A DNA stretch of 64,000 bases. It comes from Octopus sinensis (Eukaryota). Below the pieces are notes generated by a model. That model saw only the letters and a program-made list of their open reading frames with translations, ran no database searches and was not told where the DNA came from. A program made the translations under genes and the position numbers. Each line of letters begins with the position of its first letter. Positions within the stretch are counted from its first letter, which is position 1. Positions 1-64,000 of this stretch are shown one piece after another. The stretch spans positions 86,118,001-86,182,000 of the forward strand of contig NC_042998.1 in the NCBI RefSeq assembly GCF_006345805.1. Reading direction: 5' to 3'.

Positions 1-640
1 TGATTAATGAGGAATACCTTTGCTGCAATTTTTTTGTGTGCAATGCTTCCACCTGATAACAGTATTCCTCTGCATTTTACTTTAACACTTAATAGTATGA
101 AACATCCTTTATACCCAACCAAACAGAGCACATTTTTAGCTGTTGTAAATGTTTGAGGATGGATTCTCTTTTTTCATTTTTGTTAAATATAATTATAGAA
201 AACCAACTTTTCACCACCTGTGATGATTCTATCCAGGAAAGGTTTTGTAGGTAGTCTACTCTTCAATAATGAGCAGAAAACAACTTTATGATTAAGCTGA
301 TAAGCAGTCAAGTGATGAGGCACCCATTAACCAAATTTAGATACTTTTCCTCGTTCATGCAAGTGTTTTGTGATCAAAATGTGACTTCACTTGAACTGTT
401 TTGCCAATTTTCATGTAGTTTCCCTTGGGTTTTCCTCAACTATGGTTTCCAGAAGCTCAATATCGACAGAACATGGCCATGCAGATCAAGGAAATATGTG
501 AAAGAAATATTTCCTGAGTAAAACTAGCCAAACCATCATTGGAATGTCCAGACACTTCAAGCTTTGTTTTCACAGACAGAATGAATATTTCTTGTTTCCA
601 TTGCTTATTTTGAATTCATACAATATGCAGTGTCTGTTAT
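1..640 (-). mobile_element. Decayed mariner transposase remnant (runs off the window start)
   Basis: The minus strand reads FLDRIITGGEKLVFY, matching the mariner ITGDEKW motif. The inverted copy near 58300-59292 continues to a PHHPYSTDFVPS (YSPDLAP-like) motif. Confidence 0.7.
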
Positions 641-988
641 GGGTCTGATCTAAACTAATTTTAAAAGGTAAAGTAAATCATACAAATTTAACCATTATAT
701 TATAAAGTAATCTGTGAAGAATAAAGCATTAAAGTGTAAAACTTAATGTTTATTTGACAATAAGTATTGAAAAAGTACCCTGAAGTGATTGTGTTAAAAA
801 TGTTACAGGACCTTCTTTCTGACCTAATGTTTATATATGTATTGCTTTCATAGCAAAGACATTTGTGGTAGGGGGGAATTGTTTTCTGAAATGTGTCATC
901 TTTATCATAGAATGAATTAATATGAAAACTAGTGAAAAAAAAATATTTGCTGAAATATATTTTCTTAATATTTTGCTTTTTTTTGCAG

Positions 989-1075
989 GATTTTACAGTA
1001 AACAATACAATACCAAATTTGCAGATAACAGCTACTGATGCTGATCACAATCCCACTCTAAAATATTCTTTGATA
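989..1075 (+). CDS. Cadherin (CDH23/Cad87A-like) exon: DFTVNNTIPNLQITATDADHNPTLKYSLI
   Basis: Polypyrimidine tract plus ttttgcag acceptor and gtaag donor. 87 nt, phase 0/0. Contains the cadherin A-x-D-x-D calcium motif and YSL. Confidence 0.9.
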
Positions 1076-2600
1076 GTAAGGATACTGGTTTATTTTTTGC
1101 TTTATACTCACAAGTCATTCAATGTATTTTAACATGAAAGTAGCTAAATTAAACCAACCTGTACTTTAGGCAGTTTCACTTTCCCAAGATGATTCTTAAT
1201 ACAATTTACTGAAACCAAATTCATAGGTTACTACTTTGATACACAGCCTTCATAACTGATGTAATCATAAGAATTGCTTCATGCTTGTGTTTAGTCTAAG
1301 TTGGTCGCAATGGTTTAAGTCTACTTAACAGTAGATAGTTACCATGGACATGGGGACGTGGGTTGCATTGTTTACTGATGTAAACTGATGATTTTGTTTG
1401 TTGTCTGCAGTTCTGAGTTAATTTCCTCTGGTTAGCAGGCAATTTTAAATACAGTGGAACTTAATCCTAAAAGAGATTTAGCTTTTACCTACATAATGTT
1501 ATAGAAACAACAATGGAACATTTGCTCTGTGGAGTCTTGAACTACAAAAATGAAGATGAATAATTTGCTCAGCCAAATTTTGATACACCTATCTCTGTCC
1601 CTCTATACTTTTAATCACTGAAATGGCACAAAACTGCACCCAGTCAATACTATTTCTCCCAGCATGGAAAACAGACTTTGAATAATGATGATGATGATGA
1701 TATCTATGTATATGGTTCATATATGTATGTGTGTGTCTACACACACATATAATTGTCTGTAAAGTCACAAGAGGGACTGAAGGATGACGAGTTTAGTGCA
1801 TGTCATATATCAGATTAACTTAAATATTATGAATCCACTCTTTATATAGGGATGAATCACAATTTCTTCTGGAATGATTGATCAAAAATTGTTTTAAGCT
1901 GGACATTTAGACACATGCACACACTTCTATCACTTTTTCTTGCCATTCCATATACCTCACTAATTTTCTTCTCTTACTAAAGCAGAAAAGTAATTTCCTT
2001 CTTTGTACAGTTGTTACTTTTTCTTTTTCCATTTTTTTTCTCATTTCATCTCTCACTTCTGTATTAACACCATTTCACACCAATACCCTTACACACACTA
2101 TTCACATTCCTCCTATCTTCTTTCCACCCTCACACTTGCACCCACTGCTACCTCCTCACTTCTATATTTTACTTGCTCACAATATAATTACTCATGTACA
2201 CCAACCATCCACACATCTCCACTATCCCATGCCATTACATCCAACACTTATATTTTGCCAATATAAGAAATTATTATTAGTATAATTTTTTGATTGATAA
2301 CTAGTTCTTTTGGGTTACTTGTCAAATGTCTGGTAATAACATGTTACAAAAGCTGTCATGAAGGTTTCTCAAAGTTCTTTTCAATTTTATTTAGGCCTTA
2401 TAAGTTAAAAACAGATTTAGTTTTGTCTTGTTAAATAAGATGTTGCAGCAAATAATATTCATAACTGTCTGAAAACCAACTCTTTTAATGCACACCTCTG
2501 AGTTTCATTGTCTTAAAATATCTTCTCATCTTAAAAAATATCTTTTGTATTATTCTTGTTATTCACTATTCTTATAAATGTTTATTTGTTTCAATTTCAG

Positions 2601-2612
2601 CCTGCTGGCCAG
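2601..2612 (+). CDS. Candidate 12-nt cadherin microexon (PAGQ)
   Basis: The sequence tttgtttcaatttcag|CCTGCTGGCCAG|gtgagt has consensus splice sites. It is phase 0/0 and frame-neutral between the flanking exons. Confidence 0.5.
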
Positions 2613-2699
2613 GTGAGTTTAACTTTGATTTGATATTTATTCTAACGTCTTCCATGATGGTATCCATAATGGTATCAAATATGCTCTTAGAATCTACTT

Positions 2700-3600
2700 G
2701 AAATCAACTCTTTGGGGAAATATAAAATTTGTTGAAGTTGAAATTTGCTGGTGATTTTTGTTCCTCTGGCAAGACCTGTGTTGTTGGTGTTTTGTAGCTA
2801 CTGTGGTAGTGATTGTGGTCAACACCTCTGCTTTTGTTGGCGTTGTTGTCTCTCATGTAGTATTTGCTGTTGGTGTTTTTGCTGGAGACCTCTCTGCTTT
2901 CTTTTCTTGGGGTTGCCTCTGTAGTTGGGGTTGCTTCAGTTGTTTGTGGTGTGAGTGGCGCTTGTATCAAGGAGGTAGTGTCCTCCTTCTGTTTTAGTCA
3001 AAAGGCTTTCAGGTGGTTATTTTGTCCACATTGATAGCATCTTGGCCTTCTGTCCTCAACAGTGACATTCAGCATAGTGCCATCTACAAGTCTGAGTTGA
3101 TCAGGAATTTGTTTCAAAATGTCTTGGTTTATTTGGATCATTATTTGAAATACCTGACCAGTCCTGTTGCTTTTTCCTTATTTCTTGACTTGGATAATTC
3201 TGATTTTATCCTCCTAGTGAAGAAGGACAGCCATGATAATTCAGCAAACATTCATTTCTGATAGTATCTCCAGTATTTTTATCTTGTTGACACTCTGTCC
3301 CAAGTATGTTTGAACTAGGATAAGCTCACTGTTTCTCAGTCGGGCTGTTGAATGCTGTTTTGCTATGCCTTCTGTAGCAAATCTGACTTCAGTTGTGTCA
3401 TATTTCTTACTTCTCACCAGATAAGTTACGTCTTTTCAAATGGGTTGCAAGCATTTTTCAACTGCTTGCTTTCTGGCAGTTTCTATACATCTATTTTTTA
3501 ATGATATAGTTTTGTACACTATGGCATGTTTGTTCATTTTCTCTGATGGTGTGTTTATCAAAATGCTTCTTTTGCTTTTTCTTTTTAAAATGTTTCTGTG
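2700..3600 (-). pseudogene. Decayed gag-like ORF1 (zinc knuckle) of an L1/Tx1-type retroelement
   Basis: The minus strand reads ILKQIPDQLRLVDGTMLNVTVEDRRPRCYQCGQNNHLKAF*, a CX2CX4HX4C knuckle with the last Cys mutated to stop, followed by a Thr/Pro-rich tail. Several stops; boundaries approximate. Confidence 0.6.
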
Positions 3601-4230
3601 AGAGGTTCTACTGAAATATTTATAAACTCATTGCTTGGTTTTGCTATTGAACTGAGAAACCTTGGCTGTTTAATGCATTGGGTTGCTGTTGTTGTTGTTG
3701 GGTGTTCAATGTCTTAGAGTTAGTGGTGGTAGTGGGAGCGCTTGGATTCACAGATGTTGCGACTCTAGTAGCATCCATTAACTGAATTTCCTTGCTCTTT
3801 TCCCCTTTTTTTCTCATTTCTTTTCTTCTTTTTCCTTCTGATGCTCAATGTTGCACATGCTTGCAAGACTTTGGTCTTCCCTCTCTCTGCCTTTTTAGGC
3901 ATGGAGTGGGCAGAGTCAGTTAATATTTACATCTTTTGTCTGTCTTCCAACAACAGAGGGAGGAAGTCAAAAAGAAAGGAAGAGCAGACACTCTTCTCCA
4001 AGGCTATTTTTACAAATTTTAAAAATCGAAAAATGAAAAATTAGAGATTTTAAACTGAAAATTCACCCTAAAAGTGGAAAAGTCCCACCTAACCGCTCTG
4101 CTCAGAAATGTTGGCTTGGCCACAAAAATGTTGTAAAAAATTTTCAGATACAACAATATCTGCAAAAATTGCACAAAAACTTACAGTTCACAAACATGTT
4201 CTTCTTCTTTGAAATCAATGAGCAGAGTCC

Positions 4231-4248
4231 AAATAATAATAATAATAA

Positions 4249-4298
<50 letters not shown>

Positions 4299-4320
4299 TA
4301 ATAATAATAGTAATAAGAAG
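4231..4320. repeat. (TAA)n microsatellite
   Basis: Direct reading; forms the 5' flank of the R4/Dong-like LINE. Confidence 0.95.
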
Positions 4321-7300
4321 AAGAATAAGAATTTTAAGGCCACGTGTTTGTTGAACAACACAGAAAATCTATCATTGAAATGAAGCAAGAAGTTCTGAAT
4401 GAGCTTGCAGTTGTAGGCCATACAACTATGAATGATAGGGAACCACTCCATAAACTCTCAAAGGCACACCAACATAAAACACAAATAAAAATTGGCAACT
4501 GCATTACACAAGAAATCATACACCAACTAAAACCCGATCTTAATAAATTAAATGAAATTATTTGCTCTGTCGCTAAGGTAATCGAAAGATGCTGTTTAAC
4601 ACCCAAAAAGGCAACAATACCAAATTCGAAAAGAAAATCAAACTGGAGGAGTAGAATTGAAACTGAAATTGAATCATTGTGAAGGGAGATATCAATATTA
4701 ACTGAGATAATATCTGGAAATGATGTAAGATCAAGAAAAGGCAGGAAGATTGTGAGAAAATATGGACACTCAACAAGAGAACTAATGTCAGCGAAAGAAA
4801 CACTTAAACAAAAAGTTCAAGCAAAATCTCAGAGAATACGCAGATTTGAAAAAAGAATCAAATTCTACAAACAAAATAAGATGTTCAAATCCAATGCCAA
4901 ATCATTTTACAGGGGAATAGGGAAAGAAAAAATGACCATTGAAAATCCACCCCTAATGGAAGAAGTTGAAAACTTTTGGAGTGATGAGAAACCATACAAT
5001 GAAAATGCAGAGTGGATCAAACGCACCCAAGATGACTACAAAAATCTACAAGAACAGGTATGGAAAGACATCTCAATCGCCGACCTAAGGAGGGCACTAA
5101 CGAAGGCTCATAAGTGGAAATCCCCTGGTATTCATAGAGTACCAAATTTCTGGCTCTCATCACTCTCGTCCGCACACAAAATGTTAGTAATACTATTTAA
5201 TAGTATTATGAAAGACCCGAAAAAAACACCACATTGGATGGCAAATGGTATTACTTACCTCCTCCCCAAAAATAACAAAACGAAAGAACCAAAAAACTAC
5301 TGGCCTATAACATCTTTATCTACTACCTATAAGATTTTGACATCTATTCTAGTAGAGAAAACATATACGTTTATGGAAGAGAATAACCTCTTTCCCACTG
5401 AACAAAAAGGATGCAGATGAGGCTCATACGGATGCAAAGATCAGCTCCTAATTAATCGTATGATCCTTGAGAACTGCCATAACAAGCGCAGAAATCTCAG
5501 CTCTTCATGGTTTGATTATAAAAAAGCCTTTGACAGCATACCGCATTCGTGGATTCTGAAATCGCTGGACATTTTCAAAATTTCTCCTGTGATTTCAGAT
5601 TTTTTAAAGTATAATATGTCACTATGGAACACGAAGCTCCAATTATATCACTCTAATAGAGTATTGCGCTCAAACAACATTAGCATAAACTGTGGAATTT
5701 TCCAAGGTGACTCACTTTCACCACTAATTTTCTGCATAGCACTAATACCACTCTCAAGTGAACTGAATAGAACAGGATATGGCTACAAAATCGACAACAG
5801 GAAAATAAGCCATCTATTTTATATGGATGATTTAAAGCTATATAGCAAAAATGATGAAGAGCTTAAAGGATTATTACATACCGTGAAAGGATTCAGTGAT
5901 GATATCGGGATGGAGTTTGGCCTTGAAAAGTGTGCCAAAGTCACTTTTAAGAAAGGGAACTTGGTAAAGCCTAGTTCAATCGAATTAGATATTGAAACAG
6001 TAATAAAGGAACTTGAGCAGGAACAAACCTACAAATACCTAGGAATAAATGAAGGCTCTGGTATCCAGCATGCAAGCATGAAAGAGAAGGTTAGGAAGGA
6101 ATGTTATAGAAGAGTTCGAGCAGTCCTGAAGTCTGAACTGAATGCATATAATAAGGTGTTAGCCATAAATTCCTTAGCAGTACCAGTTGTTCTTTATAGC
6201 TTCAATATGCTTAACTGGAATACCAGTGAAATAATGAAAATTGACAGAAAGATCCGCAAGCTACTGACTTGTAATAAGATGCACCATCAAAAGGCAGACA
6301 TGGATCGCCTTTACCTTCCCAGAACTCAGGGAGGTCGAGGTTTGATCCAGCTTGAACTTACATACAAAACCACCACAATCAGACTAGCCAAATACCTTGA
6401 AGCAACCAAAGATTGGATGCTAAAACTTGTTGAAAAACATGAAAGACTGAAAAGACTTCACTCTATTCTCAAAGAGAGCAAAAAATTCGCTGCTGATCTC
6501 TTAGATACCCACCAGATTGATCAGGCTGAAGGAGATGCGCCAACTGCAGCTGCAAAGAAAATAAAATTAATTGCAAAGACAAAAGCACATGAAAATTTAG
6601 CTAGCAGATGGGAACAGAAACCTCTCCATGGCAAGTATGTGGTCCGTAGAAAACAAGCTGATGTCGACTAGAAATACACACACCATTTGTTACGAAGCTC
6701 AGGGCTAAAAACAGAGAGTGAAGGTTTCATATTAGCTGCTCAAGACCAAAGCTTATTAACCCGGAACTACCAAGCCAATGTGATAAAAAATGGAGCTGAC
6801 CCAAAATGCCGATTCTGTAACAATGAGATTGAAATAATAGACCACGTAATCTCAGGGTATAGAGTCTTAGCACCTGCAGAATATAAATCAAGACATGACA
6901 GAGTCGGCCAGTATTTACATTGGACAATATGTCGGTATTATAAAATCAAAACCACTGACAAATGATATAAACACCATCCTGAAGCTGTGACTGAGGGAGA
7001 AAATGTGTCGATTCTATGGGACTTCACCATACAGACCAACAAGACTATAAAAGCTAATAAACCGGATATTATTATAAAAGATCAGACAAAAAAGATGTGT
7101 TTATTAATTGACATGAGTATCCCTTGCAATCACAATATAGCGGCAAAAGAATTTGACAAGATTAGTAAATATAAAGACCTGCTTATAGAAATTGACAAAA
7201 TGTGGCATCTCAAGGCGACTACAGTACCAGTGATTGTAGGATCTCTAGGAATGATAAAAAAAGGTACTGAAACCTATTTGAAAATGATTCCAGGCTTACC

Positions 7301-7545
7301 ATCCCTACAGGAAGTGCAAAAAATCGTATTAACTGGAACAGCTCATGTTCCAGTGAATGTTCCATTATCACTGTGAAAACAACATCCATCCATGAATTTA
7401 TTTATTTATTAATTTTTAAATACATATTTTATCTGTGAATTTGCGTATGTAATCTGGGAATGCATACAATGAGCTACTCTGCCCTAGGTGTATGGAAAAC
7501 ACTCGGTGAGAAACGGAAGAAAATTTGAAGAAAGAAGGAAAAATG
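4321..7545 (+). mobile_element. R4/Dong-like non-LTR retrotransposon (RT + CCHC finger + restriction-like endonuclease), 5'-truncated
   Basis: Five ORF pieces all lie in one frame. Motifs: DYKKAFDS, GIFQGDSLSP, YMDD, YKYLG, GGRGL, CRFC..DHVISG, RHD, KPDI, K..KY. (TAA)n on both sides. Confidence 0.92.
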
Positions 7546-7558
7546 TAATAATAATAAT

Positions 7559-7747
7559 CATCATCATCATCATCATCATCATTTAACATCCGCTTTCCAT
7601 GCTAGCATGGGTTGGAGGGTTCAACTGGGGTCTGGGGAGCCCGAAGGCTGCACCAGGCCAGTCAGATCTGGCAGTGTTTCTACAGCTGGATGCCCTTCCT
7701 AACGCCAACCACTCCGAGAGTGTAGCGGGTGATTTTATGTGCCACCG
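7559..7747 (-). mobile_element. 3'-terminal fragment of the RTE LINE/SINE family with (GAT)n tail
   Basis: Contains the GGAAGGGCATCCAGCTGTAG motif, the CCATGCTAGCATGG palindrome and a (GAT)n tail. Similar copies lie near 31100-31290, 31535-31760, 37390-37640, 51225-51410 and 63702-64000. Confidence 0.85.
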
Positions 7748-7749
7748 AC

Positions 7750-7790
<41 letters not shown>

Positions 7791-7792
<2 letters not shown>

Positions 7793-10446
7793 TTTCTTTA
7801 TTAGCCACACAGGGCTGAACACAGAGGGGACAAAATACAAAGTAGAGCTTTTCTTTTTGGGAAGAAAAAAAAATGGGGGTAGGTTTTCGACCAAAAGGGA
7901 TCATAAAAAAACGATCAATAGGGATCATGTATCACAGAAATATCATGATGTAAAGTGTAAAGGGGGAAACAGATAAGGTTTATCCATGGAAAGAAAAGCC
8001 TATGGAAAAGACCATGTTAACCTTGGTCAATAATGTCACATATTAACACATTTATTTGCAAGTAAGTAACTCTCTGTTTTAAATTTTCCTGGGTTCATAG
8101 GATTATGCTCAAGGTGGCTTCGTCATTCATACATGTCATCCTTGCTACATTTACCCATCTTTTTTGAAACATTCGCTAGACAAAACTTGCCTCTCTACTC
8201 TCACTTTCCTTTTCAAGTGATACTTGAAGAAGTTGATGAGAGATTGACCAGAGAGGAAAGTGCTTGTCTCTAATCCTTTCAGACACGTCCACCAGATACA
8301 TTATTTCGCCTTAGTCACAAGTATGATGAAAATAGCTCTTCCTTCCCATTTGAAGGAAGGAGGTGTGACGATATTGATAATAGACTTGGCTGATAAACTG
8401 ACTCATCCCACACGTGACAGCAGTCATTCGACATAAGCTCACTGGTTGGAAATGGTTGGACACTGCACGAGTGCGTGCAGAATGGTTTCATCGCTCTGAC
8501 CGCATCTTGGGCAGGTTGGCCCCGTGTTTCTCAAGCCGTGTCTGTAGAGCTTATCCCGAATGGGTAGTGCTCGGTAGCACTGCCAGGCCAGGGATCTCTG
8601 GAAGTTGTCCATAGGTCCTAGCCCAAAAGTCGTCTTGAACAGGCAGGTCAGGTATTCCTCGTTGATGCCCATGTTTGCCCTGAGATCGTCGTCGTACCTC
8701 CCCTCCACTAATACCCTATAGAATGCTTTGGTTGTATTGAAGTCTCTCAAGATCGACCCGGGACGGCATAGTTGCTTGAGAGCAATGCGATACTTGTGGT
8801 GCCGTTTGCCCTTCTTCGGCCTCTTTTTGATCCATGACTGCAGTTTGGTCATGGAGATGAGCTGCGGGAAAGCGTGCCTCACAAACGGCGACCACACCTG
8901 TTCACCATCGTCTATGTAGAGCCGGAGATGTCGCAGTCTCAGCACGTGTCTGTGCATCATCAACCACGGCATGCCCAGCCCTCCTTTTAATGGGTGTTGA
9001 CAACAAATGGATTGCCTGACCATCGGGATGCATCTTTTCCACAAGAAGCGGAAGAGAATGTGTTCTAGTTTGGTGATGGTAGGGTCAGGACAAGGCACGA
9101 CGGTCAGTGGGTAGTAGATGATGGATGCGATGTATGTGTTTGCCACCTCTGCCCAACCTTTTAGGGACAGTTTCCTCTCGGCCCATTGCCAGGCGAAAGT
9201 GACCACCCTACTCATTATCTTGTTCCAGTTCTTCTCCATTTGGAGGTCCGGACCAAACCAGACCTTGAGCAACTCGACCGGACCATCAGTCCAGTGTCCC
9301 ATGATGGAGGCACTGGTGGACGGCATGGGCTTGGTTCTCCAGGTACCAAGCCGCGAGATCACTAACTTTTCCCGGATGATTATTGCTCCTTTACCACTTC
9401 GTAGTCTTTCAGTGTCTCACCGACCAGCTTGATGTGCTTGTGGCTAGACACTATGATGGTGACATCGTCCGCGTATGCAGACATGCTTGTCCTGCATCCC
9501 AATTCTCGCGGGATGCCCCTCAGAGTCACCAGCTTCTGCAGTAGTGGCTTGAGAGTCTATATGTATAGAAGCGACGAGAGGGGGGCATCCCTGGCAGACC
9601 GAATGTGCAATGTCAAAAGGTCTCGATAGATGTCCATTTACGCAAATTACCGAACGGATGCCTCTGTACAAAGCAGCTATCCAACTGCAGAAGACGGGAC
9701 CGAAACCAGCCTCTCTGAGGACAGCCTCCAAATATTGATGCTCTACCCTATTGAAAGCTTTCGATTGTTCCAAATTGATCTGGGCCCCACCCATGACAGG
9801 TTCCTTAACTACTTTGTATATGATGTAGCGCATCAGTTGTCATGGATGATCCAGCCTGGTACGGCGCACTTTTGTGCCTTGTTGTCGAGTTTCTCGATGA
9901 CAAGGCCAACCTCTTGGCTAACACCTTGGCCAAAATTTTCAAGTCTGCATTAAGTAGAGTGATGGGCCTAAAGTTATCTATTACGTCCCCCTTGTTTAGA
10001 TCTTTCTTCAGCAGTGTTATGGCTCCTCGGCTCACAAAACCGGGGATGCCCCGTTTTGCTGTGAGTTGCAGTACACCGCTGCCAAGACGTCTCCAAACAA
10101 GTCTGGCATACAACTGTAAAGCTCATAGGATAGACCATCCAAACCCGGTGATTTGTCCCTCGAGCATTCTGCCATCGCGTCCCGCACTTCCGCCGCCATG
10201 ATGGCACCTTCGCAGTGCCCTGCCTCTCTTGTCAAGGGTCATGGCAGGCTATGTATGTAGGTACTGAAATCCACCCTGCGTTCTCTCCTGCCACTTTTCC
10301 CGAACTGTTGGGCAAAATGCTGTTGAAAAGCCTCACACATTTTACTTGGCTCGAGTAATTCGTGCCCCTGTTCACCTACCAGAGACTGAATGGTGGCTTT
10401 GTTGCCTTGTTGCACCTCTGCCACCTGGGCCTCTCATGTGGTTCCA
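7791..10446 (-). mobile_element. L1/Tx1-clade non-LTR retrotransposon, 5'-truncated ORF2 (RT + C-terminal zinc finger) and 3' UTR
   Basis: Motifs: KSPGLDGLSYELY, FRPITLLNADLKILAKVLAKRL, YADD, GGLGMP, CPRCGQSDETILHALVQC. AATAAA lies just before a (TTA)n tract. (TAA)n at 7751-7790 and 10447-10497. Confidence 0.9.
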
Positions 10447-10458
10447 AATAATAATGAC

Positions 10459-10499
<41 letters not shown>

Positions 10500-10939
10500 C
10501 AACAACAACACCAGATATTCTGTTCAAAACCACAAATATGCTTGTTAGTGGTTTCACCTAAATCAGGTGAGCATGTCCATAGTGACTGATGATATGTGCA
10601 TCTCTGCGGAATAATGTGGGGAGCATCATAACCATGTTTTGAGATGGATTCTTTAGAGGCTTGAATAATTCACCCCTGGAAACAAAGGTATTTCTATTTG
10701 TCATCCTTAGACCACCCTTATATAGGAACTTTTGAACGGGATGGACAATTGATCTGAAGAAAATTCTAACTGAGTTCCATCTGCAAGACCATGTACTGTC
10801 TATTGTGAAATGAGGTCACCATGTTCCACACAATTGGTTGTGATGCATATGATTGGTGTACCCTTATCAGGTGCGTCGTCATGATGAGTATATTGCTTTT
10901 TCCATATTTGTACCCCAGCATCACTTTGGCATATACTGT

Positions 10940-11775
10940 TCATCATCATCATCACTTAACGTCTGCTTTCCATGCTGGTATGGGTTGGACGGTTTGACTG
11001 AAAACTGGTGAGCTGTGGGGCTGCACTAGGTTCCAGTCTGATTTTGCAGGGTTTCTACTACTGGATGCCTTTCCTAATGCCAACCACTCTGAGAGAGTAG
11101 TGGGTGCTTTTGACGTGCTACTGGATGGGTGCCATTGACCTGACATCAGTATCACTCATGATTATGATCTTAATTAGCTTGACAGGTAAACATAAGCACT
11201 GTATATTGCCAAGGGTCTTGGTCACCTGACACTGCCTCCATGGGGTCCAATGCATGAATGTAGCTTTTTATATGCCTCCGGCATGGATGCCAGTCAGATG
11301 GCATTGGTATTGGTCACGACTATGATTTCATTCGGTTCAATAGGTTTTCACAAACACAGCATATTGCCCAGTGATTGAAGGGTGCTTTTAATGGGCCACT
11401 TAAACGACATTGGCATCAGCCATGACTATGGTCTCACTTGGGTCTTCTCAAGCATGGCATATCATCAAAGGTCTTGGTCATTTGTCATTGTTTCTGTGAG
11501 GCCCAGCATTTGAAGATTATGCTTCACTACCTCATCCCACGTCTTCCACAGGTTCCCTCCATCATTAGAGTGCAACATTTCTTCACACAGCTGTCCTCAT
11601 CCATACACATCACATGACCATATCAGTGCAGTCATCTCTCTTGCACACCACATCTGATGCTTCTTATGTCCAACTGTTATCTCAGCACTTACACTCTGTT
11701 ATGCATGCACACTGACATTACACATCCAATGGAGCATACTAGCTTCATTTCTTTCAATGTTGTTATTATTATTTG

Positions 11776-11824
<49 letters not shown>

Positions 11825-13315
11825 CAAAGTGAGGGATGCAATGGCAGAATGCTTGAGGGACAAATCGCCGGGTTTGGATGGTGTGTCCTATGAGCTTTAC
11901 AGTTATATGCCAGACTTGTTTGGTGACGTCTTGGCAGCGGTGTACTGCAACTCGCAGCAAAACGGGAGCACCCCCGGTTTTGTGAGCCGAGGAGCCAATA
12001 CATTTCTTTCCAGCCTATGCATGTCCTCAGCAGTCTCAGCCCATGTTTCACTGCTGTGTAGTAAGGTTGTTCACACACAGGTATCATACAGTCTGCCTTT
12101 CATTCTGAGTGCGAGTTACTTTGTTACGAGGAGAGGTAGGAGCTCTCTGAATTTTGCCCTATTCTTATTCTAGCAGGTGCTTTCAAAGCTATTGATTTGG
12201 TCACTTAGGTAAAAGAAGCTATCGACTACTTCTAGTTTTCTCCCCTGGAATTTGATGGAATCTATTTTCTGTACGTTTCTGATGTTTGTTGTACCTGTGC
12301 ACCTTCAACACACAAAAACTATCTGCCCTGTTAACTTTCCTCTGATATTGTTGCATCTCTTATGTGTCCATAACTTACACCAGGTACATCTTATGGAGTT
12401 CCTACTTATGCCTTTTCGACAGATCAATTGGGGCCATCTACCTTTAGGGATTTGTGATTTGTCCACCTTCCTACTTACTAAGACTTTGGTTTTTGCTAAT
12501 TTAACTCTAAGGCCCTTTAATTCTAGACCTTGCTTCCACACCTGAAACTTTTTCTCTAGTTCTGGTAGTGATTCAGCTATAAGAGCAAAGTCATCAGCAT
12601 AGGGGAACTCATAGGGGCGACCTGTCTTGAATTCCTCTGTTATCGCCTGGCGGACTATGATGAACAAGAAGGAACTGAGGTGAACCCCTACTTGGTGAAC
12701 CCTTACTTGTGCCCTGAATTCTTCTCTATACTCATTGCCAACCCTCACCTTACTGACACCTTACTCCCTGTACATGGCTTGTATAGCTCTCATCAACCAC
12801 TTGTCTATCCCTAATTTCCACATTAACCACCAGATAATGGATCAGGGGCCTTGTGAAAAGCTTTCTCCAAGTCAACAATAGCCAGGTACAGAGGTTTATC
12901 TTTAGCTAAGTATTTCTCCTGCAGCTGCCTTACCAGAAATATGGCATCAGCAGTGTTTCTCCCTGGCATCTCATATAAACTAATTCTCTCCTTAATTAGT
13001 TGGGCTGTAACCCCCTCTGTGGCTTTTATCACTTGATCCAGCAGATTGATACCTCTGTAATTATTTCTATCTAAGGTGTTACTTTTACCTTTGTAGCAGC
13101 TGACTATGGTGCTGCTACACTGGTTGTTGGGTATGACTCCTCTGTGTATCCCCTTATTAACTATGTGGGTGACTAGACTAGCCTACACTGTCAAATATTT
13201 TAGCAGTGATTCTTGAGGGGCTGAAGGGTTTCCTTGTCCTCATATCCTTAACTGTTTATCTACCAAGTTACTGTCAATTCAGATAGCTGGTCCCTCAGTT
13301 GGTTCAACATTTGGC
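10940..13315 (-). mobile_element. RTE-clade LINE, 5'-truncated and decayed, with 3' UTR and (GAT)n tail
   Basis: Motifs: PGRNTADAIFLVRQLQEKYL, VDLEKAF, YADD and a Cys-rich insert. Continuous into the (GAT)n tail at about 10940. Confidence 0.88.
11756..12000. mobile_element. Insertion of (TTA)n plus an internal Tx1 RT fragment, flanked by a 10-bp duplication
   Basis: CATTTCTTTC occurs at 11746-11755 and 12001-12010. The insert encodes KSPGLDGVSYELY on the + strand. Confidence 0.8.
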
Positions 13316-13319
13316 AAAT

Positions 13320-16300
13320 AACAACAACAACAAAAATATGTTGAGTAGCTGTGTCTCATGGGCAGGATAAGCTTACTAGTCTTGTTTGATAATTGTCCTA
13401 GATGTATTATCTTCAACAAAATCATCCTTTGATAGGAACAGATAAAATGTATAACTAAACAAAAAAATACAAAAATTCGCAATGTCTATTGACGAAAACA
13501 CATACCAGATCAGTTGTCACTTGAATCAACAAGGGCTGCATCCCTCAAGGAGGAATCAGCCTGGGGTTGAAAAGTTTGCATTTGAAACAAGCTCTTCTCC
13601 AAATATGGACTTGAATAAGATTAATCTCAACCCAGTCCTTTCAAGTTCAGATGCACTAAGAAGACAAAGATCTAAATGTTACAAATGAACCTGAGAAACT
13701 TACAAGTAAGTGATATATACATTCTATTGCTCATTGGGCAAATCATCTGAATCTAAATACATGGTAAATTCTTTTAAGTTATGGAGAGAAAGAAATCTAG
13801 ACGTTAGACCAAACATGGATGAAAACAAACTTACAAATATAAGAGACATTCTTAGAAACAAATGACTAACAGATGCAGAATTAAATGAAATCAAGAGGAA
13901 AGTTGGAAAGATTTGAAAATATAAACATGAAGAAAGGATGAAAATGAATACATGACAGTAGAGAAACCTTAAAACTTTGTGACCAAGTTGTCACCAGAAG
14001 AAATTGCACAAAAAAAAAAAAATGAAAATATCAGAAATACCACAGAGCAAGTTTAAGTTGAAAGATATATTAACAATATGGATGAAGATATTTTTAGTCA
14101 TGAGCTTTAAGATTGGCTAGAACCCTAACCCTAACTCTAATCCAAGCCCTAACCCTAAACTTAATCCTAACCCTAACAAGAAATTTCTCAATGAACTTGG
14201 AAAAGTAAAAAACATTAGTATGAATGAAAGAAAGTCATTGCAAAAACTGACAAACAATCCCAGGACACATAAGAATTAGAAATCAGGCTGTTAAAGCAAT
14301 AATTGAAGAGATGGAGCCTGATGTATCAAAACTGAATGAAGTTATATATGCCACAGTAATGGTAATATAAAGGAAATGTAAGTCAATGAAAAGGCAAAAA
14401 GGACACTGCACTAAAAAAAAACAAAAAAAAAATGAAAGATAAAAATTGAGTAAGAAATTGAAATGATGAGAGGAGAATTATCGATCTTGGATTAAATATA
14501 TGTTAGTAAATCTGTCAAGATAAGAACAGAAGGTGATTAAGAAATACTAAGTAACTTCAAAACATGATACTCCATCAATCAAAGAGACCCTGAAACAATA
14601 AGTACTGCTGAAAGCTCAAAAAATGAGATTTGATAAATGAAACAAACTTCACAGGCAACAGTTGTTTATGTCAGATGCAAAAGATGTTTTTACATGGAAA
14701 TTGGGTTATAGACTAAAGAAACTCCTTCAATTCACGAGATTGATGAAGTTTGGAAAAAAGATAGAAGTACAGAAAATTCCCATAATGAGAATGTAGAATG
14801 AATAAAGAACATAGAAGAAATGGTCAATAATTTAGAGAGGCTGACTTGGCCATTTCTTCAGAAATGATCATACTATTGCCTGCTTCTCCACTTCATACAA
14901 AATGCTCACCTCAATTTTGACTGAGACGATGTATAAATTTATGAACAAAATTCATTTCCCTACTGAGCAGAAAGGTTGCCACTGTGGGTCTTATAGCTGT
15001 GAAGACCAACTTCTAATTAAACTATCATAACAAGAAAAGAAGTTTGAGAACTGCTTGGATTTATTATTAAAAAGTGCATTTGATTGTGTGCCCCATTCAT
15101 GAATTTTGAAAACTTTGGGTGTTCTGAGGATTTTCCCAGTAATATCAAATTCCTGAAATACATGTCTGTATAGAATACACATCTAACTTTGTCATACACT
15201 ACAACTGTTAATATAAATTCCAGCAGCATAAGCATTAACTTTTTCAAGATAATTCATTTTCTCTTTCTTTTATTTTGAGTTGCATTCAAACCACTAACTG
15301 TAGATTTCAACAAAAAATGGCTACAAAATAGATAGCAAAAACTACAACCATCTGTTTTTTGTGGATGATTTGAAACTGCATGCCGAAAATGACAACATGT
15401 TGGTAAGACTGTTAAAGAGAGTTAAGGTGTTCAGTGATGAAGCAGGGGTAGAGTTTGGGCTGGAAAAATATGTGAAAGGCAGAATGACAAGCACATATCC
15501 AATGTATAAAAATGTGGGTGCAGTAATTATGGAACAAGATCAAACCTAAAAGTATTTTGACGTCAATGAAGGCTAAAGTATTCATTATGCTAGCATGAAA
15601 GAAACAATCAAAAGGAACGCTACAGGAGAGTATGTGCTGTCTTAAAAACAGAGCTCAACTCAAAGAATGAAATGTGTATCTGCTATAAATACCCTTACAA
15701 TCCCAGTTATCACCTATGATTGCAATATCATAAAATGGAACAATAATGAAAATGGACTAAAAAGTTGGAAAAAGTTTGACCTATAATAAATTAGATCACT
15801 CAAAAGCAGATGTGGATCACCTTTATTTCTTTGGATGAAGTAGAGTTAGAGGAATGATTGCGCTTGAGCTGCTGTGCAAAATATCAAGTGTTGGGCTCAA
15901 ACAATACCTTAAAACTTCAGATTACTGGATGTTGAAAACAGTTTCAGAATATGGAAGGAAGAAAAGTTTGCAATAAATCTTGAAAGAAAGTTGGAAGTTT
16001 GTGGAAGAGTTAGGCATGTACACTGAAAATTATGGTCATTCTGAAATTGAGGGTAATGTTGGAGAGAAATGGTCAACAGAAACTGTGCCCTAAATGGGAA
16101 CAAAAACCACTGCACAGGTGGTATGTCCTCCATAGCAAAGAATTTTATATAAAATCAAAATTTCACCCATGTTGCTGATTTCTGGACCAAAAACAGAGTG
16201 AGGACTTCATTGTGGTTGCACAAAATCAGTTTCTTTCAACATACAACTTTCAAGTCAATGAGATCAGAAATGTAACAGACCCAAAGTGTTGATCTTGCAA

Positions 16301-16385
16301 TGAGCAAATCGAGATCATTGAACACTCTGTTTCAGGCTGCAAAGTATTGGTTCCCCAGAAGTATAAAACTGGGTATGATTGAGTA
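13320..16385 (+). mobile_element. Old degraded R4/Dong-like LINE
   Basis: Fragments EQKGC..GSYSCEDQLLI, FVDDLKL, EFGLEK, WEQKPLHR and CNEQIEIIEH are colinear with the 4321-7545 element, with many stops and indels. Confidence 0.8.
14121..14177. repeat. Degenerate (CCCTAA)n telomere-like tract
   Basis: About 9 imperfect hexamers: aaccctaaccctaactctaatccaagccctaaccctaaacttaatcctaaccctaac. Confidence 0.8.
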
Positions 16386-16414
16386 ATTTTCACATACACA
16401 CATACATATATATA

Positions 16415-17325
16415 CGGGGGTTCCTGAAAGTAACTGGAAACATTCTCTGTGGGACAAGCCCACTGAAGTTCAGACTTCTGCCACTAGAAGCCACTTGATG
16501 TAACCCTCAAGCACGAGTATGTTGGGCAGCGTCGTTGAGTGTAGTCCTACTGCCATGTGGTGTGTCTTTGTTTTTCAGTGCTTCTTCCCTGTGCATTAAT
16601 CTTTGTGAAGGCTGAAACGAAGGAACAGCATGCTCCCATGAAATTCTGTTTTCTACTGGGGAAAATGGCTGCCAAAACAGTTGTTATGCTTCAAGTAACT
16701 TACAAAGACACTGCCATGAGCAAAACACAAGTTTATGAGTGATTTCCACTTTTCAGGAATGGTCATTTGTCACTTGAAAACCAACTTCATTCAGGGTATC
16801 CATTGACCTCGTGAATGATTAAAACCATCATGAAAATTCATGAACCGATCTTGGAATACCATCACTGACAGTTGACAAACTTGTTGATATGATTGGTGTG
16901 TCTTGGAGCTCCTGCTAACAAATTTTGAGCAAGGAATTGCGAATGAAAAGAGTTGCAGCAAAATTTGTGCCTCACTTACTCTCGGAAGATCAAAAACAGT
17001 CACAACTGAATCCATGTCATGAACTGAAAGAATATTTGGAAATTGATCCAGACCTTTTTTTTTTATTTTGAAGGTCATCACTGGTGAGGAAAGCTGGTGC
17101 TATGGAATTTGCGGATGTAGAAGAGGTGAAGTGAAGAACAACAGAGGTGTTAAAAGGCATCATTTTGCAAGAGTTCCAGCACTGCTTTGAACAGTGGAAA
17201 ATGCATCTGCAATGATGCATTGCTTGAAATGGAGAATAGTTTGAAAGTGATCAAAGTGTAAACATATAGAACTGTGTGAATAAAATAATATTGCAAAATT
17301 CTGGCTTCTTTTGGGTACCCTCACA
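16415..17325 (+). mobile_element. Internally deleted mariner element
   Basis: Imperfect ~26-bp TIRs with TA flanks. N-terminal KFCFLLGK..AMSKTQVYE, then ITGEESWCY fused to a C-terminal FADVEEVK..FQHCFEQWK segment. Confidence 0.85.
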
Positions 17326-17330
17326 TATAT

Positions 17331-17487
17331 TATTTTCTACTCTAGGCACAAGGCCCAAAATTGTTGAGGAAGTGGGGCAGTCGATTAGATCGATGCAAGT
17401 ATGCAACTGGTACCTAATTTATCGTCCCAGAAAGGCTAAAAAACAAAGTTAATCTCGGCGGAATTTGAGCTCAGAACGTAAAGACAA
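17331..17487 (-). mobile_element. tRNA-derived SINE (partial), Meta-domain-like
   Basis: Same family as the copies at 29078-29290 and 45318-45557. Confidence 0.75.
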
Positions 17488-20192
17488 ACATATATATTAC
17501 AACAGCCTTCTATTTTCATCTACCAAATTTACTCACAAGACATTGGACAGTCTGAATATTATAGCAGAAGACTAAAGTGCTGCTCAGTAGGACTAAAACC
17601 AAAATTATTTTGTTGTGAAATGAACTATTTAACTTCATAGCCATGCCTGCACCTATGCATACAAAGATCACTTTATAATCAGTTAAATCATAACTGAAAA
17701 CTCTAGGATGAGAAAAAAGTGTCAGGTCTTGGCATAGGTTGATTGGTATCCAGAAGGCTTTTATAGTGTTCTCCACTCATGGATTCTTGAAACATTAGCC
17801 AATCACAAGTGAATACACCAACCATGTGAAATGAATGAGAAATAAATTTGGAGATTCAAACAGAAGAGGTAAACATAAAAATGAACTACATTGCTGTTAG
17901 AAGAAGAATATTCCACGTAGACTCTCTGTCCTCATACCTTTTCTGCATGTTCCTCTGGAATAAATGCTAAGCCAGACTGACTATGGGTATAAGTATTTCG
18001 ATAACAACTTTCTGTTATATATTAACTCTTAACATTCTATACAACATGAAACAAATAGGACCAAACAATCTTTGTTTACATTTGTGGTAAAGAAGGTTAT
18101 GAACTCTCTAATCAAAGAAAATCATTTATGTTTTGCAATGTTTGTTATTAGCATCAACTCAATGTGTTGCTGAATTTTTGTGATTTTTTCCTAGACTTTG
18201 TTTTATAGAAACTTATTTTTAAAAATGGTTATGGCAGATAAGTTTTTGAAGGTGATAACTAGAGGAATATATCTCTGTCATGCACACTCAATATCTGACT
18301 TTGATCTGTCTAAATTTTCATTGAGTAACTTGAACAAAATATTGTCTGAAGAATGTTTAGACAGTGAGCCTTTTTGTTTTGTTGAATATCTTTTCTCAAT
18401 TTTTTCTTCTTGTGATTTCAACAGTACAACTAAGAAGCTATAAGGATCTATCACTTTCTTCCAATGCTTTGAAATTTGGGCAGACTTGGGTATATTTATC
18501 ATTGGGTTAACAATAATGAACTTAAAAATCTGCTGGAAAATGCACGTATTTTGTTTGTGATATTTGTATGCCCATATGTATTACCAATATCTTTCTTTTC
18601 ATCATTTTTTTAATATTGTATCTGTTTTCAGTTAATATTATGACATTAATTAACAATCTCATTTGTATACATAAAATTCAACACAAATAAGACTAAGTCT
18701 TTTCTACAATACTGTCTATTTTGACAATAATCTAGCCATAATGAATGACTTATAAACATTTGAATAAACAAACCCATTTGCAGATATTTTCTGCTCAGTT
18801 ATTACAGCACTGAGATTTTAACTTTGAAAAGTTTCAATACAATGTTAAAAGTTAATGTACTCAAGTTGTATTCTGCACATGAAAAGCAAGAAACCTTGCA
18901 TGTGAGACATGGTGTACAGCTTTAATATGGAGATTAGTACAAAATACCTTTTAAAACAATGTACCAAAGCCACCTAAAAAGTGAGGGAAATATATAAAAT
19001 ATAGACATACCATGTTATACCTAAATAAATGTTAAATTGAGACAGATTTATAATTAGCAGATAACTTGCTATGTACAAATGAAAGAAAATGTTAGGGTAG
19101 AATATTACAAATTTATTAGATTAATTCTTAAAAAAGTTCATGCACATCAATACTTTTGCTGTATTGGTAATTAGTTATAGCTTAATATTCTCAACTGGAT
19201 GCTAAATGAATTGGTTAGACCAGACTGGAAATAATAATTTGTATTTAGAATATGCCACTCAAAATCTGACATACGAATATTATATTGACCATGAATACAG
19301 GGATATAGGGGTATTATGCATGTAGAAAACTATTATAAGATATCAAATGTGGGACTACAAAATATTTAAAAATAAAAGGAAACTAATACAAAGGGTGACA
19401 AAAGATGAACAAGAATAAAAGCAAAACTGCTTTTTGTTTCTTTTCAGACCATTAACTACAAAATTGAGGTTGAAATAACCTTCAGCTGTGAGGGTGATAG
19501 AAAAATAACAAGAGATATTGTGGAAACAAAAAGTTCAAAATGGAGATAGAGAACTAGCATGATAAAATGATGCAAAGGAAAGACACTACATGGCCAATAG
19601 ATGAAAAGGCTGAAAAGAAGAAAGAGGACAATAAATAATAGGGAAAACTCAGGACTGGCTGAGAATCTTAGAACTTACAGCTGAGACTAAATTGTTTTTG
19701 ATTTGTGGCACAAGAACAAAGCAACACACCAGAAACTGCAAAAACTTGTAACGAAGTTGGAAATGTAAAATATGTGGAGGTTGTAAAGAAATAATTAGTG
19801 CAGTCTATGACAAAAGGGAATATATGCATACCTGACAGAATTGGAGGTTTCATACATTTGACATTATGCCATTATTGTGAAATCATTGAAGGAAAGAGGT
19901 GGTGCAAATCTACACTACAAAAGGATTCTACAGAAGGTGAAAGTGACTGTACATATAGATTTACACAAGCAGTGATATTAAGCTAAATAACCCCAAGAAA
20001 GAAGAAAAAACAAAAAGCAAAAAAGGCATCCTAACAGAAAGAAATAAGGTCACTTTCCAAGTATGAAGACATACAAGAAGAGATGTCTATAAGTATAATG
20101 TGATTGAAAACAAACAATCCCCCATAATATCAGCAACCTTGAGATAATACAAAGAATAGATGCATGATGAATACATAACCAAAACACCAGAA

Positions 20193-20226
<34 letters not shown>

Positions 20227-20489
20227 CATGCTCATGCTATATACAGAAATCTCACTACTATGTACCGCATACATATTATATGGAACACTTAATGCAATGT
20301 AAGACAAATATTAAACAAATCATTGCATGTACTTTAAGGCAACCAGGACTGTGGTTGATTGTGCCTTGAAAGCAAATTAAAAAAGACTACTGAAATATTA
20401 ATAATGATTAACAAGTAAATACACACATTATTAAACAAATAAAAAAACAAATAATGAAACTTAAATATTTCATTTTCTTTTACTTGTAG

Positions 20490-20609
20490 AATTCAAAAGG
20501 AATTGAAGACTACATGAAAATTGAAAATAAATATAATGGTTCCATCACAGTAGTAAAAGCACTGGACTATGAAACAAGAAACTTTTTTGAATATACAGTA
20601 CAAGTATTT
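20490..20609 (+). CDS. Cadherin exon: NSKGIEDYMKIENKYNGSITVVKALDYETRNFFEYTVQVF
   Basis: ttttacttgtag acceptor and gtaagt donor. 120 nt, phase 0/0, with the LDYE motif. Confidence 0.93.
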
Positions 20610-21164
20610 GTAAGTATTTAAACTTAAATTATCTTTTCGTGGGTTTCCATTCTTATTGAAATGAAATGGTAACAGTATAATATATATACACATTCATACA
20701 CACATGTCACATCTGTAGTAAGTTCTTAAGTTTTCTATATTTATTTTATGGTTTTAAGACCATAAATTTTGTAGACCAGCCCACTCAACGGAATATTGAT
20801 TTTAAGAAGAGCATCCAACCATAAAAACCATGCCAAAACAGCACACAGAAGCATAGCACAGGCTCCAGATTCACCAGCTCCAGTCAAACCGTCCCACCCA
20901 TGCCAGCATGGTAAGAGGACAATGAACAATGTCTGTCTGGTCAAACAAATCAGTTCCTTTCTCTTTATTCTTTCTGCTTGCACCAAAAGTATATGAATTT
21001 CAATGAGAAGCTCAACTCTCACATATTTTCAAAGAAAATAATTTTGCAGTTTCTTTAACAACAAATAGTTTGGACATGCTTTGCTAATGGCAGCAAAGAT
21101 ATCAAGAAAAAGGGAAATATGAACTCACTTCACACAAACACATACTTATACAAACATACATACA

Positions 21165-23078
21165 TCATCATCATCATTGTTGTCACCGTTGTCATCATCA
21201 TCATCATTGTTGTCACTGTTGTCATCATCATCATCATCATCATTTAATGTTCATTTTATTTGCTGGTATAGGCTGGACAGTTTGGCAGTAAGTTCCAATG
21301 TCAACTTTGGCATAATTTCTATGGCTGGATACCCTTCCTAGTGTCAGTCACTTTACAGTGTGTATTGAGTACTTTTTTATGGCACAACCAATGGTGAAGT
21401 TGCCAAGTAACTTGCAAGACAAAAAAGAAAACAAAGAAAATGTCTCCTCGACTGAGTGGACATGTATTTGAGAAATGAGGTGACTTTATGGCTGGTATTG
21501 GAGGCAGAAATATGATAGAGTGACAAGCAGAGGTATTTTGCTATAGAGGAGATACATGGTTACCCTATTTCACATGAGGGTGAGTGATAGTAGCTGGGAG
21601 ATAAGGATGGTGGGGATGAGTGCCAGAGTATACTCTCAAAATATAAGAAGGTAAATATGAAGGAGAAAATAGGTAGTAGATCAGGAGGGAAGAGGACCAG
21701 AAGGGTAATTTCATAAGAGTATGAGAGAATATTGACAGGTAGAGATGGGGCTGGAATTAGCTGTAGTGAGTGATGAACAAGGGTGGAGGTGTAGCTGATA
21801 GTAAATATCAGTATTGAAGTGGGAGAGTGAGAGAAATAGAAGTGGCTCAGAAAGGAAGAGTGATAAGCAGCAGCATAGGAGGTATGGAGAGTAGCAGTAT
21901 CATAAATAGGTGGACAAATCAGAAGTAATAAGATGCTGTGCAAATTTTGAAATTGGATGGGGATGGAAGGCAAGTGACAGTCGTAGAGATGGAGGTTAGA
22001 GGCTAAAGTGAGTGGGAAGACAGAAGTGATTAGGGAGTTGGGGCTGTCATCAATAGCAGATATGAGAAAAAGATACCTGATATCACACTTGTAAAAGATG
22101 AGGGAAATCAGAGGTGGGGAAGAAAAATTGATGGTACTGAAAAAGGGTTGATTAGTGGAAATTGTACATTGACTGGGATGATAATGAAAATAAGGACTGG
22201 AGTTTAAAAAGAAGTGGTTCCAGAGGAAGAAGGAGGTAACTAATAGAGTAAAAGGAGGATGAAATATGTGCTGATTCTGCTCTCAAATGATTATAGCGCT
22301 GAGTAGTGCTATAGAAGAGTGATGGGAGAATGGATGCAAGAAAGATGAGATGTAAGGGAATGCTTGATGTGGGTAGATTGGTTTCAGGGCCTAACATATA
22401 CAGGCATAATGCTTTTAGCATTTCATTTTCACCATGATTCACAGTTCTTGAATACAATGAACTGATGTTCATCTTGGTCCTTTCTCATCTATTCTGTGAG
22501 GCTGAGTATCCTGAGATCAACCTTTGCTACCTTATCTCACATCTTCCTGAGTTTCCTTCTTTTACTATTTCCATCCATTTTAAGCAATTGGCATTTCTTT
22601 ATACAGCTGTCTTCATCTATATCCATCACATGACCAAACTATCACAGTCTTGTTTCTTATATGCTACTTCTGATTCTTCTTATATCTTATTTTTCTCTTA
22701 ACACATTTACTCTTTATAGTACATGCACATTGATGTAGATCCAAGGGAGCATATCCCCTCCATTCTTCTCCAGTCTTCACATGTCCTCTGTGTTCAGTGC
22801 CCACATCTCATACCAAGTAGCATTGCATCTCATGCCCAAGCATCATACAATCTGACTTTCACTCTGGGAGTTAATAGTCCTCTGATCATTCTCTGTCCTA
22901 TTCTTATTCTAATAATTAAACATTCAAAATATCTTGCTTCACTGCTAGTTAAGCCACCTAGATAGCAGAAATTATCTATGTCTCTAGAGAACCTCCTTGG
23001 CATTTGAGAAAATCTGTTTCCTGTGTGCCTCAAGTGTTTATTTCCCCTGTGCATCTTCTATATACAAAGACTACTTTT
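21165..23078 (-). mobile_element. Decayed RTE LINE 3' portion with a long pyrimidine-rich 3' UTR and (GAT)n tail
   Basis: FCYLG and KVRLYDA at 22830-23054. The UTR segment is similar to 41268-41990. Confidence 0.7.
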
Positions 23079-23237
23079 TCTAGGAATTACTGCTGAAATT
23101 CTTAAAAACTGCTCAGGATTAAAGTGTACTAACCTCTGTGGTTAATTAGATTTTACAGGAAGGTGTCATAGTCAATAGATGCTTTTGTATGTGTGTGTGG
23201 GGGGCATGTTAGATTTGTAAGTAGGTATGTATGTTCA

Positions 23238-24487
23238 TAGGGGGTAATTCAATAAATAACTCTAATCTAACAAAAGTCAACAAGCATTTTTATAAGATTA
23301 TTCTAAGAACATGCCTTCAACTTTGATGACTGTTTCAATGCGAGTCACAGATTTTTGACATATCTACACTAAACAGACCTTTTTTTGGACATCACCTGGA
23401 CAATGGCAGTATTCAGTGAAGCTGTGATATCTTGAGTAAATTGATTAGTCTCCCTTGCAACAATAACCCAAATGTAATCAATGGATTTAAATCTAGTGAT
23501 TGTGTATGTCACAAGATAGGTGCCATATGACTAAAGATTGTCTAGATTGTCTGGCATTGATTCTTGGATTTTGTTAGATGGTACTGAGTCTTGTTGAAAT
23601 ATGCATGGCCTTTCACTGGACACTTCACCTATCCAAAGCTTAACAAATGTCTTCCACACTTCGATGTATCCAACAGCTTTAATTCTAATATCTTGTTAAA
23701 AGATGTGAAGTTGTGTGACATGACCTTCATTACTCACCACTCCTAAAACCGTCACAGTTGCTGGAAACTTATTGTTCATTACTCAATGAATAACAGAAGG
23801 ATCTGCACATACTGAAGTTTTTCTCATCAAAGAACCAAACATGCTATGTTTGTGAGGGTTCTAGCCTCGTTAAGTAACCACTTGGCATAGATCAAATGGT
23901 TTTCCTGTTTTCGCTGACATAAATCAGCTTCTCCTCAGTACATATGACTTGTATTAAATGTCTTTGTGGACCACGATTTTGATAATCCATTCCAACACCT
24001 ATGGTTCTTTGGTGGTGAGCCTCAATGTTTTCAGAATCATCAATGTTTTGCGCCTGTTGGATGAATTATGGTATCCTTATTATGTCTGAACATTTAGAAT
24101 TTTTTTTTCCTCTTTGATACAATTGAAACATTCTGCCAGAGTCTTTCAATTCCATCTGAACTTTGTATAATAAAAAAGATTGTAAAATATATCTAAGAGT
24201 TGTTAAAGATGAGGGAAATCGAAAGGGTAGGAGGAAAGAGGGCTGATCAGTGGAAAGTACATATTGATAGGGATGAGTAGTGCCATAGTTAGAAGAGTGA
24301 TGGGAGGATCTTGCAACATTTGGACAGTTGGCAATTTCTAAATCACTTTGTTCTACACAATGAATGCATATCTTTTCATTTCTCATGTTAACATGTTATT
24401 TACTATGATGGATCTAGAAAAAACAACCTTTTTAACTGCTTTGAAGAAAATAATATACCGATAAGTAAATTTTCTGAAATACCCTGT
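23238..24487 (-). mobile_element. Decayed Tc1/mariner-superfamily (maT-like) transposon
   Basis: The minus strand has WFFDEK, KFPATV and DLNPLITF-like motifs. Weak TIRs (tacagggtatttcag / tagggggtaattcaa). Homologous to 59296-60240. Confidence 0.7.
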
Positions 24488-25045
24488 ATATGCTGCTCTC
24501 AATTATTGTAAGCACATTGAATGAAATTAACCTCATAACTTGAAGCAATCTAATGCTACTACACCCTGATATTTGCCTCAATGCATCAGAGGAATTACTG
24601 ACTTCCTTGAAGTGAAGATTAGAAAGATATACATCTTGAAGAACTTCAAAGGGCTTGAAACAACCTTTGTCATTGAAAACTACAAAAGTCCTTGTAAAGG
24701 ACACTAGTGCACAATGCCAAAAGTTCAACCTTTGCTATGTAAAGTTTGAACCAGATAGTGCATTGTTTAGGTTTCAAAGGTCCATTGCACTTCACATTTT
24801 TGCCAAAAAGCTTGGGAAATCTTTTTGGTGTGGATACAAATGTTTTTAAAAGACAACTGGATGTCTTGTAATCTGATATTCCAGATGAACCTACTACATA
24901 GTAAAAAATGCAAATGAGAGTAGCAGCTTCAAAGAACAATGACATTAGTTAAATTGTAGCAACATCAATGTCAGTATCCCAGTATGTACACAGATTGCAG
25001 CCAAAATGTGTCCAAGAGTAGAAGAGTAACAGAGGAAATGTGTAA

Positions 25046-25090
<45 letters not shown>

Positions 25091-25269
25091 ATTGTTCAGT
25101 TTTATTTCAAGATTTCTTGCCAATAGAGAAAAAGCCAGTTTCTAACCTAGATCCAACATCATCAACAGGGTAATTTTGTTTGTATGTATGTGTATGTGTG
25201 TGTGCAGATTTGTAATTCTGCTTTATGCGTGTATTCTCATGCACATAGTTGCATATCTAGACATGCTCT

Positions 25270-28200
25270 TCATCATCATCATCATCGTTTAACATCCGTT
25301 TTCCATGCTGGCATGGGTTGGATGGTTTGACTGGGGATTGGCAAGTCAGGAGGCTGCACCAGGCACCAGTCTGATCTGGCAGTGTTTCTACAGCTGGATG
25401 CCCTTCCTAACACAACCACTCTAAGAGCGTAGTGGGTGCTTTTTACATGCCACCAGCATGGGAACCAATCAGGCGACATTGGCATCGGCCATGTTCGGAT
25501 GGTGCTTTTTACATGCTACCGGCACAGGATCCAGTTGGGGTGGGAGACTAGCATCAATCATGTTTGGATGGTGCTTTTTACATGCGACCAGCACAGGAGC
25601 CAGTTGGGGCAGGGAGGCTAGCATCAATCATGTTTGAATGGTGCTTTTTACATGCCACCAGCACAGGGAGCCAGTCAGGTAGCAATGGCAATAACCCATG
25701 CATGCATGGTGCTTATTGCGTGCCACCAGCATGGGAGCCAGCCAGATGGCACTGGCAGCTGCCACAACTACAATTTCCATTTGATTGTGATTTGATTTTA
25801 CTTGACTCAATAGGTCTCCTCATGCACGGAATATCGCCCAACGATTCAAAGATACTTTTTAAATGGGCTGGTTATGCGACACTGGTGTAGGCTGTGGCTG
25901 TGGTGTCACTTTACTTGCTTGGTCTTCTCAATCACAGTATCTCCAGAGGTCTCGGTCTTTCATCATTGCCCAACATTCGAAGGCCATGCTTCACTACCTC
26001 GTCCCATGTCTTCCTGGATCTCCCTCTTCCATGGGTTCCTTTCACTCTTAGGAGGTGACACTTCTTCACTAAGCTCTCCTCATCCATATGCAGCACATGA
26101 CCATACCATCACAGTGGTCTCACTTACACATCACATCTGATGCTTCTTATGTCCAACATTTCTCTAAGGGTGCTTACACTCTGTCGTGTGCACACACTGA
26201 CATTATATATCGTGCGGATCATACCAGCTTCATTTCTTTCAAGCCTGTGCATGTCTTCAGCAGTCACAGCCCATGTTTCACTGCCATGTAGCATGGCAGT
26301 ATGCACACAAGCATCGTACAATCTATCTTTCACTCTCAGCAAGAGGCCTTTGTCACCAGTACAGGTAGGCGTTTTCTGAACTTTGTCCAGGCTATACTTA
26401 TTCTAGTAGCAACACTGTCCGAGCATCCACCCCCACTACAGACTTGGTCACCTAGGTAGAGGAAGCTATCAACTACTTCTAGTTTCTTCCCTTGGCATGT
26501 GATGGAATCAGTTTTCTGAGCATCTGCGGTGTTTATTACCCCTGTGCATCTGCTGCACACAAAAGCTGTCTTCCCAGTTAACCTTCCTTTGATGTTGCTT
26601 CTCCACTTATGCATCCATAGCTTACACTGGGTACATCTTATGGAGTTTCTACCTACAACTTTTCTACAGATTGTGCAGATCCATCTACCTGAAGGGGTTT
26701 GTGATGTGTTCACCTTTCTACTTACTGGGACTTTAGTTTTCAACATTGAATCTAAGGCCCTTCAATTCTAAATCTTGCTTCCACCTGAAATTTCTTCTCT
26801 AGATCTTGTAGTGATTCTGCTATGAGATCAAGATCATCAGCATAGAGGAGCTTCCAGAGGCAACTTGTCTTGAATTCCTGTGTTATTACCTGGAGGACTA
26901 TGATGAATAAGAGAGTCCTTAGGGCTGATCCTTGGTGAACCTCTACTTCTACCTGGAATTCTTCACTATGATCATTGGCGACCCTTACCTTACAAACGGC
27001 ATCCCTGTAAAGGTCTTCTACAGCTCTTATTAACCACTTGTCAATCCCTAGTTTCCACATTACCCACCCTGTCAATGGCTTTCTCTAAGTTAACAAAAGC
27101 CAAGTATAGGGGTTTATCTTTTGCTAGGTATTTCTCCTGCAGTTGCCACACCAGGAATATAGCATCAGTGGTGCTTCTACCTGGCATAAAACCAAACTGC
27201 AAACTCTCTCCTTAATTAGTTGGGCTATCACCCTCTCATGACCTTCATCACCTGATCCAGCAGTTTGATACCCCTGTAGTTATTTCTATCTAAAGTATCA
27301 CTATTACGTTTGTAGCAGTTGACTATGGGGCTGCTACACCAGTCATTGGGTACGACTCCTTTGTAAACTACCAGGTTTACAATACAGGTGACTGGGCCAA
27401 AATACACAACACCAGATATTTTAAGCATCTCAGCAATGATTCCTGATGGGCTGGGTGCTTTTCTTAACTTCATATCCTTAATTTCTTTATCTACCTGGGC
27501 ACTGTCGTTTCAAGTAGCTGGTCTCTCAATTTGGTCAACCTTTAGCAGACTCTCCTTCTTCCATTCCTTCTCCACATTTAGCAGTCTTTTGTAATGGCTT
27601 CTCCAAGCCTCTTTCTTTGCAGAATCTTTAAAAGTAAGTGCACCGTCATCCATGCTGACACATTTCTCTCCTGTGACATCATAATTTTTCTCACACACTG
27701 TCTTGCAATCCAAAATACTTCAGTTCTTTGGTCCTCACATCGCTGAACATCGGAAAACCTCTTCTTTTCTGCCTCTCCCTTAGCTTTGTATACCTGTCTC
27801 CCAGCCTCCCTTCTGGCTATCTGGTACAGTTCCTTGCTACCCCCACTCTTCCAGGCTTTCCAGGCCTGTTTGTTTGCTCTAATGGCCTTGTCTACTGTAT
27901 TATTCCACCACCACGTTACTCTAGGTCTGGAAGGGACTTTACACTAGCCACAGATTTGATCTGTGGTGCTCAGTAAGCTGTCCTATGGGAATTCCCAGTT
28001 ACCCTCTATGTCCAAAGTCTAGCTCTTCTTCCCTTTCATCAAATTTCTCAATGAGGATGTCCCTAAATCTCTGAATATGTGAAGGATTCTTTAGCTTCCA
28101 AAGCCTTCTTTCTGGATTGGTCTGCTTTTTGGCATGGCCTCGAGTCTATAAGTGACTCATGACTAGTCTATGCTGGGGGGGGGGCATTCTTCACCAGGAA

Positions 28201-28640
28201 GGGTCTTTGTATTTAAGAGCAATCTTGCATCCCACTGCCTGGTGAGGATAAAATCGATTTGGCTAGCAAAGTCACCTGATTGATAGGTTATCAGGTGGCT
28301 GTCTGGCTTCCTGAAGTTAGTGTTGCAGATTAATAGGTTGCATGCATCACAGAACTCTAGTAGCCTAGTTCCCTCTTCATTTCGGGAACCAATTCTATGA
28401 CCCCTGTGAATACCGTGGAAGATACCATATTACCATCTGACTTGCCCATTAAAATTTCCAGCCACAAAGATGAAGTCATTGCCACTCGTCTTTAAGGTAG
28501 CCTATAGAAGGGTATCATAAAAGTGGTCCTTCTGATTGTTTGGTAGGCCCACTGGTGGGGCATAGGCAGAGATAATTGTGGCTTTACTATTCTGCAGAAC
28601 TAGTTTGAGCTTAAGCACTCTATTGCATGTATGATAGAGG
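25270..28640 (-). mobile_element. Near-complete RTE-clade LINE (AP endonuclease + RT with PHD insert + 3' UTR + (GAT)n tail), decayed
   Basis: APE motifs IISAYAP and GNFNG. RT motifs NYRGIKLL, HQGSAL, LLYADD, FLYLG and MLHGSETW. Confidence 0.92.
25430..25760. repeat. Tandem ~65-70 bp repeats inside the RTE 3' UTR
   Basis: About 5 copies of GGTGCTTTTTACATGCCACCAGCAC...GCATCAATCATGTTTGGAT. Confidence 0.85.
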
Positions 28641-28654
28641 GGATAGGTTTTCCT

Positions 28655-28806
28655 GTGAGAGAAGAGTGATATCTGACGATGGTGGTAGGAGAAGAGAGAG
28701 ATCCGGTAATGGTGGTGGAAGAGAGATCCCGTAATGGTAGTGGGAGAAGAGAGAGATATCCGGTATTGGTGGTAAGAGAAGAGAGAGATATCAAGTATTG
28801 GTGGTG
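28655..28806. repeat. Purine-rich minisatellite, ~25-33 bp unit
   Basis: About 5 copies of GGTGGT(A)GGAGAAGAGAGAGAT(AT)CCGGTA(A/T)T. Confidence 0.8.
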
Positions 28807-29077
28807 GGGCTGGGAATGGGTGGGCGCACCACAAAAAAGCAAAGGGTTAATTTAGGAGATTTCATTTAGAAAATTACATGAAGAATTAAGGTGAAATAAA
28901 CAAATTACATGAAGAATTAAGGTGGAACAAACAAGCAAGGGTTGATTCAGAGAGTTGGTATGAAAAAATATGTAGTCAACTTTAAATTTCATCAAGAAAA
29001 TTACATGAAGAATTAAGGTGAAATGAAGGCTGAGGGAGAGAGATTAGGAAGTAATATATTGAACGGTCAATTGAAAT

Positions 29078-29290
29078 AATTCTTTTCTACTCTAGGCACA
29101 AGGCCCAAAATTTTGGTGGGAGGAGTTCAGTCAATTAAATTGACCCCAGTGCATAACTGGTACTTAATTTATCGACTTCAAAAGGATGAAAGGCAAAATT
29201 GATCTCGGTGGAAATTGAACTCAGAACGTAAAGACAGATGAACTTCTGCTAAGCATTTCATCCAGCGTGCTGACATTTCTGCCAGCTCGC
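29078..29290 (-). mobile_element. tRNA-derived SINE, Meta-domain-like
   Basis: The minus strand has a GCGAGCTGGCAGAA A-box-like head, a GAGTTCAA B box and a GCCTTTCATCCTTT..GTCGATAAATTAAGTACCAG core. Confidence 0.8.
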
Positions 29291-29701
29291 TTCTTTTCAT
29301 TTTAAATAATTAGCTTATGAAAGCAGGTATTAGTAAATACACATTAAAGTATTAATAGTGATGATGGATGAATGCATGAAAAGGTCGAAAAAATGAGAGA
29401 ATATCTTAGTTTAGCAATGCATAACTGGGCATCTAAGAAACGTTTGCATTGGAAAGAGTTGTGTGAAAAGCAGGGAAGAAAGCTTGTGAGTAAGTGTTTT
29501 ATAGACATGCTATGGCTGGAAGTGGACATTATGGAGGGTGCTGAAGACAATAGCAATGATAGTAACAGAGTAGCATAAGAAGCCATAGTGAGTGGGAAGG
29601 AATAAGAGAATAGTACGAAAAGTACTTAGCCACCATGAACAAGCAAGGGTTAATTTAGGAGATTCCATTTAGAAAATTAGATGATGAATTAAGGTGAAAC
29701 G

Positions 29702-29733
<32 letters not shown>

Positions 29734-29760
29734 TTAGGAAGTTATATATTGAAGGGTCAA

Positions 29761-30742
29761 CTACAAAGTTTTATAGATTTTTACAGTTCCAGTGATAAAT
29801 TTGATCTGTAGTTTTCGAATTTGCTTTCTCCTCTCTGATTTTGAGAAGCCTAATTTCTCAAGATTGGCATTTAGGTGGTGTGTTATATATCTCAGGGCCC
29901 CAAGAATTACAGGTATAAACCTGAACTTGTAATCTGGATAGAGTAACTGCAGATTTCTCAATAGTTCGGTGCAGGTGTTCTCATTTTCACTGAATGTTAG
30001 CTTTATGTTAACATCTGCTGGGCAGCTAATTTCCACAGCTGTGCACAGTTTCTCTTCTCTATCTCAAATCAGGTCTGCTGTGTTTACATTTTATTGAGGT
30101 CTTCACTGGTACATTCCATCAGTATTCCTTTTTATTATGAGTGGCTATGGCTTCTACCATACTGTAGGTTCTTATTTCTTTGGCCTTGGGGTTATTCTTC
30201 CAATGGATTTCATTATAGAGTGTCCTAGCTACAACATCATGTCTCATTGGTAGATAATGCCATGATGACATTTTCAGACAACTACTTATGATGTGGCTGA
30301 TATCATCTGTGTTAACTACACAAAGTATGCATTGGTTGTCACATTTTACTGCTTTTCTTGCATCTCTATCCCTTTTGTGCATCAGGTACTTGGTTAATAT
30401 TTCCGTTCCTGGATTGCAAACACATATCCTTTAAAGAGGGAGGTAGTAATCCGGCTATTGGTCCATGATAAACTGCTTTGATGATCAATGTTACTATCAT
30501 TTTGGAGCTTTCTACTAACACTCATGCATAGTCTTCTGCTCATACAGGCTCATCCTTTCATCCGATGATACGTTACAGTAGAGTCGTGCGACTTCTTTGG
30601 GCATGTATTCTAGGTTATGAGACAATGAATGTTGCAGAAGGAGCTGCTTTCCAAGTCTTATGACGTTATCAGTCTCATGTATGCAAACTTGGTGAGGGGA
30701 TGCACTTCAACACTTGGTGTATGCATGTATGTTCTTGGATAT
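29761..30742 (-). mobile_element. 3' part of a second RLE-type (R4-like) LINE family
   Basis: Motifs: CILC..DISHIISSC, RHDVVA, RPD, EISCP and IPVILGALR. Confidence 0.8.
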
Positions 30743-30889
30743 AATCATCATTATCATCATCATCATCATCATTTAACATCCAGTTTTTATGCCAACATGG
30801 TTTGAATAGTTTGACAGGATTGGACAAGCCATGGGACTATGGTTTCTATGGCTGGATACTTTCCTTAACACCAGTAACTTTATAAAGTG

Positions 30890-30915
30890 TGTATGTATAT
30901 GTATGCCTATGTATG

Positions 30916-30946
<31 letters not shown>

Positions 30947-30948
30947 GT

Positions 30949-30993
<45 letters not shown>

Positions 30994-31004
30994 CACACAA
31001 ACAT

Positions 31005-31037
<33 letters not shown>

Positions 31038-31054
31038 CACACACACGCACACAC

Positions 31055-31085
<31 letters not shown>

Positions 31086-31100
31086 TATATATATATGTAT
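30890..31100. repeat. Compound (TA)n/(CA)n microsatellite
   Basis: Direct reading; the source of the spurious IYIY/HTHT ORFs. Confidence 0.95.
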
Positions 31101-31290
31101 CATCATCATCATCATCGTTTAACGTCCGTTCTCCATGCTAGCATGGGTTGGACGGTTCGACCGGGGATCTGGGAAGCCAGAAGGCTGCACCAGGCTCCAG
31201 TCTTATCTGGCAATGTTTCTACAGCTGGATGCCCTTCCTAACGCCAACCACTCCGTGAGTGTAGTGGGTGCTTTTTACGTGCCACCTGCA

Positions 31291-31327
<37 letters not shown>

Positions 31328-31759
31328 CAATAATACTATTCCACAGCCAAACCAACAAGAACTGGAGACTGGTTTATTTGAGGTATGGACAAAAATTCCT
31401 TTGGAAACAATTCAAACTTTGTAAGAGTCCAGAATTCAAGCTGTTATTACTGCCAAAGGCGGTCCTACCCCATATTAAAATAAATTTGTTTGAAATTTTA
31501 AGGTATTTCCATTATTTTGTCCAACCACTGCATAATCATCAGCATCATCATGATCGTTTAATGTCCGTTTTCCATGCTGGCATGGGTTGGATGGTTCGAC
31601 TGGGGTCTGGAAAGCCAGGAGACTGCACCAGACTCCAGTCTGATCTGGCAATGTTTCTACAGCTGGATGCCCTTCCTAATGCCAGCTGCTTCAAGAGTGT
31701 AGTGGGTGTTTTTTACGTGCTATCAGCACAGGGGCCAGAGGGGGCTGGCATCAACCACA

Positions 31760-31818
<59 letters not shown>

Positions 31819-31861
31819 AAACTGAGGTCATAGTAAGTAACTAGGTGACCCTGCTCAGTCT

Positions 31862-33039
31862 ATAGAAAAGGTGTAGGTAGAAACTTCATAAGATGTACCC
31901 AGTGTAAGGTTTGGACACAAAAGGTGCAGCAACACCAGAGGAAGGTTAACAGGGAAACTAACTTTTGTGTGTGGAAGGTGCACAGTTACAATAAATGCTG
32001 CAAATGTGCAGAAAATAGACTGCCAGGGGTACAAGCTAGAGATAGTAGATAGCTTCTGTTATCTAAGTGACCAAGTTAGTAGTGGAGGTGGATGTTCTGA
32101 AAACATAGCTGTGAGAATAAGATTAGGCTGGGCAATGTTTAGAGAGCTCCTACTCCTGCTGGCAACAAAGGGCCTCTCTCTCAGATTGAAAGGCAGATTG
32201 TTTGATGACTGTGTGCAAACAGCTATGCTGCATGGCAGTGAAACATAGGCTATGACAGCCGATTACATGCATAGACTTGACAGAAATGAAGCCACTACGC
32301 TTCACTGGGTGTTCAACATCAGTGTGCATGTTCAACAGAGTGTAAGCATTTTGAGAGAAAAGTTAGGCACAAGAGGAATCAGATGTGGTGTGCAAGAGAG
32401 ATGACTGTGCTGGTATGGTCATGTGATACCTATGGACGAGGACAGCTGAGTGAAGACGTGCTGGTCTCTAATTGTGGAAGAAACCTGTGTTATAGGTAGA
32501 CCCAGGAAGACATGGGATGAGATGGTGAAGCATGATCTTTGAACTTTGAGCCTCACAGAGGCAATGTCTGGTGACGGAGACCTTTGGTAATGTGCTGTGC
32601 TTGAGAGAACCTGTCAAACCAAGTGCATCCATGCTGGTGGTATGTAAAGGACATCTTTTGAACATTGGGCCTCACAGAGGCAAAGTGACTGAGTTCCTTT
32701 CAAGTGTTGGGCTGCATGGTGGCAAAGTAGCCAAGTTCCTTTTGAGTGTTGGGCCTCAGGGAGGCAATGATCAAGACCTTTGGCATTATGTAATGCTTGA
32801 GAAGACCCATCAAGCCAGGCAAAATTGTTGTCGTGTCAAACATATTGGCACGTAAATGTACCCCAGCATCATGCAAATGACCTGTGCTGGTGGTATGTAA
32901 AGGCACCCATTACACTCAGAGTGGTTGGTGTTAGGAAGGGCATCTGGCTGTAGAAAACCATGCCAAATCAGACTGGAGTCTGGTGTAGCCTTCCAACCTA
33001 TTACAGCATGGACAATGGACATTAAATGATGATGATGAT
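31862..33039 (+). mobile_element. RTE LINE 3' portion with UTR and (GAT)n tail
   Basis: CTQCK..HKRC..CGRC, FCYLSD and MLHGSET, followed by the UTR and tail. Confidence 0.85.
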
Positions 33040-33272
33040 ATATATATTTAAATCAACTTATACACATTATTTTTTTAGTATCCATTGTTCCATACTGGCC
33101 TATTGCACAGCTTATCATATCACCATTCATTTTAGTTTCCTTTGTTTCCTCACCTGGGATGTGCAACGTACTAAAAGGAATGTTAGGGAAATAGAAATGT
33201 AATAGCGTGTACATAAATTATATTCTACAATGAATTGAAGATAGAATGAAATAATTTTAAACTTAATTTCAG

Positions 33273-33389
33273 GATGGAAAGTTTACAGTAAATGCTTCTG
33301 TATGGATCCAAGTTGAGGATGTTCAAGATATGCCACCAGCATTTACAAGTTCCAGCTTTGTTGAAAAAATCAAGGAAAATTCAAGCAAG
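33273..33389 (+). CDS. Cadherin exon: DGKFTVNASVWIQVEDVQDMPPAFTSSSFVEKIKENSSK
   Basis: aatttcag acceptor and gtaata donor. 117 nt, phase 0/0. The DVQDMPP linker is typical of the CDH23/Cad87A group. Confidence 0.93.
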
Positions 33390-33792
33390 GTAATACATTA
33401 CATTTCCAGTTCAGTTTTTATTGTTAGTTTTGGTGAAAAATAATCACAAAAAATGTTTAAAAATTATATATGCATATTTAATTGTTCTGTATGTATGTCT
33501 GCATGTTTGTATATTATGTATACATGCCCACACCATCATTTGATCTTCACATTTCCATGCTTGCATTAGTTGGATGAAATTTATGGAGGTAGATTTTTTT
33601 TTACAGCCAGATACTCTTCCTGATACCAACCTTCACTTGTTTCCAAGTGAGGTGATATTCCCTGTGGCCAGACATGTTTTTCTGTTGAAGATTGGAAACA
33701 ACTACATGGCTTGTATGATGGTGTTGATCATTTACAATCTTCATGTGATGTCAGGACAAGGGTACACACATACACACACATGAAGATACGTC

Positions 33793-33830
<38 letters not shown>

Positions 33831-34574
33831 GTATTCAATACACATAAAGGGTGAAATATAATTAATTTAATAAAATTAATAAATTTCACCTAGTAGTTTT
33901 TTCGGTATGGAAATGACCATATTTGGTAAGGATTATATTAATTATAATAAAGGGTTAATTGCAACAAGTTGCTCAAAACCACATACTGAAAATATTAGAA
34001 ATAGTAGCCAAATAGGTCACTATTTCTACTACTAGTAAAAAAGTCTCCACAAACAAACAGAATTTGTAACCCGTATATGGTTATTAAATTAATTATATTT
34101 CACCCTTTATGTGTATTGAATACTATTACTCCCATACAATGAATCTGCGAAACTTCATTTCGTTGGTAAAGTTTTTGTAACTCACGTGGTAATTTTGAAG
34201 GGAGATACGAATTCGCCTGTCTATATAAATGTGGAGATGCTAGCGGACTGTTATATCGTTCGATGTCGCCTGTTCGAGTTGATGTAATGGGTGAGTTTTT
34301 TTTCTAGCATTTCTAGATTTATAGGAAATATTATGTTGACAAGGAAATGAACTTTCGATTCTAATCCAGAAACGAATTCGTCCATAATTAATCCAATAGG
34401 CTGGGATTTCGTTGTCTTCTTTCTCTTTACCATATACGGGTTACAAATTCAGTTTGTTTGTGGAGACTTTTTTACTAGTAGTAGAAATAGTGACCTATTT
34501 GGCTGCTATTTCTAATATTTTTGGTATGTGGTTTTGAGCAACTTGTTGCAATTAACCCTTCATTATAATTAATA
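33831..34574. mobile_element. Non-coding element with two interleaved inverted repeats, next to a (TA)n/(TATG)n tract
   Basis: 33831-33873 is the reverse complement of 34081-34123, and 33936-34081 is approximately the reverse complement of 34429-34574. Confidence 0.85.
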
Positions 34575-35064
34575 TGTATGTATAATGGTCTTTTTTCAGC
34601 TTCTATCTACCAAATCCACTCATAAGGCTTTGGTCAGACTTTGGCTACTGTAAAATAATTTGCTGATCATGAAGGAAACTAAGTGTACAAGCTACATACA
34701 AAGATGCTTTGCATGGGGCCATTGTGAGGAATGCATGCACCAAATTTCAGAGCCTTCTTGAGGCATTGGTAGAAGTTGAGAGTGGCTACTTTGAATACTG
34801 ATAATCTAATATTTTTTGATGTTTTAAAATAGTTTATTTTTTGATGTTTTAAAATAATTTATTTTTTGATTGGATACTGTGTTTTCTTTACTTTTTCCCT
34901 CACTGACTTCACCACAGTTTCTATGCCTCTCAAATGCCCTTATCTTCCTCACTCTCTGACCTACCTGCATGGCCCATTCACACCTCTCTTGCCTTCAATG
35001 ACTCTGGATTTCTCTATCTTTGTGACTTCTTTCTGTTCTATATTTTAAAGATGAGGTATTCTGT

Positions 35065-36225
35065 TTATTATCTACATTATTGGATGGATGTGTCTTCATC
35101 TTGTTTGTTGTTATCACAATGTTTTGGCTGATTTACTCTCCAGCCTGGTGTAATTTTGTCTGTTGTCCTGGTGGAATTTTGAACCCAACCCTGGTATTTT
35201 TTGCTGGTGTTATTATTATTTATTCAAGGCACTGCCTGGAATTGAACTTGGAATCTTGGAGTTAGTAGCCCATGCCCTTAACTATTTTGCTATATGCCCG
35301 TGGGCAATTACAGAGTAAATTTTAGGGCTTATAAACTTGATATTTTCCTATCCTTCCTTAATACCAGTATCCATATTCTACTCATATCTGCACTATGTTT
35401 GCTTAGGAGATTATTGTGTCATAGCATATGTGCTGCTTGTTTTAAGAAGAGGAGAGAGGATGAAACCTATAAACTGACCACAGTCTGTTTCCCCTGTGTG
35501 AAAGACCTCTCAGAAAAGATACAAAAGATATGCGGTTCATATGACATCAGGACAGTATTCAAAAGTATAACAAAACACTTAGCAAATATTCTTTCAAGTA
35601 AAACCACCAATAGAAGAGAATATGACCAAAGATTGTGTGTACTCCATCCCATGCAGTTGTGGTAGGTTATACAAAGGCAAAACATATCGCCCACTCAAAA
35701 TAAGAGTAGAGGAACATTTTAAAGCTGTGACATGAGAGAGTTGAAAAATAAAAGAAGCAGCACATATGCTAGGACACAATAACCTCCTAAGCAGACCTAG
35801 TGCAGATATGATCATGTATGGAGAAACGGAGACCACCTTCACCTGTGGGATGAAGTTAAAATAATAGACAGAGAACACCACTGGAAAATATGAAAACTAA
35901 AAGAAGCAGCATATATACTAGGACACAATAACCTCCTAAGCAGACTTAGTGCAGATACGAGTAGAATATGGGTACCAGTATTAAGGAAGGATAGGAAAAT
36001 ATTAGATTTATAAGCCCATATAGTGAAATGGTTAAGACTAACCCCAATATTCCAAGTTCAATTCCAAGCAGTGCCTTGAATAAATAATAATAACACCAGC
36101 AAAAAATTCCAGGGTTGGGTTCAAAATACCACCAGGACACCTGATGAAGGCAGGAGAGTAAATCAGCCGAAACATTGTGGTAACAACAAACAAGATGAGG
36201 ACACATCCATCCAATGTAAATAATG
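35065..36225 (+). mobile_element. Penelope-like element fragment with GIY-YIG remnant and inverted terminal copy
   Basis: Reads CVYSIPCSCGRLYKGKTYRPLKIRVEEH at about 35634-35718. 35065-35443 is approximately the reverse complement of 35897-36225. Confidence 0.85.
36138..36179 (+). ncRNA. Minimal hammerhead-ribozyme-like motif of a Penelope pLTR (probably mutated)
   Basis: cac-CTGATGA-a-GGC...GCC-GAAA-catt-gtg. Stem III lacks the expected G (GAAACGTT). Confidence 0.55.
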
Positions 36226-36890
36226 TACTTCTTTCTTGTCCCCTGTCCCTCACACATGTTCATTGCCCAAGACCCCAACCCATTACATAAAGTTGGAAAA
36301 GGCTATGATAAATAAAATAGTCACTCATTTTCCCATAGCACAGGAATATTTCAAAATGTTCTCTCTCTATGCACTTGCGGAGGAAAACACAAGCACATTG
36401 CCATTGATTTGAATGAAACTTACATCAATGAAAATATCCTTTTCTTCCCTCTTTTTAAAGCCCAGGATCTTTATTTCTATTGAAAAGAAACCCATATATT
36501 TTGTGCTTTTTTGGTTTAGCCTCCAGTCATCCCCAGTTCAACAGACCAATGAGTAAAGCCATGGCCATTCCATCATAACTTCAGAAGTAGTATAACTTGG
36601 ACTAGTTTATCTAATGTGTCCTTCCATATTTTTTTGTAAGATGTTAGTATGAAACTTGAAGGTGATTTGGTTGCTCTTTCTTGCAGACCAAATGACAGGG
36701 TTGAGTATCTCTTTTTTGCTTATCTATTGCCTTGGTTTTAGGAAAGGCATCAGTTTAACAAGTTTTGATTTTTTTGTTTGTAACATTTTACATTTTCACA
36801 AAAACTCAGAGGAAACCATTATTATAACCTTTTAATACATTTTGAAATTGTTTTTGTTCTTTAATCACTTCAGTTATTTTTATTTCACAG

Positions 36891-36969
36891 GGAACTCTCA
36901 TCACTACAGTGACAGCTGAAGATCAAGACAGAGGCATACCGAATGATATTGGTTATAAACTTATTAAAG
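36891..36969 (+). CDS. Cadherin exon: GTLITTVTAEDQDRGIPNDIGYKLIK
   Basis: ttttatttcacag acceptor and gtataa donor. 79 nt, phase 0/1, with the A-x-D-x-D motif. Confidence 0.92.
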
Positions 36970-37094
36970 GTATAATTTCTAAGATTTATTCTCTAAATCT
37001 TGAAATAAAACAAAAATGCAATACTGTGCTGTATTTATTCAAAGTATTTAGTATATATGTACATATATGTATCCATGAGCCTACATGCATACCA

Positions 37095-37135
<41 letters not shown>

Positions 37136-37640
37136 AAGAGATGATGAGCGATTGCCAGAAGAATATTGAGCTTTATTTGATAATCAGTTGGTCTAGCAAG
37201 CAGGGCCTCATATTAGTGAGTGGGGCCTGTGCACATTGACGCTGTCGAAAGGTAGGCCCCAAAATGGCATGCATTCTCTCTTGATGACCCCATACACTTG
37301 CTGCCTTCTGGTATGCAGAGTTCTCAACTGGTAGCACTTGCATGTGCATGTTGTTTGCAAAACATATATATGTATGTATATATATATATAGACGCACATA
37401 AAAAACACCATTTGAGCGTGGCCATTGCTCGTACCGCCCGACTGGCCCTCGTGCCAGTGGCACGTAAAAGCACCCACTACACTCTTGGAGTGGTTGGCGT
37501 TAGGAAGGGCATCCAGCTGTAGAAACTCTGCCAGATCATGATTGGAGCCTGGTGCAGCCATGTGGTTCGCCAGTCTTCAGTCAAATCATCCAATTCCTGC
37601 TAGCATGGAAAGCGGACGTTAAACGATGATGTTAATGATG

Positions 37641-37694
<54 letters not shown>

Positions 37695-38169
37695 GGCAGG
37701 GCTGGCCTGCTAGGTAGCCGGCCGAATGCTAGAAAGAGATCATCAACGATCAAACTACAAGGGAAATTCTCAACCGCAGTGAATTATTCACTGCAGTCCT
37801 TCGCTTCAGGAATTTCTTAGCACGCCAGAGCCAAGACATTTGAAATTTTATCCCCGATGTAAATGGCAAAACTATGCACGTGTCTGTCTTGACACAGAGA
37901 GCTGGGGTTAGTTTTGCTTTTTGCATCTCGATGACCGAATGTACTGATGAAGTCACGGACATTTGAATTATGTAAGTAATTCTTTTGTTAAAGACCGAAA
38001 CCGAGGTATGCATTTAAGTCTGTTTTTTATTTAAATTTTCATATGTCCTGCCCGCCAAATTTGGTTCTGGTGTTCGCTGAATTCTTCCTCTAGAGAATTT
38101 CCCTTGTAGTTTGATCGTTGATGATCTTTTTCTAGCATTCGGCCGGCTACCTAGTAGGCCAGCCCTGCC
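37695..38169 (+). mobile_element. 475-bp non-coding element with 77-bp terminal inverted repeats, in (TA)n
   Basis: 37695-37771 and 38093-38169 are reverse complements with 2 mismatches by eye. CpG-rich relative to the flanks. Confidence 0.9.
37938..38014 (+). ncRNA. Type I hammerhead ribozyme motif
   Basis: Stem I AATGTA/TGCATT, core CTGATGA, stem II GTC/GAC, GAAA, stem III ACC-ga-GGT, cleavage triplet GTA (38006-38008). Confidence 0.7.
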
Positions 38170-38276
38170 TATATACACATATATTAGAATTTTCTCTGAC
38201 TTCTCAAATTTTTTGAATGCTGGACTACTGGTTTTAAATTGATATTAAAATTAATATTAATTTATCTCCCTCATTA

Positions 38277-38319
<43 letters not shown>

Positions 38320-38559
38320 ATTTAATAAAGTTACAACATGGTCTAGTTTTCATGTTTTTTATTATTGTATTTTTAAAAAGTTCTTTTTACAATGTTGAAA
38401 TGTGTTAAGCATTAAAAAATGACAGTTGAGTTGAGTGCTTGACAATTGTAGTAAAATGACTGGCTTCTTACTTTTTATACCTTCTAGAAGGCTCCAACAA
38501 GCTGAATTTTTGGAATATGGTTTTGACCAATCAGCATGCCACTTAAATGTCATGGTATG

Positions 38560-39445
38560 CCAGACACACCGATATTACTAGCATAGATCCCACTTTTATT
38601 TTTACCAATTAGCTTGTGGTTTACATGTAATGGCTTCACAAGTGAGCAAACTTAGCTGATTTTGATTGTTTTTATATAAGTTGGTGGGAGTCTTCTGTAA
38701 TTTGTTTATATTCATATGTTAAAGATATTTTTTAATCCACATCACTAACTGGTTGTTATATTATTGTTGTTATTTCTGTTCAGAACAGGTTTGAACATTT
38801 TAGTAAAATGTTTTACCTTTTATCTTCTTCCAATCTCACTTCTGTTGTGTAGTTTGTGGAAAGAAAAAAATTAGAAGCATTTTCTGACCATATATTTTTA
38901 TATGTTCGCTGGAATTTGGTGAACATTAGTGTTATGGATTTGTTGCCGTAGACTTGTGAACATTCTGATAATGCATTCTCTGTCTCACCAATATATAGTT
39001 CCTCGCTATTTAATGCACTAGATCAAATTTCTGCTTTTGCAGTTCATATCTGCATTTGTGAAAATCTGTCCATTTTTTGTTCAAATGGATTTACCAGTCT
39101 GCATGTATTAACACATTCCACATCTGTTATCATTACTCTTGGATTCTTTGAATGTTTTATCCTGTTTGTTCATGTTGAATTTTGCCTTTGTTAATTGTTT
39201 CTTTAGATTATGTGGTTGCCTTTTGCTTAAGATAAGTGTTTGATTAGTTATTATGTTTTTGCATTTTTCTCTTTGTTTCATGATTGGCAAATTTGTTTTG
39301 ATGCTGTTGAAAATGTTTCGGTGATGCAGATTGTGTGTTACTAGAAATGGTATTGTGTTCTGTTGATGGATTTTTCTTTCTCATTTTGCCTTATGTTATT
39401 CTTTAGGTAGCTCTTTCGCTCATAGTATGCTATTTTCTATAAGTA
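38560..39445 (-). mobile_element. Decayed Penelope-like (Neptune-type) RT-linker/GIY-YIG fragment
   Basis: Motifs: KRQPHNLKKQLTKAKF, RCGMC, YIGETE and a terminal FKPVLN. Confidence 0.7.
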
Positions 39446-39465
39446 TCTATCTATCTAGGTTGTCC

Positions 39466-39757
39466 CGAAAGAAAAGTTGGAAGTTGATTGGGACCTTTTT
39501 TGAAAAATTATAACTGGTGATGAAAGCTGGTGCTATGAAATTTGCATATGTGGAAGAGGTGAAGAAAAAACAATAGATGTGTGAAAAGGCATCACCTTGC
39601 AAGAGTTCCAGCACTGGTTCAAATAGTGAAAAATGTGCCTGGACCAATGCATTGCTTTAAATGGAGAATGCTTTGTAGGAAATAAAAGTGTAAACATATA
39701 AAACAATGTAAATATAATTATATTGCAAAATTCAGATTTCTTTTGGGTACCTCTTCG
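39466..39757 (+). mobile_element. 3' fragment of the internally deleted mariner family
   Basis: Same ITGDESWCY/FAYVEEVK junction and right TIR as 16415-17325. Confidence 0.8.
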
Positions 39758-40216
39758 TATGATTTAGTCAATTCATAGTTGGCTTTGTGAACTAGAGTTT
39801 TATCTTTGGTCGATTTGAGTTTAATTTGTCACACTATCAGAAATAATATGAAAAGAAGTCACATGGGATAAATAGTTGCACACATCCCTGAATTTAGGTA
39901 TATCTCTAGTGAATGGCTGAGCGCATCTCTCTTGGCCATTGCATCACAAAATTATGGCTTGATCCAAACAAGCCACTGATTACACAAAGCAGCACTGTTA
40001 CTACAAATGTCTGCAATATAATCCTGTCTTTATTAATTTTTTTGCCTTAGCATTACTGCTAAATTTTGCATATGAGAAATATTAATAAGGACATGTTAAA
40101 TTGAATGGGATATAGGTAATTTTTAACTGAATTCTGTCTGAAGCATTAATTAAAATAATTGAAATAAAGAAAAAGAAAAGAATACTTTTCTTTCAAACAT
40201 TTGCTTTATTTTTCAG

Positions 40217-40337
40217 ATTCTTGTTCATCCTTCTCTATTTCCAATGACAGTGGTGAAGTTAGAATTAAATCTGATAATCTTGACCGAGAAATCCTGTAAT
40301 TAATAAACTGGATGGTGTCTGTACTGTTGAAATAAAG
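40217..40337 (+). CDS. Cadherin exon with a 1-nt deletion: (D)SCSSFSISNDSGEVRIKSDNLDRE/NPVINKLDGVCTVEIK
   Basis: ttttttcag-type acceptor and gtattt donor, with the LDRE motif. As written it hits TAA at 40297-40299; adding one A at 40289-40291 restores both frame and phase. Confidence 0.88.
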
Positions 40338-40427
40338 GTATTTTCATTTATTTACCACTTGTTAATGTTTTTCACAGACAGAAAAATAAATTAACTTTTT
40401 GTTTGATTTTATCCATCTAGATATTAA

Positions 40428-40588
40428 TATTGGTTTTGAATTTTGGCACAAGGCCTGCAATTTCAAGGAAGGGGCTAAGTTGATTTCATCATCCCCAGTG
40501 CTCAACTGGTACTTATTTTATCAACCCTGAAAGGATGAAAAACAAAGTCAACTTTGGTGGAATTTGAACTCAGAACATAAAAACGGAA
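40428..40588 (-). mobile_element. tRNA-derived SINE (partial)
   Basis: Same core as 29078-29290. Confidence 0.75.
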
Positions 40589-41267
40589 GCATCTAGATAT
40601 TAATATTAATGAACAAACAGTCAATAGATAAAGAGAATCAGTTAAGCATTGGACACGGTGCTTTGCTGTATTTGGTTACAACCTTGTAGTTTTTGAGTTC
40701 AAATCCTGCCAGAGTCAACTACTTTGCATTTCATCCTTCCAGAGTTGAAAAAATAGGCACTAAACAAGTACTGGGGTGAATCTAATGATCTATATCTTCT
40801 TCAAAATCTTATAACCATGTACCTATGTAAGAAATCAATGTAAACCAGCAAATACTTCTAAATATTTTTCACTTATGTTGATTGACAACTAGTTAGAATC
40901 AAATTTAATAAAATTAATGTTTCATTTACCATGTCCTATCAGTTTAAAATACTAATGTCCATGTTTTACTATAGAGAAAACAAATTACTGTTTAAAATAA
41001 TTAAATTATTGTATACAGTGCTCAGGTGCACCACAACTTGTCAGAAAGTGCATATAAAGTACATGCAGTAATGTAGAAATGTCTGGAAAGCGAACAATGT
41101 ACATTTCTATCTACTTATTTTACCATACTGTTCTCGTTCAATTATTTATATTTTATAACTATCATTATCTAATAAATGGCAGTGTTGTAGTTATGCTAAA
41201 TAATCTCTATGCCGTGTGTATGCTGTTTGCGTGACAGTACTTCTCTTCAAATAGTGAATATTTGTTT

Positions 41268-44200
41268 ATCATCATCATCATTTAACATCTGTTGTTCATG
41301 GGTTGGATGGTTTGACTAGGGCTAGTAATCTGAGGGGCTGCACCAGACTCCAGTCTGATTTGGCATGATTTCCAGTTTGACAGATCACCAAGTTCTACTG
41401 TCTATTTTGGAATGTGTTTTTTTTTACAGCTGGATGCCATTCCTAATTCCAACCATTTCACAGAATGTAGTAGATGCTTTTCATGTGGCACCAGCACTGG
41501 CAAGGTCTCTTTTGGCTTAGTTTTTATGGTTGGATACCCATTCTAATGCCAACAACTTTACAGGGTGTAGTGGATGCTTTTTATGTGGCACCAGTACCAG
41601 CGAGGTCACCAAGTAACTTGTAAGACAAAGATCCTTTGAGACTGAGAAATACTGGAGAAGGCGGATTTGTGCCAGATAATGAAAGATTAGAGTATGCAGA
41701 AGGAAAGAAGCAGGTGTCTTGCTATAGAGGAGATACATGGTTGCTGCAGTTGGAAGGAGATAGTGTGAGAGAGAGAGAGAGAGAGGGAGTGTGTGATAAA
41801 AAATGAAAGAAAGTGAGAGTGGAAGAGAACGAGAGTGAGAGAGATGGTGGCAGTGTACCAGGGCATACTCTCAAGGTGCAGAGACGAGAATATAAATTGC
41901 ATGGTAGAGCATTGTTAAGGGTGCATGAGTAGGGAGTTCATATGAATGCAAAAACATGAGAGGGGAGAGAATGAAGTTACTGGTGAAACCTGGTTATACA
42001 TGGGGGTACCCAAAATAACCAGAAACACTCTCTGTAGCATAAGCCAATTGTAGTTTGGGATTCTGCCACTTGATGCAACCTTCAAACATCAATCTGTGGT
42101 GTCTGGGATCTTACTGTCACATGGTGCATCTTTGTTTTGTTGCGCATTTCCTCTGTTTGTTGTTTTTTGTGATGGCTGATATGAAGGAACAATGTGCTTC
42201 CATGAAATTCTTTTTATTTTTGGGGAAAACAGCACTGGAAACAGTTGTGATATTTCAGACAGTTTTCAAGGATGCTGCTATGAGAAAAACACAAGTTTGT
42301 GAGTGGTTTTCATGCTTTAGAAATGGTCACTTGTTGCTTGAATATCAACCTCATTCAGGGCAATCATTGACTTCTCAAACAAATGAAAACATCATGAAAA
42401 TTCATGAACTTATCTTGGAGGACCATCACCAAACAATTGACGAACTTGTTGATAAGCCTGGTGTGTCTTGGAGTTCCTGCCAATGAATTTTGAGCAAGGA
42501 ATTGCGAATGAAAAGAATTGCAGCAAAACTTGTGCTTTGCTTGCTCACAGAAAATCAATAGCAAACACAATTGAATGTATATCGTGAACTGAAAGAACAG
42601 TTGGAAGTTGATCCAGAATTTTTTTGAAGCTCATCACTGGTGATGAAATCTGGGGCTACAGAATTTGAAGATGTGGAAGGTGTGAAGAAAAAAATGACCA
42701 GCATTAAAAGGCATCACTTTGCAGGAGTTCCAACACTGCTTTGAACAGTGGAAAATGTGTCTAGACAGATGCATTGCTTCAAATGAAGAATACTTTGAAG
42801 GTGTTAAAAGTGTAAACATGTAAAAAAAACTAAGTGTATAAAATAATATTGCATTGCTGAAGTGGGTAGGTCTTCTCAAGAATCTCATATCACCAAACAT
42901 CTTGGTCCATTGTCATCTCCTCTGTGAAGCCCAACGTACTGACATCAGTTCTCTCCTTGTCTTACTGGGTCACCCTCTTCAACAGTTGCCATCAACTTTA
43001 AGTGATCAACTTTTCTTTATACAGCTATCTTCATTCAAACACATCACATGTCCAAACCAGTATACTCTTCTCTTTTGCATGTTGCATCTGATTACTCTTA
43101 TGCTCAACTTTTCTCTCTGACTATTTACACTTTGTCATACATGTACACTTATGCTGCATATCCATTAGAACATAAGAGCGTCATTCCTCTCTAGTCTATG
43201 CATGTCATCTTCATTCAGAACCCATGTCTCACTACCATGAAGTTGAGCTGTTTGTATTCAAGTATTATGTAATTTGCCTTTCCCTCTGAGAGAGAGTCCT
43301 TTTGTTGCTAACAGAGGTAATAGCTTTCTGAACTTCATCATATTCTTATTCTCGCAACAGTACTTTCAAAACATCCTCCACCACTGTTAATTTAGTCACA
43401 AAAGGAACAAAATCTCTCTACAACTTCAAGAGAGATTCCTGGGCATTTGAGAGAGTCTAATTCCCATGTCTCCTTAATGTTCATTGTTCCTGCATATCTG
43501 CCTCATACAAACACAACTTTTCTGTTAACCTCTCTGTGATTCTGCTTCACCTCTTATGTAAGCATCACTCGCACTGGATGCAATGAATGGAATTTCTTCC
43601 AACACCTTTCCTACATATTAAGTAGGGTTATTTACCAGATGGAAAGAGAGTCTTATCAACTTTCTTGCTAATAACAAGTCTTTGCCAGTTTAACTTTAAA
43701 GCCTTTTGATTTCATGTTGAGCTTCCATACCTGGAATTTCTTCACCAATTTTGATAGATTCAGCAACAAGAGCAAGGTCATCAGCATATAGTAGTTCCCA
43801 CAGGCAGCTAATTTTAAATTTCTGTGTCATGGCTTGGCGTACTATGATGAACAAGAGTGAACTGAGAACTGAACCCTAATGGACTCCTACTTGTACACTA
43901 CATTCGTCACTGACTCCCACCCTACATAAACATCTGTACATGGCATGTACAGCTCTAACAAGCCACTTATCTAATCCTAACTTCCTTAGAGACTACCAGA
44001 TAACAGAGTGAGGGACTCTGTCAAAAGCTTTCTCCAGGTTGACAAAAAGCAAGTACAATAGTTAACATTTGGCCAGATACTTCTCTTGCAGCTGTCTCAT
44101 GAGGAAGATGGTATCTGTGTTACTCTTCTCAGGCACACAAGACCTATTGCATCTCATCTATTCTAATTCTATTCCTAATCAATTGAGCCATAACCCTCTC

Positions 44201-44298
44201 TGTATGATACCTTTGTAGTTGTTTTTATTTAAGGCATCTCCTTTACTCTTGTAGCAGCTAACTATAGTACTACTACACCAATCATTGGGGATAACTTA
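41268..44298 (-). mobile_element. Decayed RTE LINE interrupted in its 3' UTR by a mariner
   Basis: NLEKAFDRVP, LYADD and a Cys-rich insert at 42900-44298. Tail at 41268. Confidence 0.75.
41999..42855 (+). mobile_element. Internally deleted mariner element
   Basis: Left TIR gggggtacccaaaataaccagaa. ORF 42055-42486 is a mariner HTH region, and the deletion junction is the same as in the other copies. Confidence 0.85.
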
Positions 44299-44584
44299 AT
44301 GGTCTCACTTTTGGAATGCTTCCACTAGTGGTTTGATTTGAGCAAAAAGAAGATATCTAAATTCGAAGGGGCATACATACTATGGAGTCTTCATGAATAT
44401 CATACAATTTAAAAATAAAAAAAAAAAAGAAAAAGAAAAAAGCCTGTAGAATTCATTATGAAACTATTTATAAAATAAGTTATTTGCATGAAATTTTTAT
44501 TCAGTCTCAGGTTTAAAATTGTTGGCCAATATTTTCATTGAAATAAATTAATTCATTATAGTGCTTTTCTCTTGTATTTTATAG

Positions 44585-44773
44585 GCTTATGAAGTAATAA
44601 ATAACCAAATAGGTGATAGTGTCACAAAAAACATCACAATATTTGTAGAAGATGTGAATGACAATGATCCCTTCTTCAATAAAAATTCTTTCACTGCAAA
44701 GGTCAATGAAAATACTACAAAGGATAATCCAGTAACAATAAATGAGATTATAACTGTAAAAGACGAGGATACG
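44585..44773 (+). CDS. Cadherin exon: AYEVINNQIGDSVTKNITIFVEDVNDNDPFFNKNSFTAKVNENTTKDNPVTINEIITVKDEDT
   Basis: ttttatag acceptor and gtactg donor. 189 nt, phase 0/0, with DVNDNDP and VKDED motifs. Confidence 0.93.
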
Positions 44774-45317
44774 GTACTGAATTTTTGCATTTCTCACATA
44801 TTTTATTCTTCTTCTTCCTATTGTATTTTTGTATTTTAATTTATGAATATTTTAATATTTTAATCTCTCATTTTTTAAATGGCATTTGTAGTTTAAATAG
44901 GAAAGTAAAATTTGTTTTTCTTATTGTTTGGTAGCCCTGTTAGATCAGAAATTGGGCAGTTGATGAATGTTACACTCCTGATATATACAATAATTAAGTC
45001 TGAATTAGAATTGTATAGTACACTGTTGAGTTGCAGTTTGTTGTACAAGTACAACATAACAGAAGAGACTTGCATTTATTTTGTTATCCATTTTCCTACA
45101 GTAAAATTGAAGGGTCTATTGGCAGCTGAAATGGAAACAAAATAAGGGGACTATTCACAACAATCTAAATTAGAATATACTAAAATTGCTGGCAATCCAG
45201 AGCTTTTTTTTAGATACGCTATTGAGATGAATCTGATGGAAGAAAGAAAGTTTCTCTCTGAGATCGTCTCTAGAAAGAAGGACTATAAACTATAAGTAAT
45301 ATTTCTTAAGGGACTAA

Positions 45318-45557
45318 GGCAGCAAGCTGACAGAATCGTTAGCATGCCATGCAAAATGCTTGGTGGCATTTTGTCCATCTTCATGTTCTGAGTTCAAATT
45401 CTGCTGAGGTCAACTTTGCTTTTCATCCATTTTTTTAGGTGTTGGTGGTAGTGGTGGGGCAATAAAATAAGTACCAGTTGGACACTGGGGTTGATGTAAC
45501 TGACTTAACCCCTCCTTCAAAATTGTTGGCCTTGTGCCAAAATTTGAAACCAATATT
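45318..45557 (+). mobile_element. tRNA-derived SINE, Meta-domain-like
   Basis: A/B-box head plus core; another degraded copy at 46381-46550. Confidence 0.78.
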
Positions 45558-46903
45558 TCTTGAGGGACTGGAACAGAGATAGAGAGAGGAAATGGTAGCA
45601 GTAAGAAATAGAGAAACGCTATCATGGGTTTCACTGAGTTTTAGCATTTCTGGCAAGTTTGGAAGGGTAGAATGGGTTACAACAGATTTACTTTATTTAA
45701 AATAGAACACATAAAGTACGAACTGCTAGAGTTACAAAAAGTTGTAGAGTTACAAAAATATCTCAAGATTCGAATAACTTGATAAGGAATTGGTTTAGCC
45801 AAGAGTTATGTATACTATACTATAATTTGATAAAAAAAATTTTAGTCTGCTATGATTTGCTAGGGCTAAAAACTAAATCTGTGAGTAGTCTATAAGTAGA
45901 TCTGATCTTCTAAGAGTTATAACAATTTTTAATGATTTTGCTACTCCACTATTTCTCCTGCAAAGGTCATGGGTGTTAATCCTCCTCCTTATAAAAAGAA
46001 GTGCAAATAATAAATAGCATAGATATCATTGTAAGAACAAAATATTAGTTTATAATGCAAATATCATTGAAATACGTGTAGGTTAATGTACATGTGTATT
46101 GAATTATAATGAAGTATAAGGGCCTGATATAGCTAAGGGGTCTGGACTATTGGCTATACAATTCTGAGTTGAAATTTACTGTTGTTTTTATGGTTGGCTC
46201 TTAACGCTTAAATGGTGAAGTACCACACTGAACATAAAGAATACATTCTTGCAATGATTAGAAACTACATACTACGTTATACTTTTTTAAAAAACTATTC
46301 CACAGAATCGAATTATACAGAGGAAACAACTCTTTCTACTTCAGTTTAATTTCTGTGATTGAATAAGAACCATTTTCATTTGAGCTGGCAGAATTGTGAG
46401 CATGCGAAATTCTTCGTGGTATTTCACCTACCATTACGTTCTGATTTGGCTTTGCATTTTGTCCTTTCAGGGTTGATTAATTAAGTACCAGTGAAACACT
46501 GGGGTCCATCTGATTTCAGGCCTTGTGCCTATATTAGAAAGGATTATTATTCACATGATAATTTTAAAGTCTCATTGTTCTATGAATTTTAACAAAGACA
46601 GAAATTTCCTAAGAAAATAACATTATATTAAATTGTTTAAAAGTTAATTTTAGGTCAACAATTTAGAATTTATAATCTTATTTACAAATTTGTCCAAGAA
46701 TTTATAAATTTTCTTTCTACCCTTCTACTAACATAATGAAGTACTTTTTCATGAACTACCTCTGCTGCTGATGTAAAAAGGAAAAAATAAATAAGATCAT
46801 TAGTCTTTGCGATATGTTGTGATTATATTTGGGTATTTCTGATTATTGATATATCAACAATACATGCTTATTCAAGAGAGGGACATGCCTTTGTTTGTTT
46901 TAG

Positions 46904-47065
46904 GTGGAGTACAGTAAATTCAGTCTTAGCTTGAAAACTTTGGATGGTAAACCATTCTGCTCTTAAAGTTATTCCAGTAGAATCAGTAACAGAAACAAAT
47001 GTAGCTCTGAGTGTAATAATCCTGATGAACTTGATTATGAAAAGGAAACACAAATGACATTTAAG
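46904..47065 (+). CDS. Cadherin exon with compensating frameshifts: VEYSKFSLSLKTLDGKPF/SALKVIPVESVTETNVALSV/NNPDELDYEKETQMTFK
   Basis: tttgttttag acceptor and gtaggt donor, with the LDYE motif. In-frame TAA at 46964-46966; the middle segment is cadherin-like only in the shifted frame. Confidence 0.85.
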
Positions 47066-47199
47066 GTAGGTATGTTCTGAGTTTAATTTGAATGAATGTA
47101 ACTTGATATAAGCATGGGATGAAATTTAGTATTGTACAAATAAACTTCAAATCTGTTGCTATCCCCTTCATATTTTATACATTATCCTTTAACATAGCT

Positions 47200-47811
47200 T
47201 ATTAACGAAGTAACCACACGGTTAAGAGCGACGCTTGCGATGGTATGGTCATGTACTGCGGATGGATGAGGTGGGATGTGTGAAGAAGTGCCGCTCCCAA
47301 ACAGTTAAAGGTATCAGGAGGAGAGGTAGACCCAGGAAGACATGGGATGAGGTAGTCAAGCATGACCTCAGAGCGTTGGACCTCACTGAGGCAATGGCGA
47401 AGGACCGAGATCTCTGGAGATATGCTGTGACTGCAAAGACCCAGGCTGCTTCCTGCACCAGCTCCGCATAGCCCCTGTCCATTCAAAGTACCTTGGATTC
47501 CAGAACATCCTGCTGTGCTTGAGGAGACCTGTTAAGTCAAGTACATGAACATCGAATAAATATCAATGGAAATAATAGTAGTTGTGATACCTGTGCTGGT
47601 TGCAACATAAAAAGCCCATCCGAATGTGGCTGTTGCCAGTGGCCGCCTCGACTGGCTTCTGTGCCGGTGGCACATAAAAAGCACCATCGAACGTGGCTGA
47701 TGTCAGCGCCGCCACGCTGGATTCTTTGCCGGTGGCACGTTAAAAGCACCAACGATCGTGGCCAATGTTCAGACTCCCTGGCACCGGTGTGGTGGTGGCT
47801 GTAAAAAGCAC
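47200..47811 (+). mobile_element. RTE LINE 3' end running into the assembly gap
   Basis: RLRWYGHVLRMDE..RRRGRPRKTW, then UTR tandem repeats (GGTGGCAC.TAAAAAGCACC). Confidence 0.85.
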
Positions 47812-47911
47812 NNNNNNNNNNNNNNNNNNNNNNNNNNNNNNNNNNNNNNNNNNNNNNNNNNNNNNNNNNNNNNNNNNNNNNNNNNNNNNNNNNNNNNNNN
47901 NNNNNNNNNNN
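47812..47911. other. Assembly gap (100 N)
   Basis: Direct reading. Confidence 0.99.
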
Positions 47912-48480
47912 TAGAAACCCTGAAAAATCAGACTGGAACCTAGTGCAGCCCCACAGCTTACCAGTTTTCAGTCAAACCGTCCAACCCATACCAGCATGGA
48001 AAGCAGACGTTAAGCGATGATGATGATGAACAGTATATACCAAAGTGATGCTGGAGTACAAATATGGAAAAAGCAATATACTCATCATGACAACGCACCT
48101 GATAAGGGTACACCAATCATATGCATCACAACCAATTGTGTGGAACATGGTGACCTCATTTCACAAAAGACAGTACATGGTCTTGCAGATGGAACCCAGT
48201 TAGAATTTTCTTCAGATGAATTAGTCCATCCTGCACAAAAGTTCCTATATAAGGGTGGTCTAAGGATGACAAATAAAAACACCTTTGTTTCCAGGGGTGA
48301 ATTATTCAAGCCCCTAAAGAATCCCTCTCAAAACATGCTTATGATGCTCCCCCATTACTCCGCTTGTGATCAGAGATGCACATATCGTCAGCCACTATGG
48401 ACATGCTCACCTGATTTAGGTCAAACAACTAACAAGCAAATTTGTGGTTTTGAGCAGAATATCTGGTGTTGTTGTTGTTG

Positions 48481-48521
<41 letters not shown>

Positions 48522-51500
48522 GTCATTATTATTTGGAACCACATGAGAGGCCCAGGTGGCAGAGGTGCAACAAGGTAACAAAGCCACCATTCGGTCTCTG
48601 GTAGGTGAACAGGGGCACGAATTACTCAAGCCAAGTAAAATGTGTGAGGCTTTTCAACAGCATTTTGCCCAACAGTTCGGGACGAGTGGCAGGAGAGAAC
48701 ACAGGGGGGACTTCAGTACCTACATACATAGCCTGCCATGACTCTTGACAAGAGAGGCAGGGCACTGCGAAGGTGCCATCATCGTGGCGGAAGTGCGGGA
48801 CACGATGGCAGAATGCTCGAGGGACAAATCGCCGGGTTTGGATGGTCTATCCTATGAGCTTTACAGTTGTATGCCAGACTTGTTTGGAGACTCTTGGCAG
48901 CGGTGTACTGCAACTCGCAGCAAAACAGGAGCATCCCCGGTTTTGTGAGCCGAGAAGCCATAACACTGCTGAAAAAAGATCTAAACAAGGGGTATGTAAT
49001 AGATAACTTTAGGCCCATCACTCTACTTAATGCAGACTTGAAAATTTTGGTCAAGGTGTTAGCCAAACGTTGGCCTTGGCATCAAGAAACTCGACAACAA
49101 GGCACAAAAGTGCGCCGTGCCGGGCCGGATCATCCATGACAACTGATGCACTACATCATATACAAGGTAGTTAAGGAACCTGTCATGGGTGGGGCCCAGA
49201 TCAATTTGGAACAATTGAAAGCTTTCAATAGGGTAGACCATCAATATTTGGAGGCTATCCTCAGAGAGGCTGGTTTCGGTCCCGTCATCTGCAGCTGGAT
49301 AGCTGCTTTGTACAGAGACATCCGTTCGGTAATTTGCGTAAATGGACATCTATCGAGACCTTTTGACATTGCACATTTGGTCCGTCAGGGATGCCCCTCT
49401 CTCGTCGCTTCTATACATATTGACTCTCAAGCTACTACTGCAGAAGCTGGTAACTCTGAGGAGCATCCCGCGAGAATTGGGATGCGGGACAAACATGTCT
49501 GCATACGCGGACGATGTCACCATCATAGTGTCTAGTCACAAGCACATCGAGCTGGTCGGTAAGACACTGAAAGACTACAAAGTGGTAAAGGAGCAACAAT
49601 CATCCGAGAAAAGTTAGTTGATCTCGCGGCTTGTACCTGGAGAACCAAGCCCTGCCGTCCACCAGTGCCTCCATCATGGGACACTGGACTGATGGTCCGG
49701 TCGAGTTGCTCAAGGTCTGGTTTGGTCCGGACCTCCAAATGGAGAAGAACTGGAACAAGATAATGAGTAGGGTGGTCACTTTCGCCTGGCAATGGGCCGA
49801 GAGGAAACTGTCCCTAAAAGGTTGGGCAGAGGTGGCAAACACATACATCGCATCCATCATCTACTACCACTGACCGTCGTGCCTTGTCCTGACCCTACCA
49901 TCACCAACTAGAACACATTCTCTTCCGCTTCTTGTGGAAAAGATGCATCCCGATGGTCAGGCAATCCATTTGTTGTCAACACCCATTAAAAGGAGGGCTG
50001 GGCATGCCGTGGTTGATGATGCACAGACACGTGCTGAGACTGCGACATCTCCGGCTCTACATAGACGATGTGTGAACAGGTGTGGTCGCCGTTTGTGAGG
50101 CACGCTTTCCCGCAGCTCATCTCCATGACCAAACTGCAGTCATGGATCAAAAAGAGGCCGAAGAAGGGCAAACGGCACCACAAGTATCGCATTGCTCTCA
50201 AGCAACTATGCCGTCCCGGGTCGATCTTGAGAGACTCAAACAACCAAAGCATTCTATAGGGTATTAGTGGAGGGGAGGTACGACGACGATCTCGGGCAAA
50301 CATGGGCATCAACGAGGAATACCTGACCTGCCTGTTCAAGACGACTTTTGGGCTAGGACCTATGGACAACTTCCAGAGATCCCTGGCCTGGCAGTGCTAC
50401 CGAGCACTACCCATTCGGGATAAGCTCTACAGACACGGCTTGAGAAACACGGGCCAACCTGCCCAAGATGCGGTCAGAGCGATGAAACCATTCTGCACGC
50501 ACTCGTGCAGTGTCCAACCATTTCCAACCAGTGAGCTTATGTCGAATGACTGCTGTCACGTGTGGGATGAGTCAGTTTATCAGCCAAGTCTATTATCAAT
50601 ATCGTCACACCTCCTTCCTTCAAATGGGAAGAAGAGCTATTTTCATCATACTTGTGACTAAGGCGAAATAATGTATCTGGTGGACGTGTCTGAAAGGATT
50701 AGAGACAAGCACTTTCCTCTCTGGTCAATCTCTCATCAACTTCTTCAAGTATCACTTGAAAAGGAAAGTGAGAGTAGAGAGGCAAGTTTTGTCTAGCGAA
50801 TGTTTCAAAAAAAGATGGGTAAATGTAGCAAGGATGACATGTATGAATGACGAAGCCACCTTGAGCATAATCCTATGAACCCAGGAAAATTTAAAACAGA
50901 GAGTTACTTACTTGCAAATAAATGTGTTAATATGTGACATTATTGACCAAGGTTAACATGGTCTTTTCCATAGGCTTTTCTTTCCATGGATAAACCTTAG
51001 TTTCCCCCTTTACACTTTACATCATGATATTTCTGTGATATACATGATCCCTATTGATCGTTTTTTTATGATCCCTTTTGGTCGAAAACCTACCCCATTT
51101 TTTTTCTTCCCAAAAAGAAAAGCTCTACTTTGTATTTTGTCCCCTCTGTGTTCAGCCCTGTGTGGCTAATAAAGAAACATTATTATTATTATTATTATAT
51201 TATTATTATTATTATTATTGTCGGTGGCACATAAATCACCCGCTACACTCTCGGAGTGGTTGGCGTTAGAAGGGCATCCAGCTGTAGAAACACTGCCAGA
51301 TCTGACTGGCCTGGTGCAGCCTTCGGGCTCCCCAGACCCCAGTTGAACCCTCCAACCCATGCTAGCATGGAAAGCGGATGTTAAATGATGATGATGATGA
51401 TGATGATGATTATTATTATTACATTTTTCCTTCTTTCTTCAAATTTCTTCCGTTTCTCACCGAGTGTTTTCCATACACCTAGGGCAGAGTAGCTCATTGT

Positions 51501-54500
51501 ATGCATTCCCAGATTACATACGCAAATTCACAGATAAAATATGTATTTAAAAATTAATAAATAAATAAATTCATGGATGGATGTTGTTTTCACAGTGATA
51601 ATGGAACATTCACTGGAACATGAGCTGTTCCAGTTAATACGATTTTTTGCACTTCCTGTAGGGATGGTAAGCCTGGAATCATTTTCAAATAGGTTTCAGT
51701 ACCTTTTTTATCATTCCTAGAGATCCTACAATCACTGGTACTGTAGTCGCCTTGAGATGCCACATTTGTCAATTTCTATAAGCAGGTCTTTATATTTACT
51801 AATCTTGTCAAATTCTTTTGCCGCTATATTGTGATTGCAAGGGATACTCATGTCAATTAATAAACACATCTTTTTGTCTGATCTTTTATAATAATATCCG
51901 GTTTTATTAGCTTTTATAGTCTTGTTGGTCTGTATGGTGAAGTCCCATAGAATCGACACTTTCTCCCTCAGTCACAGCTTCAGGATGGTGTTTATATCAT
52001 TTGTCAGTGGTTTTGATTTTATAATACCGACATATTGTCCAATGTAAATACTGGCCGACTCTGTCATGTCTTGATTTATATTCTGCAGGTGCTAAGACTC
52101 TATACCCTGAGATTACGTGTCTATTATTTCAATCTCATTGTTACAGAATCGGCATTTTGGTCAGCTCCATTTTTTATCACATTGGCTTGGTAGTTCCGGT
52201 TAATAAGCTTTGGTCTTGAGCAGCTAATATGAAACCTTCACTCTCTGTTTTTAGCCCTGAGCTTCGTAACAAATGGTGTGTGTATTTCTAGTCGACATCA
52301 GCTTGTTTTCTACGGACCACATACTTGCCATGGAGAGGTTTCTGTTCCCATCTGCTAGCTAAATTTTCATGTGCTTTTGTCTTTGCAATTAATTTTATTT
52401 TCTTTGCAGCTGCAGTTGGCGCATCTCCTTCAGCCTGATCAATCTGGTGGGTATCTAAGAGATCAGCAGCGAATTTTTTGCTCTCTTTGAGAATAGAGTG
52501 AAGTCTTTTCAGTCTTTCATGTTTTTCAACAAGTTTTAGCATCCAATCTTTGTTGCTTCAAGGTATTTGGCTAGTCTGATTGTGGTGGTTTTGTATGTAA
52601 GTTCAAGCTGGATCAAACCTCGACCTCCCTGAGTTCTGGGAAGGTAAAGGCGATCCATGTCTGCCTTTTGATGGTGCATCTTATTACAAGTCAGTAGCTT
52701 GCGGATCTTTCTGTCAATTTTCATTATTTCACTGGTATTCCAGTTAAGCATATTGAAGCTATAAAGAACAACTGGTACTGCTAAGGAATTTATGGCTAAC
52801 ACCTTATTATATGCATTCAGTTCAGACTTCAGGACTGCTCGAACTCTTCTATAACATTCCTTCCTAACCTTCTCTTTCATGCTTGCATGCTGGATACCAG
52901 AGCCTTCATTTATTCCTAGGTATTTGTAGGTTTGTTCCTGCTCAAGTTCCTTTATTACTGTTTCAATATCTAATTCGATTGAACTAGGCTTTACCAAGTT
53001 CCCTTTCTTAAAAGTGACTTTGGCACACTTTTCAAGGCCAAACTCCATCCCGATATCATCACTGAATCCTTTCACGGTATGTAATAATCCTTTAAGCTCT
53101 TCATCATTTTTGCTATATAGCTTAAATCATCCATATAAAATAGATGGCTTATTTTCTGTTGTCGATTTTGTAGCCATATCCTGTTCTATTCAGTTCACTT
53201 GAGAGTGGTATTAGTGCTATGCAGAAAATTAGTGGTGAAAGTGAGTCACCTTGGAAAATTCCACAGTTTATGCTAATGTGTTTGAGCGCAATACTCTATT
53301 AGAGTGATATAATTGGAGCTTCGTGTTCCATAGTGACATATTATACTTTAAAAAATCTGAAATCACAGGAGAAATTTGAAAATGTCCAGCGATTTCAGAA
53401 TCCACGAATGCGGTATGCTGTCAAAGGCTTTTTATAATCAAACCATGAAGAGCTGAGATTTCTGCGCTTGTTATGGCAGTTCTCAAGGATCATACGATTA
53501 ATTAGGAGCTGATCTTTGCATCCGTATGAGCCTCATCTGCATCCTTTTTGTTCAGTGGGAAAGAGGTTATTCTCTTCCATAAACGTATATGTTTCTCTAC
53601 TAGAATAGATGTCAAAATCTTATAGGTAGTAGATAAAGATGTTATAGGCCAGTAGTTTTTTGGTTCTTTTCGTTTTGTTATTTTGGGGAGGAGGTAAGTA
53701 ATACCATTTGCCATCCAATGTGGTGTTTTTTTCGGGTCTTTCATAATACTATTAAATAGTATTACTAACTTTTGTGTGCGGACGAGAGTGATGAGAGCCA
53801 GAAATTTGGTACTCTATGAATACCAGGGATTTCCACTTATGAGCCTTCGTTAGTGCCCTCCTTAGGTCGGCGATTGAGATGTCTTTCCATACCTGTTCTT
53901 GTAGATTTTGTAGTCATCTTGGGTGCGTTTGATCCACTCTGCATTTTCATTGTATGGTTTCTCATCACTCCAAAAGTTTTCAACTTCTTCCATTAGGGGT
54001 GGATTTTCAATGGTCATTTTTTCTTTCCCTATTCCCCTGTAAAATGATTTGGCATTGGATTTGAACATCTTTTTTGTTTGTAGAATTTGATTCTTTTTCA
54101 AATCTGCGTATTCTCTGAGATTTTGCTTGAACTTTTTGTTTAAGTGTTTCTTTCGCTGACATTAGTTCTCTTGTTGAGTGTCCATATTTTCTCACAATCT
54201 TCCTGCCTTTTCTTGATCTTACATCATTTCCAGATATTATCTCAGTTAATATTGATATCTCCCTTCACAATGATTCAATTTCAGTTTCAATTCTACTCCT
54301 CCAGTTTGATTTTCTTTTCGAATTTGGTATTGTTGCCTTTTTGGGTGTTAAACAGCATCTTTCGATTACCTTAGCGACAGAGCAAATAATTTCATTTAAT
54401 TTATTAAGATCGGGTTTTAGTTGGTGTATGATTTCTTGTGTAATGCAGTTGCCAATTTTTATTTGTGTTTTATGTTGGTGTGCCTTTGAGAGTTTATGGA

Positions 54501-54646
54501 GTGGTTCCCTATCATTCATAGTTGTATGGCCTACAACTGCAAGCTCATTCAGAACTTCTTGCTTCATTTCAATGATAGATTTTCTGTGTTGTTCAACAAA
54601 CACGTGGCCTAAAATCTTATTCTTCTTCTTATTACTATTATTATTA

Positions 54647-54696
<50 letters not shown>

Positions 54697-56326
54697 TTAT
54701 TATTATTATTATTGGACTCTGCTCATGATTTCAAAGAAGAAGAACATGTTTGTGAACTGTAAGTTTTTGTGCAATTTTTGCAGATATTGTTGTATCTGAA
54801 AATTTTTTACAACATTTTTGTGGCCAAGCCAACATTTCTGAGCAGAGCGGTTAGGTGGGACTTTTCCACTTTAGGGTGAATTTTCAGTTTAAAATCTCTA
54901 ATTTTTCATTTTTCGATTTTTAAAATTTGTAAAATAGCCTTGGAGAAGAGTGTCTGCTCTTCCTTTCTTTTGACTTCCTCCCTCTGTTGTTGGAAGACAG
55001 ACAAAAGATGTAAATATTAACTGACTCTGCCCACTCCATGCCTAAAAAGGCAGAGAGAGGGAAGACCAAAGTCTTGCAAGCATGTGCAACATTGAGCATC
55101 AGAAGGAAAAAGAAGAAAAGAAATGAAGAAAAAGGGGGAAAAGAGCAAGGAAATTCAGTTAATGGATGCTACTAGAGTCGCAACATCTGTGAATCCAAGC
55201 GCTCCCACTACCACCACTAAACTCTAAGACATTGAACACCCAACAACAACAACAGCAACCCAATGCATTAAACAGCCAAGGTTTCTCAGTTCAATAGCAA
55301 AACCAAGCAATGAGTTTATAAATATTTCAGTAGAACCTCTCACAGAAACATTTTAAAAGAAAAAGCAAAAGAAGCATTTTGATAAACACACCATCAGAGA
55401 AAATGAACAAACATGCCATAGTGTACAAAACTATATCATTAAAAAATAGATGTATAGAAACTGCCAGAAAGCAAGCAGTTGAAAAATGCTTGCAACCCAT
55501 TTGAAAAGACGTAACTTATCTGGTGAGAAGTAAGAAATATGACACAACTGAAGTCAGATTTGCTACAGAAGGCATAGCAAAACAGCATTCAACAGCCGAC
55601 TGAGAAACAGTGAGCTTATCCTAGTTCAAACATACTTGGGACAGAGTGTCAACAAGATAAAAATACTGGAGATACTATCAGAAATGAATGTTTGCTGAAT
55701 TATCATGGCTGTCCTTCTTCACTAGGAGGATAAAATCAGAATTATCCAAGTCAAGAAATAAGGAAAAAGCAACAGGACTGGTCAGGTATTTCAAATAATG
55801 ATCCAAATAAACCAAGACATTTTGAAACAAATTCCTGATCAACTCAGACTTGTAGATGGCACTATGCTGAATGTCACTGTTGAGGACAGAAGGCCAAGAT
55901 GCTATCAATGTGGACAAAATAACCACCTGAAAGCCTTTTGACTAAAACAGAAGGAGGACACTACCTCCTTGATACAAGCGCCACTCACACCACAAACAAC
56001 TGAAGCAACCCCAACTACAGAGGCAACCCCAAGAAAGAAAGCAGAGAGGTCTCCAGCAAAAACACCAACAGCAAATACTACATGAGAGACAACAACGCCA
56101 ACAAAAGCAGAGGTGTTGACCACAATCACTACCACAGTAGCTACAAAAACACCAACAACACAGGTCTTGCCAGAGGAACAAAAATCACCAGCAAATTTCA
56201 ACTTCAACAAATTTTATATTTCCCCAAAGAGTTGATTTCAAGTAGATTCTAAGAGCATATTTGATACCATTATGGATACCATCATGGAAGACGTTAGAAT
56301 AAATATCAAATCAAAGTTAAACTCAC

Positions 56327-56338
56327 CTGGCCAGCAGG
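56327..56338 (-). CDS. Duplicate of the candidate PAGQ microexon
   Basis: Identical to 2601-2612, including the splice sites. Confidence 0.45.
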
Positions 56339-57859
56339 CTGAAATTGAAACAAATAAACATTTATAAGAATAGTGAATAACAAGAATAATACAAAAGATA
56401 TTTTTAAGATGAGAAGATATTTTAAGACAATGAAACTCAGAGGTGTGCATTAAAAGAGTTGGTTTTCAGACAGTTATGAATATTATTTGCTGCAACATCT
56501 TATTTAACAAGACAAAACTAAATCTGTTTTTAACTTATAAGGCCTAAATAAAATTGAAAAGAACTTTGAGAAACCTTCATGACAGCTTTTGTAACATGTT
56601 ATTACCAGACATTTGACAAGTAACCAAAAGAACTAGTTATCAATCAAAAAATTATACTAATAATAATTTCTTATATTGGCAAAATATAAGTGTTGGATGT
56701 AATGGCATGGGATAGTGGGAATGTGTGGATGGTTGGTGTACATGAGTAATTATATTGTGAGCAAGTAAAATATAGAAGTGAGGAGTAGAGAGGTAGCAGT
56801 GGGTGCAAGTGTGAGGGTGGAAAGAAGATAGGAGGAATGTGAATAGTGTGTGTAAGGGTATTGGTGTGAAATGGTGTAATACAGAAGTGAGAGATGAAAT
56901 GAGAAAAAAAATGGAAAAAGAAAAGTAACAACTGTACAAAGAAGGAAATTACTTTTCTGCTTTAGTAAGAGAAGAAAATTAGTGAGGTATATGGAATGGC
57001 AAGAAAAAGTGATAGAAGTGTGTGCATGTGTCTAAATGTCCAGCTTAAAACAATTTTTGATCAATCATTCCAGAAGAAATGTGATTCATCCCTATATAAA
57101 GAGTGGATTCATAATATTAAGTTAATCTGATATATGACATGCACTAAACTCGTCATCCTTCAGTCCCTCTTGTGACTTTACAGACAATTATATGTGTGTG
57201 TAGACACACACATACATATATGAACCATATACATAGATATCATCATCATCATCATTATTCAAAGTCTGTTTTCCATGCTGGGAGAAATAGTATTGACTGG
57301 GTGCAGTTTTGTGCCATTTCAGTGATTAAAAGTATAGAGGGACAGAGATAGGTGTATCAAATTTGGCTGAGCAAATTATTCATCTTCATTTTTGTAGTTC
57401 AAGACTCCACAGAGCAAATGTTCCATTGTTGTTTCTATAACATTATGTAGGTAAAAGCTAAATCTCTTTTAGGATTAAGTTCCACTGTATTTAAATTGCC
57501 TGCTAACCAGAGGAAATTAACTCAGAACTGCAGACAACAAACAAAATCATCAGTTTACATCAGTAAACAATGCAACCCACGTCCCCATGTCCATGGTAAC
57601 TATCTACTGTTAAGTAGACTTAAACCATTGAGACCAACTTAGACTAAACACAAGCATGAAGCAATTCTTATGATTAATCAGTTATGAAGGCTGTGTATCA
57701 AAGTAGTAACCTATGAATTTGGTTCAGTAAATTGTATTAAGAATCATCTTGGAAAGTGAAACTGCCTAAAGTACAGGTTGGTTTAATTTAGCTACTTTCA
57801 TGTTAAAATACATTGAATGACTTGTGAGTATAAAGCAAAAAATAAACCAGTATCCTTAC

Positions 57860-57945
57860 TATCAAAGAATATTTAGAGTGGGATTGTGATCAGCATCAGT
57901 AGCTGTTATCTGCAAATTTGGTATTGTATTGTTTACTGTAAAATC
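57860..57945 (-). CDS. Duplicate of cadherin exon 989-1075 with a 1-nt homopolymer deletion
   Basis: 86 nt versus 87 nt; splice sites retained. Confidence 0.8.
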
Positions 57946-59295
57946 CTGCAAAAAAAAGCAAAATATTAAGAAAATATATTTCAGCAAATATTTTTTTTTC
58001 ACTAGTTTTCATATTAATTCATTCTATGATAAAGATGACACATTTCAGAAAACAATTCCCCCCTACCACAAATGTCTTTGCTATGAAAGCAATACATTAT
58101 AAACATTAGGTCAGAAAGAAGGTCCTGTAACATTTTTAACACAATCACTTCAGGGTACTTTTTCAATACTTATTGTCAAATAAACATTAAGTTTTACACT
58201 TTAATGCTTTATTCTTCACAGATTACTTTATAATATAATGGTTAAATTTGTATGATTTACTTTACCTTTTAAAATTAGTTTAGATCAGACCCATAACAGA
58301 CACTGCATATTGTATGAATTCAAAATAAGCAATGGAAACAAGAAATATTCATTCTGTCTGTGAAAACAAAGCTTCAAGTGTCTGGACATTCCAATGATGG
58401 TTTGGCCAGTTTTACTCAGGAAATATTTCTTTCACATATTTCCTTGATCTGCATGGCCATGTTCTGTCAATATTGAGCTTCTGGAAACCATAGTTGAGGA
58501 AAACCCAAGGGAAACTACATGAAAATTGGCAAAACAGTTCAAGTGAAGTCACATTTTGATCACAAAACACTTGCATGAACGAGGAAAAGTATCTAAATTT
58601 GGTTAATGGGTGCCTCATCACTTGACTGCTTATCAGCTTAATCATAAAGTTGTTTTCTGCTCATTATTGAAGAGTAGACTACCTACAAAAACTTTCCTGG
58701 ATAGAATCATCACAGGTGGTGAAAAGTTGGTTTTCTATAATTATATTTAACAAAAATGAAAAAAGAGAATCCATCCTCAAACATTTACAACAGCTAAAAA
58801 TGTGCTCTGTTTGTTGGGTATAAAGGATGTTTTATACTATTAAGTGTTAAAGTAAAATGCAGAGGAATACTGTTATCAGGTGGAAGCATTGCACACAAAA
58901 AAATTGCAGCAAAGGTATTCCTCATTAATCAAATGTACAGAGGTGTTGCTCCAACATAATAACACAAAATCATATCCTACTGAAGTCATTCATGAAAGGA
59001 TTACTGCCTTAAATATGGAGTTTTACCTCACCATCCTTACTCTACCGATTTTGTTCCCTCTATTATCTTTTCAGACCATTGCAACATTTATTAGAGTGAA
59101 AACAATCTATAAATATCTAACAATTGTGATCAGCTTAAAAATGAAACTTGAAAAATTTTTCACCCAAATGATTGGAATTATGTTATCAAGAATGAGAGAA
59201 TATACTATCTTGATAAAAAATATCAATTAAAACCAAATAATTATTTACTTTTCTATCTTGAAATGCAACAGAGCTTCCTTACCAATCTAATATAC

Positions 59296-60240
59296 AATGG
59301 GTGTGAGAAGTATTTCAGGACACTAAATAATTATCAGTTTATTATTCTCTTAAATCAATTAAAAGAATTTTATTTCTTTCCTATTATCCATGGTAGATAA
59401 AGTGCTGACACAAAAAATGAAAAGATATGCAGTTATTGCTGCGATATATGTGGAATGCATCAATGTAGAAATTACCAGCTTTCTACATGTTGCAAGATCT
59501 TTGCACGTAAAGTTCAAATAGAAATGGAAGACTCTGGCAGGGATGTTTCAAACGTATCAAAGAGAAAAAAGCATTCTAAACATTTTTACACTATAACGAC
59601 ACTGCAATTCATCCAATGGGTTCAAAACATTATTGATGATGATTCCACAAAATCTATGAGGGCTATAGCCAAAAAACTTTAGGTGTCAGAACAGACTATC
59701 AAAACTGGTGCATGAGGACATTGATACAAGTACTGAGGAGAGGCCAATTGATGTCTGCAAAGACACAGAAAAATCCTTTGATCCTTGCCAAGTGGTTACT
59801 TAACAAGGTTAAAACCCTTACAAATATGGCATGCTTTGATTCTTCTCTGATGAAAAAATCTTCATCCACAGCCAAAAGTCTAACAGGAAAAATTCCAATT
59901 CCTGATGGTTAAGTGCAGATCCTTCTGTTTTCATTGAATGATGCACACCAAGTTTCCAGCAATTGCGATGAATTTAGGAATGCTTAGTGGTGAATGCCAT
60001 GTTCCACCTCACATCTTTTGACAGGATTTTAGAGTTAATACTATAGTATACATTGAGCTGCTGGAGATAGATCTGTTAAGTCCTAGGTGGATTAAGTATG
60101 CAATAGAAAGCCACATGTACTTCAATAGACTCAGCACTTTCTTTCAAATTCATATAACCCAAGAATGAATGTCAGTCAATCGTTACAATCATGTAATACC
60201 AAACTTGTGGCCTCCAAACTTGCCAGATTTAAATCTCATG
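59296..60240 (+). mobile_element. Decayed maT-like Tc1/mariner transposon
   Basis: Motifs FFSDEKIF, MHTKFPA and LWPPNLPDLNL. Confidence 0.72.
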
Positions 60241-60244
60241 GAGC

Positions 60245-60820
60245 AATGGATGAGGAAAGCTGCATCAAGAAGTGAAGATCTCTAATTATGGAGGGAACAT
60301 GTGGAAGGGGCAGATCCAAGAAGACATGGATGAAGTGGTGAGAAAGAATCTTCAGATGTTGGGCCTCAAAGAGGAGATGACAGGTGGCCAAGACTTCTAA
60401 GGGTTTTCTATGCTTGAGAAAACATGCTAAGCTAAGTAAAACTAAGGCCGTCCATGCCTATAGGCATATCTTCTGCATCTCTCTCTCAGCCAAGAAATCC
60501 TAGTCTTGCAGACTTGTGGGTGCTAGTTTCGCATAAAAGTACCTTTGGTGGTGCCATGTAAAAGTGTCCATGCCAATGTTATGTAAAAGCACCATTGCCA
60601 GTGTCATATAAAAGCACTTGTGCCAGTGGTATGTAGAAGTGCCTGTGCCAGTCCTATGTGCTGGTGCCATATAGAAGCATATAAAAGTGGCCAAATAGAA
60701 ATCATGCCAGAACAGACAAATGGAGCCAAGGCCAACTCTTGTCAAATATCCGATCCATGCCAGTATGGAATCAGACACTGAAAGATGATGATGATCATGA
60801 TGATGATGATAATGATGATG
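60245..60820 (+). mobile_element. RTE LINE 3' end with UTR repeats and (GAT)n tail
   Basis: GRGRSKKTW-like C-terminus followed by the UTR and tail. Confidence 0.7.
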
Positions 60821-61697
60821 AAAGAGACACTAATATCCATCTTCATAATAATGTAGCTTCATTAAAGGCTGCCATTGTCTAGTTGATGTCCAAAATTAAA
60901 AAGGAACATTAAATGCAGGCATATCAACAATTCAGACTGTGCACTGGAGCAGTCAACAAAGCAGAATCTGTATTCAGAATAAAATCTAAGGAAACTGATT
61001 CTGGCTGTCAGTTTGTTGGGCATTCCTCTGCTCGCCATCCAGTGATATTCATCATTGATTCAATAAGTTCATCTACCAAAATAGTTCACATCTATCATGC
61101 TGCATCTTATGATTTCAACATAATCCTTACTCAGATGGTTACCTGATGCTATATATATATATATATCATCACCATCATCATCATCATTTAATGTCCACTT
61201 TCATGCTAGCATGGGTTAGACAGTTTGACTGTTTGACCTCATTTTTATGAGATTGATGAGGCTTCTTTAGCACACTGAATCTCTAATCAGCTCAGTCTTT
61301 ATGCAAGGTTCAACAACCTGACACTGGTCTTCACTACTTCATTTCATGTTTTCCTGAATCGTCTTCTTTCATAAGTTCCATCCACATTCAACAGTCTGTA
61401 CTTCTTTATGCAGCTGTGCTCATCCATACCCATCACAAGACCATATCAGCAGTTTTCTCTTTTGTACACCACATCTGGTACCTCTTTTGCCCAATTTTTC
61501 TCTCAGCACATTTGCACTTTGTCATACATATACATTAATCTGACACATCCAGTAGAGCATGCATGCGCATCTCATTTCTTTCAAGTATTCTTATGCCTTC
61601 TGCAGTCATGTTCAATACTTCACTCCATGAAGCATTAACAAGAGAGAGGGAGAAAGAACGAGAGAGAATCTTTTGAAAGAAAATGTCAAATTCTTAC

Positions 61698-61791
61698 CTC
61701 TGGTATGTTGCTTTATATCGATGACTTCCGAAAACTGGATTATCATTTTCGTCAAGAATTTTAAGTAACATATATTACCTACTGAGTTATC
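61698..61791 (-). CDS. Upstream cadherin exon of the inverted copy (..LKILDENDNPVFGSHRYKA/IPE), with deletions
   Basis: ttttttaaattcag acceptor and gtaag donor, with the DENDN linker. It ends in PE, which joins naturally to the DFTVN exon. Confidence 0.8.
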
Positions 61792-61920
61792 CTGAATTTA
61801 AAAAACAGATATCGAATGTTATAATTCCATGCAATTTCAAGAACATGAATTTGATCTTGTTGATGTGTAAGCTTCTCTTCAATATAAGTATTTTTACATC
61901 ACAAAAAGCATACTCTTACT

Positions 61921-62310
61921 CTTTTACTCTTTTACTTGTTTCAGTCATTTGACTGCGGCCATGCTGGAGCACCGCCTTTAGTCAAGCAAATCGACCCCGG
62001 GACTTATTCTTTGTAAGCCCAGTACTTATTCTATCGGTCTCTTTTGCCAAACCGAAGTGACGGGGACGTAAACACACCAGCATCGGTTGTCAAGCAATGC
62101 TAGGGGGACAAACACAGACACACAAACACATACACACATATATATACCTATATACGACAGGCTTTTTAGTTTCCGTCTACCAAATCCACTCACAAGGCAT
62201 TGGTCGGCCCAGGGCTATAGCAGAAGACACTTGCCCAAGATGCCATGCAGTGGGACTGAACCGGAACCATGTGGTTGGTTAGCAAGCTACTTACCACACA
62301 GCCACTCCTG
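61921..62310 (-). mobile_element. Two adjacent SINEs (61921-62130 and a tRNA-derived CORE-like SINE at 62152-62310)
   Basis: The minus-strand head reads GGAGTGGCTGTGTGGTAAG..GGTTCAGTCCC..CTTGGGCAAGTG. Confidence 0.75.
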
Positions 62311-62329
62311 ACTATATGCATGCATATGA

Positions 62330-62620
62330 TAATTCAACAGTTTTGCAATCATTTGGATGAACTCATTACAATTTTGCAATCATTCAACATGTAATCATGA
62401 ACTCATTATGTACAATTTGCAATCATTCAACAGTTTTGCAATCATTTGTATGATTATCATTACAATTTTGCAATCATACAGTTTTGCAATATTGTGAACT
62501 CATTATAAATTACAATTTTGCAATATTCAACAGTTTTGCAACATTTGTATGAACTCATTATAAATTACAATTTTGCAATCATTCAACAGTTTTGTAATAT
62601 TTGTATGAACTCATATAAAT
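62330..62620. repeat. AT-rich minisatellite, ~45-58 bp unit with an internal TTTTGCAATCATT subrepeat
   Basis: Direct reading; about 5-6 degenerate units. Confidence 0.85.
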
Positions 62621-64000
62621 ACATTATCGGAACTATTTATCACTGCTGTTAATAATATAAATAAGTCTAATGTGAATAACAAAATATATTTTCACAAGCA
62701 AAATAGCCAGTTGGCAAATCTCTGTAAGAGATGAAAGTAGTGACTATACTGAGAAGTAATGTTTATTGCCACTTCAAGATGGCTGTTCTACACAAAGGGG
62801 GCTTCCTCTTGGGGGTTAAAAATGGTGGTAACACCAGTTCATTTGGAACAGCCATGTTGCAGTGGCAACAAACATTACTTCTCAGTATAGTTACTCATTT
62901 CATCTCTTGCAAAGATTTTCTAACTAGTTACTTTGCTTGTTGCAAGATCAGTGACTGATTGTCACTTATTTTTCTATATGTTGCAAACTGGGGTGAATTA
63001 CTGCTGTCACTAGCAGACATGTATCCAGCACTGAGGATAGGCAAAAGTAGCCCAAAACCAGACAGTCTGCTGGTCCTGTCAAGTCACATAAAGATGGTAG
63101 AGGTTCACACCTTGCTTGCAAAATATATTAGGTGCAGATTACTAGAGGAGACTTCCTCTTGGGGGTTAAAGAATGGTAGTAATGTCAGTTCATACAGAAC
63201 AGCTATATTGAAGTGGTGACAAACATTACTTCTCAATATATATTAGTTCTATCTTGGGAGAGTCAATCTGCTGATAAGAACAAACATATTCAGGTTCAAT
63301 TCCACTTCTTTATACTTAGTCAATTATTTAAATATCTATCTATCAAACTAATGATCATTTGTTTAATGTATTGGTTAAACCAGTAGTTTCCAAAATGGGC
63401 AATACCACTCCTCTCGGTGGGGTGGAAAGATCCAAGGTGGCACTGGAAAGAAAGGGGCAATGGAGGGCAATGCCCCCCTCTACTTTTCAATGTTACATTT
63501 AAGTTTAAGAAATAGTGCTCAAATATCAATCTGGAAAATGTTTTAGTAAAACTAACTTCAAAAAGCAAGAACAGAACAAAAATTTTTTTAAAAATCCAAA
63601 AGTTTACTAACAAAGCTGGTTATAAGATTTTAAAGAAAGTTTTCAGGAAGATGTAAACAAAGGACATTGAACAAAAGCAACAGCAACAGTGAGAAGAACA
63701 GATCATCATCATCGTTTAAAGTCCATTTTCCATGCTGGCATAGGTTGGATGGTTTGACTGAGGTCCAGAGAGCCAGCACCAGGCTCCAATCTGATCTGGC
63801 AATGTTTCTATAGCTGGATGCGCTTCCTAATACCAACCACTCTGAGAGTGCTTTTACATGCCACCAACACAGGAGCTAGTCAGGCAGGCCAGGCATTGAT
63901 CATGTTTGGATAGTGCTTTTTATGTACCACCAGCATGGGGCCAGTCATGGGGTACTGGCATTGGCCACGTTGGATGGTGCTTTTCAGGTGCCACCAACAT

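What the first reader, a model, noticed from the sequence alone, without database searches (positions are those of the whole stretch)
37695..38169. MITE-looking element carrying a type I hammerhead ribozyme, sense to the cadherin pre-mRNA
Seen: 77-bp near-perfect terminal inverted repeats in a (TA)n tract, no convincing ORF, and CpG-rich sequence suggesting a young insertion. An internal hammerhead has all core boxes, three stems and a GUA cleavage site at 38008; the first pair of stem II is an A-C mismatch and the stem III loop is 2 nt, which suggests dimeric folding. Inference: a non-autonomous ribozyme-bearing retroelement (retrozyme-like) mobilised by Penelope machinery, with Penelope remnants within about 1.5 kb on either side. 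If active, it would cleave the host intron co-transcriptionally. This is the best candidate for an undescribed system in the window.
Basis: partly seen in the sequence, partly recalled or inferred. Interest (0 to 1): 0.75.

Follow-up and report, generated by a model that had tools for sequence, protein, structure and literature searches.

The report
Twin-armed hammerhead retrozyme, not a MITE
This is one of hundreds of copies of a 546-base non-coding repeat with a conserved self-cutting-RNA (hammerhead) motif; it sits in TA microsatellites as two back-to-back arms that end at two fixed points, the same footprint left by Neptune-type Penelope retrotransposons in this genome, whose enzyme likely copies it, so it is likely a new member of a known class (animal retrozymes) rather than a new system.

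Summary
The 77-bp inverted repeat and the type I hammerhead are real, but the element is not a MITE. Arm lengths vary (59-2577 bp) and the 3' ends point outward into (TA)n at two fixed TA-like sites, A and B, ~110 nt apart. All 54 of 54 two-armed loci with two canonical ends pair A with B. Intact Neptune-type Penelope elements of this genome do the same in 16 of 18. The hammerhead covaries, and two copies are predicted to fold as a dimer. Best reading: a non-LTR retrozyme inserted by Neptune-type target-primed reverse transcription from both DNA strands, probably on one circular or multimeric RNA. The partner family was not identified, and cleavage and circles are untested. This locus has one hammerhead, so efficient cleavage of the cadherin intron is unlikely. 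The class and the PLE link are already proposed in print, and this scan noted the same footprint earlier in other families and genomes. The strict end pairing gives a testable model of Penelope insertion.

The parts
37641..37694 (.). Left (TA)n target tract; its last ~15 bases merge with the TA-like A site of the inverted arm
37695..37771 (-). Inverted, 5'-truncated arm (monomer positions ~319-396, to 411 with the TA-like bases); its 3' end is the short A end pointing into the left (TA)n
37772..38279 (+). Forward arm, nearly one 546-bp monomer (positions ~1-515); its 3' end is the long B end pointing into the right (TA)n
37938..38014 (+). Type I hammerhead: stem I 37938-43/38009-14; CUGAUGA 37944-50; extended stem II 37951-96 with GNRA-capped hairpin 37965-82; GAAA 37997-38000; stem III 38000-38007 (ACCGAGGU, dimer-forming); predicted cut after 38008
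38093..38169 (+).
38170..38279 (+). ~110-nt tail between TA-like sites A and B, present on one arm only
38280..38318 (.). Right (TA)n tract, shared with the 3' end of an older Neptune-type remnant
38320..39446 (-). Decayed Neptune-type Penelope remnant (thumb/linker/GIY-YIG part 38781-39446, 47% aa to the intact 775-aa family, E 1e-46; 3' UTR runs to the TA tract)
35079..36215 (+). Old Penelope/Poseidon-like remnant with inverted pLTR piece and its own minimal hammerhead (36141-36182); no sequence similarity to the 546-bp monomer
36970..40216 (+). Host intron of a + strand cadherin gene (exons 36891-36969 and from 40217)

Best explanation
The locus is one two-armed, head-to-head copy of a 546-bp ORF-less tandem repeat with a conserved type I hammerhead motif (a non-LTR retrozyme), likely inserted into a (TA)n tract by the reverse transcriptase-endonuclease of a Neptune-type Penelope-like element. 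Shown: family, variable arms, two fixed TA-like 3' ends, strict A+B pairing, shared haplotype of the two arms, no ORF, covarying hammerhead. Inferred: tandem copies elsewhere are transcribed, cut to monomers by dimeric hammerheads and probably circularised. The borrowed enzyme nicks both strands of (TA)n and primes one strand at site A and the other at site B of the same template or of sister templates. It copies 5'-ward for a random length, often through more than one unit, and the two cDNA 5' ends are joined. This window copy has a single hammerhead and is likely a passive, dead-end passenger in the cadherin intron.
For: Family: 294 exact hits of a 21-mer spanning the cut site, control 0; period 546. 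In 64 loci / 111 arms, 98 3' ends fall at site A (48) or B (50). Of 36 simple head-to-head loci, 29 are A+B, 0 are A+A or B+B, and 7 have one non-canonical end (P about 2e-9). An older subfamily (82-90% identity) gives 15 A+B of 16 two-armed loci, the other with one odd end. A distant ~58% lineage gives 10 of 10 among 23 loci. Intact 781-aa and 775-aa RT + CX4CX2C + GIY-YIG elements occur here, end in (TA)n and show a short end plus a ~30-35-nt tail end in 12 of 13 and 4 of 5 head-to-head pairs (counted by eye). In 14 of 29 loci neither arm is a sub-segment of the other, so each was primed separately. Arms of one locus agree at 791 of 853 polymorphic cells against 572 expected. 45 of 111 arms exceed one monomer and 22 read through two or more hammerhead sites. 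Core columns are invariant or nearly so except free N7 (46 T / 66 A), and the GNRA loop varies only at N. 95.8% of cells are paired, with double changes in stems I and II. Two copies cofold as a dimeric hammerhead at -32.2 against 2 x -13.0 kcal/mol.
Against: No sequence similarity was found between any of four monomer lineages and 20 Neptune loci (nhmmer E<=0.05), so the partner is assigned by footprint only, and only 150 of 5029 GIY-YIG candidates were scored. Naiads also target (TA)n (PMC8557442) and were not looked for. Cleavage and circular RNA are untested. The template is not always a single monomer circle: 10 locus-private variants are fixed in all overlapping units, but 10 are shared by only some units (L041 reads X-Y-X-Y-Y) and 110 are single. 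The base of stem II is A.C in 17 of 24 aligned copies instead of the usually conserved G10.1-C11.1. The tail is ~110 nt, not the 30-40 nt described for PLEs. 5' ends are not enriched at the cut site (2 against 1.4 expected). The covariation control ignores relatedness (3 doubly changed pairs against 2.9 shuffled). Two Neptune pairs were B+B.
Confidence: 0.8

Rival explanations
1. MITE: a non-autonomous DNA transposon with 77-bp TIRs and a TA target, carrying a hammerhead as cargo.
For: Near-perfect inverted repeat in a TA context.
Against: The shorter arm ranges from 59 to 1107 bp across 36 loci. The element extends ~105 bp beyond the right repeat, and tandem 546-bp units and single-arm copies are common.
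Confidence: 0.01
2. The copies are simply 5'-truncated pLTR ends of an autonomous PLE, with no independent retrozyme cycle.
For: Inverted 5'-truncated copy, one-sided tail and hammerhead are standard PLE features (PMC8557442 passages).
Against: Going 5'-ward the arms wrap into another monomer (up to 4.7 units). In the tblastn scan of the element loci fetched, PLE coding hits fell in 11 loci. By coordinates all but one lie apart from the arm 5' ends, and only L010 has a Poseidon-like piece directly against an arm. Monomer length stays at 534-550 bp across lineages 58-90% identical.
Confidence: 0.07
3. Same element, but the inverted arm arises by fold-back or self-priming of one cDNA, and tandem units come from linear read-through of existing arrays or later unequal crossing-over, not from a circle.
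For: Self-priming was proposed for head-to-head PLEs (PMC3846280 passage). In 14 of 29 loci the A arm lies within the B arm, as it does in this window. Some loci show unit-specific variants that fit multimeric templates. Uncleaved RNA is the dominant substrate for the anole PLE in vitro (PMC11167929).
Against: 14 of 29 loci cannot be a fold-back in either direction. Locus-private variants are fixed across both arms in 7 cases. The linear-multimer part of this rival is not excluded.
Confidence: 0.25
4. The intronic hammerhead at this locus is active in cis and cuts the cadherin pre-mRNA, affecting its processing.
For: Sense orientation in a 3.2-kb intron and an intact core.
Against: Only one hammerhead is present (the inverted arm lacks it). 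Stem III has 3 bp and a 2-nt loop, and predicted stem I probability is 0.0-0.1 in context. Single minimal PLE hammerheads showed no cleavage in PMC4209133. Nothing seen marks this copy as conserved beyond its family.
Confidence: 0.08

Closest known systems
Metazoan non-LTR retrozymes (Cervera and de la Pena 2020, PMC7229834, passages read; Li, Clavereau and Pollet 2026, bioRxiv 10.64898/2026.07.22.740005, abstract to discussion read, supplements closed)
   Same: ORF-less tandem repeat with one type I hammerhead per unit, GC below 50%, no LTR/PBS/PPT, monomers to multimers, co-existing with PLEs; dimer-type ribozyme as in axolotl.
   Different: Monomer of 546 nt (170-400 in the 2020 paper, within the 51-972 range of the 2026 preprint); long GNRA-capped stem II; dispersed two-armed insertions in (TA)n with two fixed ends, which the parts I read do not describe; no homologous pLTR found, unlike 24 of 57 Xenopus families.
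Endonuclease-bearing Penelope-like elements, Neptune clade (PMC8557442 and PMC3846280 passages; PMC4209133 results and discussion)
   Same: Partial tandems, inverted 5'-truncated copy, tail on one end only, microsatellite bias, hammerhead with palindromic stem III upstream of the 3' end.
   Different: No ORF; tail ~110 nt instead of 30-40 nt; no detectable homology to the Neptune UTRs examined.
Poseidon element of Anolis in vitro (Frangieh et al. 2024, PMC11167929, main text read)
   Same: Two internal initiation sites that define the tail, AT-rich target, both strands nicked and extended, predicted protein dimer.
   Different: There the start sites were not homologous to the target and did not differ between strands; here both sites are TA-like and the two arms use different sites in 54 of 54 loci.
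MITEs (definition from my own knowledge)
   Same: Short, non-coding, inverted repeat, TA context.
   Different: Repeats are not terminal or fixed in length; tandem units; retro-type truncation.

Membership tests
Non-LTR retrozyme | Tandem repeat unit of a few hundred bp with a type I hammerhead in each unit | tested here: met
   546-bp period, up to 5 hammerheads per arm; the window copy itself holds under one unit on its long arm
Non-LTR retrozyme | No coding capacity, no LTR/PBS/PPT | tested here: met
   Longest ATG ORF 64 aa; no tRNA gene; no LTR-type flanks in 64 loci; PBS/PPT not searched separately
Non-LTR retrozyme | Conserved, covarying hammerhead fold | tested here: met
   caveat A10.1.C11.1 in 17 of 24 aligned copies
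Non-LTR retrozyme | Self-cleavage of the RNA | not testable with these tools
   Needs an in vitro assay; only a dimer fold is predicted
Non-LTR retrozyme | Accumulates as linear and circular monomer RNA | not testable with these tools
   Only assembled contigs were available
PLE-type insertion | Inverted 5'-truncated copy of variable length | tested here: met
   36 of 64 loci simple head-to-head; shorter arm 59-1107 bp
PLE-type insertion | Tail extension on one end only | tested here: met
   54 of 54 loci with two canonical ends; tail ~110 nt rather than 30-40
Autonomous Neptune PLE | RT plus C-terminal GIY-YIG ORF with CX2-5CxxC linker | tested here: not met
   Absent from the element; present in separate families
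Derivative of an identified PLE pLTR | Sequence homology to a pLTR | tested here: inconclusive
   None against 30 Poseidon-like loci or 20 Neptune loci; most PLE candidates unscored
MITE | Fixed-length terminal inverted repeats at both ends and uniform size | tested here: not met

The most novel reading that the evidence does not exclude
A Neptune-type enzyme dimer grips one retrozyme RNA (a 546-nt circle or a short multimer), anneals its two TA-like sites to the two nicked strands of a (TA)n tract, one site per strand, and rolls both cDNAs outward at once. That single step would explain head-to-head arms, the one-sided tail and tandem arrays for Penelope elements and retrozymes alike, and it replaces the fold-back model. 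The two positions that vary between units of the same insertion (monomer 143 and 145) would be a per-pass copying slip that records repeated passes over one RNA.
Probability: 0.4. Interest if true: 0.72.

Novelty: new member of a known kind. Interest (0 to 1): 0.47.

Why it matters
How Penelope elements make their head-to-head, one-tailed insertions, and which enzyme moves animal retrozymes, are both stated as open in the papers read (PMC8557442, PMC7229834, the 2026 preprint). This family gives countable genomic evidence on both: strict A+B pairing, separate priming of the arms, a shared template, and the same footprint in intact Neptune elements of the same genome. It also supplies the reagents for a direct test, a small RNA and intact ORFs. 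The single locus itself is probably inconsequential for the cadherin gene.

Tried and rejected
Rfam scan: no hammerhead hit, only AT-repeat noise. Loose motif scan: missed the motif, and 28 hits were near chance. Search for the same stem III with another 3' base: 17 hits against 28 control, only one with a core, itself a family copy. One stem III variant pattern taken from another data set found 0 hits in G000. Expression: no RNA holder listed. The 8 runs laid (of 19 holders) were all contigs and cannot show cut sites, strand or circles; head-to-tail joints there also exist in DNA. Left Penelope remnant as partner: no similarity; its family is old (77-92% aa among other copies); only 2 ends could be checked for TA and neither had it. 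I first took the right-hand neighbour for mariner only (my recalled reading of 39450-39700; no Pfam hit); searches corrected this, since a Neptune remnant is there. A guess that the TA-like stretch inside Neptune family A is its short end was wrong; its tail lies further 3'. 5'-end enrichment at the cut site: none. tRNA head: none. A paper on dimeric PLE hammerheads that I recall (Lunse et al. 2017) was not held and did not appear in the listing. Exon tethering across cut introns is recalled, with a search listing only. Rows dropped before counts: five overlapping windows and the duplicate L002 from the 30 loci; L029 and L056 (post-insertion duplications) from within-locus statistics; seven overlapping or duplicate loci from the 30. 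The ~70% lineage was inspected but not counted for A+B.

Full report
Observation. The window lies at G000:C2:86118001-86182000. Rfam does not score it. The element lies in the intron 36970-40216 of a + strand cadherin gene, so the ribozyme is sense.

Family. A DNA search gave 199 matches from 40 of 1032 candidates scored, and an exact 21-mer across the cut site has 294 hits with control 0. The unit is a 546-bp monomer in tandem. I analysed 64 loci: 24 non-redundant ones from the 30 best matches and 40 picked from the first 100 listed pattern hits. They hold 111 arms. 98 arms end at one of two TA-like sites, A (monomer 402-417, 48 arms) or B (507-523, 50 arms). The 5' ends are spread over the whole monomer. 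36 loci are simple head-to-head pairs with both 3' ends pointing outward, nearly always into TA repeats; 29 are A+B, none A+A or B+B, and 7 have one odd end (P about 2e-9). The window copy is A (92 bp) plus B (523 bp). An older subfamily at 82-90% identity (129 exact hits) gives 15 A+B among 16 two-armed loci of 30. A third lineage at about 70% (79 hits) has the same layout. A fourth at about 58%, very young, with period 534 and 1470 candidates gives 10 of 10 among 23 loci. This rules out a MITE.

Ribozyme. In about 112 units the core is invariant or nearly so except N7 (46 T, 66 A), and the GNRA loop of stem II varies only at N. The 3' half of the motif was partly fixed by how loci were chosen; the CUGANGA half was not. 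Across 24 distinct copies 95.8% of cells pair, against 28-41% for slid controls, with A-U to U-A in stem I and U-A to C-G in stem II. The number of doubly changed pairs (3) does not exceed the shuffle (2.9), and relatedness is not controlled. The 70% lineage adds further compensation, a canonical G10.1-C11.1, a GUC triplet and a palindromic stem III. The A.C pair is thus a family-wide derived state (A 113 of 113, C 115 of 118), not decay of this copy; it can also be drawn as the extra nucleotide after position 9 noted in PMC4209133 plus a bulge. Two window hammerheads cofold into the dimeric form (-32.2 against 2 x -13.0 kcal/mol), whereas in context stem I has probability 0.0-0.1. Because this locus has one hammerhead, cutting of the host intron should be weak at best (inference).

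Template and priming. Units within an arm differ by 0.91%, opposite arms by 1.23% and different loci by 2.57%. Opposite arms agree at 791 of 853 polymorphic cells where 572 are expected, so both arms come from one source. In 14 of 29 A+B loci neither arm is contained in the other, which a fold-back of one cDNA cannot give; two primings are needed. 45 of 111 arms exceed one monomer and 22 read through two or more hammerhead sites, so the template was circular or an uncut multimer. Ten locus-private variants are fixed in all overlapping units (7 across both arms), 10 are partial and 110 are single: this fits monomer circles in some loci and dimers or multimers in others, and does not prove circles.

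Partner. The left remnant (35079-36215) belongs to an old Poseidon-like family (clade label from my own knowledge of the motifs) with no similarity to the monomer. [quoted passage not shown] Their 3' end motifs have 548 and 991 exact hits, they end in (TA)n, and head-to-head pairs show one short end and one ~30-35-nt tail in 4 of 5 and 12 of 13 cases (counted by eye). Their short ends and site A all begin with AATATA. The 775-aa family carries a minimal hammerhead with a palindromic stem III. A decayed relative of it lies at 38320-39446 on the minus strand and ends in the same TA tract as our B end, which shows a shared target but not descent. No monomer lineage matched 20 Neptune loci, so the partner clade is inferred from the footprint and the family is unknown.

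Mechanism. Shown: anatomy, end rule, separate priming, shared source, covarying motif. Inferred: transcription of tandem donors, dimer cleavage, ligation to circles (as in PMC7229834), nicking of both (TA)n strands and internal initiation at two sites (as in vitro in PMC11167929), annealing of the TA-like sites to the target, and end joining. Junction overlaps of 1-7 bases occur in 18 of 36 loci by BLAST coordinates.

Comparison and novelty. Retrozymes, their proposed PLE origin, inverted copies, one-sided tails and TA bias are all in print. I did not see the strict A+B rule or the argument against fold-back in the parts read, and four searches listed no paper whose title or abstract start states them; that is limited to the held library. 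The scan's own notes, read after my reading was fixed, describe the same footprint for other families here and in other genomes; they are unchecked and not counted as support. Verdict: a new member of a known kind with a useful mechanistic signature. Interest 0.47.

Noticed in passing
monomer positions 143 and 145 (L021:1643 and 1645; window near 37916-37918): These two positions vary between units of the same insertion (27 of 82 and 35 of 83 pairs discordant against about 1% elsewhere), mostly GCG against TCA, almost independently of locus (28 of 71 pairs against 34.5 expected). The variants also occur in short-read contigs of three runs. The partner strand of the stem reads TCAGT, which suggests a per-pass template slip; RNA modification is the alternative.
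   Followed up: partly
L200:6264-7375; L303-L332: A fourth, very young lineage of the same element (534-bp period, many 100% identical copies, 1470 candidates), with hammerhead and A+B ends; a better candidate for current activity than the window's subfamily.
   Followed up: partly
L198, L199, L200, L201, L202, L205: Intact Neptune-type ORFs (781 and 775 aa). The 781-aa family has CCAAT/CRE/TATA-like repeats in its 3' UTR and no hammerhead that I could see; the 775-aa family has a minimal hammerhead.
   Followed up: partly
L002 = G000:C2:86429578-86433052: Segmental duplicate of the window locus 275 kb away, including the element, both PLE remnants and flanks (23 mismatches in 3495 columns), suggesting a duplicated cadherin region.
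   Followed up: partly
L010:2400-2680: An arm's 5' end abuts a Poseidon-like endonuclease fragment directly, followed by another piece of the monomer: possible template switch or nested insertion.
   Followed up: no
window 35079-36215: Poseidon-like remnant with inverted structure and an intact-looking minimal hammerhead at 36141-36182, also sense to the gene.
   Followed up: partly
monomer 88-102 / 135-149: Stem upstream of the hammerhead with a compensatory G-C to A-U change between subfamilies; the whole monomer folds at z = -4.7.
   Followed up: partly
window 39450-39700 and 42043-42486: Mariner-like transposase remnants; the second has Pfam HTH_48 at E 3e-5, the first is a recalled resemblance without a Pfam hit.
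   Followed up: no
runs X11, X16, X19: Contigs labelled as three other organisms also hold the family and its variants.
   Followed up: no
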